From contig CAITGV010000002.1 in the NCBI GenBank assembly GCA_903892035.1, positions 65,714-129,713 of the forward strand: 64,000 nucleotides of DNA, read 5' to 3'. Within the stretch, counting starts at the first letter, position 1; every line of letters begins with the position of its first letter. A model generated the notes under the pieces. That model worked only from the letters and a program-made list of their open reading frames with translations. It did no database searches and had not been told where the DNA came from. Source of the stretch: an uncultured bacterium (GTDB lineage: Bacteria > Patescibacteriota > Minisyncoccia > Phycocordibacterales > UBA9973). Shown one piece after another: positions 1 through 64,000 of this stretch. The translations under genes were made by a program, and so were the position numbers.

Positions 1-439
1 CAATACTTTTTACCAATTCAAAACTTTCATCATTTTTATTGTAAATATTTTGCGCATAATGACCTGTCGCAATAAAATCTGCTCCCATACTTTTAGCTCT
101 TTTCCAAAATGCTCCAAATTTTACTTCGCGATTGCACATGACATCTGGATTTGGAATTCTTCCAAGCTTGTATTCACTTATCATATAGTCTGCCACACCG
201 CGTTTATAGTCATTTTCAAGGTCGAAGGTGAGAAATGGTACGTCTAATGCTGCACAGACCCGTATTGCATCCCTGCGCTCCTCTTTCCACGTACATTCAA
301 TAAAGTCGGGTTGCCACGTCTTTATAAATACCCCCGTGACATCGTAACCTTCATTTTTTAGCAATGCCAAAGCCACAGAGCTATCTACCCCACCCGAAAC
401 TCCAACAAATACTTTAATTTTATTTTTATTTTTTATCAT
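1..439 (-). CDS. mnmA: tRNA-specific 2-thiouridylase MnmA, C-terminally truncated by window edge
   Basis: Reverse-strand translation from ATG at 439-437 gives MIKNKNKIKVFVGVSGGVDSSVALALLKNEGYDVTGVFIKTWQ...CNREVKFGAFW; SGGxDS PP-loop motif and MnmA-like N-terminus. Runs off window start. Not in ORF track because truncated. Confidence 0.8.
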   Translation of the reverse strand, partial: MIKNKNKIKVFVGVSGGVDSSVALALLKNEGYDVTGVFIKTWQPDFIECTWKEERRDAIRVCAALDVPFLTFDLENDYKRGVADYMISEYKLGRIPNPDVMCNREVKFGAFWKRAKSMGADFIATGHYAQNIYNKNDESFELVKSI

Positions 440-484
440 AACTATACTTACCCTACCATAAAAACGAAAAGCGGAAAATATGAA

Positions 485-1195
485 TTATTTCACACTTTCC
501 GCTCTTTTCTTTACCTCATTTATTGAGGCAAGATTTACTACATTTCCTCTGGCGTAGTCCAGTGCCATAAATTCAATACACTTACTTAATTCCTTTATTG
601 AATACGCATTAGGAAAGTAATATATTGAAGGCACCTCAGGAAACTTAATAGCATGCTCATGTAATTTTTTTGTGTCAGATTTAATTTGTATTGGCATTAC
701 AAATTTTACCATCTTTGTATCAATTTTAGTCTCAAATGGAAACCACATATCGACACCAAGAATATCATCATTGGAATTTGATTTAATTATATCTTCATGA
801 ATGAAAATATTTTTAAACTGACAATTTTTAATATCTAGTAAAAATGTTTGCTCACAAACTAAACCGTGACTTTTTAAAATTATTTGTTGTTCAATTTTCT
901 TTTTGATTAAATCCTGTTCTACACCAGGGCCTAATACAAAATGAACCTCTCTAGCGTGTTCTCTTAAAACTGAACACTCACCTTTGAAATTCTTTGAGTG
1001 AAAAAAATAGAATTTCAATATTAAATTATTAAATAATTCAATATTGATTTGATACACACCAGTATCATTTTTTACTCTTTTAAATGACTTAATTAGAATT
1101 TGACTAACGTCACTGTTCCATCTAAGTCCTTTAAAAACCTTGTGAACCACGCCTTCGCAATGGTAATTAGGATTTTGTCTTTTCTTATTTGCCAT
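485..1195 (-). CDS. hypothetical protein (adjacent to RAYT copy 1)
   Basis: 236-aa ORF without recognisable motifs; sits between mnmA and the REP-flanked RAYT. Confidence 0.45.
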   Translation of the reverse strand: MANKKRQNPNYHCEGVVHKVFKGLRWNSDVSQILIKSFKRVKNDTGVYQINIELFNNLILKFYFFHSKNFKGECSVLREHAREVHFVLGPGVEQDLIKKKIEQQIILKSHGLVCEQTFLLDIKNCQFKNIFIHEDIIKSNSNDDILGVDMWFPFETKIDTKMVKFVMPIQIKSDTKKLHEHAIKFPEVPSIYYFPNAYSIKELSKCIEFMALDYARGNVVNLASINEVKKRAESVK

Positions 1196-1267
1196 TGCTT
1201 ATATTTTTGTTTATTAAATTATTATCGAGTCAAAAGTACCACACAAATTCAAAATATGCAAATATCA

Positions 1268-1294
1268 AAACCCAGTGGCTAAACCACTGGGTTT
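1268..1294. repeat. REP-like palindrome family P1 (aaacccagtgg-N5-ccactgggttt), copy a
   Basis: Perfect 11-bp inverted arms with 5-nt spacer; overlaps the stop codon and 3' end of the RAYT-like gene 1279..1950. Confidence 0.8.
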
Positions 1295-1950
1295 ATGGGT
1301 AAATCATCAGGATCCTCAAGAGAAATTTTTCTTCTTTCTTTGCGAATAATCGAAATAATTTCTGTGCAGTGCTTATTAAACTTCATCTTACTATCAAACA
1401 TACTTAATATCCTACGTCCCTCAGTTTGTGCTACAAAATCAAATACTTCATTATCATATTCTTTGTTACTTGAAAAAATTAGGTGTTTTTTATTTTCTGG
1501 AATATCATGTACAAGATAATTTTGATTTACATATGGAAAAATCTTATCAAAATAACTTTGATCATCAATTAGTTTGGATTTAAATGTTCCCTGAAAAAGA
1601 GATCCTGAACGTTTATGCCTATCATTAAAGTAATATGTATATCCACCTAATTTATGCATGAATTTTGCTATTCCACCGTCAATAAGTTGTTTTAAAATAA
1701 AATGATAATGATTTGGATTAAGCGTAAATGCCACAATTGCAACAATAGGTTCATTCTTTTCCAATTCCAGTGGCTTAGCCTCTGTTCTTGGTTTATCCCG
1801 CAGACTGCCAATATTTTCAAAAGTATTAAATTCTATAATACTCTCTTTAAATCGCTCAAGATCTTGGGTATCTAAAAATATGTCCCTTTTGTCTACGCCT
1901 CTATTGTAAATATGAAAATATTCTCCTGTTACTATTTTTTCTCTCCTCAT
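1279..1950 (-). CDS. IS200-like Y1 (HUH) transposase / REP-associated tyrosine transposase (RAYT)-like, copy 1
   Basis: YHIYNRGVDKR motif, HUH motif NHYHFIL, C-terminal GSLFQGTFKSK motif; paralog of 47135..47791; flanked on both sides by the P1 palindrome. Confidence 0.75.
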   Translation of the reverse strand: MRREKIVTGEYFHIYNRGVDKRDIFLDTQDLERFKESIIEFNTFENIGSLRDKPRTEAKPLELEKNEPIVAIVAFTLNPNHYHFILKQLIDGGIAKFMHKLGGYTYYFNDRHKRSGSLFQGTFKSKLIDDQSYFDKIFPYVNQNYLVHDIPENKKHLIFSSNKEYDNEVFDFVAQTEGRRILSMFDSKMKFNKHCTEIISIIRKERRKISLEDPDDLPINPVV

Positions 1951-1971
1951 ATTACTTTGTATTCTACCACA

Positions 1972-1998
1972 AAACCCAGTGGCTAAGCCACTGGGTTT
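1972..1998. repeat. REP-like palindrome family P1, copy b
   Basis: aaacccagtgg-ctaag-ccactgggttt, 22 bp upstream of the RAYT copy 1 start and immediately downstream of the dnaQ-like gene. Confidence 0.8.
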
Positions 1999-2523
1999 TT
2001 ACATCAGCATCAATTTTTTGTAAAGCTCGTAGGTGGCGCGGGCGTCTGAAAGGGCGGAGTGAGCATTTTTGTTTTCAATTTGAAATTGTTCACAAAGAGA
2101 ACGAAGAGAATATTTCTGCATATCACCCATACCGTGAAGTTTCGCATATGCAATAGATATCGTATCAAGCTTATGATAATGCATATTGTTTTTTAATCCT
2201 GTATTTAAAAAAGCATAGTCAAGAAATTGTGAATCAAATGCCACATTGTGCGCAACCATTATTGCATCATTTGAAATTTCTAACAATTTCTCCAGAGCTT
2301 CAGGTAGAGATACGGCATCTTGCCAATCTTCTTTATTATAATGATTTATTTTAAGCGATATTGGATTTGAATTTTGAATACTTATTGGATTAACCTTACA
2401 CTCAAATTCCTTAATAATTTCCCCGTCACTTACAAGCACCGCACCAATTTCAATAATTTCATTTTGTGTGAAATCCAACCCAGTCGTTTCTATATCGATA
2501 AAAATTAGTTTATGATTATTCAT
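1999..2523 (-). CDS. DnaQ-like 3'-5' exonuclease (DEDDh, DNA pol III epsilon-like)
   Basis: Exo I FIDIETTG, Exo II HNVAFD, Exo III HSALSDA motifs. Confidence 0.85.
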   Translation of the reverse strand: MNNHKLIFIDIETTGLDFTQNEIIEIGAVLVSDGEIIKEFECKVNPISIQNSNPISLKINHYNKEDWQDAVSLPEALEKLLEISNDAIMVAHNVAFDSQFLDYAFLNTGLKNNMHYHKLDTISIAYAKLHGMGDMQKYSLRSLCEQFQIENKNAHSALSDARATYELYKKLMLM

Positions 2524-3407
2524 TTTAAATATTTTTTAATATTTTGTATATGTTCTGCATAGGTAGTTGCATAGTGAATATTTCCATTTTTATCATGTAA
2601 ATAAAATAAATATATACTTGATTTTGGGTGAAGTGCACTCTCAATCGACGGAAGTCCTGGGTTGCATGTTGGGTCTGCTGGTAAGCCCAAAGTCTTATAT
2701 GTCTCTGGTGCAACGTCAACTTCAAGTGGCATTTTCATATCAATCCTTTTCCATAAAATTCCAGCAATTATTGGTCTCTCCGCATCTGTTTTTGCTTCAC
2801 CTTCAATGATTGAAGCCATAGTAACAATTTGATCTAAACTATAAGGAGACTTTTTTACGTCATTTTTAAAAGCTTGAGTTCTAAAAATAAAATCATCTTT
2901 CATCGTTGAGTATATTTCATCTGTTGTGACATACGGCGAAAAAAAGTATGTGTCTGGAAATAAATATCCTTGACTAGAATATCCAATATTTTGAAAATTT
3001 AATGAATCAATTTGTGGAATTTTCTCATGCAAAATGTCAGCGATTTTTTTATTTGTATAACCCTCAGGAATTGTAATTTTTATCGGAATATAATTGTGAT
3101 CCCCTCGAGCTATCATATACGAAATACGAATTACACTCATCGGCTTATCGAATACATAATCTCCAAAACTAATTTTTCTTGCACCACCCAATAATACAAC
3201 TAGTGTTTGAAATACAAACCTAGATCTTACTATAGATTGATCTTTGAGTTTTATCGATAGTGACGACAGTGAATCCCCTTTTGAAACTTTTATTACAGAA
3301 TTATTTGGAAAATTTGAAGGTGCTGGAATAAAAATTAAATATAGAAATAAAAAAAATGCTACAACAAAAATAGCAAAAAAATAATAAAATTTTCTTGGAA
3401 AATACAT
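2520..3407 (-). CDS. mltG: endolytic murein transglycosylase MltG/YceG family
   Basis: N-terminal TM, YceG-like body, C-terminal YLFYLHDKNGNIHYATTYAEH motif typical of MltG. Confidence 0.75.
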   Translation of the reverse strand: MYFPRKFYYFFAIFVVAFFLFLYLIFIPAPSNFPNNSVIKVSKGDSLSSLSIKLKDQSIVRSRFVFQTLVVLLGGARKISFGDYVFDKPMSVIRISYMIARGDHNYIPIKITIPEGYTNKKIADILHEKIPQIDSLNFQNIGYSSQGYLFPDTYFFSPYVTTDEIYSTMKDDFIFRTQAFKNDVKKSPYSLDQIVTMASIIEGEAKTDAERPIIAGILWKRIDMKMPLEVDVAPETYKTLGLPADPTCNPGLPSIESALHPKSSIYLFYLHDKNGNIHYATTYAEHIQNIKKYLK

Positions 3408-3408
3408 A

Positions 3409-4689
3409 TTATGTAGGAAGATTGAATGGAGGTTTTGAAGTTTTTGATTCTATACGCTTGAAGCTTGGAGTTTCTGAAACCATACCAGGGAAATGAAAAA
3501 TAGTAGCAAGCTCTTCAGTATTAAGCACAAAAGGCTTTGGATTGTGAGAATCAAAGATAACCTTAAACGGCCAGGGATACTTAAAAGATTGCCAAACGGG
3601 TGGATGAAACATCAATCGTGTCCTATAACGGAAAAGCATTCTATTTTTCATACGTTGTAAACGCCAACCCTTTGGATCTACCCAAGGCGTATCAAACTGT
3701 GTCGAGTGAATACGATTGAATTCATTTGCATAAGGAGAAGCATATTGGCGCCAAATAAGACGAAGTGCACGTCTTTGATTTTGATCAAAAATTGGAGTAG
3801 GTGCAAGATAAATACAACGTATACCAACATCAAAAGCGATCTTACTCATTTTCCCTCTAATACCCTCCACTAAATCATCAAAATGTTTTGGAGCACGAAT
3901 TTCACTAGCTTTTGTGCCGTCAGCATTTACACTTTTTTTAGTATAAGGCAAAAGTAGTTTATTCAAAAAAATCATTGCCTCTTCATTAAATTTATGGTGT
4001 TTAAAAGCCGTACCGTGAGTATGGTAATCCTTTTTTGAAGGACGAACTATTATTTGAATCCAAACTTGTTCATCTTTTTTTATTGAACCGAGGAATTCAA
4101 TTGCGGGTGTTATAGGGTCAACTTTTTCATTTTCCTCGTCTCCTGCTTTATCAAGTCCGTAGTCCACATATGTGCGAATTGGTAATGGATCTTCCTTTAA
4201 TAAATTAAACTCACAACCCCATAAATTCCATTTATCATCTGGAGCAGTTGCAGTAATATAATTTGTATAATCTTTTGCTTCAGAAATTTCTGCTTGAGGA
4301 TATTGAGCATAAACCTGCGTCTCAATCAAATCTTTAATTCTAGAGGGTGTTCGAATAAAAAAATGAACATTTCCACCGAGTGAGACTAATTCCAAAGAAA
4401 ACCAGAAGTGCACTGCACCTTGCCAATGCGTTTCCCAAAAACCTTTTCCGGATAAGTGGTAAAAGGCATTTGTAAATATAAGCTCCATCGCAAGCGGAGT
4501 TTTCGTAACCTCTCTAGGAACTTTTATTTCAAGAAGGACCCATTCTACACCTTCGATAAATTGTTCATTTACATAATGGTGCCAAAAAAATACAGCAAAA
4601 TATCCCAAAATAATTGGAATAAAATAAGGCAAAATTGTAACAATAAAATTTACAATCCAATTCAATGCATCAGCACCTACTGTGTCCAT
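3409..4689 (-). CDS. hypothetical membrane-anchored protein
   Basis: 426-aa ORF, two N-terminal TM helices, no recognised catalytic motif. Confidence 0.5.
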   Translation of the reverse strand: MDTVGADALNWIVNFIVTILPYFIPIILGYFAVFFWHHYVNEQFIEGVEWVLLEIKVPREVTKTPLAMELIFTNAFYHLSGKGFWETHWQGAVHFWFSLELVSLGGNVHFFIRTPSRIKDLIETQVYAQYPQAEISEAKDYTNYITATAPDDKWNLWGCEFNLLKEDPLPIRTYVDYGLDKAGDEENEKVDPITPAIEFLGSIKKDEQVWIQIIVRPSKKDYHTHGTAFKHHKFNEEAMIFLNKLLLPYTKKSVNADGTKASEIRAPKHFDDLVEGIRGKMSKIAFDVGIRCIYLAPTPIFDQNQRRALRLIWRQYASPYANEFNRIHSTQFDTPWVDPKGWRLQRMKNRMLFRYRTRLMFHPPVWQSFKYPWPFKVIFDSHNPKPFVLNTEELATIFHFPGMVSETPSFKRIESKTSKPPFNLPT

Positions 4690-4729
4690 GCATTTATTAT
4701 ACTAAAAAAATATTCAATATGAAAGTTAT

Positions 4730-4858
4730 TGAGAGACTGTGTATGTGGAATTTGTATTTTGAATTACAGTACGAGAAAAATACCCAATTAAAGCGGCTGC
4801 AATTATTAGACCAACTACTATCAATATCAGATTTCCAATAAATCCTTTATTCATTTTA
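4730..4858 (-). CDS. possible small single-TM membrane peptide (42 aa)
   Basis: Reverse translation MNKGFIGNLILIVVGLIIAAALIGYFSRTVIQNTNSTYTVSQ; below ORF-track size cutoff; fills the gap between 3409..4689 and 4860..5888. Confidence 0.3.
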
Positions 4859-4859
4859 T

Positions 4860-5888
4860 TTAGACTGCAGAATAGAGACCTTGTTTGTTCTTTTTAAAGT
4901 ATTTTGGACTTTGTAGGTTTACTAAAATAGTATTTTTCTTGAAGTATCTTTCTTTCATTACTCGGTCCACAACATCTTCTTTTGAAAGTGGTCCTTCTTT
5001 TTTAAGAATTTTCTTTATGACATCACGCACAACACCTGATTCATAACCCCATTCTGACAAAGCGTAAATTCCGCGTCCAACAAGCACAAATCGTTTATCT
5101 TTAATAAGCTCATTGTGGCATGTAGCAGTGTGGCATTTTTTATTGAATGTATTTGTTACAGCTTTTGCAACTTCACGGAAGTGCATTGGTGAACCGTGTT
5201 TTCGCATCATTAAGAAGGCGTAGTCTTTTACTCCACGTGTTTTTATATTTGAAGATTCTGCATTTCCCCACTCACCCAAAGGATTTTTATCAAGCTTTTT
5301 TGAAAGTGAAAGCCAACGTCGTGCAACTTCCTCGTTTTTGTATTCTTCAGAAAGACCTTTTACGTCATCGAGGAATTTCGCAATCATTTCAGATTCAGAA
5401 ACTAAATCTTCATCCTTCAAGCTTGCATAAAGATTTTTTAGTGAAATGTGCACAGAATCAGAAATAGCATCATCTACACTCCAGCGAGTTTTAAAATGAT
5501 CATCTTCTTTGAATTTTTTGAAATCATCACCAAGAACTAAATAAAGGTGGATATGATTTTGAGTCGATTTGTCTTTTGAAATTGACGAAAGTAGATCATC
5601 TTCAGCAACTATTGCACCAAGAGTTTTTATAACTTTTTTCAATTCATCAAAAGTTTTTTGTTCACTTTTGTATGCATCAGATTTTTTGATGGCAGTAAGT
5701 GCTGCATTTTCAATTTGGCGAACACGTTCACGAGTAATACCGTAATTTTGACCTATTGCTTCCAAAGTCTTTCTTTCGGCATCTGCACCCAAACCAAAAC
5801 GTCCAGTGACCACTTCAAAAGCGCGGTCCTGTAAAGGAGATAAAATTTTCTTTGTAACTTGTTTTGGTTTGAATGAAATTGTGGCCAT
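4860..5888 (-). CDS. sigma-70 region-4 HTH plus C-terminal HARE-HTH domain protein
   Basis: N-terminal TLEAIGQNYGITRERVRQIENAAL resembles sigma-70 region 4; C-terminal MHFREVAKAV...RFVLVGRGIYALSEWGY matches the HARE-HTH fold of RNAP delta subunit. Confidence 0.55.
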   Translation of the reverse strand: MATISFKPKQVTKKILSPLQDRAFEVVTGRFGLGADAERKTLEAIGQNYGITRERVRQIENAALTAIKKSDAYKSEQKTFDELKKVIKTLGAIVAEDDLLSSISKDKSTQNHIHLYLVLGDDFKKFKEDDHFKTRWSVDDAISDSVHISLKNLYASLKDEDLVSESEMIAKFLDDVKGLSEEYKNEEVARRWLSLSKKLDKNPLGEWGNAESSNIKTRGVKDYAFLMMRKHGSPMHFREVAKAVTNTFNKKCHTATCHNELIKDKRFVLVGRGIYALSEWGYESGVVRDVIKKILKKEGPLSKEDVVDRVMKERYFKKNTILVNLQSPKYFKKNKQGLYSAV

Positions 5889-6009
5889 AAATTTAATTAA
5901 AAATGATTAATTGATAAAAATATTTTTTATTACTATTTTATATTAGCATATCATATAAAATAGTCAAATTTTATAATGGGATACTAAAAAACTGTTGTAA
6001 AATAAGGGT

Positions 6010-7809
6010 TTATGACTTGCGTCCAGCACGCACACGGTCGAGTTCAGTCAAATACTTGTCACGTAAACGAACACTTTTAGGTGTAATTTCGAGGTATTCG
6101 TGGTCACTCATTACTTCCAAACCTCGTTCAATTGTAAGAGTAAATGGTGGCTTTAGATTAATAGCTTCATCTGTACCAGATGCACGCATATTTGTTAATT
6201 GTTTTCCTTTAATTGGGTTCACAGAAAGGTCGTCACCCTTTGTGACGTTTCCAATAACCATTCCTTCATATACTTCTGTACCGTGACCAATATAAAGGAC
6301 TCCACGTTCTTGTAAATTTCCAAGTGCAAAAGCAACAGCTTTTCCTGAAATCATTGATGTCATAGAACCAACATCTCTTTTTTTAATTTCTCCAGCATAA
6401 GGACGAAAACCAATAACGCGTGATGAAAGAATTCCTTCACCTTTTGTATCGATAACAAATTGTCCACGATAACCCAAAAGTCCACGAGTTGGAATTTCAA
6501 AAATCATTCTGACAATTCCATCTTTCTCACGCATATTTTGCATCATACCGCGACGCTTTGTAATTTTTTCTACAACTGCACCTGAAGTTTCTGTCGGTGT
6601 TTCGATTGTAACTTCTTCATAAGGTTCACTTTTTTCTCCGTCAACCATTTTAATAATTACTTGAGGTTGAGAAACCTGAAGTTCATATCCTTCACGACGC
6701 ATATTTTCAAGCAAAATTGCAATATGGAGTTCTCCACGTCCGTAAACGACATAACCTTCATGTGTCTCACCTTCTGGCGGTACGAAATCAACCTTAAGAC
6801 CAACGTTTATTTCAAGTTCGCGTTCTAGACGTTCACGAATTTGCCTAGCGTTAACAAACTTACCTTCTTTACCTGCAAAAGGAGAATCGTTAACTAAGAA
6901 GTTAAGGGAAATTGTCGGCTCATCGATTGCGATAGATGGAAGTGGTGGCATATCTGCATCGAGAGAAATTGACTCACCAATGAAGACGTCTGGAATTCCA
7001 GCAATAACGGCGATATCACCTACTGTAATTTCCTGTACATCTTTTCTTGTAATTCCTTCGAAAACAAAAAGTTTTGTAATTTTAGTTGAACGAGCAACAC
7101 CATTGTGATCTTTCACAAATATCTGACTCCCCATTTTTACACTTCCTCCGTATACACGAGCGATAGCTAGACGGCCAAGGAAATTGTCATAACCAAGATT
7201 AAATACTTGCGCCTGAAAAGCACCTTCTGCATTTTTTGAAGCTTCTGGAACTTCTTCGAGAACTAAATCAAGAAGTGGAGTTAAATCTTTTGATTCATCT
7301 GCTAGATTTTTCTTTGCAATTCCCTGACGTCCTATTGCATAAATAGTTTTGAAGTCAATTTGTTTATCTGTCGCTCCAAGCTCGATAAACAATTCTAAAA
7401 TTTCATCGTGCACGCGAGCTGGATCTGCGGCTGGTTTGTCAATTTTATTAATAACTACGATTGGCTGAAGTCCGAGCTCTAGAGATTTTTTCAAAACGAA
7501 ACGTGTCTGTGGCATTGGTCCTTCTTGAGCATCGACAAGTAAAAGCACAGAATCGATAGCGCGAAGCACACGCTCAACTTCAGAACCGAAGTCCGCGTGT
7601 CCCGGAGTATCCACGATATTTATCTTTGTTCCTTTGTAATTTACAGAAGTATTTTTTGAGTAAATAGTAATACCACGCTCTTGTTCAAGCGCATTTGAGT
7701 CCATTGTGACGCCCTCTTCCACCATTCCGCACTGCTTCATAAGCATATCGGTCAAAGTTGTCTTTCCGTGGTCCACGTGGGCTATAATTGCAATGTTTCG
7801 AATTTCCAT
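6010..7809 (-). CDS. typA: translational GTPase TypA/BipA
   Basis: AHVDHGKTT, DTPGHADF, NKID GTPase motifs; full-length BipA architecture. Confidence 0.9.
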   Translation of the reverse strand: MEIRNIAIIAHVDHGKTTLTDMLMKQCGMVEEGVTMDSNALEQERGITIYSKNTSVNYKGTKINIVDTPGHADFGSEVERVLRAIDSVLLLVDAQEGPMPQTRFVLKKSLELGLQPIVVINKIDKPAADPARVHDEILELFIELGATDKQIDFKTIYAIGRQGIAKKNLADESKDLTPLLDLVLEEVPEASKNAEGAFQAQVFNLGYDNFLGRLAIARVYGGSVKMGSQIFVKDHNGVARSTKITKLFVFEGITRKDVQEITVGDIAVIAGIPDVFIGESISLDADMPPLPSIAIDEPTISLNFLVNDSPFAGKEGKFVNARQIRERLERELEINVGLKVDFVPPEGETHEGYVVYGRGELHIAILLENMRREGYELQVSQPQVIIKMVDGEKSEPYEEVTIETPTETSGAVVEKITKRRGMMQNMREKDGIVRMIFEIPTRGLLGYRGQFVIDTKGEGILSSRVIGFRPYAGEIKKRDVGSMTSMISGKAVAFALGNLQERGVLYIGHGTEVYEGMVIGNVTKGDDLSVNPIKGKQLTNMRASGTDEAINLKPPFTLTIERGLEVMSDHEYLEITPKSVRLRDKYLTELDRVRAGRKS

Positions 7810-7907
7810 AAATAAAATTGTGAATATTAATAAATAAGTAAAAGTAAAACGCCCGAAGGCGAATGTACTTATACTATACCATAAAATCTTTTTTTTACCA
7901 AATCTTA

Positions 7908-9005
7908 CTATATGAGCTTTATTATATCGTGATAGGTCACGATGAGCATAAAGATGATGAGGATAGCAAAACCTATGGTGTTGATAGCGTTTGCTATTTT
8001 TGGATTTATACGCGAGCCTTTTATTTTTTCAATAATGAGGAAAAGTAATCGTCCCCCATCGAGCGCAGGAAATGGAAGTAAATTTATGATTGCTAGATTG
8101 ATTGAAATAAGTGCAGTAAATGAAAGCAAATAAATAAAACCAAAGTGATACGCGTCGCCGACTATTCCCACAATTCCGACAGGTCCTGCAATACCAGAAA
8201 GATCAGCGTGCCCGACTACAGCGTCGTGCACAAGTTTCCAAAGTGAGCCAGCTGTGTGCTTAGTCAAATCCCAAGTCAATTTCAAACCTTCCCAAACTGC
8301 AATATGAACTGGAAGTTTGAGTGTGCCTATCATATCCATCCCAATACCGATACCCGGCGTACCTGAAAGCAAATTTGCTTTTGGAGTAACTGTCGCAGAT
8401 TCTGAAACTCCAGCACGAGTATATAGAATATTTATTTCTTTTTCAGAATGCGAAGTTATGAATGATTTTAGAGTATCAGTATTTGGATTATTCAATAAAT
8501 CTTTTCCTTCCGCGAGTGAGATAATTTTATCTCCTGCTTTAAGTTTTGCAATATCTGCTGGTGATTTTGGAAGAACACTAGTAATGACAAGAGCAGTATT
8601 GTTTAAAGTGTAACCTGCGGGCTCCGCTCCAGTAGAAGTCGGAAGTCCAGACATAAAACCAATTGAAATCAAAAGCCAAGCAAGAATAAAATTAAAAAAT
8701 ACACCTGCTACGAGAACCATAGCTTTTATTCGAGCCGGCTTGTGCACAAAACTTCTATCACGCTCGGGACCATTTGTGTTTTCATCATCAGCATCTTCAC
8801 CAAAAATTTTCACAAAACCTCCAAATGGAAGCCAGTTTAGTGTGAACTCTGTCTCACCTTTTGTAAAAAGTTTACAAATGCGTGGTGGATATCCAAAACC
8901 AAATTCTGTAACTTTTATTCCAGATTTTTTTGCAGCAATATAATGCCCAAATTCGTGAGATACAACAAGCACTGCAAGTATTATTATAAAAATTATTATT
9001 GACAT
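7908..9005 (-). CDS. rseP: RseP-like site-2 protease (M50 zinc metalloprotease with PDZ)
   Basis: HEFGHYIAAK HExxH motif in TM1, PDZ region, C-terminal LDGG motif. Confidence 0.85.
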   Translation of the reverse strand: MSIIIFIIILAVLVVSHEFGHYIAAKKSGIKVTEFGFGYPPRICKLFTKGETEFTLNWLPFGGFVKIFGEDADDENTNGPERDRSFVHKPARIKAMVLVAGVFFNFILAWLLISIGFMSGLPTSTGAEPAGYTLNNTALVITSVLPKSPADIAKLKAGDKIISLAEGKDLLNNPNTDTLKSFITSHSEKEINILYTRAGVSESATVTPKANLLSGTPGIGIGMDMIGTLKLPVHIAVWEGLKLTWDLTKHTAGSLWKLVHDAVVGHADLSGIAGPVGIVGIVGDAYHFGFIYLLSFTALISINLAIINLLPFPALDGGRLLFLIIEKIKGSRINPKIANAINTIGFAILIIFMLIVTYHDIIKLI

Positions 9006-9032
9006 ATGTTTTGCGAAAGTAAGAAATGCTTT

Positions 9033-9572
9033 TTAATTCATTATTTCCTTTTCCTTCTTTTCAAAAATTGCTTCCAATTTTGCATTGGCTTCTGCGACAT
9101 GTTTTTGAAGTTCTTCCTTTGCTCGATAATCTTCATCTTCTGGTAAATCTGCAATTTTCAAATCATCAATACTTTCTTCACGAGCCTTACGGATTGAAAT
9201 TCTTGCATCTTCTAGTTTTTCTTTTAAAACTTTCACGAGCTTTGTCCTGTTTTCTGTCGTAAGCATTGGAAATATTACACGCAGACCCATATCATCGGAA
9301 GCAACAGAAAGTCCGAGGTTCGCCATATTGATAGCGCTCTCAATATCTTTAATCTGACCTTTGTCCCAAGGCACCACACGCAAACTTTTTGGATCTTCGA
9401 TAGTAATTGAAGCCAAATTTTTTATCGGTTGAAATGCTCCGTAGCTTTCCACTGAAATACCATCAAGTATAGAAGGCGCCGCACGTCCTGTATGAATACC
9501 AGAAAATTCTTTCGACAACCACTCGCAAACCTTATCAAATTCAGTTTTTGTTTTTGAAAAATTATATGACAT
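9033..9572 (-). CDS. frr: ribosome recycling factor
   Basis: Length 179 aa and RRF-family sequence throughout. Confidence 0.85.
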   Translation of the reverse strand: MSYNFSKTKTEFDKVCEWLSKEFSGIHTGRAAPSILDGISVESYGAFQPIKNLASITIEDPKSLRVVPWDKGQIKDIESAINMANLGLSVASDDMGLRVIFPMLTTENRTKLVKVLKEKLEDARISIRKAREESIDDLKIADLPEDEDYRAKEELQKHVAEANAKLEAIFEKKEKEIMN

Positions 9573-9588
9573 GTGAGTATTATATCAG

Positions 9589-10314
9589 CTAATCGATAAT
9601 TACCGCAATGTGTTCTAAAATCATTTTAACACTAGCGGAGCGGATTTGGAGGAGTTCGCGAGAGTGGGAAATTTCTTGGAAAATAAAAACATCATCTTTT
9701 GTAAATTTGTCGGGAGTTTTTTTGGAAAATAAAAATTGTTCTATTTCATTTACGAGCTCGGTGGCATTTGAGCGAAGGGGCGCGCCACTCTCGTCTTTAT
9801 CGTGAGATTTAACTATTTTTGTAATTTCCAAAAGTCTATCGGCTTTTTTTAAATTCAAAAAATTTACAGCTTGAAGAAAATTATCTTTTACAAAGGGCTC
9901 CCCTTTGTAATTTTCTTTTCTGGCAACGTTTGCACGAGAAATTATCGTATCTGCGACACTACCAAGCGAATTTACAATAAGAAAGAAATGAATATCTTGT
10001 TCTGGCTCTTCAAACATTTTCAAAAGCGCTTGTTCAGCTTCGCGAGTAAATGCTTCTGCACTAAAAATAAAAATTCTAGGATATTCTCCAAATGATTTTT
10101 GATTTTGACGTGAACGAAAAAGTTTTCCTTCATCAACGGTAAAGGACTCATAATGCTCCACAGTTAAATCTGGATTTCCAGCGGTAGGTATTCCCCTATT
10201 TTCTAAACATTTTAAAAGCTCTGGTTCAATATCCTCTTTTTTTCCTTCAATAATATAAAAATGATGCAGGGGTAATTTTTTGTCTGAAAGTGTTTTAAAA
10301 AAATTTTGCATCAA
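9589..10314 (-). CDS. holB: DNA polymerase III delta-prime-like clamp-loader subunit (degenerate P-loop)
   Basis: LLKMFEEP...FFLIVNSLGSVADTIISR matches the LLKTLEEPP...TIRSRC sensor region of HolB; no Walker A. Confidence 0.6.
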   Translation of the reverse strand: MMQNFFKTLSDKKLPLHHFYIIEGKKEDIEPELLKCLENRGIPTAGNPDLTVEHYESFTVDEGKLFRSRQNQKSFGEYPRIFIFSAEAFTREAEQALLKMFEEPEQDIHFFLIVNSLGSVADTIISRANVARKENYKGEPFVKDNFLQAVNFLNLKKADRLLEITKIVKSHDKDESGAPLRSNATELVNEIEQFLFSKKTPDKFTKDDVFIFQEISHSRELLQIRSASVKMILEHIAVIID

Positions 10315-10326
10315 AATATTATAACA

Positions 10327-11367
10327 CTAGCGCTTACTTATAATAGCTTTTTTATAGACATCGAGGTGGTTTAATGCAACTCCAGTTCCTTTTACGACAC
10401 AATATAGTGAGTCCTCGGCAAGACGAGCTTTCACACCAGTTTTACGAAAAACCAATTCTGGAAAACCACGAAGTTGTGATGTTCCGCCAGTCATCGTAAT
10501 ACCTTGATCAATAATGTCGGCAGCAAGCTCTGGTGGAGTATCTGCAAGAACGTCTTTGATAGCTTTTATCATTTGCTTCAATTCTTTATCAATTGCTTTA
10601 ACAATTTCATTTGTTGAAACTTGAGCTTGACGAGGAAGCCCTTGCACAAAGTCTCGTCCTTTTATTGTCGCCGTAATTTCTTCGTCGAGTGGAATAGCTG
10701 CGCCAATTTTCATTTTCACAAATTCTGCTGTCTTGTCACCAATTGCTAAGTTGAAAGTTTTTTTAATGTAATCTGCAATTGCTGCATCAATTTTATCTCC
10801 TGCACATTTTACAGATGTCGAAGAAACAATTCCTCCAAGGGAAATTACAGCAACGTCTGTCGTACCTCCACCGATGTCAACAATCATATGTCCATGCGGT
10901 TCCTGAATTGGAATTCCCGCACCAATAGCTGCAAGAATTGGTTCTTTGACTACGTAAGCATTACGAGCACCAGCGCGTATTGCAGCTTCAACTACAGCGC
11001 GACGCTCAGTTGAAGTGACACCTGCGGGCACCGAAACCATTACATCTGGTTTAAATAAATTCCATTTTCCCAAAGCTTTGCGGATAAAATATCGGAGCAT
11101 TGCTTCGGTGATTCTATAATCTGCAATTACACCGTCTTTCATTGGACGATAAGCAATAATACTATCAGGTGTGCGGCCAACCATTTCTTTTGCTTCAATG
11201 CCAATTGCCAATACTTTATTATCAATTTCAGAAACTGCAACGACAGATGGTTCATTTAAAACAATTCCTTTACCCGGCACAAAAACTAGCGTATTTGCTG
11301 TTCCTAGGTCGATACCCAATTTTTTCGAGAAAAAACTCATATGCGCAAATATAGCACAGAAAAACAT
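10327..11367 (-). CDS. mreB: rod shape-determining protein MreB
   Basis: LGIDLGTANTLV phosphate-1 motif and actin-fold motifs; true start may be the internal Met about 9 codons in. Confidence 0.9.
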   Translation of the reverse strand: MFFCAIFAHMSFFSKKLGIDLGTANTLVFVPGKGIVLNEPSVVAVSEIDNKVLAIGIEAKEMVGRTPDSIIAYRPMKDGVIADYRITEAMLRYFIRKALGKWNLFKPDVMVSVPAGVTSTERRAVVEAAIRAGARNAYVVKEPILAAIGAGIPIQEPHGHMIVDIGGGTTDVAVISLGGIVSSTSVKCAGDKIDAAIADYIKKTFNLAIGDKTAEFVKMKIGAAIPLDEEITATIKGRDFVQGLPRQAQVSTNEIVKAIDKELKQMIKAIKDVLADTPPELAADIIDQGITMTGGTSQLRGFPELVFRKTGVKARLAEDSLYCVVKGTGVALNHLDVYKKAIISKR

Positions 11368-11381
11368 TCAGAGGAAGTCAT

Positions 11382-11432
11382 ATAAATTTGGCGACTAAGT
11401 CCCCAAATGGTGGACTTAGTCGCCAAATTTAT
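11382..11432. repeat. perfect 21-bp inverted repeat (ataaatttggcgactaagtcc-N9-ggacttagtcgccaaatttat) in mreB/priA divergent intergenic region
   Basis: Arms are exact reverse complements, checked base by base; lies between divergent starts at 11367 and 11457. Confidence 0.85.
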
Positions 11433-11456
11433 GTGACTTTATGCTAGTCTATATAT

Positions 11457-13424
11457 ATGAAGATAGTTACAGTCCTCCCAATTACAAAATCCCCAGGTGG
11501 CGATGAGCTCACATATTTCACCTCGCTTCCCGTTGAGGTTGGAAAGCTGGTTGGAATGCCTATCGGAAAAAGAACAGAGCACGGCATCGTGATGGCTGTA
11601 GCTGATGTTGGTGATATTAAATCAGAAATCAAAGACGCAGATTTTAATTTAAGAAAAATTCAAAGTGTTCACGGTAAAGCTTTTTTTTCAAAAAGTTTCC
11701 TTATCGCTTGTGAAAAGTCTGCAAAATATTTTCTTGGAAGCACAGGCCAAGTAGTATCTGCGCTAGTACCAGCGGTATTTATGAGAAATTGTGAAAAAAT
11801 TATTGAGTTAAATGAGGATGCTGTTGAATATACAGAAAATTTAAATAAAAATAATCAAAAATTAATTATTCAAGATGCTGATGAGGATCGCTTTTCTTTT
11901 TATCGATCTCTTATTCGTGAAGGTTTTGCGCAAAAAAAATCAATTTTTGTATGCTTACCAACCATCGCAGATATAAATTATTTTTCTGAAAAACTAACTA
12001 AGGGTATTGAAGATTATTCATACATTTTTCATAGTGAAATTTCAGAAAAAGAGATCTTGAAACGCTATGCAAAATTAAAAAATGAAAATCACCCATATAT
12101 CATTATTTCTACGGGTCAATATTTCCACTTAATTACCAATAATATTTCAACAATTATTCTCGACTGTGAAAATAGCGATGAATATAAATTATTTTCTCGA
12201 CCACATATAGATGTGCGTGTTTTTGCAGAATTATTTTCAGGAGAAGCTAAAATTAAATTGATACTGGGCGACAGATTGCTTCGACCAGAAACAATTGCGC
12301 GACTCAAAAATGGAGAATTTAGCGATGCCCTTCCACCATCATTTCGTCTAACAAAACCAGACAAAGTAAAGCTTGTGGATATGAATAAGATGCCTGTGGA
12401 CGAAAAAAATTCAATATTAGATACAGATTTTATTTTTTCAACAGAATCAAAAGAAATGATTACAAAGCAAATTTTAAAAGGTGATAATGTTTTCCTTTTT
12501 ACACTTAGAAAAGGTCTAGCTCCTGTGACAGTTTGCGGTCATTGCGGAAATACTCTTAAATGTGAAAAATGTGGCCATCTCTTTGCTTTATACAATTTAA
12601 AAAAAGCTGACGGTGAACCAGCTCGACTTTTTATTTGTAATTTCTGTAAAGAAAAAAAACCTTCCGACACTTCTTGCGAAAAATGCGGAAGTTGGAATAT
12701 GCAAACATTAGGCATTGGAACAGATCTTGTCACAGAAAAAGTTAAAGAAATATTCAATTTACCTGATGAAAATATTTTTCAAATTGATAAAACAGTAGCG
12801 AAGACTTCTGTGCAAGCTCGAAAAATTGCTGAAAATTTTTATAAAACAAAAGGCTCTATTATGGTTGGAACTGAGATGGCTCTTCGATATTTAAAACAAC
12901 CAATTCAAAACTCTGTCATTCTTTCTCTTGATACATTGTTTGGAGTACCAAGTTTTGCTTCTGGAAATCAAATGCTTTGCCTTGTTTCTGATATGCTTTC
13001 AATTACGGAAAAAAATTTTATTGCTCAGACGAGAAATTCAGATTCTCTAGTTTGGGAATGTTTGCGTGGCGGAAGTGCCATGCGTTTTTATGATGAAGAG
13101 TTGAAGGAAAGGAAAATTTTCAACTATCCGCCATTTTCTACACTTATTAAAATTACGCATGCAGGGAAAAAAGATCAAGCAAATGAAGCTCGTCAGAAAC
13201 TGACTGATTTATTTAAAGATTATAATCCAGACCTCGTAAACGGTTTTATGAATATTTCTGGCGGACTTTACACTACAAAACTTATAATGAAAATAAAACG
13301 CTCCGACTGGTCCCTTCCCGAAATTCACCCTTCTGGTTCTCTTTCCCCCACCCTTTCCCAAAAACTTCGTTCCCTTACTCCAAATTTTGATATAAATATT
13401 GAACCCGTAGAAATAATCAGATAA
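11457..13424 (+). CDS. priA: primosomal protein N' (PriA)-like, helicase motifs degenerate
   Basis: PriA N-terminal 3'-binding domain and Cys-rich zinc finger CGHCGN...CEKCGH...CNFC...CEKCG. Walker A (QDADEDRFS in place of GVTGSGKT) and DExH (DCEN) lost. Confidence 0.7.
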   Translation: MKIVTVLPITKSPGGDELTYFTSLPVEVGKLVGMPIGKRTEHGIVMAVADVGDIKSEIKDADFNLRKIQSVHGKAFFSKSFLIACEKSAKYFLGSTGQVVSALVPAVFMRNCEKIIELNEDAVEYTENLNKNNQKLIIQDADEDRFSFYRSLIREGFAQKKSIFVCLPTIADINYFSEKLTKGIEDYSYIFHSEISEKEILKRYAKLKNENHPYIIISTGQYFHLITNNISTIILDCENSDEYKLFSRPHIDVRVFAELFSGEAKIKLILGDRLLRPETIARLKNGEFSDALPPSFRLTKPDKVKLVDMNKMPVDEKNSILDTDFIFSTESKEMITKQILKGDNVFLFTLRKGLAPVTVCGHCGNTLKCEKCGHLFALYNLKKADGEPARLFICNFCKEKKPSDTSCEKCGSWNMQTLGIGTDLVTEKVKEIFNLPDENIFQIDKTVAKTSVQARKIAENFYKTKGSIMVGTEMALRYLKQPIQNSVILSLDTLFGVPSFASGNQMLCLVSDMLSITEKNFIAQTRNSDSLVWECLRGGSAMRFYDEELKERKIFNYPPFSTLIKITHAGKKDQANEARQKLTDLFKDYNPDLVNGFMNISGGLYTTKLIMKIKRSDWSLPEIHPSGSLSPTLSQKLRSLTPNFDINIEPVEIIR

Positions 13425-13425
13425 T

Positions 13426-13459
13426 TCCCTCTCCTTTACAAGGAGAGGGCTAGGGAGAG
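13426..13459. repeat. GC-rich hairpin repeat family R4, copy a (ccctctcctt-tac-aaggagaggg + ctagggagagg)
   Basis: 10-bp perfect stem directly after priA stop; about 85% identical to the inverse copy inside tsaD at 38512..38544. Confidence 0.7.
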
Positions 13460-13508
13460 GTTCTCGCATTTGCGTTTCTAAAAAGAAAGTGGTATTATCT
13501 TTTTACAT

Positions 13509-13760
13509 ATGCCAAAAGTACACATTGAAGTAAAAAAGGGTCCAAATGAAAACAACGTCACATTGTTGCGTCGTTTTTCTCGCAAAGTGCAAGATACAAG
13601 AATGATTCCAAAGGTTAAAGGTGCTCGTTACAATGAACGCGCAAAATCAAAATTAACTACAAAGAAAGGTGCTCTAAAGCGTCTTGCTCGCTGGAAAGAT
13701 AACGAGAAATTACGAAAACTTGGAAAAGTAATCGAACGCAAGAAAGGCGGACGACGCTAA
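13509..13760 (+). CDS. rpsU: 30S ribosomal protein bS21
   Basis: MPKVHIEVKKGPNENNVTLLRRFSRKVQ...basic C-terminal tail; typical S21. Confidence 0.85.
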   Translation: MPKVHIEVKKGPNENNVTLLRRFSRKVQDTRMIPKVKGARYNERAKSKLTTKKGALKRLARWKDNEKLRKLGKVIERKKGGRR

Positions 13761-13782
13761 ATTAACATATGCAGAATAAGAG

Positions 13783-13833
13783 AAATCTTCGCGCTTTACC
13801 CTCTCTACGGGGGCTCCGACACGACTCTGATTT
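13783..13833. repeat. GC-rich repeat family R3, copy a (aaatcttcgcgctttaccctctctacgggggctccgacacgactc + t/a gattt)
   Basis: 45 nt identical to 54604..54648; short terminal inverted ends aaatc/gattt; intergenic between rpsU and ybeY. Confidence 0.8.
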
Positions 13834-13906
13834 ATCTCATTCTGCTCCTACTATCAGCATAATAAGAGAAACAAAAGGCGAGCTTCCTAGCTTGCCTTTT
13901 GCCTAT

Positions 13907-14224
13907 ATGAAGGACACAATATTGGGCAAAAAATACGAATTGTCAGTTGCTTTTATAGGTGAAAAAAAATCTCATGAAATAAATTTTAAACTTCGTGGAA
14001 AAGATAAACCGACAAATATTCTTTCATTTCCCCTATCAAAAAATTCTGGTGAAATTTTAATCAGTCTTTCGACTGCAAAAAAAGATGCAAAAAATTTCGA
14101 CAAAAAACCAGCAGATTTTCTCGGTTTTCTGTTTATCCACGGTTTACTGCATTTGAAAGGAATGCAACATGGTAGTACAATGGAGAAGGCAGAGAAAAAG
14201 TTTTGCAAAAAATTTGGTTTTTAA
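13907..14224 (+). CDS. ybeY: rRNA maturation endoribonuclease YbeY
   Basis: TNILSFP and HGLLHLKGMQH zinc-binding H3 motif. ORF track starts at 13769, but those 46 codons are the R3 repeat and poorly protein-like; Met at 13907 (MKDTILGKKYEL) preferred. Confidence 0.8.
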   Translation: MKDTILGKKYELSVAFIGEKKSHEINFKLRGKDKPTNILSFPLSKNSGEILISLSTAKKDAKNFDKKPADFLGFLFIHGLLHLKGMQHGSTMEKAEKKFCKKFGF

Positions 14225-14248
14225 TTTTCTCTCTAAAAAATAATTATT

Positions 14249-15409
14249 ATGATACGCAACATTTCAGTAGGAATAGATATTGGAACGCACTCGACACGTG
14301 TGGTCGTCGCTGAGTACAGCAAGGACGACACAGTACCTACTATCATCGGATCTGGTCACGCTGAATCAAAAGGCATTCACCACGGCTATGTTGTAAATAT
14401 GGTTGAGACAGTAAAGAGTTTAAAAAAGGCAATTACTGAAGCTGAAAAAGCATCTGGTATAAAAATCAAAAGAGCATTTGTTTCAATTGGTGGAATAAGT
14501 CTTTCTTCCGAAATTGGTATCGGTAGTGCAATTATTTCAAAAGCGGATGGTGAAGTTACAAATTTTGATATTGCGAAAGCTTTTACAGATAGTGAAGAAG
14601 GTTTGGAAATTATGAATCGGAAAGTTCTTCATATGATTCCTGTTGCATATAAACTTGATGGCAAAGAAATTCATGGAAAACCAGAAGGTATGCGAGGTGT
14701 AAAACTTGAAACAAAATGCCTTTTTGTCACTTGCCTTACCCAGCACCTCGACGACCTCGTAATGGCAGTCACAGAAGCTGGTATTGATGTTATCGATGTC
14801 GTCGCTTCCCCTATTGCTGTTGCAAATGTGACTCTCACTGACCGCCAAAAAAGTGCTGGCTGTGTGCTTGCTGACATTGGAGCTGAGACAGTATCGATCG
14901 GAGTATTTGAAAATGGCATGATGGTGTCGCTACGTGTATTTCCTATCGGTGGAGTAAATATTACAAACGATATTGCTCTTGGTTTAAAAATTCCCCTCGA
15001 TGAAGCAGAAGGTGTGAAGATCGGTAGTATTCTTGGAAATTATCCAAAGAAAAAACTTGACGAAGTTATCGAAGCAAGACTTTCAGATATTTTTGAATTA
15101 ATTGATAGTCATTTAAAAAAAATAAAAAGAAGCGAACTTTTACCAGCTGGAATAATTATTATTGGTGGTGGAGGAAATATTCCACTCATTGAAGAAATGG
15201 CAAAAGATTATTTACGTCTTCCAGCGCGAATTGGAAGTCCACTTCCTTTTCTTTCAGCAAAAAATAAGCCGAGAGATTTTTCTTGGTACAGCGCTTGTGG
15301 ACTTTGCATGATGAACAAAGAAGGATATACAGAAGGTAGTTCTATTTCAGAAGTTACAAAAGAAATTAAGAAATTTTTTGGCTCAATTGGCAGACAATTG
15401 CTACCATAG
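14249..15409 (+). CDS. ftsA: cell division protein FtsA
   Basis: Actin-like ATPase: GIDIGTHSTRVVV, FVSIGG, IIIGGGG motifs; next to ftsZ. Confidence 0.9.
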   Translation: MIRNISVGIDIGTHSTRVVVAEYSKDDTVPTIIGSGHAESKGIHHGYVVNMVETVKSLKKAITEAEKASGIKIKRAFVSIGGISLSSEIGIGSAIISKADGEVTNFDIAKAFTDSEEGLEIMNRKVLHMIPVAYKLDGKEIHGKPEGMRGVKLETKCLFVTCLTQHLDDLVMAVTEAGIDVIDVVASPIAVANVTLTDRQKSAGCVLADIGAETVSIGVFENGMMVSLRVFPIGGVNITNDIALGLKIPLDEAEGVKIGSILGNYPKKKLDEVIEARLSDIFELIDSHLKKIKRSELLPAGIIIIGGGGNIPLIEEMAKDYLRLPARIGSPLPFLSAKNKPRDFSWYSACGLCMMNKEGYTEGSSISEVTKEIKKFFGSIGRQLLP

Positions 15410-15481
15410 ACATTTCTTTTTATTCTGCTAGTATAGGTATATTAGTCATAATCACAATTCGCTTAAAGCGAGAACACATAT

Positions 15482-16672
15482 ATGCCAAAAGTAAATCCAG
15501 AAATCGAAACATTTGCCAGAATTAAAGTCATCGGTGTTGGTGGCTCTGGAAAAAACGCCTTAAACCATATGATTAATTCTAAGGTTAAGGGTGTTGAATT
15601 TATCAGTATGAATACTGATACTCAAGATCTTCACAACTCTCTAGCTGACAAAAAAATTCACATTGGAAAGAATCTTACAAAGGGTCTAGGTGCTGGAATG
15701 AATCCAGATGTGGGTAAACGTGCAGCTGAAGAAACTAAATCAGAAATCCAAGATATGCTAAAAGGTTCAGACATGGTCTTTATTGCTTGTGGAATGGGTG
15801 GAGGAACAGGCACAGGCGCAGCTCCAATTGTGGCTCGTGCTGCAAAAGAACAAGGTGTCCTCACAGTAGCTGTAGTTACAAAACCTTTTTCATTTGAAGG
15901 AAACCAAAGAATGCGTTTAGCAGAAAAAGGTCTTGAGGAACTCGCTGCTGAAGTTGATGCTATTTTGGTAATTCCAAACGATCGCATTCTTCTAACAGCA
16001 CCAAAAGACACGGGCTTCAAACAAGCATTCGCAATGTGTGATGAAGTTTTGCGACAAGCTGTCGAAGGAATTTCAGATTTGATTACAACTCCTGGAATCA
16101 TCAACGTCGACTTTGCTGACATAAAAGCTGTAATGGCAAATGCTGGTAGCGCACTTATGGGTGTTGGAAATGCATCTGGTGAAGCTCGCGCAGAACAAGC
16201 AGCAGTAATGGCAATCAATTCCCCACTTCTTGACCTTTCAATCAACGGTGCAAAAGGAGTTCTATTTGCAATCGCTGGTGGTGAAGATCTTACTATCCAA
16301 GAAATTGATGCTGCTTCAAAAATTATTACGGAATCAATCGACAAAGATGCAAAAGTTATTTTTGGAACAATTCGTGACGATCGTTTGAAGAAAGGTGAAA
16401 TTAAAATTACAGTTATTGCAACTGGTTTTCCTATCGATACATCAAAACGTTCACTTTTCCAGAGCCAAGCATCATCACTAAAAATTGAAGCCCCTGTATC
16501 ATCACCTAGTCCAGTTCAAGTTCGTGAAGAAAGAAAAATGCCAGAAACTCCAATGCCTTCAATGGACTTTATAAAGAAGCCTGAGATAAAAATAGACACA
16601 GAAGAAATTATTATCGATGACAACGACGACTGGAGTGCTGTTCCTGCATTTTTAAGAAGAAATAAAAAATAA
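15482..16672 (+). CDS. ftsZ: cell division protein FtsZ
   Basis: GVGGSGKNA and tubulin signature GGGTGTGAAP. Confidence 0.95.
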   Translation: MPKVNPEIETFARIKVIGVGGSGKNALNHMINSKVKGVEFISMNTDTQDLHNSLADKKIHIGKNLTKGLGAGMNPDVGKRAAEETKSEIQDMLKGSDMVFIACGMGGGTGTGAAPIVARAAKEQGVLTVAVVTKPFSFEGNQRMRLAEKGLEELAAEVDAILVIPNDRILLTAPKDTGFKQAFAMCDEVLRQAVEGISDLITTPGIINVDFADIKAVMANAGSALMGVGNASGEARAEQAAVMAINSPLLDLSINGAKGVLFAIAGGEDLTIQEIDAASKIITESIDKDAKVIFGTIRDDRLKKGEIKITVIATGFPIDTSKRSLFQSQASSLKIEAPVSSPSPVQVREERKMPETPMPSMDFIKKPEIKIDTEEIIIDDNDDWSAVPAFLRRNKK

Positions 16673-17602
16673 TTGATGTACGATTTAATTATCATTGGCG
16701 GGGGTCCCGCCGGAGTTGCTGCCTCTGTATATGCGGCAAGAAAGCGTCTAAAAACGCTTTTCTTGACTGTGGAATTTGGAGGTCAATCGACAGTATCAGA
16801 AACTATTTTCAACTGGATTGGAACTCCTGAAATTGGTGGTGCAGAACTTGGATCAAATTTAAAAAAACATGCAGAATACTACAAAGGTGAATATTTAGAT
16901 ATTCACGAAGGATATAAAGTTACAAAATTAGAAAAAGTTCGTAACACGATTAAAGCAACTACTGAAGATGGAAAAAACTGGGAAGGAAAAACTGCTCTAA
17001 TTGCAAGTGGTTCTGGACGCAGAAAACTGCAAGCTTTAAATGCCGATGTTTATGAAAATAAAGGCATCACCTACTGCGCATCCTGCGACGGTCCTCTTTT
17101 TGCTGACCAAGATGTCGTAGTTATTGGTGGTGGAAATGCTGCATTTGAAAGTGCTGCTCAACTTTTAGCGTATTGTAAAAGTGTAACATTGCTTCACAGA
17201 AGCGACTCATTTAAAGCTGATGAAATTACTGTTGAAAAAGTTTTAGCAAATTCTAAAATGAAAGCAATAAAAAATGTTGAAGTTTTAGAAGTGAAAGGTG
17301 ACAAGTTTGTAAATGCTATTGTTTACAAAGATAGAACTTCAGGAGAAATTACAGAACTTCCAACAACCGGTATTTTCGTGGAGATTGGTCAAATTCCAAA
17401 TACAGATTTTATAAAAGGTACTATCGAGCTAGATGCATTTGGCAAAATTCCCGTCGACCCTCGCACTCAAATGACAAAAATTCCTGGCATCTGGTCTGCA
17501 GGCGACTGCACTGATGGCAAATATCACCAAAACAATATCGCCACCGGCGACGCCGTCAAAGCCCTCGAAGATTTATATATCTATATTCATCAGAATAGTT
17601 AA
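16673..17602 (+). CDS. trxB: thioredoxin reductase / AhpF-like pyridine nucleotide-disulfide oxidoreductase
   Basis: FAD motif IIIGGGPAG, redox CASCDG, NAD motif VVVIGGGNAA, GDCTD. Confidence 0.8.
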   Translation: MMYDLIIIGGGPAGVAASVYAARKRLKTLFLTVEFGGQSTVSETIFNWIGTPEIGGAELGSNLKKHAEYYKGEYLDIHEGYKVTKLEKVRNTIKATTEDGKNWEGKTALIASGSGRRKLQALNADVYENKGITYCASCDGPLFADQDVVVIGGGNAAFESAAQLLAYCKSVTLLHRSDSFKADEITVEKVLANSKMKAIKNVEVLEVKGDKFVNAIVYKDRTSGEITELPTTGIFVEIGQIPNTDFIKGTIELDAFGKIPVDPRTQMTKIPGIWSAGDCTDGKYHQNNIATGDAVKALEDLYIYIHQNS

Positions 17603-17616
17603 CTTTTTTCTCAAAT

Positions 17617-18564
17617 TTACACTACTACTTCAGTAGTGTTTTTTGTTTCGTCTTTACTACGTAGATATGAAAGGCCTAGGATTGAAGCTAGGAGGACCAA
17701 CATGCCGATGATTTGAGAGAAAGTGAGAACTCCACCGATGAAGATGCGGTTGATGATGAGCGAAGCAAATACGAAGCCGAGCTCGGCGATAGTTGCAACA
17801 GAAGCTTTTGTGGTCGTAAGACCTTTGTAATAAATAAGAAGTGAGAAAAATCCAGACACCAAAGCAATAATTACTAGGAAAAGCCAATCGTGAGAAGTAA
17901 TTTTTGTGAGCTTTGGTAAATTATTTTGAAAAATATTTAAGATTAAAAGAAATATTGCGCCGACACAAAAGCGAAGTGCTGTGAGAGCTTTGAAGGTCAC
18001 TTTTGCTTTATTCAATACATATTTACCAAAGACTGTCGCCGCACCCCAAAGAATTGCTGCGATGAGAGACAAAGAAACTCCAATAAAGTTTGGATTGAAA
18101 ACTTCTCCGACATAAACTCTTGGAATCAAATCTGGGAAAGAAATTACATATGCTCCCGCAAGAGCCACACAAGCAAAAATCCAAAATTTCTTTGTAAGTT
18201 TTTCTGAAAGTAAAAAACCAGCGAGAAGAATTGCAACTATCGGCTGAAGTTTTTGAAGTAAAATTGCAACTGAAGGATTTACATAATGAAATGCTTGAGT
18301 AAAAGCAATTGAAGCAAGAGCAGAACCACCGACGCCAATCGCGACTACAGCGAGCCACTCCATTTTTGATAAAGTTTTAATATATTTCCAATTCCAAATT
18401 AAAATTGGTAGAGCAAAAAGTAAATTTATTGCATGCTCAATAAAAACTATTAAATTACTAGGTAAATCTAAAACTAATTGAGAACGAAAAGGTGCATCTG
18501 TCGCCCACAAAATCGTCGCAAAGAAAATCATCCACGTCCCATAATTTAAAAATTTATTTTTCAT
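17617..18564 (-). CDS. EamA/DMT family transporter
   Basis: 10-TM duplicated EamA-type hydrophobic profile. Confidence 0.7.
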   Translation of the reverse strand: MKNKFLNYGTWMIFFATILWATDAPFRSQLVLDLPSNLIVFIEHAINLLFALPILIWNWKYIKTLSKMEWLAVVAIGVGGSALASIAFTQAFHYVNPSVAILLQKLQPIVAILLAGFLLSEKLTKKFWIFACVALAGAYVISFPDLIPRVYVGEVFNPNFIGVSLSLIAAILWGAATVFGKYVLNKAKVTFKALTALRFCVGAIFLLILNIFQNNLPKLTKITSHDWLFLVIIALVSGFFSLLIYYKGLTTTKASVATIAELGFVFASLIINRIFIGGVLTFSQIIGMLVLLASILGLSYLRSKDETKNTTEVVV

Positions 18565-18925
18565 TAAATGATTGTATCAAATTAATATCTTTTGTAATAG
18601 CACTTATTAGATCTGCTTCATTTTTGTGTTTTTTAAATGGTCGCAGATATTTTTTAAGTGTCAAAATGATTTTTTTACCATACAAATTTCCTGAAAAATT
18701 TATCAAATGTGCTTCAATTTTCGGAAGTCCTTTATTATCAATTGGCCCCACCACAATACCCGCTTTCCACTCCCCCTTTTTACCTTCTATTTTGACCGTG
18801 CCAGCATAAATGCCAAGCTTTGTGCCTTTCGTACGAGAATATTGCTTACGATCGATATTGGCCGTCGGAAAGCCTATTTTACGCCCATATCCAACACCTT
18901 TTACGACTTTGCCTGTGATTATCAT
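18554..18925 (-). CDS. riboflavin kinase (RibF C-terminal-domain type)
   Basis: GFPTANI motif and 123-aa flavokinase fold. Confidence 0.8.
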   Translation of the reverse strand: MIITGKVVKGVGYGRKIGFPTANIDRKQYSRTKGTKLGIYAGTVKIEGKKGEWKAGIVVGPIDNKGLPKIEAHLINFSGNLYGKKIILTLKKYLRPFKKHKNEADLISAITKDINLIQSFNEK

Positions 18926-19662
18926 AGATTTTCCAATAATTCCAAATTCTCTCGTGTATTCACCCCTAGAGCTTCCTTTGGATCAATTGCAACAGAACCA
19001 ATTTTCACTCCTTCACTACATGCCGCACCAATAAGATCAGTAAGATAGTATTCGCTTTGATTATTTTCATTTCTTATTTTATGTAAATTTGGCCACAACC
19101 ATTTTGCTTTAAAAACTAAATAACAAGGATTTACTTCTGTAATATTTTTTTGTTCATCTGTGGCATCTTTTACTTCAACTGTGCGTAAAATTTTTCCACT
19201 TTCATCTCGTAATACTCTCGAAAAACCTACAAAACATTTTCTCCAGTCATTAAAATCTGGTAGTGGCACTGTCGCCATTGTCATTTCATTTCCTTCTGAT
19301 AGATGAGTTTCGGCCATTTTTTTAATTGTCTCGACAGATGTGTATGGTTGGTCGCCATAAAGAACTAAAATATTATCTGCATTATCTTTTAAAATTTTTT
19401 CTGTCGAAAGTACTGCGTGTCCTGTACCTAGTTGCTCATCTTGAATTACGTAAATATATTTTTCCCCCAAAGCCTTCATAACCATTTCTTTTTTCTGTCC
19501 AACGACGATGACTGGCGTCTCACAAACACCAGAAGCTTCGACAGATTCCAATAAATGACCAATTAGAGTTTTACCTTTTAGGGGTTGAAGTACCTTTGGA
19601 ATGTCAGATTGCATCCTTTTTCCATGCCCCGCTGCCAAAATTACTATTTGTACTTTTTCCAT
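18922..19662 (-). CDS. sugar-phosphate nucleotidyltransferase (GlmU N-terminal-like)
   Basis: ILAAGHGKRM, QDEQLGTGHA, YGDQP motifs. Confidence 0.75.
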   Translation of the reverse strand: MEKVQIVILAAGHGKRMQSDIPKVLQPLKGKTLIGHLLESVEASGVCETPVIVVGQKKEMVMKALGEKYIYVIQDEQLGTGHAVLSTEKILKDNADNILVLYGDQPYTSVETIKKMAETHLSEGNEMTMATVPLPDFNDWRKCFVGFSRVLRDESGKILRTVEVKDATDEQKNITEVNPCYLVFKAKWLWPNLHKIRNENNQSEYYLTDLIGAACSEGVKIGSVAIDPKEALGVNTRENLELLENL

Positions 19663-19801
19663 AAATAATTCCTAAATACTAGCATTTTTTGCCAAATTTT
19701 AGAAGTATTTTTCCTCAACTCTCACCTCTTTACAAATCCCCCACTTTTGTGTTATTATATCAATTCGTTAAATAAAATTCTTTCACAAAAAAACAAAAAA
19801 T

Positions 19802-20263
19802 ATGATTAAAAAATTGAAATTTATAGTCCTTGGACTATTTAGTGTGAAAACACCCGAAACCCAGATTAAAAAAAGTGTAATAAGAAATCCACTTATTATA
19901 AAAACATTAAGTGAAATTGAAACTGGTAAATTGCCAGATTCACCACTTGAAACTAGAAAATGCGTTACCGTGAAAGTATTCTGGCATGGTGATGAAAAAA
20001 TTTTCTTTAGATTAGCTGAAAATCCAATTTTCAGAGGTGACAATTCACTCACTCGTGAACAACATAGAGATATTGTTCACAGATTCATGGTGGAACTTGA
20101 AAGTTTTGGTCTCTACACTAGTGCTTACACTTTAATTGTAATTTTTGGAGGAATTATTGAAATAGATAATAATCTTAAAATTACAATTGTTGACGGAAGT
20201 GAGGGTTACCCTGATGCAGTGGACCTAAAAACAACAAAAAAACTATTGGGTATTTCTAACTAA
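19802..20263 (+). CDS. hypothetical protein
   Basis: 153-aa ORF followed by an intrinsic terminator. Confidence 0.45.
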   Translation: MIKKLKFIVLGLFSVKTPETQIKKSVIRNPLIIKTLSEIETGKLPDSPLETRKCVTVKVFWHGDEKIFFRLAENPIFRGDNSLTREQHRDIVHRFMVELESFGLYTSAYTLIVIFGGIIEIDNNLKITIVDGSEGYPDAVDLKTTKKLLGISN

Positions 20264-20284
20264 CCCAATACAATTAACAACAAG

Positions 20285-20314
20285 GGAACCCTAAGCTTGC
20301 GCGGGTTCCTTTTT
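20285..20314 (+). terminator. rho-independent terminator (ggaaccc-N11-gggttcc then TTTTT)
   Basis: 7-bp GC stem, 11-nt loop, T5 run directly after ORF 19802..20263. Confidence 0.7.
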
Positions 20315-20340
20315 GCATTTTTCTGTTAAAATGTTATAAT
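20313..20340 (+). promoter_or_regulatory. sigma-70-like promoter TTGCAT-N16-TATAAT for tRNA-Glu
   Basis: Near-consensus hexamers about 25 bp upstream of tRNA 5' end. Confidence 0.6.
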
Positions 20341-20365
20341 CCACCGAGTGTTTTTAAGCAATTTT

Positions 20366-20438
20366 GGCCCTATCGTCTAACGGTTAGGACGGATCCTTTT
20401 CAAGGATTAAATCAGAGTTCGATTCTCTGTAGGGTCAC
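20366..20438 (+). tRNA. tRNA-Glu (anticodon TTC)
   Basis: Cloverleaf: acceptor GGCCCTA/TAGGGTC, anticodon loop TTTTCAA, T-loop GTTCGATTC. Confidence 0.85.
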
Positions 20439-20498
20439 AAAATTTGACTACATTTTAAATGTATGTTAAAGTTCAAAAAAATTTAATACTACTCGAAA

Positions 20499-20972
20499 AT
20501 GAAAAAAATTATTCCGGATTATAGTGAGCTGTGGCTCATTATTTCCAAATTAAGACAAGAAGGTAAAAAAATAATTTTTACCACGGGCGTCTTCGATGCA
20601 GAATTGCACGAAGGACACCTGAAGTACCTCAAGCTTTGTAAGGAGCTAGGGGGAATACTTTTTGTTGGAATACATTCCGACAACCTTACAAAAGAAAGGA
20701 AGGGATTAAATCGTCCCCTACTTAATGAAAATATTAGGGCTAGAAATGTTTTGTCTGTGGATTGCGTTGATTATGTTTTTATCATTCCAAGTCAAGGAGA
20801 CGTTTACACGACAATTGATGATATTAAACCAGATATACTGGCAGTATCAGAGACCACAAAAGACTACGCAAATAGTCCGAAAACAATGATCAAATTGTTT
20901 GGAGAAGACATGGAAGTAATTACATTTCCTGCTCAATCAGACATTCACACTTCGGATTTATTTTCGAAGTAA
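20499..20972 (+). CDS. cytidylyltransferase-family (HIGH nucleotidyltransferase; HldE domain II / glycerol-3-P cytidylyltransferase-like)
   Basis: TTGVFDAELHEGHLKYL HxGH-type motif; about 150 aa. Confidence 0.7.
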   Translation: MKKIIPDYSELWLIISKLRQEGKKIIFTTGVFDAELHEGHLKYLKLCKELGGILFVGIHSDNLTKERKGLNRPLLNENIRARNVLSVDCVDYVFIIPSQGDVYTTIDDIKPDILAVSETTKDYANSPKTMIKLFGEDMEVITFPAQSDIHTSDLFSK

Positions 20973-21018
20973 AATTTCCACCCACAATCATTAATGGCAC
21001 CCATCCTGGGTGTCATTT

Positions 21019-21468
21019 TTATTCCTCATTTTCGTAAAGTGGATGCAGATGCGCAGAGATACCGATTGCAGCGGCGATAATAACGAGGTTTTTAATTATA
21101 TATTGGCCTTCGAGAGTTGGCACCGCAAATGCTTGCCATGTAACTTCTGGAAGAAAAATAAGAGGCATAAAGGTAGTAATCATATGAATCAATAAAAGTG
21201 GCATTACAATACGTTCAGCACCTTTTACTAAAAATAGAATACCAATAAGTATTTCATATACACCAAAAAGAATTAAGAAGGTTGGAAAATCAATAAAGTG
21301 AATAGTTTTATTGAAAAGCTCCTCAACAAGACCGCTTGCTGGTGAAAGTCCGACAACTTTTAAAATCCCAAACCAAAAGAAAACAACAAAAATTCCAAAA
21401 CGTGCAATAGGTTCTGAGACCTTTTTAAAAAAATAAATAAGCTTTAAATCAATATTTTTCAAATTCAT
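21019..21468 (-). CDS. small integral membrane protein (DoxX/DUF417-like)
   Basis: Four hydrophobic helices. Confidence 0.5.
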   Translation of the reverse strand: MNLKNIDLKLIYFFKKVSEPIARFGIFVVFFWFGILKVVGLSPASGLVEELFNKTIHFIDFPTFLILFGVYEILIGILFLVKGAERIVMPLLLIHMITTFMPLIFLPEVTWQAFAVPTLEGQYIIKNLVIIAAAIGISAHLHPLYENEE

Positions 21469-21540
21469 TCAAATATCATACCATTTTAGTTTTGAAATAA
21501 AAATGGTAATATCACGCAAGGTGACAATTTGAAGCATACT

Positions 21541-21627
21541 GGAGAGATGGCTGAGTGGTTGAAGGCACCGCTCTCGAAAAGCGGCAGGGGTGAAAGCTCC
21601 TCGAGGGTTCAAATCCCTCTCTCTCCG
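21541..21627 (+). tRNA. tRNA-Ser (anticodon CGA)
   Basis: Long variable arm, anticodon loop CTCGAAA, high similarity to canonical tRNA-Ser. Confidence 0.85.
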
Positions 21628-21659
21628 CCTTTGATTGCAGTAAATTTATTGTAGGCGAC

Positions 21660-22064
21660 TTATTTAAAGTTTATTATAAAACTATACATTCCCATTCCGC
21701 AGGTTCCATTTAAAGGTACTCCGGATTTTGGTATACCCAAATCAATGACTTCTTCACCAGTCTGTTTTAAAACCTTTCTATATCCGATTGAATTTATTGT
21801 TAGTGATGCAGAACAGTCATATGTGCCGTCGGTTTTAACAATTAATTTTGTCGGTATTCCACCTTGCGCATCGGTGACTATTGGTGAATAACCTCCTTTT
21901 GCTTCAATATTTATATATTGAACCCCATCTTTCATTGAAATATTTGGAAGAGTATTGGCAGTGTCAGCTGGATTTTTTTTATTCAACTTTGCTCCACCAA
22001 TAAAAATAATGCCTATAACTATTACCAACGCACTAGAAATTATAATTGACGTTGTTTTATTCAT
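21660..22064 (-). CDS. cupredoxin-like (Cupredoxin_1/EfeO-type) secreted copper-binding protein
   Basis: N-terminal TM/signal, then IEAKGGYSP...DCSASLTINSIGY...CGMGMY resembling cupredoxin_1 proteins of copper operons. Start taken at internal Met (MNKTTS), which abuts the upstream gene. Confidence 0.55.
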   Translation of the reverse strand: MNKTTSIIISSALVIVIGIIFIGGAKLNKKNPADTANTLPNISMKDGVQYINIEAKGGYSPIVTDAQGGIPTKLIVKTDGTYDCSASLTINSIGYRKVLKQTGEEVIDLGIPKSGVPLNGTCGMGMYSFIINFK

Positions 22065-22065
22065 A

Positions 22066-23052
22066 CTAAATATTAAATAATGGATTAATAATACCAATAC
22101 CTGCAAGACCACCGAGTAAAGCAAAAAATCCAAGACCAATTACAACTATACCTGCTGATTTAAAAAATACTGGTGCATATTTTGAATGCGCAAAGGACAT
22201 AGATCCAAATGACAACAAAGAAAGAACTGGCAATGTCCCAAAAGCAAAAGCGAGCATTATTAGAAATCCTGAAGTAAATGTTCCACTACCAAGGGCTGCG
22301 ACTTGCATTGACTGAGTAAAACCACAGGGCAAGAAAAAAGTACCAATACCAATTATTATTGGTGCAAGAGTTGCATGTTCAACTTTCCTAAAAAATCCAA
22401 AAATATTACTAGGTAATGTAACTTTATTTTTCTTGAATACTCCGACAAGATTAAGCCCAAGCATTATCATTACAATAGATGCAAGAAGTCCTAGTATTGC
22501 GGAGAAAATAAAACTTACTCCAATTGCTTTACCTATAAAACCAAGCACTCCTCCAAGGACAGCGAAACCCAAAAGTCTACCCGCATGAAATAAAACAAAT
22601 TGTCTTTTACTAGTCTTTGCATTTTCATCTTGAGAAATTTTTGTAGAAAGTGAAAGTATAAGCCCACCAACTATTGCAAGGCAACTTGAGAGCGAAGCAA
22701 TAAGTCCGATAATAAATGCGGTTACAGGAGTCGTAGTGCCACCAATGCCAAGATTTAGTATTCCTGATTTTTGTAAAAGAAAAAATAAAATAAGAAAACC
22801 AAGACCTACAGGTATAGCTGTCCAAATAGTATTGTCGTTTTCTTTTTGGATATTTTTCTTAAATGAAACAATATATCCATTATTTTTTAATTCACCATTT
22901 AGTAGTAAAAGTAATTCTTCAGCATTTTTTTCACTTTCAACTTCAATAATTTCTTTCTTCAAATCCACCTTTGAATTCGGAACTATATCCTCAATCAAAA
23001 TCTTACACGACGCACAATGTGTCCCCGAAACATTAAATGTGTATTTGTTCAT
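22066..23052 (-). CDS. HMA (heavy-metal-associated) domain fused to DsbD_2/CcdA-like membrane protein
   Basis: N-terminal GTHCASCK HMA motif; six TM helices with conserved Cys (LSSCLAIVGG, FLPCGF). Confidence 0.65.
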   Translation of the reverse strand: MNKYTFNVSGTHCASCKILIEDIVPNSKVDLKKEIIEVESEKNAEELLLLLNGELKNNGYIVSFKKNIQKENDNTIWTAIPVGLGFLILFFLLQKSGILNLGIGGTTTPVTAFIIGLIASLSSCLAIVGGLILSLSTKISQDENAKTSKRQFVLFHAGRLLGFAVLGGVLGFIGKAIGVSFIFSAILGLLASIVMIMLGLNLVGVFKKNKVTLPSNIFGFFRKVEHATLAPIIIGIGTFFLPCGFTQSMQVAALGSGTFTSGFLIMLAFAFGTLPVLSLLSFGSMSFAHSKYAPVFFKSAGIVVIGLGFFALLGGLAGIGIINPLFNI

Positions 23053-23055
23053 AAA

Positions 23056-25320
23056 TTATATTTTCACTCCTTTAATTCTAAGTGAGTTCGACACCACACT
23101 TACACTACTAAACGCCATTGCAAGTCCTGCAAATACTGGCGATAAAAGCCAACCAAATATCGGGAAGAAAAGTCCTGCGGCCAAAGGTATACCTATTATA
23201 TTATATATGAAAGCCCAGAAAAGATTTTGCTTTATACCACGCATAGTTATCTTTGAAAGCTTGATTGCTTTTACGAGCTTGGAAATATCCCCTCCTAAAA
23301 GCGTAATGCCTGCTGACTCTATTGCAACATCGGTGCCAGTGCCCATTGCTATACCCACGTCAGCTATAGCGAGCGCTGGTGCATCATTTACGCCGTCTCC
23401 TGCCATAGCAACAACATGACCTTTTGATTGTAATTCTTTAATTTTTTTCAATTTATCGGCAGGCATTACATGTGCCACGACTTCATCAATTCCAACAAGC
23501 CCTGCAATATATTTTGCATTTTTTTCATCATCACCTGTAACCATAACTACCTTAATTCCAAGCTTATGCAGATCGGTGATTGCTTGCTTTGATTCAGCTT
23601 TTATCTCATCAGCAACCATTACAAAACCCAAAACCTCCTTCTTTGTTGCAAGAATTACTGGAGTCTTACCTTCAGATGTAAATTGTTCAATTTGTTTTTT
23701 ATCAAAATTAATTCCCAAACTTTCTATCAAATTTACATTTCCTGCGAAATATTCTACGCCTTCAATAGTTCCTTTTAATCCTTTACCAGATATACTTTCA
23801 AAATTTGAAATTTCTTTTGTTTGAATATTTTCTTTTTTTGCGTAATTTAAAATTGCATGAGCTATTGGATGTTCAGATTTATTTTCAAGTGACACTAGTA
23901 TAGAAAAATATTCTTGTTGAAGTTTGACTTCAACAACAGTTGGCTTACCGATTGTAATTGTTCCTGTCTTGTCTACTATTACCGTATCTACTTTATGTAA
24001 TTTTTCCAGAGTAGAAGCATCTTTTATTAAAATTCCTTCTTTCGCACCCTTACCGACACCCACAATAATTGCGGTAGGTGTAGCAAGACCAAGAGCACAA
24101 GGACAAGCAATAACCAAAACTGCAACAAAAGAACTTAGTCCATACGATAACGCTTGAGCAAAACCCATTGAACCACTTCCAAACAATATCCACATACCCA
24201 AAGTCAAAAATGCAATTACTAAAACAACTGGCACAAAAACTGCGGAAATTTTATCAGCAAGAGCTTGTATTGGGGCTTTTGAATTTTGCGCTTCCTCAAC
24301 CATTTTTATGATATGTGCAAGCATTGTTTCGTCTCCAACTTTTGTTGCTTTGAAAATAAAACTGCCAGTTGTATTTATTGTTCCAGACACAACACTGTCG
24401 CCCACTTTTTTCTCTGCAGGCATCGGCTCGCCTGTAATCATTGATTCGTCTATATATGATGACCCTTCCACCATAATTCCATCAACAGGAATTTTTGCGC
24501 CGGGTTTTATTATTATCAAATCTCCATGAACTACTTCACTCACGGGAATTTCAATTCCTGCCCAGTAGGAAGTACTCTTTCCTTCGGGGTCTGTGCCATC
24601 TCTAACCACACGAGCGGTCTTTACTTGTAAATTTAAAAGTTTTTCTATTGCATCTCCTGTTTTTAATTTTGATCTTGTTTCAAGATATTTTCCAAGGGCA
24701 ATAAAAGTTATGACAATAATAGTTACATCAAAATATGTATTAGAAACATTTGGAAAATTTTTCAAAAGTGTTTCTTCAAAGGCACCAACTATAAAACTAT
24801 AAATATAAGCAACAGAAGTTCCTATACCAATCAATGTGTCCATATTTGCTTTTCCATATCGCAAAAATCTATAAACTCCAAGTAAATAAGGTTTCCCAAC
24901 AACAAAAAGAGTGTAAGTCGCCATTACTGGCATTAAATGATGAAAAAATTCACTCCAGAGTAGTGACATAGGAGAAACAATATTTAATTGCGCAAAAATA
25001 TCCCAACCCATAATAAAAAAACTTATTATAGCTAGTGGAATAACAGAAAAAACTTTCACTTTCTTATTTTTCAATTCTATATATTTGTCATCTTTTTTAA
25101 TATTAATTTCCGAAGACGAAAGTGAGTAACCAAGTGGATTTAATTTATTATTTAAAATTTCTATATTCACATTATTATTTGAATAAATTTTTGCATTCTC
25201 TGTCCCTGGATTAACTTCAACTTTTTCTACACCATCGATTTTTTTGACAGTTCTTTCAATAATGCTTGCACAAGAAGCACAATGCATACCTTTTACTTTA
25301 TAAATTCTTGTATTATTCAT
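23056..25320 (-). CDS. copA: copper-translocating P1B-type ATPase CopA
   Basis: [11 protein letters not shown] domain, [27 protein letters not shown]. Confidence 0.9.
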
Positions 25321-25343
25321 ATATTTATAGTGAGATTGTCGAA

Positions 25344-25607
25344 CTATTTTCTTTTCAAACGATAGACCTTTAGTATTTCTTGTTTCGCTTTTACCTCTTT
25401 GCCTTTACGTATTTGATCCACAACACAACATCCGAGATGCTCTTCCATAAGCACATCTTCTACACCAGAAAGAGCCTGCTTTACAGCAGACGTTTGTGTA
25501 ATGACGTCAATACAGTAAATATCTTTTTCAATCATTTCTTGAAGTCCTCTCACCTGCCCTTCAATAATTTTTAATCTGCGCACGAGTTTCAATTTATTTT
25601 TATCCAT
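25344..25607 (-). CDS. csoR: CsoR/RcnR-family metal-sensing transcriptional repressor
   Basis: [16 protein letters not shown] and C...H...C ligand pattern. ORF track starts at 25628 inside the operator palindrome; Met at 25607 (MDKNKLK) preferred. Confidence 0.8.
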
Positions 25608-25615
25608 ACTAAAAG

Positions 25616-25638
25616 CATATACCCCCATAGGGTATATG
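25616..25638. promoter_or_regulatory. candidate CsoR operator: catataccc-N5-gggtatatg palindrome overlapping a TTGACA -35 box
   Basis: 9-bp perfect inverted arms, GC-rich core of the TACCC-N-GGGTA type, located 9-30 bp upstream of the csoR start on the minus strand. Confidence 0.6.
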
Positions 25639-25676
25639 TCAAATAATAAAGCTGCTTTTTTATTTATATAATTAAA

Positions 25677-27119
25677 TTATTTTTCTAAAGTACAAATCTT
25701 CTTACTCAATAAATGACCGTTTTCATTTACATCATAAATTAAAATATTACAAAAAATCATTTCCACATTTTGAATTTCCTCATCTGAAATATTTTCAATA
25801 TATTTCATCAATGCTCGTATCGCATTACCGTGAGATACCATCAATACATTTTTACCGTCCTTCAGCAAAGGTAGTATTTTTTCCAAATAAAATGGAACTA
25901 CGCGATCATAAACCATTTTCAAAGTTTCTCCATTTGGTACTGGGTAGTCCCAGCCACGACGTAATTTTTCAAATTCCTCTTCACCAATTAATTTCTCTAC
26001 TTCCCATTTATTTTTCCCAGTATAATCACCGTAACTTCTTTCATTTAGTGCACTTACGTGCTCAGTAGGTACATCATACTGACAATCTTCATCTAAAATA
26101 CATGTTAGAGTTTCAATAGAGCGGACTTGCATAGAAGCAAAAGCGTAGTCAAATTTTACATCTTTAATTAATTTTCCCAATTCTTCAGAAAGCTCGAAAC
26201 CTTTTGGGGTAAGATGAATGTCTCGTGAGCCAGTCCAAAGTCCCTTTTCATTCCACTCCGATTCTTGGTGTCGTGCCACATACAATTTACCCATTTTTTT
26301 AATATTTTCACATTTATCTTCAAAACAAATCGTCAGTTTTTTATTGGGATGATTTTCACTTTCTAAGATAATTTTATTCATCATATCTACTGCTTCAACT
26401 GGATATTTCCCAATTGCCGTTTCTTCTGAAAGCATCACAGCACTTGTACCTTCGACAATAGCGTCAGCAACATCAGAAACTTCAGCTCTTTCCGGTGTAG
26501 AATTATTTGTCATTGATAACATCATCTCTGTTGCGACAATTACAGGAATTTTTGCTATATTTGTTTTTGCAACTATAGATGCTTGAATAAATGGAATTTG
26601 CTCAAGTGGTATTTCTTTACCCAAATCCCCTCTTGCGATCATTATAGCATCTGAAACCGCAATAATTTCATCTATATTATCTACAGCAATTTTTCTTTCA
26701 ATTTTTGAAATTAATTTAATTTTTCCAGCAAATTCCTTAATGGCATTTTTATATGAAATTACATCATCTGCAGAACCAACAAATGATGCAGCTACATAAT
26801 CAAAATTATTTTTTATACCAAAAGCCAAATGCTTTTTATCTTCATCATTTATAGTAGAACTTTCTGTCCTGTCGTATGTATGTGAACTATCTAACTGAAT
26901 TCGAGGACCTGGTAAATCTTGTAACAAAAATATTTTCTTATTGTATTTTTTTTCAACTTCTCGAATCATTTCAATTTGCTTCATTCGAGTCTCATCGTCT
27001 ACCCATGAAAAATTGAAGCGAACAATATCGAGCCCAGCTTCAACCATTTTCGAAAAAACCTCAATACTACTTGATGCTGGACCAATAGTAGCAATAATTT
27101 TAACTTTTTTATTTTCCAT
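25677..27119 (-). CDS. fusion protein: pyruvate kinase A-domain (no B or C domain) plus 2,3-BPG-dependent phosphoglycerate mutase (histidine phosphatase)
   Basis: N-terminal half matches the PK barrel (KIIATIGPAS, MIARGDLG, ATEMMLSM, MLSEETA) but lacks the lid and C domain. C-terminal half has dPGM motifs (ARHQESEWNEKGLWTGSRDIHLTPKG, MVSHGNAIRAL). Confidence 0.75.
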   Translation of the reverse strand: MENKKVKIIATIGPASSSIEVFSKMVEAGLDIVRFNFSWVDDETRMKQIEMIREVEKKYNKKIFLLQDLPGPRIQLDSSHTYDRTESSTINDEDKKHLAFGIKNNFDYVAASFVGSADDVISYKNAIKEFAGKIKLISKIERKIAVDNIDEIIAVSDAIMIARGDLGKEIPLEQIPFIQASIVAKTNIAKIPVIVATEMMLSMTNNSTPERAEVSDVADAIVEGTSAVMLSEETAIGKYPVEAVDMMNKIILESENHPNKKLTICFEDKCENIKKMGKLYVARHQESEWNEKGLWTGSRDIHLTPKGFELSEELGKLIKDVKFDYAFASMQVRSIETLTCILDEDCQYDVPTEHVSALNERSYGDYTGKNKWEVEKLIGEEEFEKLRRGWDYPVPNGETLKMVYDRVVPFYLEKILPLLKDGKNVLMVSHGNAIRALMKYIENISDEEIQNVEMIFCNILIYDVNENGHLLSKKICTLEK

Positions 27120-28371
27120 AATTTAAAATTATATTATTAATTTCCATTAGTCTATTGTATTTCGCTACTCGTTCACCTCTCGCAAGTGATCCAAATTTAG
27201 CTAAATCACAAGACAAACCTACTGCCAAGTCAGCAATAAATGTATCAGTAGTATCACCAGATCGGTGCGAGATAAAGGTCTTCCATCCAACCTCATTTGC
27301 AAATAAAATTGCATCTATAGTTTCAGATAGTGTTCCAATTTGATTTGGTTTTATTAAAGCAGAAGTGACTGAATTATTTTCATTTGCAATTTTCATCCTT
27401 GAAACATTTGTGACCAATAAATCATCTCCAACAATTTCTACTTTATTTAACAATTTATTTTTTAACTTTGCAAAACCTACAAAACTATCCTCTGCTAAAC
27501 CATCTTCAATGGTAATAATTGGATTTGTATTACATAGGTCCACATACCATTCAATTAATTTATCTTCATCCAAGACTTTATTTTCACCATTAATTTTAAT
27601 TTCATAATTACCATTTTTGTAAAAATTCGAGGCTGCTGCATCAATTCCAATTTTAATAAGATTTGTATTATAACCTGCATTATTAATTGCCTTTTCAATA
27701 TAGTCAAAAACTATTTCATTTGTCGCAAGTTTTGGGGCAAAACCACCTTCATCACCCAGACTTACTGCATAACCGTCTTTCTTTAATATTTTTTTTAACT
27801 CAAAAATGATTTCTGAAATTGCTTGAATTTTTTTATTAAAATCTAAAATACCTACTGCACCTATCATAAATTCTTGAATATCAATACCACTGTCAGCATG
27901 AGCACCACCATTTAAAATATTGAACATTGGTTCTGGTATTTTAAATTGATTTTTTTCAGCAAGAGAACCAAGATACTCAAATAATTCAATATTTTTATTT
28001 TTTGCAGAAGCACGAGCAAAAGCAAGGGACACACCAAGTATTGCATTGCTTCCAAGTCTTTTTTTGTTTACTGTTCCATCGAGCTCAATTAAAAATTTAT
28101 CTAAACTCCTTTGGTCAAAATCATGCCCTACAATTTTTTCTGAAATTTCTTTATTACAATTATCAACTGCATTTAGTACCCCTTTGCCACCATATCGAGT
28201 ACTATCACCATCACGAAGCTCCCAAGCCTCGTGTATTCCTGTACTTGCCCCAGAAGGCACAGACGCTGTGCCATTTACTCCATTCACACCGATATTTACC
28301 TCAATGGTCGGATTGCCACGAGAATCTATAATTTCCCTTGCATTTAAGTAGGTTATTTTTTCCATTCCCAT
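27109..28371 (-). CDS. eno: enolase
   Basis: Enolase N-terminal REIIDSRGNPTIEV and C-terminal IKPNQIGTLSET signature. Confidence 0.95.
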   Translation of the reverse strand: MGMEKITYLNAREIIDSRGNPTIEVNIGVNGVNGTASVPSGASTGIHEAWELRDGDSTRYGGKGVLNAVDNCNKEISEKIVGHDFDQRSLDKFLIELDGTVNKKRLGSNAILGVSLAFARASAKNKNIELFEYLGSLAEKNQFKIPEPMFNILNGGAHADSGIDIQEFMIGAVGILDFNKKIQAISEIIFELKKILKKDGYAVSLGDEGGFAPKLATNEIVFDYIEKAINNAGYNTNLIKIGIDAAASNFYKNGNYEIKINGENKVLDEDKLIEWYVDLCNTNPIITIEDGLAEDSFVGFAKLKNKLLNKVEIVGDDLLVTNVSRMKIANENNSVTSALIKPNQIGTLSETIDAILFANEVGWKTFISHRSGDTTDTFIADLAVGLSCDLAKFGSLARGERVAKYNRLMEINNIILNYGK

Positions 28372-28390
28372 ATTTTATCATAAAAATAAT

Positions 28391-30343
28391 TTATTTTCTC
28401 CTATAACGAAAACCAAGTACTCCACCCACTAAAGCTACCGTAAATACACTTACTGCTACTGGAATTTTTGCTCCGGTTTTAGTTACTGTGGCAATTTGAG
28501 TACTTTTAGGAATACTTTCTTCAATTGGTTTTTCTTCATTCTTACTAGCAAGGACAGTCCTTCCTAGTGGGGCAGTAATTTTCTTTTTTGCTTCTACTAC
28601 TGTTTTAATTGGAGTTACAATTGGTAATATTTGATTCATATTTGGTGTAATGACATCTTTTACTATAATTTGATCTACTGGTGGTGTGGTAATTATATTT
28701 GTTCCAGAATTAATATTTGTTGAATTAATTATTTCCCCTCCGCCACCGCCACCGCCAGTAATATTTTGTTCAATTGGTTTTGAAACTGAATGCATTATTT
28801 GTGCCCAAGTTTTTCCAAGTGCTCCAGGTATTGCATAACTTGTCGCCCAAATACGATTTGAAATAATTTCATTTGCTGGCAAAGCACCGCCATCACTCGT
28901 CTGCTGACTTGCCAAATAATCCAAACCCGTCTTTCCATTTTTACTCCAATTTACTGAAAGTGCTGATTGTGCTTGTAATGCCCAACTTGTCGAAGAAACA
29001 TTTCCCCAACCACCATCGTTTGCTTGTTGTGAATAAATATAATTTCCTGCTTTCGAGAGAGCGATCGATACTCCGGAAACATTACTAAATTGTGATAGTG
29101 CCATAATTCCAGCTCCAGTCATGTCTACACTTTCGTCCCACGAACCATCGGAATTTTGTTTTGAAATAATATATGAAATATCTTTTGAAATAATATCATC
29201 ATTAGAGTTATAACCTGCACTTGATAATGGAATTAAAGAAAAAATATCATCATTTATTAAAGATGCGCCCCCAAATTGTGTACCATCGAATGCTTTTACT
29301 ATTGGAGAAATAAAATCTGCACCGTGAAAAGAATACGGGTTTTGATTTAATGCAAGTAGTGCCATCGAATGGCGTTCATTATCTGTAAGATTTCCACTAA
29401 CAGTATTGTGAGTAGTCATATAATTTAAAATATTTGAATTTGATGAATTATTTGAAGAATAAGCAATTGCTACCCAGTCAGTATACAAATCTGCACCACC
29501 AAATGATCCATCACTTCCCTGTACGCCATTTAAATATGAAATTGCATTTGGTACAGAAAAAATTGGTGGTGGATTTCCGCCACCACTTCCACCCCCACTA
29601 CCCGAAACAGGAGCAATTAGAGAATGAATATTTAATGTGACTTGGTCACCAATATTATTATCAGAAAAATCATGAAGTTGTATCACAATACTGTCACCTG
29701 TATTTACTGGCAGCATTACAATACCCAATTGCGCAGAATTTCCATTTTGTAAAATCGTCCAATATTGGCTATTTGGATCAGCTGTAACATTATTGATTTG
29801 AGTAATAAATAAACCCATACTTGGATATTGATTTGAAAGTTTTACGCTGGAAATCGCTCCATTTGCAATTGCTGTTTCAAGGGCACAAATTGCAAAATAT
29901 GTGCCATCTTCAGAATAATTGTGTACTACTCCGTCATTATCTGTGGCACTACAACTTGTTGGTACATCCACATCTGCAGAAATATTTAAATGTGTCACAA
30001 TTGCATTTACATTCACTGTATATGTGGTTGTCTGCGTTCCATCTGTAATAGTTAGAACTTGATTCGTTGCGGGTGCAGAACTATCAAAACCAGTTATGTT
30101 TGTGGCGGTAATTGTTTCAACTTTAGTACTTGCATCACTGTATGTTCCTGTCACAACAAGTCCAGTGATGTCCAAAGTGTCTCCGACACTATATGTTAAT
30201 TTATTTTCAGGAGTTGTAATAGTGATACTTGAGAGAGTTGGGTCTAGTGGAGGGACAATGTCGTCAGCAAAAACCTTAAAACCAAAACTAAATATAACAA
30301 TTAATAAAAATACTTTTAACTTTTTCATTATTCTAATTTCCAC
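28391..30343 (-). CDS. secreted, C-terminally membrane-anchored protein: Ig-like domain, DUF4430 (transcobalamin-like), prenyltransferase/terpenoid-cyclase-like repeats
   Basis: Signal peptide, DUF4430-like segment (GTYFAICALE...WTILQNG), repeated SDGSFGG/SDGSW/NDGGWG alpha-toroid repeat motifs, Gly-rich linkers, C-terminal TM plus RYRRK. Confidence 0.6.
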   Translation of the reverse strand: MEIRIMKKLKVFLLIVIFSFGFKVFADDIVPPLDPTLSSITITTPENKLTYSVGDTLDITGLVVTGTYSDASTKVETITATNITGFDSSAPATNQVLTITDGTQTTTYTVNVNAIVTHLNISADVDVPTSCSATDNDGVVHNYSEDGTYFAICALETAIANGAISSVKLSNQYPSMGLFITQINNVTADPNSQYWTILQNGNSAQLGIVMLPVNTGDSIVIQLHDFSDNNIGDQVTLNIHSLIAPVSGSGGGSGGGNPPPIFSVPNAISYLNGVQGSDGSFGGADLYTDWVAIAYSSNNSSNSNILNYMTTHNTVSGNLTDNERHSMALLALNQNPYSFHGADFISPIVKAFDGTQFGGASLINDDIFSLIPLSSAGYNSNDDIISKDISYIISKQNSDGSWDESVDMTGAGIMALSQFSNVSGVSIALSKAGNYIYSQQANDGGWGNVSSTSWALQAQSALSVNWSKNGKTGLDYLASQQTSDGGALPANEIISNRIWATSYAIPGALGKTWAQIMHSVSKPIEQNITGGGGGGGEIINSTNINSGTNIITTPPVDQIIVKDVITPNMNQILPIVTPIKTVVEAKKKITAPLGRTVLASKNEEKPIEESIPKSTQIATVTKTGAKIPVAVSVFTVALVGGVLGFRYRRK

Positions 30344-30894
30344 TCGATGATATCACCAATATGAGGAATATATGAAGAGATGCCGACAGACGCCTCTTTG
30401 CCATTAATATAGTAAATAATATTTTTTCCATTTCCTTGATGAATATCACCAATATCTGTAACAAAAAATCCTAGTCCTGAATATTCTTTTCCCTTAAAAT
30501 TTAATAAATTATTTTTCTGTCCATTTAGCATTGTTTTATATAAATTGTCCCCAGAAATAAAAGGTAGATTTATGTTTTTATTTTCAATTTTAAAAGTAAT
30601 ATTTTCAGGGATAGTATTAATACCTGTTGAAATCACTTGTGCTAAATTTATATTATTTAATATTTTTTGATTTGGAATATTTACAGATAGATTTTCTGTT
30701 GGAGTACTTTTAATTACTGTTTCTTTTTTATTTCTTGCAGACAAAAATACAATAATTCCTGCTGAAATTATAAGTAAAATTGTTAATATAATAATTTTTT
30801 TTAAAAATTTTGACATAAATAAATGGTACAAAATATAACTAAATACAATATTTCGTCTTCGACTCGAACGATGTGAAAAAGAATACTCTTTCAC
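30328..30894 (-). CDS. membrane-anchored DUF4430 (transcobalamin-like) domain protein
   Basis: N-terminal TM then GFFVTDIGDI...YYINGKEASVGISSY...GDIIEWK, typical DUF4430. Preceded by the cobalamin-riboswitch-like leader. Start may be the internal Met at about 30817. Confidence 0.6.
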   Translation of the reverse strand: MKEYSFSHRSSRRRNIVFSYILYHLFMSKFLKKIIILTILLIISAGIIVFLSARNKKETVIKSTPTENLSVNIPNQKILNNINLAQVISTGINTIPENITFKIENKNINLPFISGDNLYKTMLNGQKNNLLNFKGKEYSGLGFFVTDIGDIHQGNGKNIIYYINGKEASVGISSYIPHIGDIIEWKLE

Positions 30895-30913
30895 TCGATT
30901 CTCGCTTGCCGAA

Positions 30914-31080
30914 ATAAAAAAATTCCTTCGGAGAGGAATTTTTGCGCATGCTAATGCAATACGTTTCCTGCTCGGGACTTACATCATATTAGTAATCGGA
31001 CTTTTCCATTTTATTGGAATCACCGTAGCGGCACTGTGCAGGATTCACACCTGCTTCCCTAATATGAATATTATTTTTTT
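30914..31080 (-). promoter_or_regulatory. cobalamin (B12) riboswitch-like leader with intrinsic terminator expression platform
   Basis: Minus-strand RNA contains AGGGAAGCAGGUGUGAAUCCUGCACAGUGCCGCUACGGUGA, matching the cobalamin aptamer core GGGAA..GGUG..AAUCC..GC.G.CCCGC.AC.GU. Followed by hairpin AAUUCCU-cuccga-AGGAAUU plus U7 at 30914..30943. Confidence 0.7.
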
Positions 31081-31092
31081 AAATGCTTCAAC

Positions 31093-31120
31093 ATTATACA
31101 CCTATAAAACTTTCATGCAA
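31093..31120 (-). promoter_or_regulatory. sigma-70-like promoter TTGCAT-N16-TATAAT driving the riboswitch leader
   Basis: Consensus hexamers on the minus strand just downstream of the pduO stop. Confidence 0.55.
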
Positions 31121-31130
31121 TGCCCCTAAA

Positions 31131-31688
31131 TTAATCATACCTTGGAGCTTCCTCGGTAATACCAGCTACATGGTTAAAACCTCGTGCAAAGGCGTACAAG
31201 ACACTAGAAAGGCGGTTGAGGTACGCAAGAGTATCTTTACCTATTTGAGTGTTATTTTCTTGAGCTACACCGACTACTCGCCTCTCCGCACGGCGAGCGA
31301 TAGTACGGGCAATGTCGGAGAGTGAAGCGAGTTCTGTGCCACCTGAGACAAAAAAGCTTTTTATTGGTGGGAGCATTTTTTCAATATCATCTACAATAGC
31401 TTCCAGCCATTTTACTTTTTCTTCGGTAATTTTTTTATCTGCTCCTGCAAGTTCGGCTTGAATAATAAAAAGGTCTTGTTGAATACGATCAATGGTTTCG
31501 GAAATATTCAATTCCCTATCGTGTAAAACAAATTTTACATCCTTAGCTTTTACTTTTACTAAACCAAGAAATGAATTTATTTCATCCATTGACCCTAAAG
31601 AATCAGCAATTGCCGAGCTCTTGGATATTCTTTGATCACAAGAAAAAGTTTTTGTTGTTCCATTGTCGCCTTTTCTAGTGTAGAGCAT
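31131..31688 (-). CDS. pduO: PduO-type ATP:cob(I)alamin adenosyltransferase
   Basis: MLYTRKGDNGTT N-terminus and PduO/MMAB family length (185 aa). Confidence 0.8.
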   Translation of the reverse strand: MLYTRKGDNGTTKTFSCDQRISKSSAIADSLGSMDEINSFLGLVKVKAKDVKFVLHDRELNISETIDRIQQDLFIIQAELAGADKKITEEKVKWLEAIVDDIEKMLPPIKSFFVSGGTELASLSDIARTIARRAERRVVGVAQENNTQIGKDTLAYLNRLSSVLYAFARGFNHVAGITEEAPRYD

Positions 31689-31693
31689 ATTTT

Positions 31694-33970
31694 TTAGACT
31701 TCACAAAGACCTGCGACGCAAGCCAACTCTTTTTTAACCTCTGTTTCGTCTTCTTTTTCGTAAGTAACTATCTTTGAGAAATCTAAATCACCAAGACGAG
31801 CCTTCATTTCTTCATAGCGCTCTTTTGAAATAGTTTCATATGGAGCAAGTTGGTACACATGATTTGAACGAGGAAGGAAAGAAAGTCCACCGACAAGTTC
31901 CCAGTTTTCATACAACCAATGAGCAACTTTTAGCCATTCATCGTCACCAACAGAAATAGTAACTGAAGGATTGTGTTCTGTATAATGTTTTTTTACAACT
32001 TTCCAATGTTCAAGTTGTGCAATTGCATTTATGTCATTGCTACAAATTGCACCCTCTGGAGCTTTCACTGGAAATTCCAAAACATATGTTGTTGCAGATT
32101 CCAATGTTTGACCTACTTCTGGATAATAAGGAACTCCTTGATCTTTCAACATTTTGAAAAGTGCATCTGTGGATGAGATACGAATACGACGAATGTAATA
32201 TGGAGCGTGGCGAGGGTGCATTCCAGAAGCACAGTCTACGGTTTGAGATACTGTTCCAGATGGCTTCACACAAGTGACACAAGTTGAAGCACTAACTCCC
32301 AATTTTTTTGCATATTTTTTATTTGTTTCAACAGCAAGAATTCTCATCTTTTCTAAAATTTTTGGGTCTCTAGCTAGACTTGAGTCCCACTGACCAGTGA
32401 CAGAAACTCCGAGCAATCTTTCTTGTTCACAATTCTTTTTCCATTCTTTTGAAAGATAAGGGAAATATGTAAGTGATGATTGATATGTTCCTAAAATTGT
32501 AGCTACACGAATTTTTCGCATAAGTGTCTCTTCTGTATCTTCGGCACGTGCAATTACTTCTGAAAGATTACAAAATTGTTTTGATTGCAAAATAATTTCT
32601 CCACAAGGATTTGTTCCCCATGATGGATAATTTTTATCTGGCCATTGTTCGAGACGACGTTTTGGCAAAGTGTCGGCAAGACCACCACGATTAAATATTC
32701 CACGTTCGCCCGAACCACTTTTAATAAGAGCAATCCACTCATCGAGGAACTCTGTTGTACCAGGTTTTGTGTGGTAAACAGCAGAGTTATTTGCAAGCAT
32801 TCTCTGACCTTCGTTCATATAAAATTGTCCTTTTTTGGAATCACGAATTGCTTCATCGTCTAGATCTGAAAGTGAAATCATTGCACTTCGGCGAACTCCT
32901 CCAGCGACAACACATTCACCTATCTTACAAATGATATCGTGTGCATCTAGGTTTGAAAGATGGCGTCCTTGTCTGCGGAAAATTCTTTCACGAGTAAATT
33001 CAAGAAGAGATTGAAGTGGAGCAGGACCAGAACTTTTTCCTCCCATTGTTTTCAGTCTTGATCCAGCTGGACGAATTGCTCCGTAGTCAAAAGAAACATC
33101 ATCACCATCAAACCAAGTCTTCATGCCATATGCCAATGCATCTGCCCAACCTTCTTTACTATCTGGCACCATATATACTGGAAGTTTTTTACCAGATTGT
33201 TTTTGAATTTGTGGAAGTGCTTGAATATTTTCACTTTCAACTGACCAGCCCACACCAGTTCCACACATTGATATATACATTATTTCTGCAAAATCTTGAA
33301 AACATTTTGGCGCAATAAATGAACAATTGTAAGCGCAAACATTTGTACGTCGTGCCGACTTACCAGCAAATTGCAATAAACGCATTGAAGGCATCGCTTC
33401 TTGTTTTAAAATTGCCTGGCGAACTTCTTCATATTCAACATTTGTTAATTTTGTACCGACATTGTCACGCATAAAATCCATGTAGCGATCGACTGTCTCG
33501 ATCCATGTCTCACGGCGACCTTCTTCGGGAATCCATTTTGCATAACTACGATAATACACAAGCTCAGCTAAAGGATTGCGGAAATATTGTTTACTTTCTG
33601 CAACAAGTGCTTTGACTTTCTCTGGCACAAAACCAACTTTCTGACGAACCATTGAACGTTCTTTTCGGTAAAGAATGTATGCTTTTGCTGTCTGATGAAA
33701 ACCAGTATCAATGAGTGCATTTTCTACTGTGTCCTGAATTGTTTCCACATGAGGAATATATGCCTTCAATTTTTTAATTTTTTTAACTTCCAAAAGAATA
33801 TCCAAAACTTTAAGCATGACTGTCTCTGCACTTTCTTCATTACCTTCACCGACAGATTGCATTGCGCGAAAAATAGCGCGAGTAATGCGCTTTTCATCGA
33901 GTGGTACTACTGTACTGTCTCTTTTTTGTATGCTTTGTAATGCAGAATACTTTTTGTTGTTTTTTTTCAT
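31694..33970 (-). CDS. nrdJ: adenosylcobalamin-dependent (class II) ribonucleotide reductase NrdJ with N-terminal ATP-cone
   Basis: ATP-cone VVPLDEKRITRAI, active-site NPCGEI and redox Cys pairs; length 758 aa. Confidence 0.8.
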   Translation of the reverse strand: MKKNNKKYSALQSIQKRDSTVVPLDEKRITRAIFRAMQSVGEGNEESAETVMLKVLDILLEVKKIKKLKAYIPHVETIQDTVENALIDTGFHQTAKAYILYRKERSMVRQKVGFVPEKVKALVAESKQYFRNPLAELVYYRSYAKWIPEEGRRETWIETVDRYMDFMRDNVGTKLTNVEYEEVRQAILKQEAMPSMRLLQFAGKSARRTNVCAYNCSFIAPKCFQDFAEIMYISMCGTGVGWSVESENIQALPQIQKQSGKKLPVYMVPDSKEGWADALAYGMKTWFDGDDVSFDYGAIRPAGSRLKTMGGKSSGPAPLQSLLEFTRERIFRRQGRHLSNLDAHDIICKIGECVVAGGVRRSAMISLSDLDDEAIRDSKKGQFYMNEGQRMLANNSAVYHTKPGTTEFLDEWIALIKSGSGERGIFNRGGLADTLPKRRLEQWPDKNYPSWGTNPCGEIILQSKQFCNLSEVIARAEDTEETLMRKIRVATILGTYQSSLTYFPYLSKEWKKNCEQERLLGVSVTGQWDSSLARDPKILEKMRILAVETNKKYAKKLGVSASTCVTCVKPSGTVSQTVDCASGMHPRHAPYYIRRIRISSTDALFKMLKDQGVPYYPEVGQTLESATTYVLEFPVKAPEGAICSNDINAIAQLEHWKVVKKHYTEHNPSVTISVGDDEWLKVAHWLYENWELVGGLSFLPRSNHVYQLAPYETISKERYEEMKARLGDLDFSKIVTYEKEDETEVKKELACVAGLCEV

Positions 33971-34512
33971 GCTTTTTGTGGATTAAAAATATTAATAATA
34001 GAAAAATTTTCAAATTTTTTGTTAAGAATTACATAACGATAAATAACTGGGGATAACATTATCGCAAATATAAGATTTCCTAGCAAGTGTGCAAGCGTAA
34101 ATGGAATTTGTCCGACTAAAGAAACTTCAAAACTTTGATGAAAAAACAATGGACCGATAGTCAAACCCGTAACTGCGTCGTAAGCGATGGTACCCATAAT
34201 TGCAAATTTTGCGTAATTCCATGCATTGCTCTCTTTATTTTGGAAATAAAATGCTGACCAGAGTCCCAAAAGGCCGTAAGAGAGTGCTGTAATCCAAGTC
34301 CATACTCCTACGTGTCCTGTAATGATGTCGTACAAAATCATACTAATAAAAGCAAAAGAAAATCCTGCGAACTTTCCAAATGCTTTTGAAAATGGCATTT
34401 GAGTCGCGAGGATTGGCTCGATATTTGGTGGACGAAATGGTATAAGACGAATTAAAAGACAAGAAATAAATCCGACAATATATTTAAGATAATTTTTTTG
34501 ATTCGTTTTCAT
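33967..34512 (-). CDS. small 5-6 TM membrane protein, ECF-S-component/BtuM-like (candidate vitamin transporter)
   Basis: 181 aa, hydrophobic helices typical of ECF substrate-binding components; stop overlaps the nrdJ start (33967-33970). Confidence 0.4.
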   Translation of the reverse strand: MKTNQKNYLKYIVGFISCLLIRLIPFRPPNIEPILATQMPFSKAFGKFAGFSFAFISMILYDIITGHVGVWTWITALSYGLLGLWSAFYFQNKESNAWNYAKFAIMGTIAYDAVTGLTIGPLFFHQSFEVSLVGQIPFTLAHLLGNLIFAIMLSPVIYRYVILNKKFENFSIINIFNPQKA

Positions 34513-34706
34513 ATTTAGGGGTCAAAATAAACGCTTGCAAGGTTTTCAAGCACAGTGGTATAATATTTGCAGTTAAGAATTTACAAAACTACTAATCAAG
34601 TATAACAAAAAAAATTCCACTAAACATTGTGGATAACCCAAAAAATTAGTGGTAAGAAAACTTTTTGAAGACAGTGTCAAAACATTATTAGTTAATAGAT
34701 ATAATT

Positions 34707-35261
34707 ATGAAGCATCATATTATTGAGGACTCACCGTTTGCAAAGTTTTTCTTTACTAGTTCTAAGGCCAGCTGGTTTTGGCTTATTGTACGTATATATG
34801 TGGGCTGGCAATGGCTCGAAGCTGGTTGGGGTAAAATCCACCAAAGCGTATGGGTAGGACCCGATGCTGGTGGAGCAATTTCTGGTTTTGTGAATGGAGC
34901 AATTGCTAAAACTGGTGGAGCTCACCCAGATGTACAAGGTTGGTATGGATGGTTTTTACAAAATGTAGTACTACCTCATCCAAATCTTTGGTCACACGCA
35001 GTTGCATATGGAGAAGTACTTGTTGGTGTAGCTCTTATAATAGGAGCATTTACTGGTATCGCAGCATTTTTTGGACTCTTTATGAATTTAAATTACCTAT
35101 TGGCTGGCACAGTAAGTGTGAACCCAATTTTATTTACATTAAGTATTGGTTTGATTCTTGCTTGGAAAGTTGCAGGACTTTTGGGAGTTGATCACTATTT
35201 ATTGCCACTACTTGGAACTCCGTGGAAAAATAATGGCACGGGAGAACAAGCGAAAGTTTAA
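34707..35261 (+). CDS. DoxX-family membrane protein
   Basis: RIYVGWQWLEAGWGKI motif typical of DoxX/TQO small subunit. Confidence 0.7.
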   Translation: MKHHIIEDSPFAKFFFTSSKASWFWLIVRIYVGWQWLEAGWGKIHQSVWVGPDAGGAISGFVNGAIAKTGGAHPDVQGWYGWFLQNVVLPHPNLWSHAVAYGEVLVGVALIIGAFTGIAAFFGLFMNLNYLLAGTVSVNPILFTLSIGLILAWKVAGLLGVDHYLLPLLGTPWKNNGTGEQAKV

Positions 35262-35282
35262 TATATAGAATTCGTCACGTAA

Positions 35283-35312
35283 AAATGGTACCTTTAAAAG
35301 GTGCCATTTTTT
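35283..35312 (+). terminator. intrinsic terminator (aaatggtacc-N7-ggtgccattt then T-run) after the DoxX gene
   Basis: 10-bp stem with one mismatch followed by T6; overlaps the GTG start of truB. Confidence 0.55.
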
Positions 35313-36032
35313 GTTATACATAAAAAATTAGGGGAAACGCCACTTCAAGCGCTTGAAGGAGTGCGGGCGAAAAACAATATTGGAAAAGAGATTCCAATGA
35401 CTTACGCTGGGCGCTTGGACCCAGCAGCAGAAGGATTTCTCATAATCCTATCGGGCGACGATGTACACAAAAAAGATGAATATAAAAATTTAGAAAAAAT
35501 TTACGAAGTTGATTTAATTTTTGGACTTTCGACAGATACAGGAGACTTACTTGGTGTACTAAAAAGTGCACAAGTCAGATGTGTAACAAAAATTACAGAA
35601 GAAGATTTAAATAGTGTACTTGCAAAACTTTCTGGCACGCGCGAACAAAAATTTCATTCCTTTTCTTCAAAACCTGTCGATGGCCTTCCCCTTTGGTCGC
35701 ATATGCGAGAAAATAATAATGTAGAAATTCCTTCACACACAATTACGATAAATAAAATTTCAATATTGAAAGATGAAAATATTTCCTCTTCTGAAATATT
35801 TAAACAAGTTGAAAATATCACCACTCTTGTCACTGGCGACTTTCGACAAAAAGAAATTCTCGACTCATGGCAAAAAATTCCCAAAAATGAAACTTTTCAA
35901 AAATTCACCATAAAAGTCTCCTGCTCTTCCGGCACTTACATGCGCGTCCTCGCCGAAGAAATCGGCTCGCTCCTAAACTCCCCCACTCTCGCTTCACGAA
36001 TTTTTAGAAAAAGTGTCGGGGAATTTAAATAA
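35301..36032 (+). CDS. truB: tRNA pseudouridine(55) synthase TruB
   Basis: GRLDPAAEGFL catalytic Asp motif and TruB N-terminal alignment; GTG start. Confidence 0.8.
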   Translation: MPFFVIHKKLGETPLQALEGVRAKNNIGKEIPMTYAGRLDPAAEGFLIILSGDDVHKKDEYKNLEKIYEVDLIFGLSTDTGDLLGVLKSAQVRCVTKITEEDLNSVLAKLSGTREQKFHSFSSKPVDGLPLWSHMRENNNVEIPSHTITINKISILKDENISSSEIFKQVENITTLVTGDFRQKEILDSWQKIPKNETFQKFTIKVSCSSGTYMRVLAEEIGSLLNSPTLASRIFRKSVGEFK

Positions 36033-36047
36033 TTCAAAAAAAAGAGA

Positions 36048-36075
36048 CCCCCTACTTTCGTAAAGGGTCTCAATG
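36048..36075 (-). terminator. intrinsic terminator (gagaccc-N14-gggtctc, flanked by A8 on the plus strand) for gene 36096..36650
   Basis: Hairpin followed by U8 on the minus strand. Confidence 0.5.
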
Positions 36076-36095
36076 TGCTGATAATACAATCTGCA

Positions 36096-36650
36096 CTAAT
36101 TTAAAATTGGATCGACTGGAATTTGCCAATCCTTAATTTGCGAGCGTAAAACAATAGCTTCAGTTTCATTTATGACATCATTTTCTAAAAAAATATCAAC
36201 AAATTCTTCTGCTTGTGTATTATTTTCCAACTCGCCTGTTACACTACCGCTCTTGGTAACAATTCTGGCGCAATGACAATGTTTACAAACAACAAGAACT
36301 GATTCTTCAACTGGAAAGTTCGGCATAATATGACCTTTAGTCATTGATAGAATTTCTTCACTTGTTACAGAAATTCTATCAATTTTATCAGCAACATATC
36401 GAATAATTTTATTAATAGTATCCTCTCTTTCTTCTTCATTGAAATAAACAGGCATTTCTTTGTTTTTTGCTAAACTTGCAAATTTTTTTGTAATAGATTC
36501 TAGTTCTGATTCGGGAATATTTCCCATTTCCATTTGATGAGCAATCTCTTTACTCATACTTATTAAGGACTTAAACCCACCAATAACTTTGTTATTAGAG
36601 AGAATGATGGTGCCTTCACCATTTTTGGCTCGAATTACTGTTTTTCTCAC
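36096..36650 (-). CDS. hypothetical protein with Cys/His cluster (CKHCHC)
   Basis: 184-aa ORF; no recognised family. Confidence 0.45.
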   Translation of the reverse strand: MRKTVIRAKNGEGTIILSNNKVIGGFKSLISMSKEIAHQMEMGNIPESELESITKKFASLAKNKEMPVYFNEEEREDTINKIIRYVADKIDRISVTSEEILSMTKGHIMPNFPVEESVLVVCKHCHCARIVTKSGSVTGELENNTQAEEFVDIFLENDVINETEAIVLRSQIKDWQIPVDPILN

Positions 36651-36743
36651 TTTTTTATTTTTTAATGTTTAACAATTACTTTATGAATTTCACAATAAAA
36701 TTATCACAAATAGTCTTTTGTGTCAATAGATATATTTTTTTTG

Positions 36744-36816
36744 TGCGCGATAGAGGATTCGAACCTCTGACCTACCCCACGTCAAGGGGTCGCTCTACCA
36801 ACTGAGCTAACCGCGC
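36744..36816 (-). tRNA. tRNA-Val (anticodon GAC)
   Basis: Reverse complement GCGCGGTTAGCTCAGTTGGTAGAGCGACCCCTTGACGTGGGGT...TTCGAATCC...ATCGCGCA folds as a cloverleaf. Confidence 0.85.
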
Positions 36817-36890
36817 AAACTCCATCGATACCTACCAAAACAGCATAACCGTTCAAACACCATCGATACATACCAAAACAGCATAACCGT
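36817..36890. repeat. two tandem copies of a 38-bp unit (aaacNccatcgatacNtaccaaaacagcataaccgt) immediately 5' of tRNA-Val
   Basis: Units at 36817-36852 and 36855-36890 differ at 3 positions. Confidence 0.8.
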
Positions 36891-36960
36891 GTATATAGTC
36901 AATAAATATAAAGATACAACATTTACAGTCTTTTTTCAATCTCAAAAGTTAAAAATACTA

Positions 36961-37479
36961 TAAATCCTTCTCCATCCAATAATATTCAATATCACCATTT
37001 TTTCCCTCACTTGTAACTTTAAAACCCATTCTGTCATATGTATTTTTAGCCTTATTTCCTTTTATTACATTCAGTATTGCTTTCTTTGCATATTTATTTT
37101 TTACTTCTTGCAATACTTGAGCCATAAGTTTTTCTCAAATTCCCTTTCCCTGTAATTCTTCTTTTAAATAAACAGCTCGTATCAGCCACGTATCTTTTAT
37201 TTTTTTATCTAATTCTGCTGCAGCCATACCGACGGTTTCATTTCCCTCTTTTACTAGATAAACAAAACCATTTTTATTTTTTAGATCTTCCAACCATTCT
37301 CCATCTTTGCGTTCATTTATTTTTTTAGCTTTTTCTTCAGTAATATTATAAGCTTTTGGCTCCTTATCTACTGCCTCGAGACGAATTTTTTTATAATCTT
37401 CAACATCGCTCTCTTCAGCTAAGCGAATAGCAATATTTAGATTTTCTTGTTTAGGCATAAAATTTCCTTGATTTTCCAT
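36961..37479 (-). pseudogene. GNAT acetyltransferase split by a frameshift (37135..37479 N-terminal part; 36961..37128 C-terminal part in another frame)
   Basis: First ORF ends LQGKGI* inside the Q/RxxGxG CoA-binding motif. Next frame continues MAQVLQEVKNKYAKKAILNVIKGNKAKNTYDRMGFK..., a typical GNAT C-terminus. Break at a T-homopolymer. Confidence 0.5.
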
Positions 37480-37557
37480 TTATCAATTATACCAACAATA
37501 ATGGCAAAGAGAAAATGACTTGCAAAATAAGCATTTAATGGTAATCTGTAATACATA

Positions 37558-38853
37558 ATGAGAATATTATCTATTGAAACAAGTTGCGACGAGACATCTA
37601 TCGCAATTGTCGACGCAAAAGGTGGAATTAAAAATCCAGTATTTAAGGTGCTCGCGCACGAGACTGCTTCACAGATAGAACTTCATACACAATACGGAGG
37701 AGTTTTTCCAATGATGGCTAAGCGCGAGCATAGTAAAAATATTGTTCCGCTTTTTATTAAAGCATTGAAGAAAGCAAAAATGTTGTCGTATTCTTCCTCT
37801 CCTTTGGGGAGGTTAGGAGGGGTTCTTGAAAAAGCCCTCGTCCGTGAACCCGAAATGCTTGAAATATTTTTGCGTGAAATTCCTAAAATTAAAATTCCAA
37901 AAATTGATTTAATTGCCGTAACTGCCGGTCCAGGACTTGAGCCTGCACTTTGGGTTGGAATTAATTTTGCTCAAGCACTTGGCAAAGTTTGGAAAATACC
38001 AGTGAGACCAATAAATCACATGGAAGGACACGTCATGTCGGTTTTGATACAAAAACCGACAAAAATGTCTAAATCAGAATTTCTAATTTCTAAAAAAAAT
38101 ACTCAAAAGGTGGATGTGAAATTTCCTGCGATATCACTGCTTGTTTCTGGAGGACACACAGAAATTGTTTTAGTAAAAAATTGGATGGAATACAAAATGC
38201 TCGGTGCTACTCGCGACGACGCTGCAGGAGAAGCTTTTGATAAAGTGGCACGAATGCTTGACCTTCCCTATCCTGGAGGGCCTGAGATTTCGAGGTTAGC
38301 ACAAATCTACAGAAAAATGCTTGACTCGACCACACATAAAATCGTGCTCGATTTTTGCTCTGCTCAAGCCGTCGCTTTGCGCAAGGGTCTCCCTAAGCAT
38401 TTTTCTTCCGATATTCATTTCCCTCGACCGATGATCAATAGTAAAGATTTTGATTTTTCATTTTCAGGACTTAAAACTGCGGTTTTATATTACATACGAG
38501 ACAAATACAACCCCACCCTAGCCCTCTCCTTATCAAGGGAGGGAAAAATGCAAATAGCAAAAGAATTTGAAGATGCAGTTGTAGAAGTACTTGTTACAAA
38601 AACTTTACGTGCAGTTGAAAAATATGAAGCCAAAAGTTTAATTGTTGGTGGTGGAGTTTCCGCAAACAATGAACTACAAAATCAGTTAAAAAAACAAATA
38701 AAAAATAAAAAACTTTCCACAAAACTTTATTTGCCAATAAAAAACCTTTCCACCGACAATGCCCTTATGATAGCCCTCGCTGGATATTTTCGCTCAGTTC
38801 AAGGAAAAAAATATACTAAAAAAATCAAAGCCTCTGGAAACCTTGGTTTATAA
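37558..38853 (+). CDS. tsaD: tRNA N6-adenosine threonylcarbamoyltransferase TsaD (Kae1/Gcp family) with GC-rich insertions
   Basis: MRILSIETSCDETSIAIV, HMEGH, SGGHTE, GGGVSAN motifs; 431 aa versus about 340 typical, with three insert segments. Confidence 0.85.
   Translation: MRILSIETSCDETSIAIVDAKGGIKNPVFKVLAHETASQIELHTQYGGVFPMMAKREHSKNIVPLFIKALKKAKMLSYSSSPLGRLGGVLEKALVREPEMLEIFLREIPKIKIPKIDLIAVTAGPGLEPALWVGINFAQALGKVWKIPVRPINHMEGHVMSVLIQKPTKMSKSEFLISKKNTQKVDVKFPAISLLVSGGHTEIVLVKNWMEYKMLGATRDDAAGEAFDKVARMLDLPYPGGPEISRLAQIYRKMLDSTTHKIVLDFCSAQAVALRKGLPKHFSSDIHFPRPMINSKDFDFSFSGLKTAVLYYIRDKYNPTLALSLSREGKMQIAKEFEDAVVEVLVTKTLRAVEKYEAKSLIVGGGVSANNELQNQLKKQIKNKKLSTKLYLPIKNLSTDNALMIALAGYFRSVQGKKYTKKIKASGNLGL
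38512..38544. repeat. repeat family R4, copy b (inverse orientation), in-frame inside tsaD
   Basis: Reverse complement ccctcccttgataaggagagggctagggtgggg matches 13426..13459; encodes NPTLALSLSREGK, an insertion relative to other TsaD sequences. Confidence 0.7.
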
Positions 38854-38897
38854 GCTTTTAACTTCCAAAAATTCAATAAAAATGTTATATTTTTTCT

Positions 38898-41666
38898 ATG
38901 CCTCCACACAAAGAAATACCAGAAATACTACTGAAACCATACGACCCAAAAGCGACTGAATCTCGAATATATAAGCTCTGGGAAGAGAGTGGTTTTTTTA
39001 ACCCAGAAAATTGCATCGAAGCCGGAATAATAAAAGAGGATGCAAAGCCATTTACAATAATGATGCCACCACCAAATGTCACTGGAGTACTTCATATGGG
39101 ACACGCAATGATGATTACACTCGAAGACATTATGATTCGTTATAAAAGAATGCAAGGCTACCGCACTCTCTGGCTCCCTGGTACAGATCACGCAGCAATT
39201 GCTACTCAATCAAAAGTTGAAAAAGAAATTTGGAAAAAAGAAGGTTTAAGTAGGCACGATTTAGGTCGCGATGAACTTTTTCGTCGAACGTCTGAATTTG
39301 CACAAAAAAGTCACGATACAATTGTCTCCCAAATAAAAGTAATGGGCGCTTCTTGTGATTGGAGTCGTGAAGCATTTACTCTCGACAATAGCCGAAATTT
39401 GGCCGTAAATACAATGTTTAAAAAAATGTATGATGATGGGCTAATTTATCGCGGACATAGAGCTGTAAACTGGGATCCAAAAGGTCAGACGACAATTGCC
39501 GATGATGAAATAGTTTACGAAGAACGTAAAGCAAAAATTTATACTTTTAAATACTCAAAAGATTTTCCAATTTCAATTTCTACAACTCGCCCCGAAACAA
39601 AAGTTGGTGATACCGCAGTTGCAGTGCACCCCGAAGACGAACGCTATGCTAAATACATCGGTCAAACTTTTCATATTGATGATTTTTGTGGAGTTGCTCT
39701 TGATATAGTAATCATTGCAGATAAAATTGTTGAAAAGGATTTTGGTACAGGAGCTCTCGGTGTGACTCCCGCACATAGTATGACTGACTGGGAAATTGCC
39801 GACAGACACAACTTACCTCGACCACAAGTAATAAATGAATATGCAAAAATGATGGTGGGCGACGATCGTATAAAAGGTAAAAAAACCACCGATGCACGAG
39901 AAGTCATTGTCGAGTGGTTGAGAAATGAGGGACTTTTAGAAGCAGAAGAAGAGGTCTCGCAAAATGTCGGTACAGCAGAAAGAACTGGTGGCATCATCGA
40001 GCCACTTCCAAAACTTCAATGGTTCATCGCTGTAAATAAAGAATTTACTATTCCCTATTCTGAAATTCCTGGAATAAAATCTGGAGATAAAACCACATTA
40101 AAAGAAATTATGCGTAAAGCGGTTGAAAACGAATCGATAAAAATTTTACCAGACTATTTTAATAAAACATATTTTCATTGGATAGAAAATCTTCGTGATT
40201 GGTGTATTTCAAGACAAATCTGGTATGGCCACAGAGTGCCTGTATGGTACGACGGTGTGGGCACTGAAATAATGCCAAAGGAACGTTCAATTTATCTTGC
40301 TAGACATGGTCAATGCGAAGCAAATGTTAGTAATATTATTCCGACACAAAACGATGCAGACACTTCTCCATTAACTGACCTAGGAAAAGAACAAGCAAAA
40401 GCTCTCGGTGAATCCTTAAAAGATAAAAATATTACTCGTATCATTTGTTCTAAAATGAAACGTTCACAAGACACAGCAAAAATAGTGGCAGAAGTTTTGG
40501 GGCATTCTGATGAAATAATTGAAACATGGAACGATTTGCATGAAGTATGTTTCCCAGATGAGCTTGCGGGAAAAGAAAAATCAAAAAATTATAATCCCCT
40601 CGATGAATCTGTATCGCACGGAATGGGAGAGAGCTTAACCGAACTTGAAGATAGAGCTCGAGGTGTAATTGAAAAAATTATAAATTTAGGTAACCCAGGT
40701 GAAGTATTAATTGTGGGTCACGGAGGTTTTAATTCAATACTTAAAGCTGTGCATGATGGACTTCCAAAAGAAAAATTTGTTGAACATAGAAATGTGATGG
40801 GCGCAATGAAAAATGGTTCATGTTTATCACTGCATTTCATGCGTCTTCCTGATCAAGAAAAAGAGGGGCTTTTTCAAGATGAAGATACTCTTGATACTTG
40901 GTTTTCAGCTGGTATGTGGACGTTTTCAACTCTTGGTTGGCCAAACAAAACAGAAGATTTAAAAATTTACCATCCGACAGATGTGCTTGAAACTGGTTAC
41001 GAAATTCTCTTCTTCTGGGTTGCTAGAATGATTCTTATGTCTGGATATGCCTTGGGCACAATTCCATTTAAAAATGTTTACCTACACGGTACAGTTCGCG
41101 ATGGACAAGGTAGGAAAATGAGTAAATCACTTGGAAATGGTATAGACCCACTCGATATTGCAGATAAATACGGAGCAGATGCAGGACGAATGGCGATAAT
41201 AGTAGGAACAGCCGCTGGAACTGATAGCAAAATTTCAGAAGATAAAATTAAAGGCTACAAACATTTTGCAAATAAAATTTGGAATATTACACGTTTTGTA
41301 CTTTCAAATTCTGATATTAAAAATATTCACGCAACTCTAAATGAAAAGGATGGAGCTCTAACGCTCGCTCGTGACACAATATTTAGAGAAATTACAAATG
41401 AACTTGATGAATATAAATTTCACATTGCAACTGAAAAAATTTATCAATACATTTGGCATGAGTTTGCAGATAAAATACTCGAAGATAGTAAAATTATTTT
41501 TACAGATGGTAGTGAAAATGATAAAATTTCAAGAGAAGCTTTCCTACAAGAAACACTTCAGAAATGCTTAGTAGTATTGCATCCATTTATGCCTTACGTT
41601 ACAGAAGAAATTTGGAAAGTTACTGGAAACAACAGTTTGCTAATGATTGAAAAATGGCCTTCCTAA
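38898..41666 (+). CDS. valS: valyl-tRNA synthetase with an inserted histidine-phosphatase (PGM-family) domain
   Basis: PPPNVTGVLHMGH and KMSKSLGN class I motifs, ValRS editing and anticodon domains. Between GHRVPVWYDG and TLDTWFSAGMW (normally about 35 aa) lie about 200 aa with LARHGQCEAN, SKMKRSQDTA and LIVGHGGFNSIL motifs (about 40257..40888). Confidence 0.85.
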   Translation: MPPHKEIPEILLKPYDPKATESRIYKLWEESGFFNPENCIEAGIIKEDAKPFTIMMPPPNVTGVLHMGHAMMITLEDIMIRYKRMQGYRTLWLPGTDHAAIATQSKVEKEIWKKEGLSRHDLGRDELFRRTSEFAQKSHDTIVSQIKVMGASCDWSREAFTLDNSRNLAVNTMFKKMYDDGLIYRGHRAVNWDPKGQTTIADDEIVYEERKAKIYTFKYSKDFPISISTTRPETKVGDTAVAVHPEDERYAKYIGQTFHIDDFCGVALDIVIIADKIVEKDFGTGALGVTPAHSMTDWEIADRHNLPRPQVINEYAKMMVGDDRIKGKKTTDAREVIVEWLRNEGLLEAEEEVSQNVGTAERTGGIIEPLPKLQWFIAVNKEFTIPYSEIPGIKSGDKTTLKEIMRKAVENESIKILPDYFNKTYFHWIENLRDWCISRQIWYGHRVPVWYDGVGTEIMPKERSIYLARHGQCEANVSNIIPTQNDADTSPLTDLGKEQAKALGESLKDKNITRIICSKMKRSQDTAKIVAEVLGHSDEIIETWNDLHEVCFPDELAGKEKSKNYNPLDESVSHGMGESLTELEDRARGVIEKIINLGNPGEVLIVGHGGFNSILKAVHDGLPKEKFVEHRNVMGAMKNGSCLSLHFMRLPDQEKEGLFQDEDTLDTWFSAGMWTFSTLGWPNKTEDLKIYHPTDVLETGYEILFFWVARMILMSGYALGTIPFKNVYLHGTVRDGQGRKMSKSLGNGIDPLDIADKYGADAGRMAIIVGTAAGTDSKISEDKIKGYKHFANKIWNITRFVLSNSDIKNIHATLNEKDGALTLARDTIFREITNELDEYKFHIATEKIYQYIWHEFADKILEDSKIIFTDGSENDKISREAFLQETLQKCLVVLHPFMPYVTEEIWKVTGNNSLLMIEKWPS

Positions 41667-42367
41667 ACAATCAATTTGTTATAGCTCTTTTACTTGGTAT
41701 TGTACCTTCGCTTTTATGGTTACGTTTTTGGATGCGTGAAGATGATATAAATCCCCCACCCTCAAAACTTATTTTTATCACTTTTTTTATCGGTATGGCA
41801 ATGGTAATAGTTGTATTGCCGATGGAAAAATTTTTTCATGACCATATTTCAAATGCTCAGTACCTTACCGTTATTTGGGCTGGACTTGAAGAATTGGTAA
41901 AATTAGCTGCAGTGTTGCTTATTACACTTGGATCAAACGATATCGATGAGCCCGTAGACTTTCCAATTTTCTTTATGGCTTCTGCTTTAGGTTTTGCTGC
42001 ATTGGAAAATACACTTTTTATTCTTCACCCAGTTACAAGTCACAGCACAACAGTGTCACTACTAACAGGAAATTTGCGTTTTTTGGGTGCGACATTGCTT
42101 CATGCTACAGCTAGTGCGGTAATTGGAATTTCTCTTGGTTTAGTTTTCTTTAAAGATAAAATTTCAAAATTTTTTGCTGTAATTGTGGGAATTATTATCG
42201 CTACAGCCTTGCATAGTGTCTTTAATTTTTTTATAATAGATAGTAACGGAAAAGATTTTTTCAAAATTTTTGGTTTTCTTTGGATAATCACAATTATTAT
42301 AATGTTGCTTTTCGAAAAATTAAGAAGAATGAGTACAGCGATGTATGAAACCGAAACAGTTTCGTAA
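41654..42367 (+). CDS. PrsW-family intramembrane protease-like protein
   Basis: EELVKLAAV (EExxK), FAALEN, HATASA motifs in TM helices. Confidence 0.6.
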   Translation: MAFLNNQFVIALLLGIVPSLLWLRFWMREDDINPPPSKLIFITFFIGMAMVIVVLPMEKFFHDHISNAQYLTVIWAGLEELVKLAAVLLITLGSNDIDEPVDFPIFFMASALGFAALENTLFILHPVTSHSTTVSLLTGNLRFLGATLLHATASAVIGISLGLVFFKDKISKFFAVIVGIIIATALHSVFNFFIIDSNGKDFFKIFGFLWIITIIIMLLFEKLRRMSTAMYETETVS

Positions 42368-42392
42368 ATTTGCTTAAGCTTAAAATAAAATT

Positions 42393-42863
42393 ATGTCACA
42401 AAAACAATCTTTTTTTAAAAGAATGCTTGGCCAAGCAAAACTAGATGAAGATACAGAAGCTGTCGTATTAAACGGTAAGCAAATTCTTGATAAAGAAAAA
42501 GATAAAACTTCTTGGGCTGAAGAAGAGCAAGAAGAGGGTGAGCTCACAGTCGATGTGTACCAAACTGCCGGTGAAATTGTAGTTTCTACAATGGTTGCAG
42601 GAGTTCGCCCCGAAGACCTTCAGGTTACAATTACTCGCGACATGATCACCATAAAAGGCAAAAGAGAAGAAAATAAAACCATCAATCAAGAAAACTATTT
42701 TACAAAAGAATTGTACTGGGGATCATTTTCTAGAACAATATTACTTCCTCAAGAAATTGATCCTGAAGAAGCTGAAGCAATAGAAAAACACGGACTGCTT
42801 GTCATAAAGCTTCCAAAAGTGGATAAAGAGAAAAAGACAAATATTAAAGTTAAATCTGTTTAG
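42393..42863 (+). CDS. Hsp20/alpha-crystallin small heat-shock protein
   Basis: Alpha-crystallin domain: TVDVYQTAGEIVV...ITIKG...GSFSRTILLP...GLLVIKLPK. Confidence 0.85.
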   Translation: MSQKQSFFKRMLGQAKLDEDTEAVVLNGKQILDKEKDKTSWAEEEQEEGELTVDVYQTAGEIVVSTMVAGVRPEDLQVTITRDMITIKGKREENKTINQENYFTKELYWGSFSRTILLPQEIDPEEAEAIEKHGLLVIKLPKVDKEKKTNIKVKSV

Positions 42864-43720
42864 TTTACTACTTCTACAACTTCAATAATTTCGACAACTG
42901 ACGCAAGATTCTCATCTTGCGCTTTTGTTGCGTCAAAAGTCAAAAATGTTTTTAGATTTACTATCATTGCAAATGAATAACAAAGTGCAGCAAAGATTCC
43001 AGTAACAGTGATACCGATGAATGTGCCTTTTAGTAATACAGAAATAATTAATTGACCTACAAAAATCGCTACAAAAATTATAAATCCTAAAGCCAATTGA
43101 TACCAAACAGTCTTCCACCATCGTCCTTTAACGATACTTTTGCTGTAAGCCAATGCTTTTTTGTTACGTTCTGTTTTATTTAAAAAGACAGCAGAAGCTG
43201 CAAATTTCCAATAAACTGAGTATATAGTTGCAGGAATTAAATATAAAACTATAAATAACATGAGGGTTGATTTTAATGAACGTAAGTCACTTCCAGAATT
43301 TTTTGCACCAGCTAATACAATACCAGTGACAAAACCAAGTATAAAAATAAAAATTGTCTGCAAAAAAGCAGTAGTAAAAACTTTATTTAAAAAATTTACT
43401 GTATTACGATAATTATTTTTTAGACTGTACTCAGATTTTTCTTTATTTTCGTATTTAGCCTTAAAAAGAAAAGCTATGTATATCATTGGTCCATATGCAA
43501 GTACTATTATCAATATTGAAATAATTACATTTATGATTGCTGACATTAAATCAGATGGGTCTTGTGTAGTAAAAAATGCCATTACAATAAAACTAGCGAC
43601 GAGTAGTGGCAACATCAATTTTATTACCATTGATGAAATCTTATTTAGATTTTCTTTATAAAATGCCCATGAGTCAACTAAAATTTTTTTAATAGAATCG
43701 ATTTTTATATTTGTTTCCAT
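42860..43720 (-). CDS. hypothetical polytopic membrane protein
   Basis: 6-7 TM helices, no motif recognised. Confidence 0.45.
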   Translation of the reverse strand: METNIKIDSIKKILVDSWAFYKENLNKISSMVIKLMLPLLVASFIVMAFFTTQDPSDLMSAIINVIISILIIVLAYGPMIYIAFLFKAKYENKEKSEYSLKNNYRNTVNFLNKVFTTAFLQTIFIFILGFVTGIVLAGAKNSGSDLRSLKSTLMLFIVLYLIPATIYSVYWKFAASAVFLNKTERNKKALAYSKSIVKGRWWKTVWYQLALGFIIFVAIFVGQLIISVLLKGTFIGITVTGIFAALCYSFAMIVNLKTFLTFDATKAQDENLASVVEIIEVVEVVN

Positions 43721-43757
43721 AATAAATAATTAGATAATAATTAACACACAAAACTAT

Positions 43758-43830
43758 GTGCCTAGACCCAGGCTCGAACTGGGGACCTATCCCTCTTCAG
43801 GGGAGCGCTCTACCAACTGAGCTATCTAGG
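43758..43830 (-). tRNA. tRNA-Phe (anticodon GAA)
   Basis: Reverse complement GCCTAGATAGCTCAGTTGGTAGAGCGCTCCCCTGAAGAGGGAT...GTTCGAGCCTGGGTCTAGGCA; anticodon loop CTGAAGA. Confidence 0.85.
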
Positions 43831-43863
43831 CATTTAAAACTTTTTTTAATTTTTTGAAAAAAA

Positions 43864-44196
43864 TTATTTAACTGTATTTATCAGATCTTTTAGATGATTT
43901 ACATCAGGCAAAGAATTTGCTGAATTACTCAATTTATCCAGTGCATCTATCCCCCCACCTCCATAAATTGCAGTCAATTTACCTAGAGAAGGTGCTATAA
44001 GGTAATACGAACCCAAAGAAAGAGCGATAATCACTCCCCAATAGAAAATTCGAAACCATTTAGCCCTTTCCTGTGATCGACGAATTAAATGAAGCATCTT
44101 GTTATTTTCTTGTGTTAAAGCAAGATTTTCCTCAACAAGCTTTTTTAATTCAGGATCCATGTTGCCCAGTATAGCAAAAGACAAGGTTTTTTTCAA
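43864..44196 (-). CDS. hypothetical small membrane protein
   Basis: 110-aa ORF with one TM helix. Confidence 0.4.
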   Translation of the reverse strand: MKKTLSFAILGNMDPELKKLVEENLALTQENNKMLHLIRRSQERAKWFRIFYWGVIIALSLGSYYLIAPSLGKLTAIYGGGGIDALDKLSNSANSLPDVNHLKDLINTVK

Positions 44197-44198
44197 TG

Positions 44199-44270
44199 TG
44201 CCCTCAGTACGAATCGAACGTGCATCTATTCCTTAGGACGGAACTGTTCTATCCATTGAACTATGAGGGC
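44199..44270 (-). tRNA. tRNA-Arg (anticodon CCT)
   Basis: Reverse complement GCCCTCATAGTTCAATGGATAGAACAGTTCCGTCCTAAGGAAT...GTTCGATTCG...TGAGGGCA; anticodon loop GTCCTAA. Confidence 0.75.
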
Positions 44271-44284
44271 AAGCCCAGAGAGGC

Positions 44285-44524
44285 TTACATTTCAACTCCA
44301 AGGAGTTCAGCAACACGTGGTTTATTGAAACCAATAATAACTTCATCATCAATTTTTATTACTGGTACTCCCATTTGTCCCGTCATATCAATCATTTCTT
44401 TCCTTTTTGTCATATCATTTGAAACATTGAATTCTTTGAACTCAATTCCCTTTTCTTGAAAAAAATCCTTCGCCATATGGCAAAAATGGCATGTATTTGT
44501 AGTATATATTGAAACGTTTTTCAT
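44285..44524 (-). CDS. glutaredoxin/NrdH-like redoxin
   Basis: CHFC active site in IYTTNTCHFCHMAK, GVPVIKIDDEVIIGF; 79 aa. Confidence 0.8.
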   Translation of the reverse strand: MKNVSIYTTNTCHFCHMAKDFFQEKGIEFKEFNVSNDMTKRKEMIDMTGQMGVPVIKIDDEVIIGFNKPRVAELLGVEM

Positions 44525-44603
44525 ATTATTTTTCGCCCGAAGGCATTAATTAATAATTTATTGGACTATCATTATAGCACACAAAACATATGCGCAAAAT
44601 CTG

Positions 44604-44674
44604 TGCGGAATAGGAGAATCGAACTCCTGTCTCAACCTTGGGAAGGTCACATTTTGCCACTAAACTAATTCCGC
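44604..44674 (-). tRNA. tRNA-Gly (anticodon CCC)
   Basis: Reverse complement GCGGAATTAGTTTAGTGGCAAAATGTGACCTTCCCAAGGTTG...GTTCGATTCTCCTATTCCGCA; anticodon loop TTCCCAA. Confidence 0.75.
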
Positions 44675-44694
44675 ATTATTTTTAAATTATAATC

Positions 44695-45087
44695 TTAAAA
44701 TCCAAAAAAACTTTTTATAGACTGCCAGAATGTTTTTTGTGGTAGAGCATTTGAGGCAGTTGCTGTATTGTCTGTCTTTGGGTCATTATCAACAATGACC
44801 ACCAATCCCTCACCATCTTTCACAACTCTATATTTATCTCGAATATTTTCTTCAATACCTGCATTTGTACTTAATTTGTTTAAGTTATTGGTCAATGAAT
44901 TTTTATGATCAACCAATGCAGAAAGTGTGGCTTCGTCATTTTTTTTATCATTATTTAAAACATGATCTTTTTTTGCAATTGAATATACGCTTTTTACAAA
45001 AAAAATCAAAGCAACAATAAAAAACACCAAAACAAATCTGGAGTAAAATATCTTTTCAAAGCTTTTTTTGTGATTTAATTGAGCCAT
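44695..45087 (-). CDS. septum formation initiator FtsB/DivIC-like
   Basis: N-terminal TM, coiled-coil, C-terminal IEENIRDKYRVVKDGEGLVVI motif. Confidence 0.55.
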   Translation of the reverse strand: MAQLNHKKSFEKIFYSRFVLVFFIVALIFFVKSVYSIAKKDHVLNNDKKNDEATLSALVDHKNSLTNNLNKLSTNAGIEENIRDKYRVVKDGEGLVVIVDNDPKTDNTATASNALPQKTFWQSIKSFFGF

Positions 45088-45248
45088 TTTATAATTTCAG
45101 TTTATATGTTATAGTATAGCCTATATAATAATGTAACAAAAATATGCTTTTCAACAGAAAACACCAGAAAAAAATACAAATCTTTTGGACCATTTTATGT
45201 GGTCTTGTAATAGTATCAATGATTTTGCTTTACGCACTTCCAAGATAG

Positions 45249-47075
45249 CTATTCATTTCCCCCACTTCTCATCATTTTCAAAAACACTTCGTGAGGTATG
45301 TTTACCTTGCCACTTTCACGCATACGTTTTTTGCCTTTTTTCTGTTTTTCCAAGAGTTTCTTTTTTCGAGAAATATCTCCACCTCCGACAACCTTACTAC
45401 CGTGCATAAGCACGTCTTTTCTAAATGCTGAAAGAGTTCGTGATGAAAGAATTCTTCCTAAAGCATAGCCTTGGATTTTTGTAGAAAATTGTTGTCTTGG
45501 TAGAACACCGTGTAGTTTTTCTACAGCTTGCTCGGCTTCTTCATTGGCTTTCCTGCGTGACACGACACGAGTAAATGCTGGAACAACTTCGTCGGCAATT
45601 AAAATATCTAAACGTGTCACATCAGCTTTTCGAAGTTCTGCCATTTCATAAGAAATCGAAGCGAAACCTGCGGTAGTACTTTTCATTTCATCAAAAAAGT
45701 TTCGCATAAGCTCACGAAGTGGCATTGCAACGTGTATCTGTGAACGGTCTGCTCCAAAGTTTTCAGTCTCTCCAATTTCTGCTTCATGCTCGTAGAAAAG
45801 TTGCATCATGCTACCCAAATATTTTATTGGAGTGATAACCGTAATAGAAACCCAAGGTTCCAATACTTCTTCCATTTCTCCATCGTTTGGAAAAAGATGA
45901 GGCGAATAAACTGTAAGTAATTTTCCATTTCGAAGTTTTACAAAATATGTAATAGATGGAGTTGTAACAACTAACTCAAGATTGAATTCTCGGCGCAAAC
46001 GCTCTGTGACAATTTCCAAGTGAAGCATTCCAAGAAAACCAGCACGAAAACCGCGACCCAAAGAGCCTGAGGATTCTTCTTCAAAAGAAAAAGCTGAATC
46101 AGAAAGTTTCAAGCGAGACAAAGCCATTTTCAATTGATTGAAATCATCTTGACTTTCAGGATAAATTGAGGCCCAAACAACTGGTGTAGGTGTAAAATAT
46201 CCAGGAAATGCGGGCAGGTCACTTTTCCAACCTGTAATTGTATCTCCGACAGATGCAATACCTGGACGTTTGATTCCAGTGACTATGTAACCAATTTCCC
46301 CAGATGATAAAAGTGGTTGAGGTGATTCGTCTGGTGCAAAAGTTCCAACTTCTAGAGAAATAAATTTTTCACCTGCAACTTTAAACATCAATTCTTGATT
46401 TCGTGCCACAGAACCATCCAGAATTCTCACGTAAACAATAACACCCTTATGGTCAGAATATTTAAAATCAAAAACCAAAGCGCGAACATCATTTTTTCCT
46501 GTATAAGTTTCTGTTGGAGGTGGAACTCTTTTTATAACTTCAGATAAAAGTTCTGGAACACCTTCACCAGTTTTTCCTGAAACTAAAAGAATTTCATCAA
46601 GTGAACAATTTAAAAGTGACGCAACTTCAATACGTACTTCATCTACACGCGAAAGCGGTGAGTCGATTTTTGACAATACTGGAATTATCACAAGCCCAGA
46701 TTCGCGCGCCATTGCAAGAGTAGTAAGTGTTTGTGCTTGAACACCTTGAGTTGAATCCACAAGAAGAATTGAACCTTCGACAGCTTTCAGTGCTCGCGAA
46801 ACTTCATAAGAAAAATCAATATGCCCAGGAGTATCGATAAGATTTAATTCATAATCAATACCATCAAATTTATGGCTCATACGCACAGGTTGCATTTTTA
46901 TTGTGATACCGCGTTCACGTTCGAGTTCCATGTTATCTAGCACCTGAGCGCGCATTTTGCGCTTCTCAATGGTATTTGTAACCTCAAGCATTCTATCTGC
47001 CAAAGTACTCTTTCCGTGGTCTATATGAGCAATAATGCTGAAATTGCGTATATTCTGGAGTTCCATAAGCCTCAC
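45249..47075 (-). CDS. lepA: elongation factor 4 (LepA)
   Basis: IIAHIDHGKSTL, DTPGHIDF, LSKID; LepA-specific C-terminal domain. Confidence 0.9.
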   Translation of the reverse strand: MRLMELQNIRNFSIIAHIDHGKSTLADRMLEVTNTIEKRKMRAQVLDNMELERERGITIKMQPVRMSHKFDGIDYELNLIDTPGHIDFSYEVSRALKAVEGSILLVDSTQGVQAQTLTTLAMARESGLVIIPVLSKIDSPLSRVDEVRIEVASLLNCSLDEILLVSGKTGEGVPELLSEVIKRVPPPTETYTGKNDVRALVFDFKYSDHKGVIVYVRILDGSVARNQELMFKVAGEKFISLEVGTFAPDESPQPLLSSGEIGYIVTGIKRPGIASVGDTITGWKSDLPAFPGYFTPTPVVWASIYPESQDDFNQLKMALSRLKLSDSAFSFEEESSGSLGRGFRAGFLGMLHLEIVTERLRREFNLELVVTTPSITYFVKLRNGKLLTVYSPHLFPNDGEMEEVLEPWVSITVITPIKYLGSMMQLFYEHEAEIGETENFGADRSQIHVAMPLRELMRNFFDEMKSTTAGFASISYEMAELRKADVTRLDILIADEVVPAFTRVVSRRKANEEAEQAVEKLHGVLPRQQFSTKIQGYALGRILSSRTLSAFRKDVLMHGSKVVGGGDISRKKKLLEKQKKGKKRMRESGKVNIPHEVFLKMMRSGGNE

Positions 47076-47111
47076 TATAGCAAAAAATGCCTTAAATTAA
47101 AAGCTAACTTT

Positions 47112-47132
47112 TTTGGGAGCTTAGCTCCCAAA
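47112..47132. repeat. REP-like palindrome family P2 (tttgggagc-tta-gctcccaaa), copy a
   Basis: Perfect 9-bp arms, 3 bp after the RAYT copy 2 stop. Confidence 0.8.
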
Positions 47133-47134
47133 TG

Positions 47135-47791
47135 TTAGTCGATGCACACTGATTTAAAATCACTTAAATCTTCCTTTCTTTTTCGAATTAAGGGTAATGT
47201 GTCTTTGGAATATTTAATAAAATCAGAAGAACTTTTAAATTGATCTAGAATAATATCTTTCTTACATATTCCATTTTTTTGCTCACCACTATATTCTGCA
47301 AAACTAGAAAATGGCAACTCCCTCATCCACAACTTGTTCATTCCTTCATGAACCATATTGTTCAAATTCACATAAACACCGAGATACAGTAAATACTCGT
47401 TTGAAGAAATATGCTTGGCTTTGTATGTTCCTTGAAAAAGCGAACCGGAACGGTCATTTTTTTCATTGAAATAATTCGTATACCCGGTAGAAATCCTGTG
47501 CATAAATTTCTGTACACCATTTTCAACCAAAGGCTCAAGAATAAAATGAAAATGATTTTGATTTAGACAGTACGCAATAATATTCACCAACTTTTTGGGA
47601 GCTAAGCTCCCAAATTTGTCATCTTCTCTTGATTTTTCATAAATACTTCCAATTATATCTACTGTATTAAACATCTCCATGCTATTAAGAAATCGTTGAA
47701 GGTCTTCCTTGTCTTCAAAAATATTTCTTTTATCAACACCACGATTATATATATGATAAAACTCACCTTCTTCAAATACTGTGTATCTCAT
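47135..47791 (-). CDS. IS200-like Y1 transposase / RAYT-like, copy 2 (contains an in-frame P2 palindrome)
   Basis: YHIYNRGVDKR, NHFHFIL (HUH), GSLFQGTYKAK motifs; about 45% identical to copy 1. P2 copy at 47594..47614 lies in-frame (encodes KFGSLAPK). Confidence 0.75.
   Translation of the reverse strand: MRYTVFEEGEFYHIYNRGVDKRNIFEDKEDLQRFLNSMEMFNTVDIIGSIYEKSREDDKFGSLAPKKLVNIIAYCLNQNHFHFILEPLVENGVQKFMHRISTGYTNYFNEKNDRSGSLFQGTYKAKHISSNEYLLYLGVYVNLNNMVHEGMNKLWMRELPFSSFAEYSGEQKNGICKKDIILDQFKSSSDFIKYSKDTLPLIRKRKEDLSDFKSVCID
47594..47614. repeat. P2 palindrome copy b (inverse orientation, spacer taa) inside RAYT copy 2 coding sequence
   Basis: tttgggagc-taa-gctcccaaa. Confidence 0.8.
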
Positions 47792-47806
47792 AACAATATT
47801 GTACCA

Positions 47807-47827
47807 TTTGGGAGCTTAGCTCCCAAA
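47807..47827. repeat. P2 palindrome copy c
   Basis: 16 bp upstream of the RAYT copy 2 start, directly after the LysE stop. Confidence 0.8.
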
Positions 47828-47828
47828 T

Positions 47829-48449
47829 TTATTTGAGAAAATAAATTATCTCTGTATATAGTATTTTTAAGGCGAGCAAAAATACTAAAATAGCTAGGGC
47901 CACAAATACTTTTCTAATAACTCTTTCATTCAGCAAAAATTTCCTTAGTGCATTAAAACCAAAAAAGATAATAGTTATCACCACAACCATTGAAATTTCA
48001 AATATTGCTACAAATAGATACTCCCCGTAATGAATACTGCTACCCATACTAAACGCAATAGGAAGACATACGGAAGTCCAATACAACCATAGTGGGCCAT
48101 TAAAAATCATTAACAGAAAAATATGTTTTATGCCAACTTTCTTTTGTTCTTTCGTATAATCAATTTTTCTAATTTTATAAAGCTGTAGTGCAATATACGC
48201 AAGCATCACCACACCAACAAAAGCAAAAATATGAAAAACAACATGCGGAATTTTTAACCAAGAAGAAGTCGCGACAAGTAAAAGGCCGATAAAAAACTCT
48301 GTCAGCCCTGCCACAATAATGTACATTCCCCCATTCACAAGACCCTTTTTAGGTGATCTTAATATTTCAGATAGAGCAATCAAAAGTATCGGACCAGGAG
48401 TAAGCCCACCTATAAATCCTAAAATTATTGTTGTAATGATATCTTTCAT
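47829..48449 (-). CDS. LysE/RhtB-family amino-acid exporter
   Basis: N-terminal GFIGGLTPGPILL motif characteristic of the LysE family; 6 TM. Confidence 0.7.
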   Translation of the reverse strand: MKDIITTIILGFIGGLTPGPILLIALSEILRSPKKGLVNGGMYIIVAGLTEFFIGLLLVATSSWLKIPHVVFHIFAFVGVVMLAYIALQLYKIRKIDYTKEQKKVGIKHIFLLMIFNGPLWLYWTSVCLPIAFSMGSSIHYGEYLFVAIFEISMVVVITIIFFGFNALRKFLLNERVIRKVFVALAILVFLLALKILYTEIIYFLK

Positions 48450-48456
48450 ATTCCTT

Positions 48457-48477
48457 TTGGGAGCTTAGCTCCCAAAT
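48457..48477. repeat. P2 palindrome copy d
   Basis: 8 bp upstream of the LysE start, abutting the ABC transporter stop. Confidence 0.8.
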
Positions 48478-50250
48478 TTATTCGATAAATCCCCCACTTT
48501 GGTGCGCCCAAAGGTCGGCATAAACTCCTTTCTTTTTTAGTAGTTGTTTGTGATTGCCGTCTTCGACAATAGTTCCATTTTCAAGAACAATTATTCTATC
48601 CATTTTTTGAATTGTTGAAAGTCGGTGTGCGATAACAATAACAGTCTTATCTTTCATTAATTCAACTAATGCTTCTTGGATATATGATTCACTTACACTA
48701 TCTAGTGCACTTGTTGCTTCATCAAGCAAAAGTATCGGAGCATTTTTGAGCATTGCACGCGCAATTGCTACACGCTGACGTTCACCACCTGAAAGTTTTA
48801 CACCTCTTTCACCTACAAAAGTTTCATAACCTTTTGGTAATTTAGAAATAAAATCATGAGCATGAGCTTTTTTTGCAACTTCAATAATTTCTTCTTCTGT
48901 CGCATCTGGTTTTCCATATGCAATGTTCTCACGAATTGTACGATGAAATAAAACTGATTCTTGTGGTACATACGAAATCATACTCCTTAAGTCATCCTGC
49001 AATACATTACGAATATCCTGATCATCTATAGTTATGCTTCCTTTGGTCACATCCATAAAACGCAAAATTAAATTTGTAATTGTAGATTTTCCAGCACCGG
49101 AGTGCCCAACAATTCCAATTCGCTGTCCGTGCGGTATATCTAAAGTAAAATTTGAAAATATTTCAGTATTATTTCCATAATCAAAAGATACATCACTAAA
49201 TTGCAAATTACCTTTTTGCATTTTTAATACTTCCGGATTTATTGGGTCCTCAATATCAGACTTAATTTCAAAAATATCAATCATTTCTTTCATATCTGCA
49301 CCAGCTTTCATAAATTTTGTAAGAGAGTTACCAAAATCCCAAAGTTTATCAAAAATAACAACAATAAAACCCTGTACCAATACAATAGTTCCTGTAGTAA
49401 TTTTATTATTTAGCCAAAGATGAACCATTACATATAAAAGTGAACCTTGAACAATAAATGCTAGAACTGCCTGAATGACTTCAATTTTCCCGGCAAGAAA
49501 CCAAGCTTTTCTACTTTTAATTGAAGCATCCTCAGTAATTTCTTTAAATGAATTGGTTTCAGATTTGGTTGCAGAAAATATTTTAACAGCAAGAATATTT
49601 CCAAATATATCAGCAAGGCGTCCGCTTATACTCGAATCAGATGCTGCTTCAATCACATCATATTTAATTTTTCTACGTAAAAAGAAAGCAATGATACTAA
49701 AATAAATTAATACCCATATTAAAAAGAAAAAGGATATTATTACTGAAGTCTTACCTAAAACAATAAAAACACCAACTAAAACTATAAATGTTGACCAGAA
49801 ATTAAAAAGCAAAATATCAAACATTGTTTCAAATGACCCAACAAATCGACGTGACTTTGTCACCAAAGAACCAGAAAAAGTATTTGCAAAAAAAGTTTGT
49901 GAGTGATATTGAATTTTTTTTAATGAAAAATTACGTAATTCTTTTATTACATTTATCTCAAAGGCGAAAAAAATAAACTTACAGACTCTAGCAGTAATTG
50001 TAGTTAGCAAACTTATAAAAATAATAGTCACAACCAAAATTAGTAGCCCATGAGATAAGTCAGCTTTATTTGTAACATTTTCAGACAATGTATCTATAAT
50101 TTTCTTAAAATAAAAGGGTCTTATTATATATTCAAGTGTAGTTCTAATTCCAAATATTATAAATATTGCATAAAAAGAGCCACGATATTTTCGCATTTGT
50201 GGCCATATGTATTTATATATTTTTTTAAACATTACAAAATTATAACACAA
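48478..50250 (-). CDS. ABC exporter, fused permease/ATPase (MsbA-like)
   Basis: 6-TM domain plus GHSGAGKST Walker A, LSGGERQRVAIARA signature, LLLDEATSALD Walker B. Confidence 0.85.
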   Translation of the reverse strand: MCYNFVMFKKIYKYIWPQMRKYRGSFYAIFIIFGIRTTLEYIIRPFYFKKIIDTLSENVTNKADLSHGLLILVVTIIFISLLTTITARVCKFIFFAFEINVIKELRNFSLKKIQYHSQTFFANTFSGSLVTKSRRFVGSFETMFDILLFNFWSTFIVLVGVFIVLGKTSVIISFFFLIWVLIYFSIIAFFLRRKIKYDVIEAASDSSISGRLADIFGNILAVKIFSATKSETNSFKEITEDASIKSRKAWFLAGKIEVIQAVLAFIVQGSLLYVMVHLWLNNKITTGTIVLVQGFIVVIFDKLWDFGNSLTKFMKAGADMKEMIDIFEIKSDIEDPINPEVLKMQKGNLQFSDVSFDYGNNTEIFSNFTLDIPHGQRIGIVGHSGAGKSTITNLILRFMDVTKGSITIDDQDIRNVLQDDLRSMISYVPQESVLFHRTIRENIAYGKPDATEEEIIEVAKKAHAHDFISKLPKGYETFVGERGVKLSGGERQRVAIARAMLKNAPILLLDEATSALDSVSESYIQEALVELMKDKTVIVIAHRLSTIQKMDRIIVLENGTIVEDGNHKQLLKKKGVYADLWAHQSGGFIE

Positions 50251-50290
50251 AATACCTTAAAATCAAAGGCTTATTTGAATTTATTAAATA

Positions 50291-51973
50291 TTAAATTCCC
50301 TCCCCTGTTGCAGAAATTGGGCTTGTTTTCCAAAATTTGGTTTTGAAAGTTTCTTGAATCATTAGCATTTCTTTATTTTTCATAAGTGACAAAACAATAC
50401 CACCAGCAATAATTCCTATTATTCCGGCAATAAGTCCTTGCAATAAAAAATCTATAAATTTATCTAAATCAAATATCTTTGCTAGTGGCCCTAAAGCAAT
50501 GTATGTGACCATACCTATAACGATTGATGCGAAGATTGATTGAAAAAATGCAGTGCGAAGGAATGGTTGATTATTTTCAAAATCCTTTTTGAAATGTACC
50601 CAGTGCAAAATAAAATTCACTATTGTACCTATTGAATAAGCGAGTGGGAGCATGAGCACGGCAGTACCAGGAATTCCTTGAACGCGTAGAAGTGTTTCAA
50701 TTAAATTTTTCAAAGGAGCTAATTGATTGAAAAAATGAACTAGAACATAAGCAAGAATTACAATTCCAAACGAGCAAATAAAATTCATAATTAGCGGTTT
50801 TCTAGTATTGCCTGCTGCATAATATGCTCGTGCAAAAAGTAAAATCATGCTTTGTGCAACAACTGATAGAGCAAATATAGCAAGCGATGCAGCAACGAGC
50901 CTTGTATCTTGCCATGTAAAATGCCCTGAACCCAGAATAACTCTTACAATCTGCGCACGCAATACAATAAATAGTACTGTTACTGGCATTGACCAGAAAA
51001 TAACTTGTCTTGCAGAAAGAGTTACTTGGTCAATAAATTTATCACGTTGATTTTCTGATATGTATTTTGTTAAATTTGAAAATGTTGCGACAGCATAAGA
51101 AACTCCGATTATTGCAAGTGGTACAGCTTGTAAATTTGAAGATAATTTAAAAACTGAAATTGCTCCCTCACCCACCAGTGATGCAAAAGCAATAATAATT
51201 ATGATTGCCATATTATTAAATGCCAAACCTGCAGTTCTAGGAAGAGAAATCGCAAGCACTCGCAATACTTCATTCCAATTTATAACTTTTGAAATTTTAG
51301 GAACAAATTTATATTTCACCATTACCACAAGCTGAACAAACATATGTAGCATTGCCCCAAGTGCGACACCCCACGCAAGACCCACCACACCCATACTAGG
51401 ATAAAATAAAAATATTCCTAAAATAATACCAACATTATACAGAACTGGTGAAAGTGAATATAAAAAAAATCTTCGATAAAATTGAGTGACACTTCCAAAT
51501 AAATTTGATAGTCCTAAAAATATTGGTGAAAGTAACATTAACCTTGATATTTTAATTGTTAGCAAAGTTGCTTCTGGGGAAAATCCAGGAGTAATTGATT
51601 TTGCAATATAAGGCATAATTATATAAAGAATTACTGATATAGCAATCATCGCATATAAAAAAACTGTAAACATGTCATTTAAAAATCTGTGAGCTTCAGC
51701 ATGATCACCGTCACCTTTCATTTTCTCTGTCAAAAAAGGCATGAGTGCTGTAATTGAAACAAGACATGCAACAGAAACATAAATAAAATCTGGAATTCTA
51801 AAAGCAGCATAATATATATCGAGATTTGAAGAAAGACCAATATGACTTGCGAGAAGTCTATCTCGAAGTAAACCTAAAACTTGCGAAAATAGTGCGAAAA
51901 AGCCCAACAAAAAAGCAGCTTGGTGTATAGAGCTAAATTCTTTATTTAGTATAGTAAGGATTTTTTTTACCAT
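50291..51973 (-). CDS. murJ: lipid II flippase MurJ
   Basis: 14-TM MOP-family profile, N-terminal FLLGFFALFSQVLGLLRDRLLA motif. Confidence 0.8.
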   Translation of the reverse strand: MVKKILTILNKEFSSIHQAAFLLGFFALFSQVLGLLRDRLLASHIGLSSNLDIYYAAFRIPDFIYVSVACLVSITALMPFLTEKMKGDGDHAEAHRFLNDMFTVFLYAMIAISVILYIIMPYIAKSITPGFSPEATLLTIKISRLMLLSPIFLGLSNLFGSVTQFYRRFFLYSLSPVLYNVGIILGIFLFYPSMGVVGLAWGVALGAMLHMFVQLVVMVKYKFVPKISKVINWNEVLRVLAISLPRTAGLAFNNMAIIIIIAFASLVGEGAISVFKLSSNLQAVPLAIIGVSYAVATFSNLTKYISENQRDKFIDQVTLSARQVIFWSMPVTVLFIVLRAQIVRVILGSGHFTWQDTRLVAASLAIFALSVVAQSMILLFARAYYAAGNTRKPLIMNFICSFGIVILAYVLVHFFNQLAPLKNLIETLLRVQGIPGTAVLMLPLAYSIGTIVNFILHWVHFKKDFENNQPFLRTAFFQSIFASIVIGMVTYIALGPLAKIFDLDKFIDFLLQGLIAGIIGIIAGGIVLSLMKNKEMLMIQETFKTKFWKTSPISATGEGI

Positions 51974-51986
51974 TTTTTGGTATAAA

Positions 51987-54107
51987 TTATTTCTTGTTTA
52001 TTACCTTACCTTTTTTAATATCTGGAGTTGGGGGTGGTGGTGGAGTATTTGCGATATTGTTCTGACTTTGAACCAAACTAATCATATGTAAAATATCTGG
52101 ATCATTTGGGCTATACGATTTCAAAGCATTCAATTTAGTAAGTGCGTCACTATATTTTCCTTGACTATAATCAATCAAACTTTCTAAAAAGAATGCTTGG
52201 GCATAATCATTTTTTAAATTTAGAGCTTTTTCTGCATTATTTCGAGCTTCGACATAGTTTTTTTGTTTATATTGAAGATTTGCGATCGAAAGATAGACAC
52301 TAGGATTATTTGGAGCTAGCATAAGTGCTTTTTGATATGCACCAAGTGAATTCGTAAAATCGTTTGGAATATTGAATGGCATAAGTGAAGCATAATAATC
52401 ACCAAGTGCTACCCAGTTTGTATAATTTGTATTGTCCCAAGCAACAGCATCTCGAGCAAATTTTTCTCCAAGAGTTACGTCTCTACTAAATTCAGCTTTC
52501 GTTGCTTCGTCTGGGTTATTTCCAGAAGAAGCAATATTTTGAATACGAACTCCATAAACCTGCGACAAAGCTTTCAAGTATTGATCATTTGGATGTAATG
52601 CAACAGCTTTACTAGTATATGAAAGTGCTTTTTCAATCCCATCTGGAGAATTTAATGCCAATGTCCCTTTTTCATAGTAAACAACAGAGGTAAATCGAGC
52701 AACAAATAAATACATACTTCCAGCTGTTAGAAGCATTACGATAACCAAGATTACAATTAAAAATAAACTTTTTTTAGATTTATTTAGTAATGATACTTCT
52801 TTGTATTTTAGTGAATCACCATAATAAGTCACCATAAATGCTCCAAGCAAAACAAAAGTTAAAGATAAAATTACAAAACTAGAAAAAGTTAGTAGTAAAA
52901 ATAATATAAGAAATAGTGATGAAATAATTACAATAAAATCTACAGCTGAATGTTCAACATCTTTGCGAATCAAACTTTTAAATGATGCTTTAAGATATAC
53001 AAAATAAAACCATAACCAGCATATTAAACCAAGTAAACCTGTAGTAACTAGGAAAGTTTCTATAACTCCAAAACCAACATTAAATGGTACATTGAAAAAC
53101 TGAGTGCTATTTACAGCATTATCCTTAAATAAAGACCAACTATGTTCAAAACGATTTGGAGCTGAACCCATAATAGGACTTTTAATCAAAGTGTTTTTTA
53201 CTAAGTTTATATTTGAAATAAAAGATGGACGTACATCATTTGAGGCAATACCTAGTTTCGACGCTGGAATACCAGCAAAAGAAGATTGACCTATTGTGAA
53301 AAACAAACAAATTAATAATACAGTAAAAGAAGCTACTGGAAATTTCTTTTTGGAAATTTCATTATGTATACCATTTCTTCTATATAGAGAGTAAATAAAA
53401 ATAATCAATGAAAACAAAGCGAGCATTACCCAAAGGATTACAAAATTTACAACAATGGCAACAAACAGAGAAAGCGCAAGTAAAATTGAAGCAAATATTT
53501 TTCTTTTTAAAAAACCAAAATCCATTACAGAAATCAAAGACAAAATAAGAATTCCTGAAAGGATTCCCAAATCATTTAAATTACCGATTATATTTTGATC
53601 AAAAATACTAGAGAAAAATTTTGGGAAATGAGTGCCAAGATGTAAACAAAAAAATATTACTTGAAACGTTAAAACAGTAGCTAGAGAAATAAATATACCT
53701 TTTAATAAATACTTAAACTTGTGCTCGTCAGTGAAAAAGTCAGAGGCTAAAAAGAAAGTAAAATATAATACAAGAATGGAAATAAAACTTCCAACGTCAA
53801 AAGCAAGACCAAGAAATGATTTTATAAATACTGGGGAAAATATTGCGGTTATTAAAAAAACTAATGGAATTAAAGATATTCCTATGAATAATTTATTTTT
53901 AGGAATTCGAATATTTCCTTCAAAAAGCCTTGCAACTACCCACATAAGTAAGGATATTGAAATTCCAAGTGAAAGAATAAAACCTTTTACCACCCCAAGA
54001 CCTATTTGAGTAAAAGGAATAAAAAATATTGGTAAAAGAAAAATAGTAAAAGAAAAAATATAGAAAGAAATTTTATCTGGCATTGAACTTTTTATTCGTG
54101 AATTCAT
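51987..54107 (-). CDS. O-antigen ligase (Wzy_C)-like polytopic membrane protein with C-terminal TPR repeats
   Basis: At least 10 TM helices, then TPR-like repeats (YTSKAVALHPNDQY, ALMLAPNNPSVYLSIANLQYKQKNY, KALNLKNDYAQAFF). Confidence 0.6.
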   Translation of the reverse strand: MNSRIKSSMPDKISFYIFSFTIFLLPIFFIPFTQIGLGVVKGFILSLGISISLLMWVVARLFEGNIRIPKNKLFIGISLIPLVFLITAIFSPVFIKSFLGLAFDVGSFISILVLYFTFFLASDFFTDEHKFKYLLKGIFISLATVLTFQVIFFCLHLGTHFPKFFSSIFDQNIIGNLNDLGILSGILILSLISVMDFGFLKRKIFASILLALSLFVAIVVNFVILWVMLALFSLIIFIYSLYRRNGIHNEISKKKFPVASFTVLLICLFFTIGQSSFAGIPASKLGIASNDVRPSFISNINLVKNTLIKSPIMGSAPNRFEHSWSLFKDNAVNSTQFFNVPFNVGFGVIETFLVTTGLLGLICWLWFYFVYLKASFKSLIRKDVEHSAVDFIVIISSLFLILFLLLTFSSFVILSLTFVLLGAFMVTYYGDSLKYKEVSLLNKSKKSLFLIVILVIVMLLTAGSMYLFVARFTSVVYYEKGTLALNSPDGIEKALSYTSKAVALHPNDQYLKALSQVYGVRIQNIASSGNNPDEATKAEFSRDVTLGEKFARDAVAWDNTNYTNWVALGDYYASLMPFNIPNDFTNSLGAYQKALMLAPNNPSVYLSIANLQYKQKNYVEARNNAEKALNLKNDYAQAFFLESLIDYSQGKYSDALTKLNALKSYSPNDPDILHMISLVQSQNNIANTPPPPPTPDIKKGKVINKK

Positions 54108-54122
54108 TTATCTATTATATAC

Positions 54123-56588
54123 TTAAAATACGATATTAACCAAACGCCCCTTTACGTAAATAACCTTTTTAATTTCTTTACCTTCTATCCAGTTCACCAC
54201 GGCATGATCTTTCATTGCCATTGCTTTTACTTCTTCTTCATTCATTTCATTTGAAATTTTTATTTCTGCTCGTACTTTTCCATTTACAGATACAGCAATA
54301 GTAATTTCATTGTCGATAACTTTTTTAGGGTCAAATTTAGGCCAAAGAGAAAGGTGTATTGATTTTTTTTCGCCCAATTCACTCCAAAGTTGTTCTGTGA
54401 TATGTGGCGCAAAAGGTGCGAGAATTTGCAGAAACATTTTAAAATCCTTCTCGTCTACAGATTCAGCTTTTTCCATTTCATTTAAACAAATCATCATAGC
54501 TGAAACTGCAGTATTAAAACTCGTCGTCTCAATATCTTCTGTAACTTTTTTTATAGTTTTGTGCAGTGTAGCTTGCAGCGTTAGGTATGCTGAAGAATAA
54601 ATAAAATCTTCGCGCTTTACCCTCTCTACGGGGGCTCCGACACGACTCAGATTTTTTTTATTCTTCAGCATATTCTGCGCAACGATTTTATTATAAATTT
54701 TCCAAACGCGCTCTAGAAATCTTCTAGGGCCCACCATCGAATCTGTACTCCACGATACATGCTGATCAAATGGACCCATAAACATTTCATATACTCGCAA
54801 AGTATCTGCCCCAAAAGTTTTCACAATTGCATCAGGATTTATAACATTGCCTTTTGATTTTGACATTTTCTCTCCACCGTCAGCCAAAATTAAACCGTGA
54901 GATGTTCTTTTTTGATATGGCTCTTTTGTTGGAACCAATTTTAAATCATAAAGAAATTTATGCCAGAATCTTGAATACAATAAGTGAAGAGTTGTGTGCT
55001 CCATACCACCATTGTACCAATCGACGGGTGTAAAATATTTTAAATTCTTTTTCGAAGCAAATTCTTTTTTATTTTTTGGATCTGTATATCGTAAATAATA
55101 CCAAGAGCTTCCTGCCCAGTTTGGCATTGTGTCGGTTTCTCTTTTTGCTTTACCTTTACATTTTGGACATTTTACATTTACCCATTTTGTAATTTCAGCC
55201 AAAGGACTTTCACCATTATCAGTCGGCTCATATTTTTTTACTTTTGGAAGTACTACTGGTAAATCTTTTTCAGGCACAGGTACTACTCCACATTTTTCAC
55301 AATGAATCATTGGTATCGGTTCACCCCAATATCTTTGTCTTGAAAAAACCCAATCACGAAGTTTGTATTTTGTAACAATTCTTCCACCGACAAAATCTGT
55401 AATTTCCTTTCGGGCATATTCACTAGTCATTCCATCAAATTTTCCAGAATTTGTCAGTATTCCATCTCCAGTAAAACATTCGGATTCAATTCCTTGTGGG
55501 TTATTTAAAACCTGCTTCATTGGCAAATTGTATTTTTTTGCAAAAGCAAAATCCCGCTCATCATGCATATCTGCAAATATTGCTCCTGTGCCATATTGCG
55601 CAAGCACAAAATCTGCAATATAAATTGGAATCTCTTCACCATTTACTGGATTTATAGCTTTTACTCCTTTTAACTCAACACCGGTCTTATCCTTATCCTC
55701 AGAAGTACGTTCTATATCTGTTTTCTTTTTTGTATCATTAATATATTTTTCAATTTCACTTAAATTTAAAATTTGTGATTTAATTTTCAAAATCATCGGA
55801 TGTTCTGGGGCCAAAGTTAACGCAAAAGCACCAAATAAAGTATCGGCTCTTGTTGTGAAAGTGGTAATTTTTTCATCACTATTTTTAATTTTAAAATCAA
55901 TTTCACTTCCCTCGCTTTTTCCTATCCAATTCCTTTGTTGAATTTTAATTTTTTCCAAATAGTCCACAGTGTCGAGATCTTTATCGAGCCTGTCTGCATA
56001 TTTTGTTATTGCAAGCATCCACTGCTCTTTGTCGCGCTTTTCTACAGGTGTGCCACATCTTTCACAACAACCAGCAATTACCTCTTCGTTTGCAAGGCCA
56101 ATTTTGTCTTTCGGACACCAGTTGATAGCAATGCGAGCTTTATATGCCAAACCTTTTTTATAGAATTGCAAAAATATCCATTGCGTCCATTTATAGTACG
56201 CTGGATCTGTGGTATTTATTTCTCTATCCCAATCAAAACCAAAACCAAGTTCTTTTAATTGTCGGCGAAAAGTGTCAGTATTTTTCTTTGTAATTGCTTC
56301 GGGTTGTTTACCTGTTTTAATTGCATAATTTTCTGTAGGCAAACCAAAAGCATCCCAACCAATTGGATAAAGAGTATTGTAACCCTGCATGCGTCGTTTG
56401 CGAGTGATGATATCCATCGCAGTATTGCTTCTGATGTGGCCCACGTGCAAACCATCTCCAGATGGATATGGAAATTCAATGAGGCCAAAAAACTTTTTAC
56501 CTTTTGTATTTTTTACAGAATAAATTTTTTTCTTATCCCATTCCTTCTGCCACTTTTTTTCAATTTTTTTATGATCGTAAATTTTCAT
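54123..56588 (-). CDS. leuS: leucyl-tRNA synthetase
   Basis: HVGHIRSNTAMDI HIGH region, KMSKSKGN, LeuRS CP1 and anticodon-binding domains. Confidence 0.95.
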   Translation of the reverse strand: MKIYDHKKIEKKWQKEWDKKKIYSVKNTKGKKFFGLIEFPYPSGDGLHVGHIRSNTAMDIITRKRRMQGYNTLYPIGWDAFGLPTENYAIKTGKQPEAITKKNTDTFRRQLKELGFGFDWDREINTTDPAYYKWTQWIFLQFYKKGLAYKARIAINWCPKDKIGLANEEVIAGCCERCGTPVEKRDKEQWMLAITKYADRLDKDLDTVDYLEKIKIQQRNWIGKSEGSEIDFKIKNSDEKITTFTTRADTLFGAFALTLAPEHPMILKIKSQILNLSEIEKYINDTKKKTDIERTSEDKDKTGVELKGVKAINPVNGEEIPIYIADFVLAQYGTGAIFADMHDERDFAFAKKYNLPMKQVLNNPQGIESECFTGDGILTNSGKFDGMTSEYARKEITDFVGGRIVTKYKLRDWVFSRQRYWGEPIPMIHCEKCGVVPVPEKDLPVVLPKVKKYEPTDNGESPLAEITKWVNVKCPKCKGKAKRETDTMPNWAGSSWYYLRYTDPKNKKEFASKKNLKYFTPVDWYNGGMEHTTLHLLYSRFWHKFLYDLKLVPTKEPYQKRTSHGLILADGGEKMSKSKGNVINPDAIVKTFGADTLRVYEMFMGPFDQHVSWSTDSMVGPRRFLERVWKIYNKIVAQNMLKNKKNLSRVGAPVERVKREDFIYSSAYLTLQATLHKTIKKVTEDIETTSFNTAVSAMMICLNEMEKAESVDEKDFKMFLQILAPFAPHITEQLWSELGEKKSIHLSLWPKFDPKKVIDNEITIAVSVNGKVRAEIKISNEMNEEEVKAMAMKDHAVVNWIEGKEIKKVIYVKGRLVNIVF
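54604..54654. repeat. repeat family R3, copy b, in-frame inside leuS
   Basis: 45 nt identical to 13783..13827; translated on the minus strand as NLSRVGAPVERVKREDF in a variable linker. Confidence 0.8.
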
Positions 56589-57172
56589 TATTTATCATTA
56601 AATTTTTTTACTGCAAGCCAGACTAAAATCGCAAGCGCCAGACCAAGAACAACAACTCTCAAAATATCATTCATATCACTCCAATATCGTATTGAACCAA
56701 TAAATAATGATATGACTCCACCAAATGAAAAGCCGAGTGAGATAACACTTATACCCGAAAGGTAAACTGCGATGACTAGAGCAAGAATTCCAAATATTAC
56801 TAAAATAATAAATACATTTCTGTTATATAAACTCTCTGCAGTATTAAATGCTTTTCCACAAGTGTATGTAGGGTTGCAGTAACCAGAAACTACAGGTTGT
56901 GCAGGTACTGGCTTTGAATATTGATTGTCTGGTACTGGAGGTACTGTATTTTCTGTCCACATTCCCCCATCAGCGACGCAAGCTGTTTTGTCTACATATT
57001 GTTTATTATATTTTTCAGTTGGACAAAAAGCATCATACTGAGGTTGCTTGTAAACCAAAGAAATTGAGTAATTTACAAATAAATTGAAAACAATGACAAT
57101 GCCCAATATTAATGCCCATTTTAATACCCTTTTGTCTTTTTTTATGACTGGTACTTCTTGTGGATTATTCAT
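56588..57172 (-). CDS. hypothetical membrane protein with Cys-rich extracytoplasmic segment
   Basis: Two-plus TM helices, 6 Cys in the central region. Confidence 0.45.
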   Translation of the reverse strand: MNNPQEVPVIKKDKRVLKWALILGIVIVFNLFVNYSISLVYKQPQYDAFCPTEKYNKQYVDKTACVADGGMWTENTVPPVPDNQYSKPVPAQPVVSGYCNPTYTCGKAFNTAESLYNRNVFIILVIFGILALVIAVYLSGISVISLGFSFGGVISLFIGSIRYWSDMNDILRVVVLGLALAILVWLAVKKFNDK

Positions 57173-57750
57173 ACTACAATAATAGCAAATATATGCTATT
57201 ATTTAAAGACTTATATTTTAATACAATGTCCCCTAAAAAACGTACAGAAAAAATAGAGAAATTTTCAAGCAGAGCCACAAAATGGATCGGGTCTTCAAAC
57301 TCGCTTATTTTCCATACAATATTTTTTGCAATAATGGCAGTACTCTCAATAGTTGGCGTAGATATGGATAAAGTTCTCCTAGTATTGACAACAATTGTAT
57401 CCTTGGAGGCAATTTATCTTTCAATTTTTATCCAAATGACAGTAAATAAAAATACTGCCGATATCGAAGACATCGCGGAAGATGTGGAAGAAATTGCAGA
57501 AGATGTCGAAGACATTGCGGAAGATGTGGAAGGTATTGAAAAAGACGTTGATGAAATTCAGCAAGACGTGGACGAGATTCAAAAAGATGTGGACGAAATT
57601 CAAGAAGACGTCGAAGACATAGAGGAAGTGCACGACCAAAAATCTCCTAAAGGTGAAAAAAATAACCACCCAGAAATACTAGAAAAAATTCAACATGTTC
57701 TCGAAGCGCTTGCAAAAGACGTCGAAGCTCTAAAAAACAAAGAGAAATAA
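57160..57750 (+). CDS. DUF1003-family membrane protein with acidic coiled-coil repeat tail
   Basis: KWIGSSNSLIFHTIFFAIM matches DUF1003; true start possibly Met at 57226 (MSPKKRT). Confidence 0.6.
   Translation: MDYSYYNNSKYMLLFKDLYFNTMSPKKRTEKIEKFSSRATKWIGSSNSLIFHTIFFAIMAVLSIVGVDMDKVLLVLTTIVSLEAIYLSIFIQMTVNKNTADIEDIAEDVEEIAEDVEDIAEDVEGIEKDVDEIQQDVDEIQKDVDEIQEDVEDIEEVHDQKSPKGEKNNHPEILEKIQHVLEALAKDVEALKNKEK
57462..57629. repeat. seven tandem 24-nt (8-codon) in-frame repeats encoding (D/E)V(E/D)(E/D)I(A/Q)(E/K)
   Basis: gaagatgtggaagaaattgcagaa-like units repeated back to back. Confidence 0.75.
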
Positions 57751-58299
57751 TTATTTTCTTAAAACTTCTATTCTTCCGTTTTCATTTATACGGATGAGTT
57801 TTGATGGTTTACCTAAAAGCCTGCCTCCTGCGATATATAAATCTACTTCATCTCCAAAATACTTTTTTGCTTGATCAATACTTTCAGCAGGTTTTAACCC
57901 TTCAATATTTGCAGATGGTGCAATGAGTGGACCAGTTTTTTTAAGAATATCATTTAATGATTTTTTATTTGGTAAACGAAATGCTAAAGAATTTGTGCCA
58001 CGATGTAAATATGTAAATTTTTTCGAAGTGCAAGGCAAAATAATACTCACCTTCCCTGGCCAATACGTATTTAGGGTTAATCCATTTGTACGAATAAATT
58101 TTTCACTAATACCAAATTTTTTTAAATCAGTAATTTTTGAAATTAATATAATACAAGGTTTATCAGGATTTCTTTTTCGTATTTCATATACCCTCTCAAC
58201 ACTTTTTTTATTCAGAGCATCAGCACAAATACCATATATAGTATCCGTCGGCATCACCACCACTCCTCCCTTTTTTATAATTTGTATAATGTCAAACAT
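57751..58299 (-). CDS. tsaC: L-threonylcarbamoyladenylate synthase TsaC/YrdC
   Basis: VMPTDTIYGI motif and YrdC-fold length. Confidence 0.8.
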   Translation of the reverse strand: MFDIIQIIKKGGVVVMPTDTIYGICADALNKKSVERVYEIRKRNPDKPCIILISKITDLKKFGISEKFIRTNGLTLNTYWPGKVSIILPCTSKKFTYLHRGTNSLAFRLPNKKSLNDILKKTGPLIAPSANIEGLKPAESIDQAKKYFGDEVDLYIAGGRLLGKPSKLIRINENGRIEVLRK

Positions 58300-59170
58300 T
58301 TTTTAATTTTAAATTATCTGTAAGTAATAGCACTCCAAAGGTCATTGGTATAAGTGATGTTATCTGCCACCAAGTTGGTGCTTGATGAAGAATTACAAAC
58401 GCAACAACAAGAGTTAGTAACGGTGCAATACTATTGAGTGCTAGTGCTTTTGTTACTGAAATACGATTAATAGCTTCAAGCCAAAGTATCTTATCAAGAC
58501 CAAAAATAATTACCCCGCTTACTAGTAAGTAGGGTAATGAAAGTATAACTTGATGAAATGCAACATGACTACCCATTATAAATGCAATAGCAAAGATAAT
58601 TGGTACAGAAAGAATACTTCGCAAAAAAAGAATAGACTCGGTACTAGCAATATTCTTTGCTTTTTGCTGAAACATATTACCAATTGGAGGAAAAAAAGTA
58701 GCTAAAAGAATTATAAAATCACCTGCTTGTATTCCATGAAAATTTGGCGCTAAAACTATGACTGCTCCCACAATCATGCAGAATACTCCTATTGAGTGTG
58801 TTCTCGATATATGATCTTTTTTTATTATGTGAAAAAATAGAAAAGAAGTAAGTATTTCAAAAAGCGCAATTATGCCTGCATTACCTGCTGTAGTTTTAGT
58901 TAATCCAATATAATATAGTGCGTAATAAAATATTCCAATAAAAACTACTACCCCAGATACATATTTCCAAAGTAAAATATTTTTAAAGTCATTCCAAGTT
59001 TTTTTATAAATTACTATCGCCAAGAAAAAAATTGAAGCAATGATAGTTGTCCATGCAAGCGAAAGTAGGCTTGGTAATCTTCCGTATGACAAAATTGTAA
59101 TGACAGGAAAAAAGGACCAAATCGATGCCGCAATATACATTATTATTTCACCTTTTCTTTCTTCTTTCAT
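58292..59170 (-). CDS. EamA/DMT family transporter
   Basis: 10-TM duplicated EamA profile. Confidence 0.65.
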   Translation of the reverse strand: MKEERKGEIIMYIAASIWSFFPVITILSYGRLPSLLSLAWTTIIASIFFLAIVIYKKTWNDFKNILLWKYVSGVVVFIGIFYYALYYIGLTKTTAGNAGIIALFEILTSFLFFHIIKKDHISRTHSIGVFCMIVGAVIVLAPNFHGIQAGDFIILLATFFPPIGNMFQQKAKNIASTESILFLRSILSVPIIFAIAFIMGSHVAFHQVILSLPYLLVSGVIIFGLDKILWLEAINRISVTKALALNSIAPLLTLVVAFVILHQAPTWWQITSLIPMTFGVLLLTDNLKLKNV

Positions 59171-59172
59171 AA

Positions 59173-59634
59173 CTATAATTTTAATTCATAGTCCATTCGT
59201 CCATCATCGTTTAATTTATCTTTTTTGATAAAATTAAATGATTCGTAGAGTGAAGCTGCAATTGGATTTCTAGTTGAAAGTCTAACCAATTTAAAATGCT
59301 TTTTTGCTTCATCTAATACCATATTAACTAAAACTTTCGATAAACCAAGTCCTCTGTATTTTTTTGCAACATATATATGCCTTACTCTTCCAACACTTCC
59401 ATCATTTCCTTCTAAATATGGATCAATATTTAATCCACCAATTGCAATGCATTCACTTCCAATAAATAAACCCCAAAATTTTTCACCTTGCTTGGAAAAT
59501 TTATTTGTTCCATCTTTCCACTCTCTTATACCTTTTTGAACAAGCTTATATCCATCTGGCAAAGCTTCCTCATTTAAAGGTTCCAATGAAAAAATATTTT
59601 CATCATTTATTTCAAGTATTTTATAGTCCAACAT
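59173..59634 (-). CDS. GNAT family N-acetyltransferase
   Basis: VAKKYRGLGLSKVLV acetyl-CoA-binding motif. Confidence 0.75.
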   Translation of the reverse strand: MLDYKILEINDENIFSLEPLNEEALPDGYKLVQKGIREWKDGTNKFSKQGEKFWGLFIGSECIAIGGLNIDPYLEGNDGSVGRVRHIYVAKKYRGLGLSKVLVNMVLDEAKKHFKLVRLSTRNPIAASLYESFNFIKKDKLNDDGRMDYELKL

Positions 59635-59635
59635 A

Positions 59636-60745
59636 TTAAATCTTAAATTCTATGACATCGCCATCTTTTACAATATATTCTTTTCCTTCAGTTCTTACTT
59701 TTCCTTTTGCGCGAGCCTCTCCATATGAACCAGCATCGAGGAGATCTATCCAAAATACAACTTCGGCACGGATAAATTTTTCTTTAAAATCTGTATGAAT
59801 TGCTTGACCTGCGACTGGTGCAGTAGAGCCAATTTTTACAGTCCAGGCGCGTGTTTCGTCTTCACCAGTTGTGAAATAACTCATTAAACCGAGAAGTTTA
59901 TATCCTTCAGAAATAAGAGCGTTGATGCCATCATTCTCACCGCCCATTTCACTTCTAAACATTTCTTTTTCTTCACCTTCAAAATCCTTCAATTCATCTT
60001 CAATTTTTGCATCGATAACAATCCAGCGTGAACCTGTACTTTCTATATAGTCAGTGAGCTCTTTGAAAACTTCTGGACTTGTCTCATCCAAATTTTTTGA
60101 ACCAGATCTTTTATTTAATCCATATAAAAATGGTTTCATTGTAAGAAAATTTAAATGCTTCATCATTGGAATTTCTTTTTCATCAAGCACAGTTGCATAT
60201 GCCATTTTTTCAGATTCGAGAGTTGCAATAACTTTTGCAAGTGCACCATCTTCAATAATTGCTTCTTTATCACCACGACGAACATCTTTTGAAATAGTGT
60301 TTTTATGTTTCAATGCCATTTCCAAATCAGACAAAATGAGTTCAAGATTTATAACAGTAATATCGCGAAGCGGATCAATGTCACCATATACGTGCATCAC
60401 ATCATTTGTTCCTCCGGCTTTCAACGGAAAAATTCGCACCATTTCTAATATGGCATCTGTCTCGCGAATATTTGAAAGAAATTTATTTCCAAGTCCTTCA
60501 CCTTTTGCTGCTCCAGCAACTAGACCTGCAATATCCACAAATTCAATTGCGGCTGGAATTGTTTTTGCTGATTTTGAAAAAGTAGATAGTTTTCCAACCC
60601 TCTCATCAGGCACAGGAACTATACCCACCGAAGGATCGATAGTACAAAAAGGGTAATTTTCAGCGGGTACACCTTTTTTAGTAAGTGCATTAAAGAGTGT
60701 CGATTTTCCGACATTTGGTAATCCAACAATTCCTATTTTTAACAT
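59636..60745 (-). CDS. ychF: ribosome-binding ATPase YchF
   Basis: GIVGLPNVGKSTLFNALT P-loop, TGS C-terminal domain. Confidence 0.9.
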   Translation of the reverse strand: MLKIGIVGLPNVGKSTLFNALTKKGVPAENYPFCTIDPSVGIVPVPDERVGKLSTFSKSAKTIPAAIEFVDIAGLVAGAAKGEGLGNKFLSNIRETDAILEMVRIFPLKAGGTNDVMHVYGDIDPLRDITVINLELILSDLEMALKHKNTISKDVRRGDKEAIIEDGALAKVIATLESEKMAYATVLDEKEIPMMKHLNFLTMKPFLYGLNKRSGSKNLDETSPEVFKELTDYIESTGSRWIVIDAKIEDELKDFEGEEKEMFRSEMGGENDGINALISEGYKLLGLMSYFTTGEDETRAWTVKIGSTAPVAGQAIHTDFKEKFIRAEVVFWIDLLDAGSYGEARAKGKVRTEGKEYIVKDGDVIEFKI

Positions 60746-60785
60746 GAAGTCAATATAGCAAAATATTGATAATAAGTCATTTATC

Positions 60786-63700
60786 TTACTTCCCCATCAA
60801 CATTTTCTTAATCAATGCTCTAGTAAGAGGTCCAAGTGCACCAGTCTGTTGAAGATGATTTGCTTTTTGGAATTTCTTTATAGCTGCCACAGTTTTTAGT
60901 CCGAGATAGTTAGTTTCCTTGCCTGGAGAACCTGAACCTGAACTAGAGATAACGAAGCCATTTGCATTTAGAAATTCTTGTAGTGCCTTTACTGTGAGAT
61001 TTGAGTTTCCAAAAGAAAGTGGATTTGTCAGTGATGTGAGAGGGTTTGCATTTATTCCACTAGTTATTTGATTTTGAATATTCAACGTGGGTGGAGTAAT
61101 TTTAGGTGGTGATATGAATACGAATCCTCCTCCATGAGGACATGATTGCGTTGTAAATGAAGAACCACTAGATGTTCCTGTTCCTGCTGTACTTGTAGCA
61201 TAGCTTCTGAAGTAATATGTAGTGCCACAAGAAAGTCCTGTGATGTTTGATGAGAAAGAATCTGCTCCAAAGTCTGCTGTTATTGTTGTGTTTGTATCAT
61301 AGAAGCCCGTTGTTCCGTAATTGAAACCGTGAACTGTAGAGTTTGCTCCGCCGGTTGAAGACACAGAACCATTTAAGGTGGCTGAGGTTTGGGTGATGTT
61401 TGTGGTGGTAGAAGTGGTGAGGGTTGGGGCGGTGGTTGAACTACCATATGCTGTGGACACATAATCACCATATAAAACATTCGCACTCACTTGATCACCC
61501 GTACCACTTGGATTTGTGTCTACTTCAAGCGGTCCACTGGCATTTCCCCACCAGTTTTCAGTAGCATCGACATCAATACCTGTATCGTTATAAGCTCCAT
61601 ATGCATTTCTAGAAATATTATTAAGATGAATTGCATGCCCAGTACCCCTATACACATATATTCCATAGCCAATATTTCCGTTATAAACAATATCATTTAT
61701 AATTGCAGAGCCAATAGTATTTCCCGTTATAGTTACATTATCTGAATCAAAATCTCCACCACCGATTTTTACTCCTGTCCATTTATTATACGCAACTATA
61801 TTATTTGTAACTTGAGTATAATCAGCACCTGCATCTATTCCTGCTGGCCCAGGACCTCCGGTATTAGAAATGAGACCGTTGTTGTATACAGTATTACCAT
61901 CTATGATATTTCCGTGACCCTCAGCAATAGTACTGTTAATATGAATAGTTATTCCATTTCGATAGTTATCATGAACAATATTTGAAGAGAATGTATTATC
62001 TTTTCCACGATCCTCAAAAACTCCATTGCTATCGTTATTATAAATTATATTTTCTAAAATTGTGTTGTTATCTGGATTCCCATCACAAAAATAATAATCA
62101 CACCCTCCATCTGAAATATTAATACCATCACCATCTGTGTCGTGAATATAATTTCCTGACACAGTATTATGCTTTGAACTTGCTATAAATATTCCATCAC
62201 CACTATTGTGCATATTGTTATTCGTAACTATATTTGACCCAGAATCTCCTCGAAGTACTATACTACGTCCTCCACCTACGATTTCATTATCGGTAATTGT
62301 TACATTACTTATAGAGGTGTGTGGACCATCATCACCAGAAGAATTACTTGCAACTCGGACCGCGGGACCACTCGTACAAATCTCATCGCCGTTTTGCTGT
62401 TTGATTATCATTCCAGATAATGTCGTATCGCTCGCTTGAACACTAAATACATAACCACAACTATTGTTAATAATTATTGCTGGATTTTCATTGTCTTTTC
62501 CTGGACCATTAATAATCACCGGAATATTGATGGCTATTATACCACCCGAAGTATACGTTCCTCCTGCCACAGTGATAGTACCTGCTGACGTAATATTTAT
62601 AAGCGCACTAGAAATATCTGCATATGCGTCCACTCCCCATATGTGACCATCGTTTTCACCTTCTGACGTGTAGGTACTATCAACATAAAAATGGCTAGTT
62701 AAAACTTCGGAAGAAAGATACGGATTATATATTATATTTGTACTTACTTGATCACCCGTACCGCCTGAGTTTGTATCTACTTCAAGTGGTCCACTAGCAT
62801 TTCCCCACCAGTTTGATGCAGCATCTACTTCAAAACCACTATTATTCAAAACACCATAGTCGATATTCCCGGAAATAATATTGTTATGAATTTGATGGCC
62901 ACTTCCAGAAAGAACATATATTCCTCTCTCTGTATTTCCTTCATAGGATGTTTCTCCAATTGTTGCTGTGCCGATCGTATTACCACTAACTATCACATAA
63001 TCAGTAGAACCATCACCACCAACTTGAATTCCATTTCTTCTATTGTGAGTAACAATGTTATTTAAAACTTGAGTATAACTTGTCATTACCTCAATACCAG
63101 ATGGGCCATATGGACCAGAATCAGCATATAAACCATTGTCGTAAATAGTATTACCTCTAATTATATTTTCATGTCCCGGACTTTGACTATTACTTTTTAT
63201 AGCAATTCCATGTTTGTAGTTTGCATAAATTGTATTGCCACTAAAAATATTATCTGAATCATTAGCTTCAATCAGAATACCGTCAAATCCATTATCATGA
63301 ATTATATTGCTCGAAACCGTATTGTCACTTGAATTTCCATCAAAACCATCTCCCCACCAAAAATGAACACCTGATTCACTGTTATTATATATAGTGTTGC
63401 CTGTAATTGTATTGTGCTTTGAACTTGTGAGCGAAACTCCGTCAGTATTGTCATGAACTATATTGTTTGAAATTGTTGAAGTATCAGAATTTCCGCGAAG
63501 TTGGATTCCTCTTTTCCCACCAGAAATATCATTCGCAGTAATTGTTGTATGTGTCGCATTGCCACCATCTCCAGCAACACGAATAACTGGTTTTCCCATA
63601 CAATATGTCTCATTATCGCCAGTAGTTTCCCTTATAAACAATCCAGAAATTGTCGAATAGCTAGCTTCAATGGAAAAAACATAATTACAATTATCATTAT

Positions 63701-64000
63701 TTATAACAATTGCGGGAGTACCACTTTCTATTCCAGGACCTATGATATTTATTGCCCTACTAATAGTTAGGGTATTTGAATCTACATATGTACCACCCGC
63801 TACGTGTACAGTTCCTCCAGTACCTACACCTGCAATTCCACTCGCTACGTTATCAAAAGCATCTACACCCCAAGTGTGACCATCATTTGCCCCTTCTGAA
63901 GTATATGTGCTATCAACGTAAACGTCAGTCAAAGTACTTTGATATGCATACACGACAGAAAGACTCGCATAGCCTCCATTTTCATAATATTCAACAACAA
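60786..64000 (-). CDS. large secreted protein with two tandem parallel beta-helix (pectin-lyase-fold) modules, Ser/Thr-rich linker, FN3-like segment and C-terminal peptidoglycan-binding domain; N-terminus beyond window
   Basis: Recurrent NNIxHDNGxDGI / GNTIYxN beta-helix rungs in two modules of about 420 aa. C-terminal LTVKALQEFLNANGF...LGLKTVAAIKKFQ is PG_binding_1-like. Reading frame stays open to the window edge. Confidence 0.6.
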   Translation of the reverse strand, partial: VVEYYENGGYASLSVVYAYQSTLTDVYVDSTYTSEGANDGHTWGVDAFDNVASGIAGVGTGGTVHVAGGTYVDSNTLTISRAINIIGPGIESGTPAIVINNDNCNYVFSIEASYSTISGLFIRETTGDNETYCMGKPVIRVAGDGGNATHTTITANDISGGKRGIQLRGNSDTSTISNNIVHDNTDGVSLTSSKHNTITGNTIYNNSESGVHFWWGDGFDGNSSDNTVSSNIIHDNGFDGILIEANDSDNIFSGNTIYANYKHGIAIKSNSQSPGHENIIRGNTIYDNGLYADSGPYGPSGIEVMTSYTQVLNNIVTHNRRNGIQVGGDGSTDYVIVSGNTIGTATIGETSYEGNTERGIYVLSGSGHQIHNNIISGNIDYGVLNNSGFEVDAASNWWGNASGPLEVDTNSGGTGDQVSTNIIYNPYLSSEVLTSHFYVDSTYTSEGENDGHIWGVDAYADISSALINITSAGTITVAGGTYTSGGIIAINIPVIINGPGKDNENPAIIINNSCGYVFSVQASDTTLSGMIIKQQNGDEICTSGPAVRVASNSSGDDGPHTSISNVTITDNEIVGGGRSIVLRGDSGSNIVTNNNMHNSGDGIFIASSKHNTVSGNYIHDTDGDGINISDGGCDYYFCDGNPDNNTILENIIYNNDSNGVFEDRGKDNTFSSNIVHDNYRNGITIHINSTIAEGHGNIIDGNTVYNNGLISNTGGPGPAGIDAGADYTQVTNNIVAYNKWTGVKIGGGDFDSDNVTITGNTIGSAIINDIVYNGNIGYGIYVYRGTGHAIHLNNISRNAYGAYNDTGIDVDATENWWGNASGPLEVDTNPSGTGDQVSANVLYGDYVSTAYGSSTTAPTLTTSTTTNITQTSATLNGSVSSTGGANSTVHGFNYGTTGFYDTNTTITADFGADSFSSNITGLSCGTTYYFRSYATSTAGTGTSSGSSFTTQSCPHGGGFVFISPPKITPPTLNIQNQITSGINANPLTSLTNPLSFGNSNLTVKALQEFLNANGFVISSSGSGSPGKETNYLGLKTVAAIKKFQKANHLQQTGALGPLTRALIKKMLMGK

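Follow-up and report, generated by a model that had tools for sequence, protein, structure and literature searches.

A valyl-tRNA synthetase (ValRS) encoded in the window (the whole 64,000-nucleotide stretch of DNA analyzed here) carries a second enzyme-type domain, a predicted histidine phosphatase, nested inside its catalytic domain. We think it somewhat probable that ValRS and isoleucyl-tRNA synthetase (IleRS) carry this domain as an exchangeable module with phosphomonoesterase activity. The initial annotation had suspected that the architecture was undescribed, and our literature search found no paper that describes a phosphatase inside a synthetase. AARS Online also mentions neither a phosphatase nor a mutase (PMC11580382). 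Proteins with the nested architecture are nevertheless already public under plain ValRS names (e.g., KKQ35190.1 / UniRef100_A0A0G0H9J2), and the window gene is apparently one member of a large undescribed class.

The ValRS open reading frame is on the forward strand (38898..41666). It is uninterrupted and complete, encoding 922 amino acids plus a stop codon. The protein passed two ValRS equivalog models (PRK05729, 860.7 bits with a cut-off of 704; TIGR00422, 791.1 bits with a cut-off of 612.1) and fell below the cut-off of each of the IleRS, LeuRS, and MetRS equivalog models. The HIGH signature of class I synthetases (HMGH, H66-M-G-H69; 39093..39104) and the KMSKS signature (amino acids 740 to 744; 41115..41129) are both nearly invariant across alignment A3. 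The CP1 editing domain (about amino acids 212 to 352; 39531..39953) was located by alignment to 1WKA/1WK9, the isolated editing domain of Thermus thermophilus ValRS (E 2.6e-24), and the anticodon-binding domain is a match to Pfam Anticodon_1 (PF08264, amino acids 828 to 921; 41379..41660). In the AF2 model of the whole protein (pLDDT 89.1), the best structural match was T. thermophilus ValRS 1GAX (TMq 0.69). There was no Pfam match in the window ValRS to the C-terminal coiled-coil arm (Val_tRNA-synt_C, PF10458), which is found in many ValRS enzymes but is not universal. Insert-less relatives of ~735 amino acids are likewise without a PF10458 annotation. Therefore, the missing arm is a trait of the clade rather than an effect of the insert. 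Other insert-bearing ValRS proteins (P0254, P0257, P0277, and P0403) have the arm. Because the gene occupies the locus where close insert-less relatives keep their ValRS, it most likely encodes the housekeeping enzyme of an ultra-small member of the Patescibacteria (Paceibacteria/Nomurabacteria-like).

The initial annotation had proposed a histidine-phosphatase domain within this ValRS and named a domain search as a check. A Pfam scan split tRNA-synt_1 into two pieces (amino acids 24 to 467 and a C-terminal piece), and between them, in the same open reading frame, was a strong match to His_Phos_1 (PF00300, amino acids 465 to 628; 40290..40781, forward strand; E 4.4e-30). It scored 105.2 bits against a gathering cut-off of 21.7 bits and spanned profile positions 1 to 167 of 194. 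The insert was modeled by AF2 as a folded alpha/beta domain with the fold of the family, from approximately amino acid 459 to 650 (pLDDT 93.1 for the insert part). All of the motifs quoted earlier are in the protein. LARHGQCEAN (amino acids 467 to 476) contains the RHG motif, with R469, the nucleophile H470, and G471, followed by N476 (40302..40325). SKMKRSQDTA (amino acids 518 to 527) fits SxxxRxxxTA and supplies the second phosphate-binding arginine, R522 (40461..40463). LIVGHGGFN (amino acids 604 to 612) contains the VGHGG motif and the second catalytic histidine, H608 (40719..40721). An alignment of domains added E549 as the predicted proton donor (DLHEVCF; 40542..40544). The catalytic set of R469, H470, N476, R522, E549, and H608 is complete in the window domain, as expected for a phosphatase that had been called apparently intact. 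These positions are conserved across 52 aligned and 123 scanned domains, and the arginine and histidine of the RHG motif are invariant in the 52 and in all of the 123 that cover them.

The domain is a complete, apparently active histidine phosphatase of branch 1 and belongs to the small PhoE/CobC type. We compared it with characterized sub-families (CobC, GpmB, SixA, and PspA) using curated equivalog cut-offs, all of which it missed (TIGR03162 [CobC], 68.5 versus 162.9; PRK03482, 61.9 versus 261; TIGR00249, 31.4 versus 74.5; PspA, 35.0 versus 350). Because the scores are far below every cut-off, no substrate can be transferred from PhoE-, CobC-, or PspA-type enzymes. The dPGM models were also missed (TIGR01258, 25.9 with a cut-off of 81.7; PRK14115, 21.7 with a cut-off of 305; dPGM_arch, 54.5 with a cut-off of 225), and judged from these scores, the phosphoglycerate-mutase family label given previously is valid at the superfamily level only. 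We consider a glycolytic phosphoglycerate mutase unlikely from these misses and from a separate pyruvate kinase-dPGM-like fusion elsewhere in the window (25677..27119, reverse strand), which adjoins enolase. The presence of this fusion means that the insert is probably not the phosphoglycerate mutase of the cell. The fusion has the motifs RHQESEWN, LNERSYG, and SHGNAIRAL, which look dPGM-like by motif reading. The fusion and enolase thus bring lower glycolysis enzymes side by side.

The initial annotation placed the insert at 40257 to 40888 (amino acids 454 to 664). The region was right, and comparison of syntenic insert-bearing and insert-less pairs moved its exact limits to amino acids 452 to 659 (40251..40874). 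The left flank motif is QIWYGHRVPVWY (amino acids 440 to 451; 40215..40250), and homology in the pairs ends exactly past GTTTGGTAT (VWY). The right breakpoint is at the start of QDEDTLDTWFS (amino acids 660 to 670; 40875..40907). The boundaries in the window protein are therefore ...GHRVPVWY451 and Q660DEDTLDTWFS. The 208-residue segment replaces a loop of mostly ~18 residues between the flank motifs of the 95 closest insert-less ValRS proteins, a net gain of ~190 residues (the initial annotation had given about 200). In T. thermophilus ValRS (1GAX), ~31 residues with a CxxC...CxxC knuckle lie between the same motifs. The replaced loop is the counterpart of this zinc-knuckle loop, linking the GHRVPVWY hairpin to the amino-acid-pocket motif QDEDTLDTWFS. 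The insertion site (site B) is 8 residues ahead of the pocket residue W668, which corresponds to T. thermophilus IleRS residue 518 (HMMER register, query 664 = 1ILE 514). In one patescibacterial subtype, the phosphatase is nested inside a CxxC...CxxC-type knuckle (P0160, P0163, P0167, P0244, and P0252). We rejected an intein or another self-excising element. His_Phos_1 is the only Pfam domain in the insert, with no Hint domain, and the junctions (WY|DG... and ...LF|QD) have no Cys, Ser, or Thr at splice positions.

PF00300 was found at the same site in 25 of the 120 best ValRS matches among NCBI, ENA, JGI, and Logan sequences. At least 25 independent ValRS sequences share the nested architecture. 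In the ValRS enzymes of Patescibacteria, the domain occurs in three different loops, and in type-2 IleRS it is in the equivalent inter-motif region, with one to four copies per protein. Site A is before WCISRQ (P0253 to P0255), and site C is just before the GYDILFFW strand (P0403). A search of GTDB genomes with a three-sequence insert alignment found the domain at ValRS loci L003 to L005 and at IleRS loci L016, L021, L023, L027, L028, L031, L042, L044, and L055. TIGR00392 (cut-off of 621 bits) supported the IleRS identity of L027 (895) and L016 (844), and the IleRS insert falls between positions equivalent to human IleRS residues 490 and 498. An insert-profile search covered 1.84 billion representative proteins. 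Among its 150 best relatives, the only heterologous partners were ValRS (21) and IleRS (14). An insert-only, word-indexed protein search returned only 12 weak free-standing matches, and the ValRS relatives already known were not among them.

Of the domains embedded in ValRS, 45 of 55 retain the full R-H-N-R-E-H hexad, as do 33 of 37 embedded in IleRS (78/92), although these copies are otherwise only 20 to 45% identical. The Glu or the second His has been lost in a few copies, mostly extra copies of multicopy proteins. Thus, catalysis is not required in every copy. Close free-standing homologues of ~180 amino acids also exist. Alignment comparison found no group-specific residues that separate embedded from free-standing domains. 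The embedded domains are acidic (median pI 5.6, net charge -6), more so than their free-standing relatives. An extra tRNA-binding module is not supported by this acidity and the lack of embedded-specific conserved residues. No conserved partner gene was found near the free-standing patescibacterial homologues L007, L012, L013, L017, L034, and L068. Some hosts have further additions. The L042 IleRS also has a weak HD-type phosphohydrolase region, which has no solved relative, is under the NCBIfam cut-off, and so is an isolated observation, and the P0244 ValRS also has a domain of the RNA-associated ASCH family.

Insert-bearing and insert-less ValRS proteins are interleaved on a core tree (neighbor joining, without support values), on which at least 13 gain or loss changes are needed. 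P0134, which has the insert, is 92 to 99% identical outside it to P0149, which does not. Likewise, P0136 has the insert and is 94 to 100% identical outside it to the insert-less P0166 and P0181. The loci of such pairs are syntenic, with breakpoints past VWY and ahead of QD. Insert identity does not correlate with core identity (Spearman -0.06). The phosphatase module is accessory and acts as a cassette that is gained, lost, and swapped among relatives. The swapping would most likely occur by homologous recombination via the conserved flanks. The insert is also under purifying selection, with pN of 0.20 to 0.24 and pS of 0.60 to 0.79. Because synonymous sites are saturated, pN well under pS is all that can be stated firmly, and the other values are rough: dN/dS of 0.04 to 0.07 for the core, and dN of 0.24 to 0.30 for the insert versus 0.08 to 0.10 for the core, making the insert several-fold faster.

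For the reading that we favor, an active and exchangeable phosphomonoesterase module, aminoacylation and editing would proceed as in an ordinary ValRS. The nested domain would independently hydrolyze a phosphomonoester via a phospho-His470 intermediate, with the phosphate held by R469, R522, and H608 and with E549 as the acid. The likeliest substrate would be the one used by the free-standing enzymes, a small metabolite or nucleotide that is phosphorylated. We infer this because every residue conserved in the embedded domains is also conserved in their ~180-amino-acid free-standing relatives and because the nearest solved structures act on small ribityl-, ribosyl-, or glyceryl-phosphates. A moonlighting or regulatory role, such as hydrolysis of a phosphorylated nucleotide or an alarmone, as the initial annotation suggested, was neither favored nor disfavored by the data. 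The graft might place or co-regulate phosphatase activity at ValRS and IleRS. If the domain is simply a phosphatase that acts freely on small molecules, this alone does not account for ValRS and IleRS being the sole hosts. Nor does it account for nesting within internal loops that flank the catalytic core, at several independent sites, in place of fusion to a terminus.

A more novel reading is that the domain works in cis, on a ligand that belongs to the synthetase. It would heal a phosphorylated or pyrophosphorylated tRNA 3' end or reverse toxin-inflicted phosphorylation of the enzyme, or, as a variant, it would be a phospho-histidine switch that gates Val/Ile charging. We regard such cis action, taken as a whole, as possible but doubtful. 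If it were true, then the ValRS and IleRS of Patescibacteria would bear a horizontally exchangeable repair or anti-toxin cassette within the translation machinery.

The first specific form of this is built-in tRNA end repair. The domain would remove a 3'-phosphate or 3'-pyrophosphate from the CCA end of tRNAVal or tRNAIle, which would allow recharging, and it would be a mobile counter-defense cassette. Nucleases or toxSAS-type toxins leave such damage. Some known toxins block aminoacylation by pyrophosphorylating the CCA end of tRNA, and certain of these are tRNA specific (bioRxiv 10.1101/2021.04.30.441581; PMC11559606). The hosts of the domain are tRNA 3'-end enzymes, with the restriction to ValRS and IleRS noted above, and its accessory, fast-evolving, horizontally exchanged, and copy-number-variable pattern is typical of conflict systems. 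The HD-type region of L042 and the ASCH domain of P0244 also fit. However, the acidity of the embedded domains and the lack of a conserved surface specific to them argue against this reading, as do nearest solved structures that are small-molecule phosphatases. No toxin partner was seen in the neighborhoods examined, and we know of no histidine phosphatase that acts on RNA 3' ends. This explanation is unlikely.

An allosteric sensor or phospho-switch is slightly less likely again. The domain would bind a phosphorylated metabolite (e.g., an alarmone or an intermediate of glycolysis) or be transiently phosphorylated by it on H470, and the change would be relayed to adjacent catalytic elements, tuning Val/Ile charging to metabolism. 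Histidine phosphatases form covalent phospho-His intermediates, and in some copies the phosphate-binding residues are kept even though the proton donor is gone. Sites A, B, and C all flank core catalytic elements. However, class Ia synthetases classically accept CP insertions at these same permissive loops, which makes the position weak evidence by itself. The module is also absent from close relatives, and tandem arrays of two to four copies fit a precise allosteric link poorly.

Two further explanations are improbable to a similar degree. One is a cis-acting protein phosphatase that undoes inhibitory phosphorylation of the synthetase (e.g., of the KMSKS loop) or of a partner such as EF-Tu. 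HipA-type kinases phosphorylate GluRS and TrpRS, which is a precedent for toxin kinases that act on synthetases, and the evolutionary pattern resembles that of a conflict system. However, we know of no kinase that targets ValRS or IleRS, no conserved kinase gene was found beside the examined loci, and the best structural neighbors are small-molecule enzymes. The other is a functionless passenger, a structural spacer in a permissive loop that spreads solely by recombination via the conserved flanks. The domain is dispensable because close relatives are without it, the evolutionary rate of the insert is several times that of the core, and the same loop also takes unrelated inserts of ~100 amino acids without a Pfam family (P0165 and P0186). 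Even so, a passenger would not be expected to keep the hexad in 78 of 92 such divergent copies or to have pN well under pS. Furthermore, this one family entered two enzymes independently, at four or more sites, and no other family shows such recurrence.

These data do contain metagenome chimeras (P0003 is a ValRS with a TrpRS/TyrRS-type C terminus directly past KMSKS), but an assembly or gene-calling artefact that joined a ValRS gene to a phosphatase gene, a concern of the initial annotation, is refuted as far as sequence can do so, because related ValRS from all four sequence collections share the nested architecture, which is common to dozens of diverged orthologues, the identical protein is on six contigs from two different assemblers, the domain is in frame with ValRS sequence on either side in a single open reading frame, and the insert matches the rest of the gene in GC (37.0%) and GC3.

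To our knowledge, extra catalytic domains are uncommon in bacterial aminoacyl-tRNA synthetases. Where they occur, they have usually signaled new biology, such as editing, signaling, or resistance. In the present case, two essential synthetases have repeatedly received a second enzyme-type domain within their catalytic domain, across a major bacterial radiation. This is a natural domain-insertion system that reveals which class Ia synthetase loops can accommodate a fold of 190 residues, and pairs with and without the domain (92 to 100% identical) allow direct comparison. It also offers a lead on how phosphoester chemistry may be linked to Val/Ile charging in minimal-genome, host-dependent organisms. 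Finally, it marks an annotation gap, with these proteins now called just "valine--tRNA ligase" or "class I tRNA ligase family protein."

The window enzyme shares its core, CP1, HIGH and KMSKS signatures, and anticodon-binding domain with T. thermophilus ValRS (1GAX/1IVS) and ordinary bacterial ValRS. The Thermus enzyme was its best match by sequence (E 5e-158) as well as by structure, and the loop that hosts the insert is variable in both. They differ in the ~190 additional residues of a second catalytic-type domain and in the coiled-coil arm, which the window protein does not have. The insert is 23 to 28% identical to the small, broad-specificity branch-1 phosphatases PhoE (1H2E) and CobC alpha-ribazole phosphatase (6NRU/6E4B) and to the riboflavin-pathway phosphatase 9MMH and the phosphoserine phosphatase PspA (4IJ5). 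However, all of these are free-standing, whereas the window domain is nested in another enzyme. A class Ia synthetase with an extra enzymatic domain is also represented by NCBIfam NF040702 (ileS_w_GNAT, an N-acetyltransferase-bearing IleRS), but there the extra domain is a GNAT rather than a histidine phosphatase, and the window protein is not a member (149 bits with a cut-off of 1999). PFK-2/FBPase-2, Rv2228c-type RNase H/acid phosphatase (NF005567), and TFIIIC tau55 combine a branch-1 histidine phosphatase with another module, and Rv2228c and tau55 tie it to nucleic-acid or tRNA-gene machinery. In the pyruvate kinase-dPGM-like protein, the same organism has also joined a His_Phos domain to an enzyme of linked function, by a terminal fusion rather than by nesting. 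PFK-2/FBPase-2, Rv2228c, and tau55 are end-to-end fusions too. In contrast, the domain described here lies inside the catalytic domain of its partner, is polymorphic among close relatives, and is repeated up to four times.

The ValRS gene of the window (38898..41666, plus strand) encodes 922 amino acids without interruption. NCBIfam assigns the product as a valine--tRNA ligase, with scores of 860.7 against PRK05729 (cut-off 704) and 791 against TIGR00422 (cut-off 612), both curated equivalog thresholds, and the host is of the ValRS family by all sequence criteria applied. Pfam splits its tRNA-synt_1 domain into an N-terminal piece (aa 24-467, profile positions 2-263) and a second piece that follows a His_Phos_1 domain; Anticodon_1 comes last. 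The insert occupies aa 452-659 (nt 40251-40874, plus strand), between ...GHRVPVWY451 and Q660DEDTLDTWFS, a loop that we call site B. Its His_Phos_1 match spans aa 465-628 (E 4.4e-30, 105 bits against a 21.7-bit cut-off), which confirms the initial annotation of a histidine-phosphatase insert in a ValRS. LARHGQCEAN (aa 467-476), SKMKRSQDTA (aa 518-527), and the second-histidine motif LIVGHGGFN (aa 604-612) all lie where that annotation had placed them, and the insert also has a glutamate, E549. The GC content of the insert is 37.0%, and its GC and GC3 equal those of the remainder of the gene. No insert is present in the LeuRS that the window encodes (54123..56588, minus strand).

AlphaFold2 modelling of the full-length protein from an alignment of 69 sequences gave a mean pLDDT of 89.1 and a pTM of 0.82. 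The insert itself was predicted confidently, with a pLDDT of 83-98 per 10-residue block. The best structural match of the whole model was Thermus thermophilus ValRS (1GAX), which has a CxxC...CxxC knuckle of ~31 residues where the window ValRS has the insert. In the right flank, W668 corresponds to residue 518 of T. thermophilus IleRS (HMMER register, query 664 = 1ILE 514), a position that lines the amino-acid pocket. Therefore, the graft exits 8 residues from a catalytic element.

The initial annotation had also raised the possibility of an assembly chimera. However, six contigs encode the identical protein, among them one of 157.8 kb from ENA and one of 7.1 kb from Logan that were built by different assemblers, and the architecture recurs in relatives. 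The insert is not an assembly artefact. Among the 120 best ValRS hits of a full-length protein search, 25 carry PF00300 at the same site (about 900-935 aa, with one of 1001 aa), whereas in the other 95 (mostly 720-750 aa) the site is a short loop of ~18 residues. Scanning insert-only patterns against one genome per GTDB species added three genomes with the domain at this ValRS site (L003, L004, and L005). One 352-aa sequence on a 5.9-kb ENA contig (P0003) passes from an insert-bearing ValRS to a TrpRS/TyrRS-type C terminus (PF00579) right after the shared motif KMSKSLGN. This sequence appears to be a chimera from metagenome assembly.

The insert behaves as a cassette. On a neighbour-joining tree of ValRS cores (insert columns removed, no support values), insert-bearing and insert-less proteins interleave, and explaining the 28 insert-bearing tips of 123 takes no fewer than 13 state changes under Fitch parsimony. 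Some pairs that differ in the insert are close relatives: insert-bearing P0134 and insert-less P0149 are 92-99% identical in all segments on either side of the insertion site, and insert-bearing P0136 is 94-100% identical to insert-less P0166 and P0181. Such pairs also occupy syntenic loci (L083 versus L084-L086, and L087/L088 versus L089), with nucleotide identity of about 84-95% in most 150-nt windows of the gene. The left breakpoint falls directly after ...GTTTGGTAT (VWY), and homology returns exactly at CAAGAC (QD); between these breakpoints the pairs had no alignable sequence. Insert identity and core identity are uncorrelated (Spearman -0.06): P0237 and P0199, for instance, share 83.5% identity in the core but only 37.7% in the insert. 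We infer that the segment was replaced by homologous recombination through two very conserved flanks or was acquired repeatedly. Whichever holds, the insert module is accessory. Genes for a PrsW-family membrane protease and HSP20 follow ValRS in all related loci examined (L083-L089), with or without the insert; in the window they occupy 41654-42863 on the plus strand, with ValRS and PrsW overlapping by 13 nt.

Site B is not the only insertion point in ValRS. Site A lies after ...QWFIxVNKxF and before ...WIDNLRDWCISRQ and is occupied in P0253, P0254, and P0255, each of which also has a site B domain, and site C, between STLGWP and FHPTAVLETGYD, is occupied in P0403. In P0257, site B holds two domains in tandem, and P0253 carries four or more overall. 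In one ValRS subtype (P0160, P0163, P0167, P0244, and P0252), the phosphatase sits within a Thermus-like CxxC...CxxC knuckle. One of these, the 1001-aa P0244 from an NCBI metagenome, combines the knuckle-nested phosphatase at site B with an ASCH domain (PF04266, 24.1 bits against 21.2, aa 682-738) roughly at the site C position. Two small predicted proteins, P0316 (235 aa) and P0318 (214 aa), consist of CxxC, histidine phosphatase, and CxxC, like the zinc-knuckle ValRS cassette; they may be cassette donors, excised derivatives, or gene-call fragments. P0165 (813 aa) and P0186 (829 aa) have site B inserts of ~100 residues that matched no Pfam family. Therefore, the site B loop is a general insertion hot spot and is not specific to phosphatases.

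The GTDB scan also found the domain inside IleRS, in nine Patescibacteria genomes (L016, L021, L023, L027, L028, L031, L042, L044, and L055). Their database record labels, the source of all taxon names for matched genomes, include Paceibacterota, Nomurabacteria, Kaiserbacteria, Campbellbacteria, and Peribacteria. The L027 and L016 hosts are IleRS by TIGR00392 (895 and 844 bits against a 621-bit cut-off), and their insert takes the place of the short linker between residues 490 and 498 of the human cytoplasmic enzyme. It thus lies in the inter-motif region that also hosts the ValRS insert, upstream of DCWFESG. A Peribacteria MAG encodes an IleRS with two tandem copies (L055:2667-7256), P0264, P0267, P0272, P0274, and P0290 have two or three, and in the scanned set 12 of 23 IleRS proteins had two copies and one had three. 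The L042 protein (L042:3456-7487) has a ~200-aa C-terminal extension besides its phosphatase insert. In the extension, PF01966 scored 26.7 bits and TIGR00277 18 bits (below cut-off), a weak sign of an HD/HDIG phosphohydrolase, and a search for a solved structural relative of it found none. Identity between the ValRS-embedded and IleRS-embedded groups is 26%, compared with 29-31% within them, and these separate similarity groups indicate that each enzyme recruited the domain separately. A ValRS-insert profile matched 1,345 of 1.84 billion representative proteins at E <= 1e-30. In the 150 top-ranked matches, the only heterologous partners were ValRS-like (21) and IleRS-like (14), and the other long proteins were pure tandem histidine phosphatases.

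We aligned 52 ValRS-embedded, IleRS-embedded, and free-standing domains, with overall identities down to 20-45%. R469, H470, S518, R522, T526, and H608 (window numbering) were invariant, and N476 and E549 were conserved at 96-98%. In a larger scan, the hexad R-H-N-R-E-H (R469, H470, N476, R522, E549, and H608) was intact in 45 of 55 ValRS-embedded and 33 of 37 IleRS-embedded domains. The exceptions were mostly extra copies in multi-copy proteins, lacking the glutamate or the second histidine, and otherwise truncated sequences. Across three insert-bearing genes, in which synonymous sites are saturated, pN of the insert was 0.20-0.24 and pS was 0.60-0.79; the insert is thus under purifying selection. 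Core dN/dS in these genes, under the same saturation, was 0.04-0.07; by this comparison, purifying selection on the insert is several-fold more relaxed than on the synthetase core.

On balance, we lean slightly toward the insert being an active phosphomonoesterase that would act on a small phosphorylated metabolite or nucleotide by the standard phospho-His mechanism, and the graft would place or co-regulate this activity at ValRS or IleRS. Within this reading, the anatomy and evolution of the insert are well supported, and its function is tentative. The nearest solved structures of the domain are enzymes acting on small phosphomonoesters, and comparison of embedded domains with free-standing relatives revealed no additional conserved positions (close homologues of ~180 aa include P0279, P0300, and P0301). 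Alternatively, but less probably, the domain may act in cis. It may heal 3'-phosphorylated or 3'-pyrophosphorylated tRNA ends, which documented toxins produce (bioRxiv 10.1101/2021.04.30.441581; PMC11559606), it may undo toxin phosphorylation of the synthetase, or it may be a phospho-switch gating aminoacylation. All three would fit the conflict-like evolutionary pattern. The exclusively ValRS and IleRS partners among those top 150 of 1,345 matches speak against a purely independent enzyme, as does nesting in several loops next to catalytic elements rather than terminal fusion. The acidity of the embedded domains (median pI 5.6, net charge -6) argues against a generic RNA-binding role.

Free-standing relatives have arrangements of their own. 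Many are themselves tandem proteins of 2-4 domains, and one patescibacterial MAG has three adjoining free-standing histidine-phosphatase genes (L068:4299-6333). In L087, a free-standing His_Phos_1 gene (L087:10296-10727; 266 aa, truncated where the locus ends) lies ~3.5 kb downstream of the insert-bearing ValRS. Therefore, the embedded domain is not a simple replacement of a free-standing one there.

The window also encodes a 480-aa fusion of a pyruvate kinase barrel (PF00224) with a C-terminal His_Phos_1 domain (25677-27119, minus strand; domain at aa 279-470, E 3e-34). Its motifs (RHQESEWN, LNERSYG, and SHGNAIRAL) look dPGM-like, making it a separate dPGM candidate of the same organism, which is relevant to what the ValRS insert does. 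The fused mutase appears to take the place of the C-terminal domain of pyruvate kinase. The gene is directly downstream of enolase (27109-28371, minus strand), giving an apparent cluster of phosphoglycerate mutase, enolase, and pyruvate kinase.

The initial annotation regarded the ValRS architecture as undescribed. Full-text literature searches likewise turned up no report of a synthetase with a histidine phosphatase nested in its catalytic domain and no published account of the recurrence of this arrangement in two paralogous synthetases, its polymorphism among close relatives, or its repetition up to four times; neither "phosphatase" nor "mutase" occurs in AARS Online. One of the 25 insert-bearing ValRS sequences is the GenBank/UniRef entry KKQ35190.1/A0A0G0H9J2, named [quoted passage not shown] Therefore, the architecture was already public under a conventional ValRS name. 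By family, the insert belongs to Pfam His_Phos_1 but falls outside all characterised sub-families. Each half of the arrangement has known counterparts: an NCBIfam IleRS with a GNAT domain is a synthetase carrying an extra enzymatic domain, and histidine phosphatases are joined to other modules in PFK-2/FBPase-2, in Rv2228c-type RNase H/phosphatase proteins, and in TFIIIC tau55.

Follow-up and report, generated by a model that had tools for sequence, protein, structure and literature searches.

Why should a single gene for a Y1 transposase-like protein carry the same short palindrome in front of it, behind it and inside its own reading frame? An earlier note on the 64,000-nt stretch of Patescibacteriota DNA analysed here (the window) had read this arrangement as a REPtron-like locus, in which four copies of a 21-bp palindrome flank a RAYT/IS200-like gene and a LysE exporter gene, and had proposed self-targeting of the former or REP-mediated capture of the latter. 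A REPtron is a RAYT/TnpAREP gene flanked by its cognate REPs (Nunvar 2010, Ton-Hoang 2012, Bertels & Rainey 2011).

Exact pattern matching with TTTGGGAGCNNNGCTCCCAAA recovered all four copies of the palindrome, here termed P2 and of the form TTTGGGAGC-TWA-GCTCCCAAA, at 47112-47132, 47594-47614, 47807-47827 and 48456-48476 (copies a to d), and no others, where shuffled sequence gives an expectation of 0; the last copy starts at 48456 and not, as first given, at 48457. No additional copies were found in the 64-kb window when up to three mismatches were allowed. The loop is TTA in copies a, c and d and TAA in copy b, and each copy folds as single-stranded DNA at -9.2 to -10 kcal/mol (z = -4.2 to -5.3). 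Copies a and c do bracket the RAYT-like gene (47135..47791, minus strand, 218 aa): copy a, the downstream hairpin, sits 2 nt past the stop codon and is extendable by an outer stem CTAAC/GTTAG, whilst copy c, the upstream hairpin, lies 15 nt 5' of the ATG, in the -35/spacer part of the promoter. Copy b occupies ORF nt 178-198 (codons 60-66) and is translated as F60-G-S-L-A-P-K66 directly after K59, in agreement with the in-frame position first described, and in the AF2 model this segment lies in the loop that connects helix 50-60 to strand 69-76. On the coding strand the loop triplet of copy b is TTA (Leu), and the inversion of this copy relative to the others is explained by the stop codon (TAA) that the opposite orientation would put in frame. 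Copy d, a stray, lies in 28 nt of spacer that separate the stop of an ABC transporter gene from the start of a gene for a 206-aa membrane protein (47829..48449, minus strand), which copies c and d bracket as claimed; against Pfam LysE this protein scores 22.2 bits, under the 25.6 cut-off, and is better called LysE-like.

The 218-aa protein falls within Pfam PF01797 Y1_Tnp (32.5 bits, cut-off 23; E 1.1e-7). It carries an HUH motif (NHFH; H80, H82), a Tyr motif (Y140-VNLNN) and an 'SS' motif (PFSSF) in its C-terminal tail, and its AF2 model (pLDDT 85) combines the HUH motif and a catalytic Tyr on the following helix with a ferredoxin-like fold. Foldseek placed this model closest to 4er8_A, the E. 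coli RAYT bound to a REP hairpin (E 1e-4), with ISHp608 (IS608) TnpA as the second match, the fold matches being 4er8, 2a6o and 2xm3; a sequence-profile search against the PDB gave no relevant match, and the NCBIfam equivalog NF047646 REP_Tyr_transpos was scored at 23.3 bits against a cut-off of 80. We compared the protein with a set of 62 related Y1 genes from ultra-small Patescibacteria/CPR bacteria, all 62 of which retain NH[YF]H and Y[VI]N.N, with H80, H82, N142, N144 and H148 invariant among the aligned homologs. The Tyr motif of these proteins reads Y[VI]NLN[NDFYH] and contains a P in none of the 62. A relative with 37% identity (L116) has the classical YLHFNP motif. Judged by its motifs, the protein is a catalytically intact ssDNA nuclease/transferase, and its predicted structure is closest to RAYT/TnpAREP.

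The window contains a second Y1 paralog of 223 aa (1279..1950, minus strand), 43% identical to the 218-aa protein, whose gene has the same hairpin layout with a different hairpin sequence, P1. The upstream P1 hairpin, AAAACCCAGTGGC-TAA-GCCACTGGGTTTT (1971..1999), is followed by TGgTAGAAT (1961-1969, minus strand); a decayed in-frame copy, CCAGTGGC-TTA-GCCTCTG (1767..1784, ORF nt 167-184), folds at -5.8 kcal/mol; and the downstream hairpin (1268..1294) has the stop codon in its loop and the last residues of the protein encoded in its left arm.

This layout is common in the family. At least two copies of a locus-specific 'double-foot' palindrome are present in 51 of the 62 homologous genes, at four places: the promoter (U), two in-frame sites at nt ~175 (S1) and nt ~450 (S2), and the stop codon (D). 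U and D copies occur in most of the 62, as P2 and P1 also flank their genes in the window, and both copy b of P2 and the decayed P1 copy are at S1. Of the 32 S1 copies, 31 have the hairpin centre on codon position 2, as do all 26 S2 copies. S1 precedes the HUH strand and S2 follows the Tyr helix; both are permissive surface loops in which the hairpin is read in frame. Each hairpin follows one plan, a perfect palindrome with a foot (Y)TTGG/CCAA(R), about 4 variable bp and a loop; the foot is (A)CTTGG/CCAAG(T) or TTTGG/CCAAA and the GT[AG]G guide tetranucleotide is absent. The orientation of U and D copies relative to the in-ORF copies is mixed.

The in-frame copy, previously viewed as an oddity that hinted at self-targeting, is therefore an instance of a family-conserved site with one preferred frame (31/32), and in-frame double-foot REPs inside tnpAREP genes have already been reported for subclass 2.4 (Quentin 2018, PMC6006769). 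Destructive self-targeting through copy b is also at odds with an intact Y1 gene and with the age and conservation of the site. If the LysE-like gene had been captured, this would account for the bracketing of that ORF by copies c and d and for the 7-nt 5' flank that the two copies have in common (AATAAAT, coding strand); however, no LysE homolog was found near any of 79 homolog loci, neither LysE nor LepA lies beside Y1 at any of them, and in several other loci stray hairpin copies in adjacent spacers precede unrelated genes. We consider it highly improbable that either capture or self-targeting explains the locus, and regard the hairpin layout as a genuine variant of the known REPtron and not the product of gene capture.

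The upstream hairpin is built into a promoter-like site, TTGGGA-17 nt-TACAAT with TG at -15/-14 (47798..47826, minus strand), and the ATG only 6 nt past the -10 hexamer implies a leaderless mRNA. Across the homologs, a TGnTAnAAT element is found at a fixed distance, 6 nt 5' of the ATG, and the U hairpin lies ~13 nt 5' of the ATG within a TTGGnn-17-TGnTAnAAT promoter, so placed that its left foot is the TTG of the predicted -35 and its right foot the TG of the predicted extended -10. The promoter copy would probably give the Y1 protein a handle on its own transcription. A role for the hairpins as sense-strand terminators was discarded, since T-rich tails occur here on the antisense (+) strand only and are inconsistent in homologs, and an Rfam search returned nothing beyond one sub-threshold chance match (NsiR1).

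These features raise the alternative that the palindromes are purely regulatory, serving as dsDNA operators for a dimeric regulator or as mRNA stability/pausing hairpins, and are neither cut nor copied by the enzyme. The overlap of the U copy with the -35/spacer of a conserved promoter, the location of the D copy right at the stop codon and the perfect two-fold symmetry, which fits a dimer, all suit such a role. The tail of the Y1 protein is a possible candidate for the dimeric regulator. This reading nonetheless gives no reason for an identical sequence to be renewed in concert, in both arms, at 3-4 sites, or for the same hairpin to have been multiplied in intergenic DNA elsewhere, and it sits poorly with the invariance of the catalytic HUH and Tyr residues.

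Renewal in concert is visible in the hairpin stems, which are 93% identical among copies within a locus and 65% identical between loci at the same site; this match within loci and difference between them indicates concerted evolution. The in-ORF hairpins vary between loci by compensatory changes, with double changes in 9 of 10 pairs (76 cells; 0/500 shuffles), and their alignment is 96% paired, a figure that is partly circular, the sequences having been chosen as palindromic. G-U pairs make up merely 2 of 380 cells, which points to pairing at the DNA rather than the RNA level and speaks against RNA-level selection. Mixed loci (for example L034, L012, L046 and L040) have hairpins that were replaced copy by copy. 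Ordinary gene conversion or template switching could also generate concerted evolution without action of the enzyme. On this evidence a purely regulatory function is unlikely, and regulation is compatible with a domesticated enzyme-hairpin pair as an extra role of the U copy.

Within ortholog groups the gene order is conserved and the flanking proteins are 50-90% identical, and the hairpins nonetheless differ. Even where Y1 identity has dropped to 48%, the orthologs sit at one chromosomal position with the same housekeeping genes on either side; one syntenic group, which includes L013, L015, L020, L024, L025, L037 and L042, lies next to rsmA. This synteny indicates vertical inheritance, which, with a low copy number, is what is expected of a domesticated RAYT. 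An autonomous IS200-like insertion sequence, in which the flanking hairpins would be subterminal structures and a unit of ~720 bp would transpose whole, would behave differently. The minimal order of hairpin, Y1 gene and hairpin is formally the layout of IS200 (IS200/IS605 family, subclass 1.1) and the fold is that of a Y1 transposase (PMC8266576); several divergent paralogs with 28-43% identity are present per genome, and the LepA/LysE context of the 218-aa gene is common to no homolog locus. Such an element should nevertheless occur as near-identical copies at variable locations, whereas no near-identical Y1 copies were found, the two in the window being merely 43% identical with different hairpins, and the location is syntenic. 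The Tyr motif is Y-V-N-L-N, as opposed to Y---Q in IS200 (PMC6006769 Table 1). The upstream hairpin forms part of the promoter, and gaps of 0-30 nt separate the unit from its neighbours. We regard a mobile IS200-like element as a very unlikely explanation.

The hairpins are also almost confined to the vicinity of their gene. Pooled across 54 loci, hairpin density goes from 8.5 per kb at up to 100 nt from the gene to 0.003 per kb at a distance of 5-10 kb, a drop of about 2500-fold within 10 kb, and no nearby second Y1 genes were found as a source of the stray distant copies in L011, L021, L039 and L047. The high-copy dispersal through the host genome that characterises RAYT/REPtron systems was not seen: the earlier note had called for a genome-wide count of the 21-mer, and in 80.3 kb of source contig (the window plus two contig extensions that add ~16 kb) no P2 copy lies outside the 1.4-kb cluster, that is, in the other ~79 kb. 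REP mobilisation is thus not evident in the source genome across the 80 kb surveyed. The 21-mer is dispersed in another metagenome, where 29 identical copies, mostly intergenic, occur in 157 kb; one of these adjoins a related Y1 gene, a link made by that one adjacency.

Taken together, these results are best read as a domesticated RAYT-like enzyme with a cognate REP-like hairpin, and we think it likely that the locus has been inherited vertically as a REPtron-type unit of a Y1/HUH ssDNA nuclease/transferase and its private hairpin. The REPtron-like designation of the earlier note stands on a Y1/HUH gene flanked by its own palindrome, 4er8 as best structural match, a paralog with its own palindrome and dispersal of the 21-mer elsewhere.

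How does this unit relate to known systems? As in REPtrons (E. coli TnpAREP, PDB 4ER8), a Y1/HUH fold is accompanied by its own flanking hairpin, with one hairpin family per paralog, inheritance is vertical like that of a housekeeping gene, and protein and hairpin co-evolve. Unlike in REPtrons, which have hundreds of genomic copies, the Patescibacteria hairpins, which are short perfect double-foot palindromes, are near-confined to the gene and have no GT[AG]G tag; the promoter incorporates the upstream copy, and the Tyr motif is without NP, so that the Y---NP signature of TnpAY1 class 2 (Quentin 2018) is found in 0/62 homologs. Similar in layout is subclass 2.4 (Bertels group 4, PMC6006769), which has frame-preserving double-foot REPs in its own enzyme gene and an insertion of ~8 aa at the end of helix alpha-B, the place of S1 in the Patescibacteria clade. 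In subclass 2.4, however, whose hosts are cyanobacteria and Bacteroidetes, the insertions lie mainly between HuH and Y and vary in length, the feet are GT[AG]G/C[TC]AC, and the protein has WQ and YIxNNP motifs and no tail, whereas the Patescibacteria clade uses fixed sites before HUH and after Y, outside the HuH-Y interval, and has FQ, Y[VI]NLN and an SS tail. By motif comparison only, the clade resembles subclass 2.1 / TIRYT (Bertels group 1), proteins of ~220-240 aa with NH[YF]H, FQ, Y[IV]xLN and a proximal 'SS' tail motif, features that recur here, with the NP of Y[IV]HLNP absent; the SS tail of subclass 2.1 has a distal domain, and the subclass is described without REP-like sequences, or with TIRs, whereas hairpins are found at nearly every locus of the Patescibacteria clade. 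Subclass 2.4 is thus not the only group with in-frame REPs in the cognate gene.

Rickettsia palindromic elements (RPEs), reportedly described by Ogata in 2000, are said to lie in frame within protein-coding genes. RPEs and intragenic REPs (Di Nocera 2013, PMC3733652) resemble S1 and S2 in that palindromic repeats are tolerated in frame, in loops, but they decorate many unrelated genes, whereas in Patescibacteria the gene is that of the presumed cognate enzyme, the sites are conserved and turnover is concerted.

TnpAREP cleaves and strand-transfers cognate REP hairpins, perfect palindromes included (PMC8266576). By extension, we infer that the Y1 enzyme binds and cuts its own hairpins in single-stranded DNA, and that strand transfer or cleavage-stimulated repair would then copy one hairpin over another, site by site. 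Such copying would keep the hairpins of one locus alike while they drift between species, and may occasionally seed hairpins into nearby spacers, as with P2 copy d, or, in some genomes, genome-wide. More tentatively, as a possibility to which we give clearly less weight than to the REPtron-type unit itself, the whole may be a self-referential, self-maintaining and self-regulating pair of nuclease and substrate. The principal substrates of the enzyme in these minimal genomes would then be the hairpins of its own gene; the in-frame hairpins would be 'master' copies protected by selection, because their loss would damage the protein; the promoter hairpin would act as an operator; hairpins would be swapped site by site through cleavage and strand transfer by the Y1 enzyme; and bursts into a genome-wide REP family would occur only occasionally.

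It is still unsettled by what route RAYT/TnpAREP enzymes copy REP hairpins and what makes hosts retain the enzyme. In the Patescibacteria clade, with thousands of members, this partnership comes down to a single gene with 3-5 hairpins, whose positions are fixed and can be aligned. The clade combines vertical inheritance with visible copy-by-copy turnover, so that replacements of hairpins can be counted along a phylogeny and studied in vitro using 21-nt substrates. A single contig supplies two orthogonal putative enzyme/hairpin pairs, P1 and P2. A REP foot can, in addition, supply promoter elements (-35 TTG, extended -10 TG) to a predicted leaderless gene. If the self-referential reading is true, the RAYT-REP partnership would be seen here in a minimal, ancestral or terminal state, and the unit would offer a tractable system for finding out what RAYTs actually do.

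The 21-bp palindrome P2, TTTGGGAGC-TWA-GCTCCCAAA, was found as exact matches only at 47112, 47594, 47807 and 48456 in the 64-kb window (copies a to d), with 0 matches expected by chance from shuffled sequence. These are the four copies described in the earlier note, except that the last had been placed one nucleotide off, at 48457. No further copies were detected at ≤3 mismatches in the window, nor any when the ENA contig was read for 10 kb more in each of two extensions (80.3 kb read in total), and each of the four folds as a stable ssDNA hairpin (-9.2 to -10 kcal/mol, z ~ -4 to -5). Copies c and d (47799-47835 and 48448-48484, coding strand) share a 7-nt 5' flank, AATAAAT, beyond the palindrome, which may mark a true copied unit or be chance in AT-rich DNA.

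Genes local to the cluster all lie on the minus strand: lepA (45249..47075), the 218-aa Y1 ORF (47135..47791), a 206-aa LysE-like membrane protein (47829..48449) and an ABC transporter (48478..50250). The probable lepA start is the ATG at 47066 (MELQ..), 7 nt after TGcTATAGT (window 47066-47082). Copy b occupies nt 178-198 of the 218-aa ORF and encodes F60-K66, bearing out its initial reading as an in-frame palindrome within the transposase gene; it is inverted because this frame requires TTA as the loop codon; turned the way copies a, c and d are, it would introduce a TAA stop. The neighbour first called a LysE exporter is a 206-aa membrane protein that scores 22.2 bits against Pfam LysE, under the cut-off of 25.6. 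Stray copies comparable to copy d occur at several homolog loci, and the proposed REP-mediated capture of the LysE gene between hairpins finds no support.

Pfam places the 218-aa protein in Y1_Tnp (32.5 bits, cut-off 23). It does not reach the NCBIfam RAYT equivalog (23 bits against an 80-bit cut-off). A database search gave 3570 relatives, and almost all of these come from Patescibacteria (e.g. Nomurabacteria, Paceibacteria, Giovannonibacteria). We took 79 homolog loci from species-representative genomes and parsed 62 genes, both window paralogs included. All 62 genes have intact HUH (NH[YF]H) and Tyr (Y[VI]NLNx) motifs; FQG and an 'SS' motif in the tail occur in nearly all of them, and the class-2 'NP' motif in 0/62. 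In a fold comparison with the PDB, E. coli RAYT in complex with a REP hairpin ranks first (4er8_A, E 1e-4), ahead of ISHp608 and ISDra2 TnpA.

At least two copies of one locus-specific perfect palindrome are carried by 51/62 genes, with the consensus (C)ACTTGG, 4 variable bp, 3-5 nt loop, 4 variable bp, CCAAGT(G). They occupy a promoter site, U, ~13 nt 5' of the ATG; two in-frame sites, S1 and S2, at ORF nt ~170-185 and ~436-480; and a 3' site, D, which overlaps the stop codon or lies 0-16 nt past it. All three frames are represented among hairpins that ORF ends overlap; the hairpin centre falls on codon position 2 in 31/32 S1 and 26/26 S2 copies, which argues for old, fixed sites and not repeated random insertions. 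In an AF2 model (pLDDT 85, pTM 0.83), S1 (aa 60-66) falls in the loop that leads from helix 50-60 to strand 69-76. S2 follows the Tyr helix, so that the two sites lie on either side of the catalytic core, in loops that separate structural modules. An alignment of 41 relatives shows the KFGSLAPK segment replaced by KLGSSAPK, QFGSLASK, KLRSLASK or KPRGRASR, its residues co-varying as palindromic codons; L016, L032 and the second window paralog retain only a remnant peptide and decayed palindrome.

Upstream regions of the Y1 genes align as CACTTGG..CCAAGTG-n-TAnAAT-6 nt-ATG, the left hairpin foot forming a TTGGnn -35 and the right foot the TG of an extended -10, with a spacer of 17 nt. A promoter scan at P2 gave TTGGGA-17-TACAAT with TG (47826..47798(-)). 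A -10 hexamer matching at least 5/6 positions is found in 41/60 Y1 genes, ending exactly 6 nt before the ATG in 27 of the 41 and carrying TG in 29; in control ORFs (n=889), the frequency of such a hexamer is 25%, and that of hexamer plus TG 11%. The Y1 transcript would probably be leaderless. A TGnTAnAAT-like -10 lies 5-9 nt ahead of the first ATG in 25% of the 889 control ORFs, so that leaderless-type promoters look common in the genomes of these loci. At L011, a hairpin and 'TGGTATAAT' promoter cassette occurs three times (40, 3279, 4047) ahead of different genes, hinting that the hairpin can travel along with a promoter.

Across 38 loci, the in-ORF hairpins form one helix (96% paired, double changes at 9/10 pairs) with 76 compensatory cells, matched by 0/500 shuffles; as the sequences were chosen as palindromes, the meaningful result is that many different palindromes occur at the same site. 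Only 2/380 cells are G-U, a scarcity that indicates strict DNA complementarity and not RNA-level selection. Stem identity is 93% within one locus (73% of copy pairs identical); for copies from different loci compared at one site it is 65% (3% identical). Y1 ortholog groups are syntenic, each keeping its own set of flanking housekeeping genes (L016/18/22; L004/7/8; L001/2; L035/53; L012/31; and seven members adjoining rsmA, among which Y1 identity falls as low as 48%), and syntenic orthologs differ in hairpin, as in L042 (CCCCAGACAC..) versus L025 (CACTTGGAGGC..). The pattern is one of vertically inherited genes whose hairpins evolve in concert. L034 is mixed, its 5' copies (U, S1) being of one hairpin type and its 3' copies (S2, D) of a second, and the 5' and 3' copies also differ in type in L012, L040 and L046; such loci suggest that turnover goes copy by copy, and may be replacement intermediates or products of paralog recombination.

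The second window paralog, ORF 1279..1950(-), is 43% identical to the 218-aa protein. Its flanking palindrome, P1, differs from P2 and is seen as an upstream copy at 1971-1999 (AAAACCCAGTGGC-TAA-GCCACTGGGTTTT), a variant at 1268-1294 with the stop codon within its loop, and a decayed copy at 1767-1784 (CCAGTGGC-TTA-GCCTCTG; ORF nt 167-184), at the site homologous to that of copy b. In 9/79 loci (L003, L005, L018, L031, L033, L043, L058, L072, L077), another, divergent Y1 paralog lies ≤10 kb from the first, and in tblastn these second paralogs are 28-53% identical to the window protein; Y1 paralogs tend to cluster, and the window pair is 45 kb apart. That the unit is an IS200-like insertion sequence is less well supported, given the synteny of the locus, the divergence of the paralogs and the Y motif.

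With 54 loci combined, the density of cognate hairpins declines from 8.5 copies per kb at ≤100 nt from the ORF to 0.15 at 100-500 nt, 0.03 at 1-5 kb and 0.003 at 5-10 kb. In a metagenome-contig collection, the exact P2 21-mer matched 46 stretches. Contigs of sample Ga0265297 (within L086-L127; 31-42% GC) carry 29 copies at ≤2 mismatches in 157 kb, nearly all intergenic, with extended feet CATG..CATG (cccATG..CATggg); examples are L116 1574, 6993, 10739 and 11224, and L090 5541, 5599 and 10206-10328. They include a tandem array of three (51 nt) and a copy 40 nt upstream of a Y1 gene (L116 11284..12024) that has no in-ORF hairpin and encodes a 246-aa relative bearing the classical YLHFNP motif. 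On ~50% GC contigs (samples Ga0066639 and Ga0210057; L082-L126), the 21-mer has feet CCCCCA..TGGGGG and several copies lie inside long ORFs; these could represent a REP family of their own or, in a different organism, in-frame insertions. This dispersal shows that the hairpin type can proliferate in a REP-like manner, although it has not done so in the 80.3 kb read of the source contig. Palindromes of purely regulatory function are a less well supported reading, as neither concerted renewal nor proliferation elsewhere would be explained. The window also holds a perfect inverted repeat (11382-11432; 21-bp stem, 9-nt loop) in a divergent mreB/priA-like spacer, whose outer stem, TTTGGCGAC/GTCGCCAAA, resembles the Y1-family hairpin foot (cf. 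L079), making the repeat a possible orphan or composite REP-like element.

REPtrons are already known. In-frame REPs within tnpAREP genes have been described for subclass 2.4 (PMC6006769). Distinct here are a Patescibacteria clade with motifs closest to subclass 2.1, yet 2.1 is described as without REPs; fixed in-frame hairpin sites flanking the catalytic core; a hairpin copy embedded in the promoter; near confinement of hairpins to the gene; and documented concerted turnover at syntenic loci. We found no published description of such hairpin-bearing Y1 genes in CPR bacteria, in a literature coverage that is incomplete and leaves absence unproven. The locus is best read as encoding a domesticated RAYT-like enzyme whose cognate REP-like hairpin is retained in and around the gene. 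By analogy with TnpAREP, for which cleavage and strand-transfer chemistry is known (PMC8266576), the hairpins would be homogenised via Y1-catalysed cleavage and strand transfer, or cleavage-stimulated conversion, and the promoter copy may confer autoregulation.

Follow-up and report, generated by a model that had tools for sequence, protein, structure and literature searches.

A Patescibacteria-specific family of hairpin-forming dispersed repeats, with one copy in frame within leuS

MITEs such as Correia/NEMIS, ERIC and Nezha possess conserved terminal inverted repeats matching a parent IS, together with target-site duplications. REPs are short GC-rich extragenic palindromes that carry GTAG at the 5' foot and are associated with RAYT transposases, and derivatives of IS200/IS605 bear two different subterminal hairpins. 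Fungal mitochondrial GC clusters, byp and double-hairpin elements are GC-rich, palindromic and mobile; they inhabit AT-rich genomes, sometimes in frame in genes. The attC sites of integrons have conserved boxes at the hairpin base and flank gene cassettes next to an integrase, rather than lying inside ORFs. Palindromic repeats that lie in frame within essential genes have, to our knowledge, for 25 years been a curiosity of Rickettsia, and we know of no mechanism for them. The tiny genomes of the Candidate Phyla Radiation (CPR) have been assumed to be streamlined.

The Rickettsia palindromic elements (RPEs) are ~150 bp in length, lie in frame in unrelated housekeeping ORFs and fall into several families, each of which encodes one conserved peptide (PMC10969869). 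Two sequences in the window, by which we mean the whole 64,000-nucleotide stretch of DNA analysed here, are copies of a non-coding, hairpin-forming dispersed repeat family that is specific to Patescibacteria. The best reading of this family is that it behaves like the RPEs but is built differently. Both are short, hairpin-forming dispersed repeats, present in multiple copies in reduced AT-rich genomes; both lie largely in frame in unrelated housekeeping ORFs, at fold-compatible positions and with the ORFs intact; and both comprise several families. The Patescibacteria element is, however, smaller (about 75-110 nt versus about 150 bp), and in place of the single conserved peptide of an RPE family it has readings in six frames and in both orientations. 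Furthermore, its hairpin is conserved at the centre and variable at the ends, it has a clear single-strand polarity, and it occurs in another phylum with no indication of sequence relatedness, a distinction drawn from the RPE description. A first-pass annotation of the window had likened the repeat to RPEs; the likeness holds for behaviour (a hairpin inserted in frame in ORFs) but does not extend to a single conserved peptide per family.

The remaining systems offer partial parallels. Like MITEs, the element is a small, non-autonomous, dispersed repeat with inverted repeats and is sometimes intragenic; however, its terminal arms are its least conserved part (mean identity 0.42) and its centre the conserved one, a target-site duplication is undetectable and no parent IS is known. 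REP/REPIN and IS200/IS605 elements share with it the recognition of an ssDNA hairpin of one polarity, as we propose below, and the lack of both target-site duplications and classical terminal inverted repeats. The GTAG tetranucleotide of REPs also occurs within the Patescibacteria core, but as part of the apical loop; moreover, this element has AT-rich arms, and about 60% of its copies lie within genes. The fungal mitochondrial elements are likewise GC-rich palindromes that enter AT-rich genomes, protein-coding genes included, but they are organellar and unrelated in sequence, and byp is skipped by the ribosome whereas the Patescibacteria element is apparently translated. With attC it has in common the primacy of structure over sequence, extensive covariation and a single strand that folds to an active hairpin; the attC boxes, however, are basal and stand beside cassettes and integrase, whereas here the conserved part is central and most copies lie within ORFs. 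Literature on palindromic elements, MITEs and RPE-like repeats in Patescibacteria, Parcubacteria and CPR yielded nothing relevant and, within the literature searched, the hairpin family is previously undescribed. It represents a system that is independent of Rickettsia and richer, with about 100 copies plus several sister families.

Two copies in the window

An identical 45-mer occurs exactly twice in the window, at 13783-13827 and 54604-54648, on the + strand in both cases, as the first-pass annotation had reported; none of 100 dinucleotide shuffles produced a match. The GC enrichment (given earlier as ~60% against 33%) was measured as 0.58 against 0.347 for the window. The repeat length of 45-51 nt originally proposed is too short: the similarity extends to 74 nt with 89% identity (13770-13843 versus 54591-54664), and the unit is a whole hairpin, of 75 nt (13771-13845) and 87 nt (54586-54672), respectively, with the 45-mer at its centre. 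The two copies differ at eight positions, all of them within the arms and outside the 45-mer (Fisher p = 2.8e-4). The inverted termini aaatc/gattt described previously are present, yet they are merely the innermost part of arms of 17-24 bp.

Copy 2 (54586..54672) is a hairpin with 24-bp arms (23/24 paired) and a 39-nt centre, with a covariance-model score of 91.3 bits and z = -8.0 and -8.7 among its evidence. Its conserved core (54613..54644; + strand spelling CGCTTTACCCTCTCTACGGGGGCTCCGACACG) brings together the covarying inner pairs, an internal loop of asymmetric shape and, at the apex, an invariant helix of 5 bp with a 5-nt loop. Copy 1 (13771..13845), with 17-bp arms (15/17 paired), scored 90.1 bits, and its core (13792..13823) has the same sequence as that of copy 2. 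Both copies and both cores are assigned to the - strand, which here denotes the inferred folding polarity (the strand with the GUAGA loop) and which for copy 2 is also the sense strand of the mRNA. An inverted-repeat scan, a GC-island scan and the covariance model, each applied over the window, revealed no further or decayed copies beyond these two. Rfam 15, applied across the window at gathering score, gave no match; for the two copies in E-value mode it gave nothing beyond sub-threshold matches to generic miRNA hairpins.

The host of copy 2 is leuS (54123..56588, - strand), encoding an 821-aa LeuRS in which the 45-mer specifies, in frame, NLSRVGAPVERVKREDF (residues 646-662). An in-frame peptide in a variable LeuRS linker had been described at this site and is confirmed; its extent from the N to the F codon was placed one base off, at 54604-54654, and runs from 54653 down to 54603. 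The whole hairpin encodes roughly residues 640-668 and amounts to a 27-29-aa insertion in the linker, which measures 77 aa in the window protein versus 48 aa in the shortest orthologs. Ortholog alignment bears this out, the peptide, and indeed the entire hairpin of ~29 aa, being an insertion absent from many orthologs; the opposite pattern, of orthologs conserving the peptide and the repeat occurring nowhere else, was not what we found. One ortholog with an empty site (P0005) has no hairpin there (MFE -6.5 kcal/mol). In the AlphaFold model of LeuRS the core peptide is a coil between two helices, with pLDDT < 50 at residues 647-664.

Copy 1 follows directly upon the ATG at 13769 of ybeY (13769..14224, + strand, 151 aa as an ORF) and overlaps the G of that codon. 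Its folding-polarity strand is antisense to ybeY, and the in-frame reading of the + strand is QNKRNLRALPSLRGLRHDSDLSHS. YbeY orthologs share a conserved N-terminus (..ISIxxxTKGKLPSLPF..), the counterpart of which lies here between the element and the downstream Met47; the sole in-frame start codon upstream of this N-terminus is the ATG at 13769, in the left arm of the element. Ahead of the GKDKPTN motif the window YbeY has 76 residues against a mode of 52 in orthologs, or ~24 extra codons. Most likely, judging from these sequence comparisons, copy 1 is a 24-codon in-frame insertion right behind the ybeY start codon, and so not intergenic. The site had been called either intergenic or a dubious N-terminal extension of ybeY; given the start codon and the N-terminus of the orthologs, the former is improbable and the latter is probably a coding extension. 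The gene upstream encodes a basic protein of 83 aa (13509..13760, + strand), with its stop codon 8 nt before the ybeY ATG. Its earlier designation as rpsU finds little support, the likeness to S21 being weak (Pfam E = 0.29, below threshold).

A family conserved at its centre

The exact 20-mer of the core was found in 44 Patescibacteria loci and a 28-nt core pattern in 64 metagenome loci. A wider nucleotide search, as suggested in the first-pass annotation, came out in favour of its claim: about 100 further copies of the core are present in genomes and metagenomes of other Patescibacteria (the 64 metagenome loci together with copies from roughly twenty genome assemblies). All accepted members, from public genomes and metagenomes alike, reside in Patescibacteria, in Paceibacteria-type assemblies that each carry several copies, up to about 6. 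Hainich groundwater wells are the source of several of these matches. The viral contigs scanned contained no match to the element. Matches to the 20-mer in Treponema and Fibrobacterota were rejected as members, as they belong to a different short GC hairpin (ACGGGGGC-TCC-GCCCCCGT) without AT arms. Chance similarity, an assembly artefact or a contaminant would have nothing in its favour but the origin of the data in metagenome assemblies. This account is refuted by the shuffles, none of which matched, and by independent genome and metagenome copies, about 100 of them from independent studies and assemblers, each in different genes, in frame and with different arms; we accord it next to no probability.

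Every copy examined folds as a long hairpin, about 75-110 nt in size, around a GC-rich core of roughly 32 nt that is common to the copies. In an ungapped alignment of 47 copies, 19 of 24 pairs showed double compensatory changes. The AT-rich arms vary in sequence (mean identity 42%) and retain their self-complementarity. The invariance of the core is partly a matter of ascertainment, because the searches demanded 20-28 exact bases; outside the bases fixed by the searches, the conserved positions are C32, T33, T34, A36 and A57, with C58 and C60 present in >90% of copies. A loop variant is seen in both orientations. Arms at different sites of different genomes are 84-91% identical and subfamilies are recognisable, and this identity across sites and genomes therefore points to a master consensus.

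Such structural conservation might instead reflect service to the host. The core hairpin would then be a site of RNA or DNA recognition by the cell, for instance by RNase III or another processing activity, as a protein-binding or terminator-like signal, or as a signal for replication or repair. The strong structural covariation and the intrinsic strand polarity described below would suit such a role, as would the conservation of the internal-loop module in sister families B and C also, and the placement of intergenic copies exactly between genes, at terminator positions. Nevertheless, copies are lost at orthologous sites (absent, decayed, truncated or replaced), their orientation is random relative to transcription, the host genes are unrelated to each other, copies are sparse (about one per 100-150 kb, a rough estimate from copies per assembly) and no Rfam family matches. 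We consider a host function quite improbable.

Copies inside genes and their turnover

Long ORFs contain about 60% of the copies, and the remainder fill short intergenic spacers. The host proteins include LeuRS, IleRS, LigA, UvrC, DnaG, TsaD and RNase HII, and in host proteins other than LeuRS the inserts sit between Pfam domains. All 57 copies within uninterrupted long ORFs (31 + 26) are in frame and free of stop codons. Five of the six frames of the core are open (ALPSLRGLR, LYPLYGGSD, RLTLSTGAP, VGAPVERVK and RSPRREG), and a variant of the loop opens the sixth (SEPPQRGLS), which is used only where this variant changes TAG to CAG. Sense and antisense copies stand at about 39:21, fitting the 3:2 expected from the open frames. 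The reading of the same nucleotide core in six frames rules out a shared-peptide explanation and confirms the earlier view that conservation is at the nucleotide and not the peptide level. For the first-set non-coding copies with same-strand ORFs on both sides, we also rejected a reading as split genes: in all 4 such cases, once translated, both neighbours were complete, unrelated genes.

From the preservation of frame, coding copies appear to be translated as extra segments of 25-35 aa. It could be argued that the hairpins are instead removed at the RNA level, as mini-introns or as segments bypassed by the ribosome ('hop') and left untranslated, since GC-rich hairpins in AT-rich coding sequence look like mitochondrial bypass elements. 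A segment destined for removal would need neither a kept frame nor freedom from stops, and therefore the record of 57 in-frame, stop-free copies out of 57, with the sixth frame used only through the TAG-removing variant, counts against removal, as does the lack of a match to any ribozyme or intron family. We regard removal as very unlikely. An intein can be dismissed, as an insert of 25-35 aa is too short.

The LeuRS linker provides a view of the element over time. Orthologs are empty at this site, carry the same core flipped, or hold sister families (B and D among them), and truncated or decayed remnants occur there too. In a protein-based sampling free of core-search bias, an intact family-A core was present in ~8 of roughly 70 insert-bearing LeuRS orthologs. 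Near relatives with flanks roughly 92-97% identical (estimated by eye from printed sequences) carry the element flipped.

The claim of the first-pass annotation that a miniature mobile or RNA element had inserted in frame in leuS thus gains support from recurrence, empty orthologs and the use of six frames; mobility itself we infer from distribution. Direct-repeat lengths at the element borders, which are estimated to within a few nt, resembled those of a shuffled-partner control, with no target-site duplication and no target motif. A TTC recurs on both sides of the main arm; rather than a duplication, it appears to belong to the element itself (a 3x3 internal loop plus a further outer helix). 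Within the window's strain, no filled/empty polymorphism was seen, all contigs encoding the identical S21-like protein and LeuRS carrying the element, and no strictly polymorphic filled/empty site was found between near-identical genomes. In loci of 3-15 kb around copies we saw no element-flanked ORF and identified no autonomous partner or transposase.

These findings might suggest an immobile relic, comprising ancient, vertically inherited insertions with no present transposition, the cores of which are homogenised by gene conversion between copies, with the semi-conserved inner arms serving as homology. The absence of a target-site duplication and of an identified transposase, and the presence of both copies on all contigs of the window's strain, would be in keeping with this, as would the filling of the same sites (in leuS, ligA, mnmA, uvrC and the gene for RNase HII) across many lineages. 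So would the flipped orientation at orthologous sites: with each arm the reverse complement of the other, gene conversion would invert copies as well. However, sites are empty in many orthologs, and arm identity of 84-91% between genes and genomes, together with the subfamilies, is more easily explained by dispersal of the whole unit. Moreover, the core is identical where LeuRS is only ~70% identical, which needs transfer or strong selection beyond conversion within a genome. A relic is, in our judgement, improbable.

Strand polarity and a possible route of spread

The element carries an intrinsic strand polarity that is independent of the direction of host transcription. On the written strand, arm mismatches comprise 49 A.C against 3 G.T and 139 Y.Y against 12 R.R, counts that exceed the number of independent events because many of these mismatches (the TTC/TTC loop, the CTC bulge) come from a common ancestor. 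The A.C excess persists whether copies are sense (22:1), antisense (10:1) or intergenic (17:1). The complementary strand folds better in 87/96 copies with RNA parameters and in 80/96 with DNA parameters. Against this preference stands the apical helix, in which the favoured strand has a C.A mismatch and the opposite strand a U.G wobble. Orientation relative to the replication strand, as judged by local GC skew, was 32:17, a ratio confounded with gene strand.

Taken together, we favour, with a probability of about 70%, a selfish, translated palindromic element that is mobile via a single-stranded hairpin of fixed polarity and forms a family specific to Patescibacteria. Such an element would consist of AT-rich arms that are free in sequence but must pair, a short covarying inner helix and a near-invariant core of ~32 nt. 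Spread would most likely proceed via a single-stranded hairpin (ssDNA or RNA) of one polarity, the strand 5'-..CGUGUCGGAGCCCCCGUAGAGAGGGUAAAGCG..-3', with the core recognised by a putative trans-acting enzyme and insertion leaving no target-site duplication. Copies would land, or survive only, in intergenic spacers and in permissive linkers and loops of housekeeping proteins; genic copies would be transcribed and translated into surface loops of 25-35 aa, with selection purging those out of frame or carrying stops. The element would turn over faster than its host gene, flipping in place, probably through recombination or template switching between the arms, and copies would decay, shorten and give way to sister families at the same hot spots.

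On this reading of a selfish, translated element, some of the differences in length and of the 'insertions' seen among housekeeping proteins of the CPR would be selfish DNA and not adaptation, which affects annotation, alignment and phylogenomics; gene callers may place start codons inside such elements, as with ybeY here. The invariant core, the strand polarity and the recognisable subfamilies provide a clear starting point from which phylogenetic profiling could trace the mobilising enzyme. In addition, the family serves as a natural test of which linkers in proteins can accommodate 25-35 random residues, whichever of the six frames is read.

It is tempting to speculate further, though we consider it rather unlikely, that the family represents a new class of structure-guided mobile element, in which the folded strand of fixed polarity is recognised via the internal loop and the GUAGA-capped helix. 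Copying or pasting of the hairpin, with no target duplication, would be the work of a putative enzyme of Patescibacteria, be it a reverse transcriptase, an HUH nuclease or a recombinase, and a common stem would bear the sister families A, B, C and D as swappable 'heads'. Another possibility is an activity of the RNA form itself. The internal loop of the core may resemble the UAA/GAN type, and the GUAGA loop a GNRNA-like pentaloop; readings of the internal loop as a K-turn or sarcin-ricin motif were rejected, the sequence misfitting either consensus by eye.

Two hairpin copies in the window

The first-pass annotation had drawn attention to 45 identical nucleotides at two sites, and this holds: the window has precisely two copies of AAATCTTCGCGCTTTACCCTCTCTACGGGGGCTCCGACACGACTC, at 13783-13827 and at 54604-54648, each on the plus strand, and a 45-mer match arose in 0 of 100 dinucleotide shuffles. 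Its GC content of 0.58, against 0.347 for the window, agrees with its description as GC-rich in an AT-rich background. Similarity extends over 74 nt at 89% identity (13770-13843 versus 54591-54664), with all eight differences outside the 45-mer (0/45 versus 8/29 positions, Fisher p = 2.8e-4). Each site forms a hairpin, copy 1 at 13771-13845 with 17-bp arms (15/17 positions paired) and copy 2 at 54586-54672 with 24-bp arms (23/24 paired), with folding z-scores of -3.2 to -8.7. The differences include a compensatory C-G to A-T change, and a TGA/TCA triplet pair, extra in copy 2, makes both of its arms longer. Neither scans of the window for GC islands and inverted repeats nor a covariance model built later (E up to 10) revealed further copies there.

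Copy 2 lies within leuS (54123-56588, minus strand, 821 aa) and is read through in frame, its core corresponding to N646-F662, NLSRVGAPVERVKREDF. Measured from RFLxRVW to FNTAISSMM, the linker region spans 48 aa in the shortest of 120 close homologs and 77 aa in the window LeuRS, giving an insertion of 27-29 aa (~87 nt). Homologs thus confirm the insertion that had been suspected, but its extent is that of the whole hairpin rather than 17 aa. In P0005, an insert-free LeuRS ortholog, the linker is AT-rich and non-folding (MFE -6.5 kcal/mol). AlphaFold2 modelling with 41 orthologs (mean pLDDT 71) gives residues 647-664 as a coil (pLDDT below 50) that links helices 615-647 and 666-687; the insert is thereby modelled as the disordered tip of the helical hairpin with which the anticodon-binding domain begins. 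Many LeuRS proteins of Paceibacteria reach 940-1175 aa and carry an inserted NUDIX domain (PF00293), sometimes plus Ham1/ITPase (PF01725), or in a few cases an alpha/beta-hydrolase domain (PF00561) instead of NUDIX; long or domain-bearing examples include homologs P0002, P0004, P0007, P0009, P0040 and P0074. The window LeuRS has none of these domains.

Copy 1 had been placed between genes, a position that the N-termini of YbeY orthologs do not favour. All share the segment ..ISIxxxTKGKLPSLPF.., which in the window comes after the element but before Met47; ahead of this segment the sole in-frame start is ATG 13769, and pairing of the left arm begins with the G of that codon. The window protein also has 76 residues ahead of GKDKPTN, where 115 orthologs have a mode of 52. 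Copy 1 is therefore most likely coding, an in-frame insertion of 24 codons that immediately follows the start codon of ybeY and is read as QNKRNLRALPSLRGLRHDSDLSHS. Gene calling on the parent contig (ENA ERZ27313596 k141_432308, 157.8 kb) likewise gives the 151-aa form. This called start at 13769 falls within the element arm, 8 nt past the stop of the preceding ORF; it would be sequestered by the hairpin, and translation of ybeY may therefore depend on coupling to the upstream ORF. That ORF, earlier assigned to rpsU, resembles S21 no more than weakly (Pfam E = 0.29).

Family membership and coding behaviour

The repeat recurs in other genomes. A scan of its central 20-mer against one genome per species gave 48 loci, 44 of them in Patescibacteria assemblies (Paceibacteria, Nomura-, Giovannoni- and Taylorbacteria, and some labelled 'Saccharibacteria'). 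A single assembly can carry about six copies at most. A degenerate 28-nt core pattern retrieved 64 further loci from metagenomes. An artefact is ranked below a genuine family. Searches of viral contigs gave no match, nor does any Rfam family match the element. The remaining four 20-mer loci (L011, L023, L040 and L044, from Treponema bryantii, Treponema sp. and a Fibrobacterota assembly) are not members: they share a conserved 36-nt motif containing the 20-mer, CCCTCTCTACGGGGGCTCCGCCCCCGTAACGCCCCC, which folds into a short, perfect GC hairpin lacking AT arms and is either an unrelated repeat or a coincidence.

All copies are long hairpins, typically 75-130 nt (median near 94 nt). In an ungapped alignment of 47 copies, mean arm identity is only 0.42, yet double compensatory changes occur at 19 of the 24 predicted pairs (GC16/AU12/UA11/CG4 at one of them, for example), and the two inner pairs adjoining the core covary as well; in DNA palindromes compensatory change can also arise by template switching, without selection. 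Outside the bases fixed by the search, C32, T33, T34, A36 and A57 are conserved in the core, and C58 and C60 in over 90% of copies. That the hairpin serves a function for its host is ranked lower than a selfish origin.

Within the genome set, 31/47 copies lie in long uninterrupted ORFs and two more in ORFs at contig edges, to which copy 1 of the window is to be added; 26/46 classifiable metagenome copies are likewise coding. Hosts with Pfam support comprise RNase HII, M1 aminopeptidase, UvrC, FAD-linked oxidase, DnaG, TsaD, PfkB kinase and TruB, whose inserts either lie between domains or interrupt a domain match; homology identifies LeuRS as a further host, and motifs add IleRS, LigA (two sites), MnmA, Tgt, Dus and UvrA. 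One nucleotide core is read in six frames across copies (..ALPSLRGLR.., ..L(Y/N)PLYGGSD.., ..R(F/L)TLSTGAP.., ..VGAPVERVK.., ..RSPRREG.. and ..SEPPQRGLS..), upholding the view that conservation is at the nucleotide rather than the peptide level. In the standard core a TAG closes the last of these frames, which is used only by copies with the loop variant TCTGC/GCAGA, where TAG becomes CAG. Sense copies outnumber antisense ones by ~39:21, near the 3:2 ratio that the count of open frames predicts. Copies outside coding sequence occupy short spacers; in the four from the first set with same-strand ORFs on both sides the neighbours are complete, unrelated genes, and neighbour pairs include ScpA/ScpB and RNase H/ComEC. 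No frame-breaking copies occur in these data. Judged from sequence, coding copies are probably translated, with selection apparently filtering insertions for a length that is a multiple of three and freedom from stop codons. Removal of the hairpin at the RNA level, by excision or ribosomal bypass, would make this constraint needless and is ranked lower than translation.

Probable dispersal and turnover, and sister families

Arms from different genes of different genomes can be 84-91% identical: those of the copy in the L002 RNase HII gene match L003:959, in an M1 peptidase gene, to which both window copies are also closest. Subfamilies can be told apart by the inner helix. The pattern is that of a repeat dispersing from master copies; an immobile relic, its copies homogenised by gene conversion, is ranked lower.

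Orthologous sites are repeatedly occupied, but unstably. The LeuRS linker is empty in ~40% of orthologs; about eight carry the present family (family A) there, in varying orientation or frame, and others contain decayed or truncated A-like remnants or sister families. Four closely related LeuRS genes (flank identity roughly 92-97%, estimated by eye from printed sequences) differ in the orientation of the element, some having it reversed; the right arm of one, reverse-complemented, matches the left arm of another, and the loop variant GGAGA/TCTCC is found both ways round. These observations point to flipping of the element in place, plausibly via recombination or template switching between the arms, and to turnover that outpaces divergence of the host genes. 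Neither a target-site duplication nor a target motif was detectable at the copies.

Family B, the source of the 'SGLTLPGVPGGTHT' peptide, was confirmed in DNA in P0107 with perfect 24-bp arms; it has the base module of family A with the apex swapped for CCYGG-UACU-CMGGG. Family C is centred on ..GGGUGGGCGCGCC..GGGAUAAG.., and P0011 and P0006 carry family D, whose base is GGTCCTCGGATCTCC...GGCCAGACC. Families B and D occupy the LeuRS linker site of family A in other lineages. Sister-family loci are L048:1515-1619, L016:3378-3480 and L122 (the leuS linker of P0107); L002:1283-1357 and L120:2766-2872; and L009:6711-6797, L123 and L124.

The window also contains a second, different GC-rich hairpin repeat, ..CCCTCTCCTT-NNNN-AAGGAGAGGG.. 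followed by CTAGGG(A/T)G(A/G)GG, at 13427-13462 and 38509-38545 in inverted relative orientation (87% complementary). One copy lies in the spacer between PriA-like and S21-like ORFs and the other in frame (NPTLALSLSREGK) within a TsaD-like ORF (37558-38853), which suggests that this genome has several GC-rich hairpin insert families.

Strand polarity and a proposed mode of movement

On the plus strand of the window copies and its equivalents, arm mismatches are biased, A.C outnumbering G.T by 49 to 3 (p = 1e-11) and pyrimidine-pyrimidine outnumbering purine-purine by 139 to 12, counts that overstate independent events since several mismatches are inherited (TTC/TTC loop, CTC bulge). On the complementary, GUAGA-loop strand the same mismatches become G.U wobbles and G.A or A.A pairs. 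This strand folds better in 87/96 copies with RNA parameters (-44.3 versus -37.4 kcal/mol) and in 80/96 with DNA parameters; it does carry a C.A mismatch in the apical helix. The A.C excess holds alike in host-co-oriented (22:1), anti-oriented (10:1) and intergenic (17:1) copies. Polarity is therefore intrinsic to the element and independent of host transcription, suggesting a single-stranded intermediate, either ssDNA or the element's own RNA.

Taken together, the best-supported reading is a selfish, non-autonomous family of translated palindromic elements. For the movement step we favour, at about even odds, a trans-acting enzyme that would recognise the core as folded on one strand. The likeness to Rickettsia palindromic elements raised at the outset is functional (features taken from PMC10969869); the Patescibacteria element differs in host phylum and size, in using all six frames, and in its invariant centre, variable ends and strand polarity. 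Unlike MITEs, it lacks conserved terminal repeats and shows no detectable target-site duplication, and it does not conform to REP sequences. We found no description of such elements in Patescibacteria in the searchable literature.

Elsewhere in the window, an AdoCbl (cobalamin) riboswitch lies at 30958-31084 (minus strand; 53 bits, narrowly exceeding its gathering score, 50). Perfect terminator-like palindromes form two small families between genes, at 47110-48477 and 1266-1998; palindrome TTTGGGAGCTTAGCTCCCAAA has four copies in the window, and AAAACCCAGTGGCTAAGCCACTGGGTTTT two close copies and a 69% partial match. A tandem repeat at 57437-57718, with a 21-nt period and at least 10 GAAGATGTGGAAGAAATTGCA-like units, probably encodes an acidic protein segment of EDVEEIA-type repeats.
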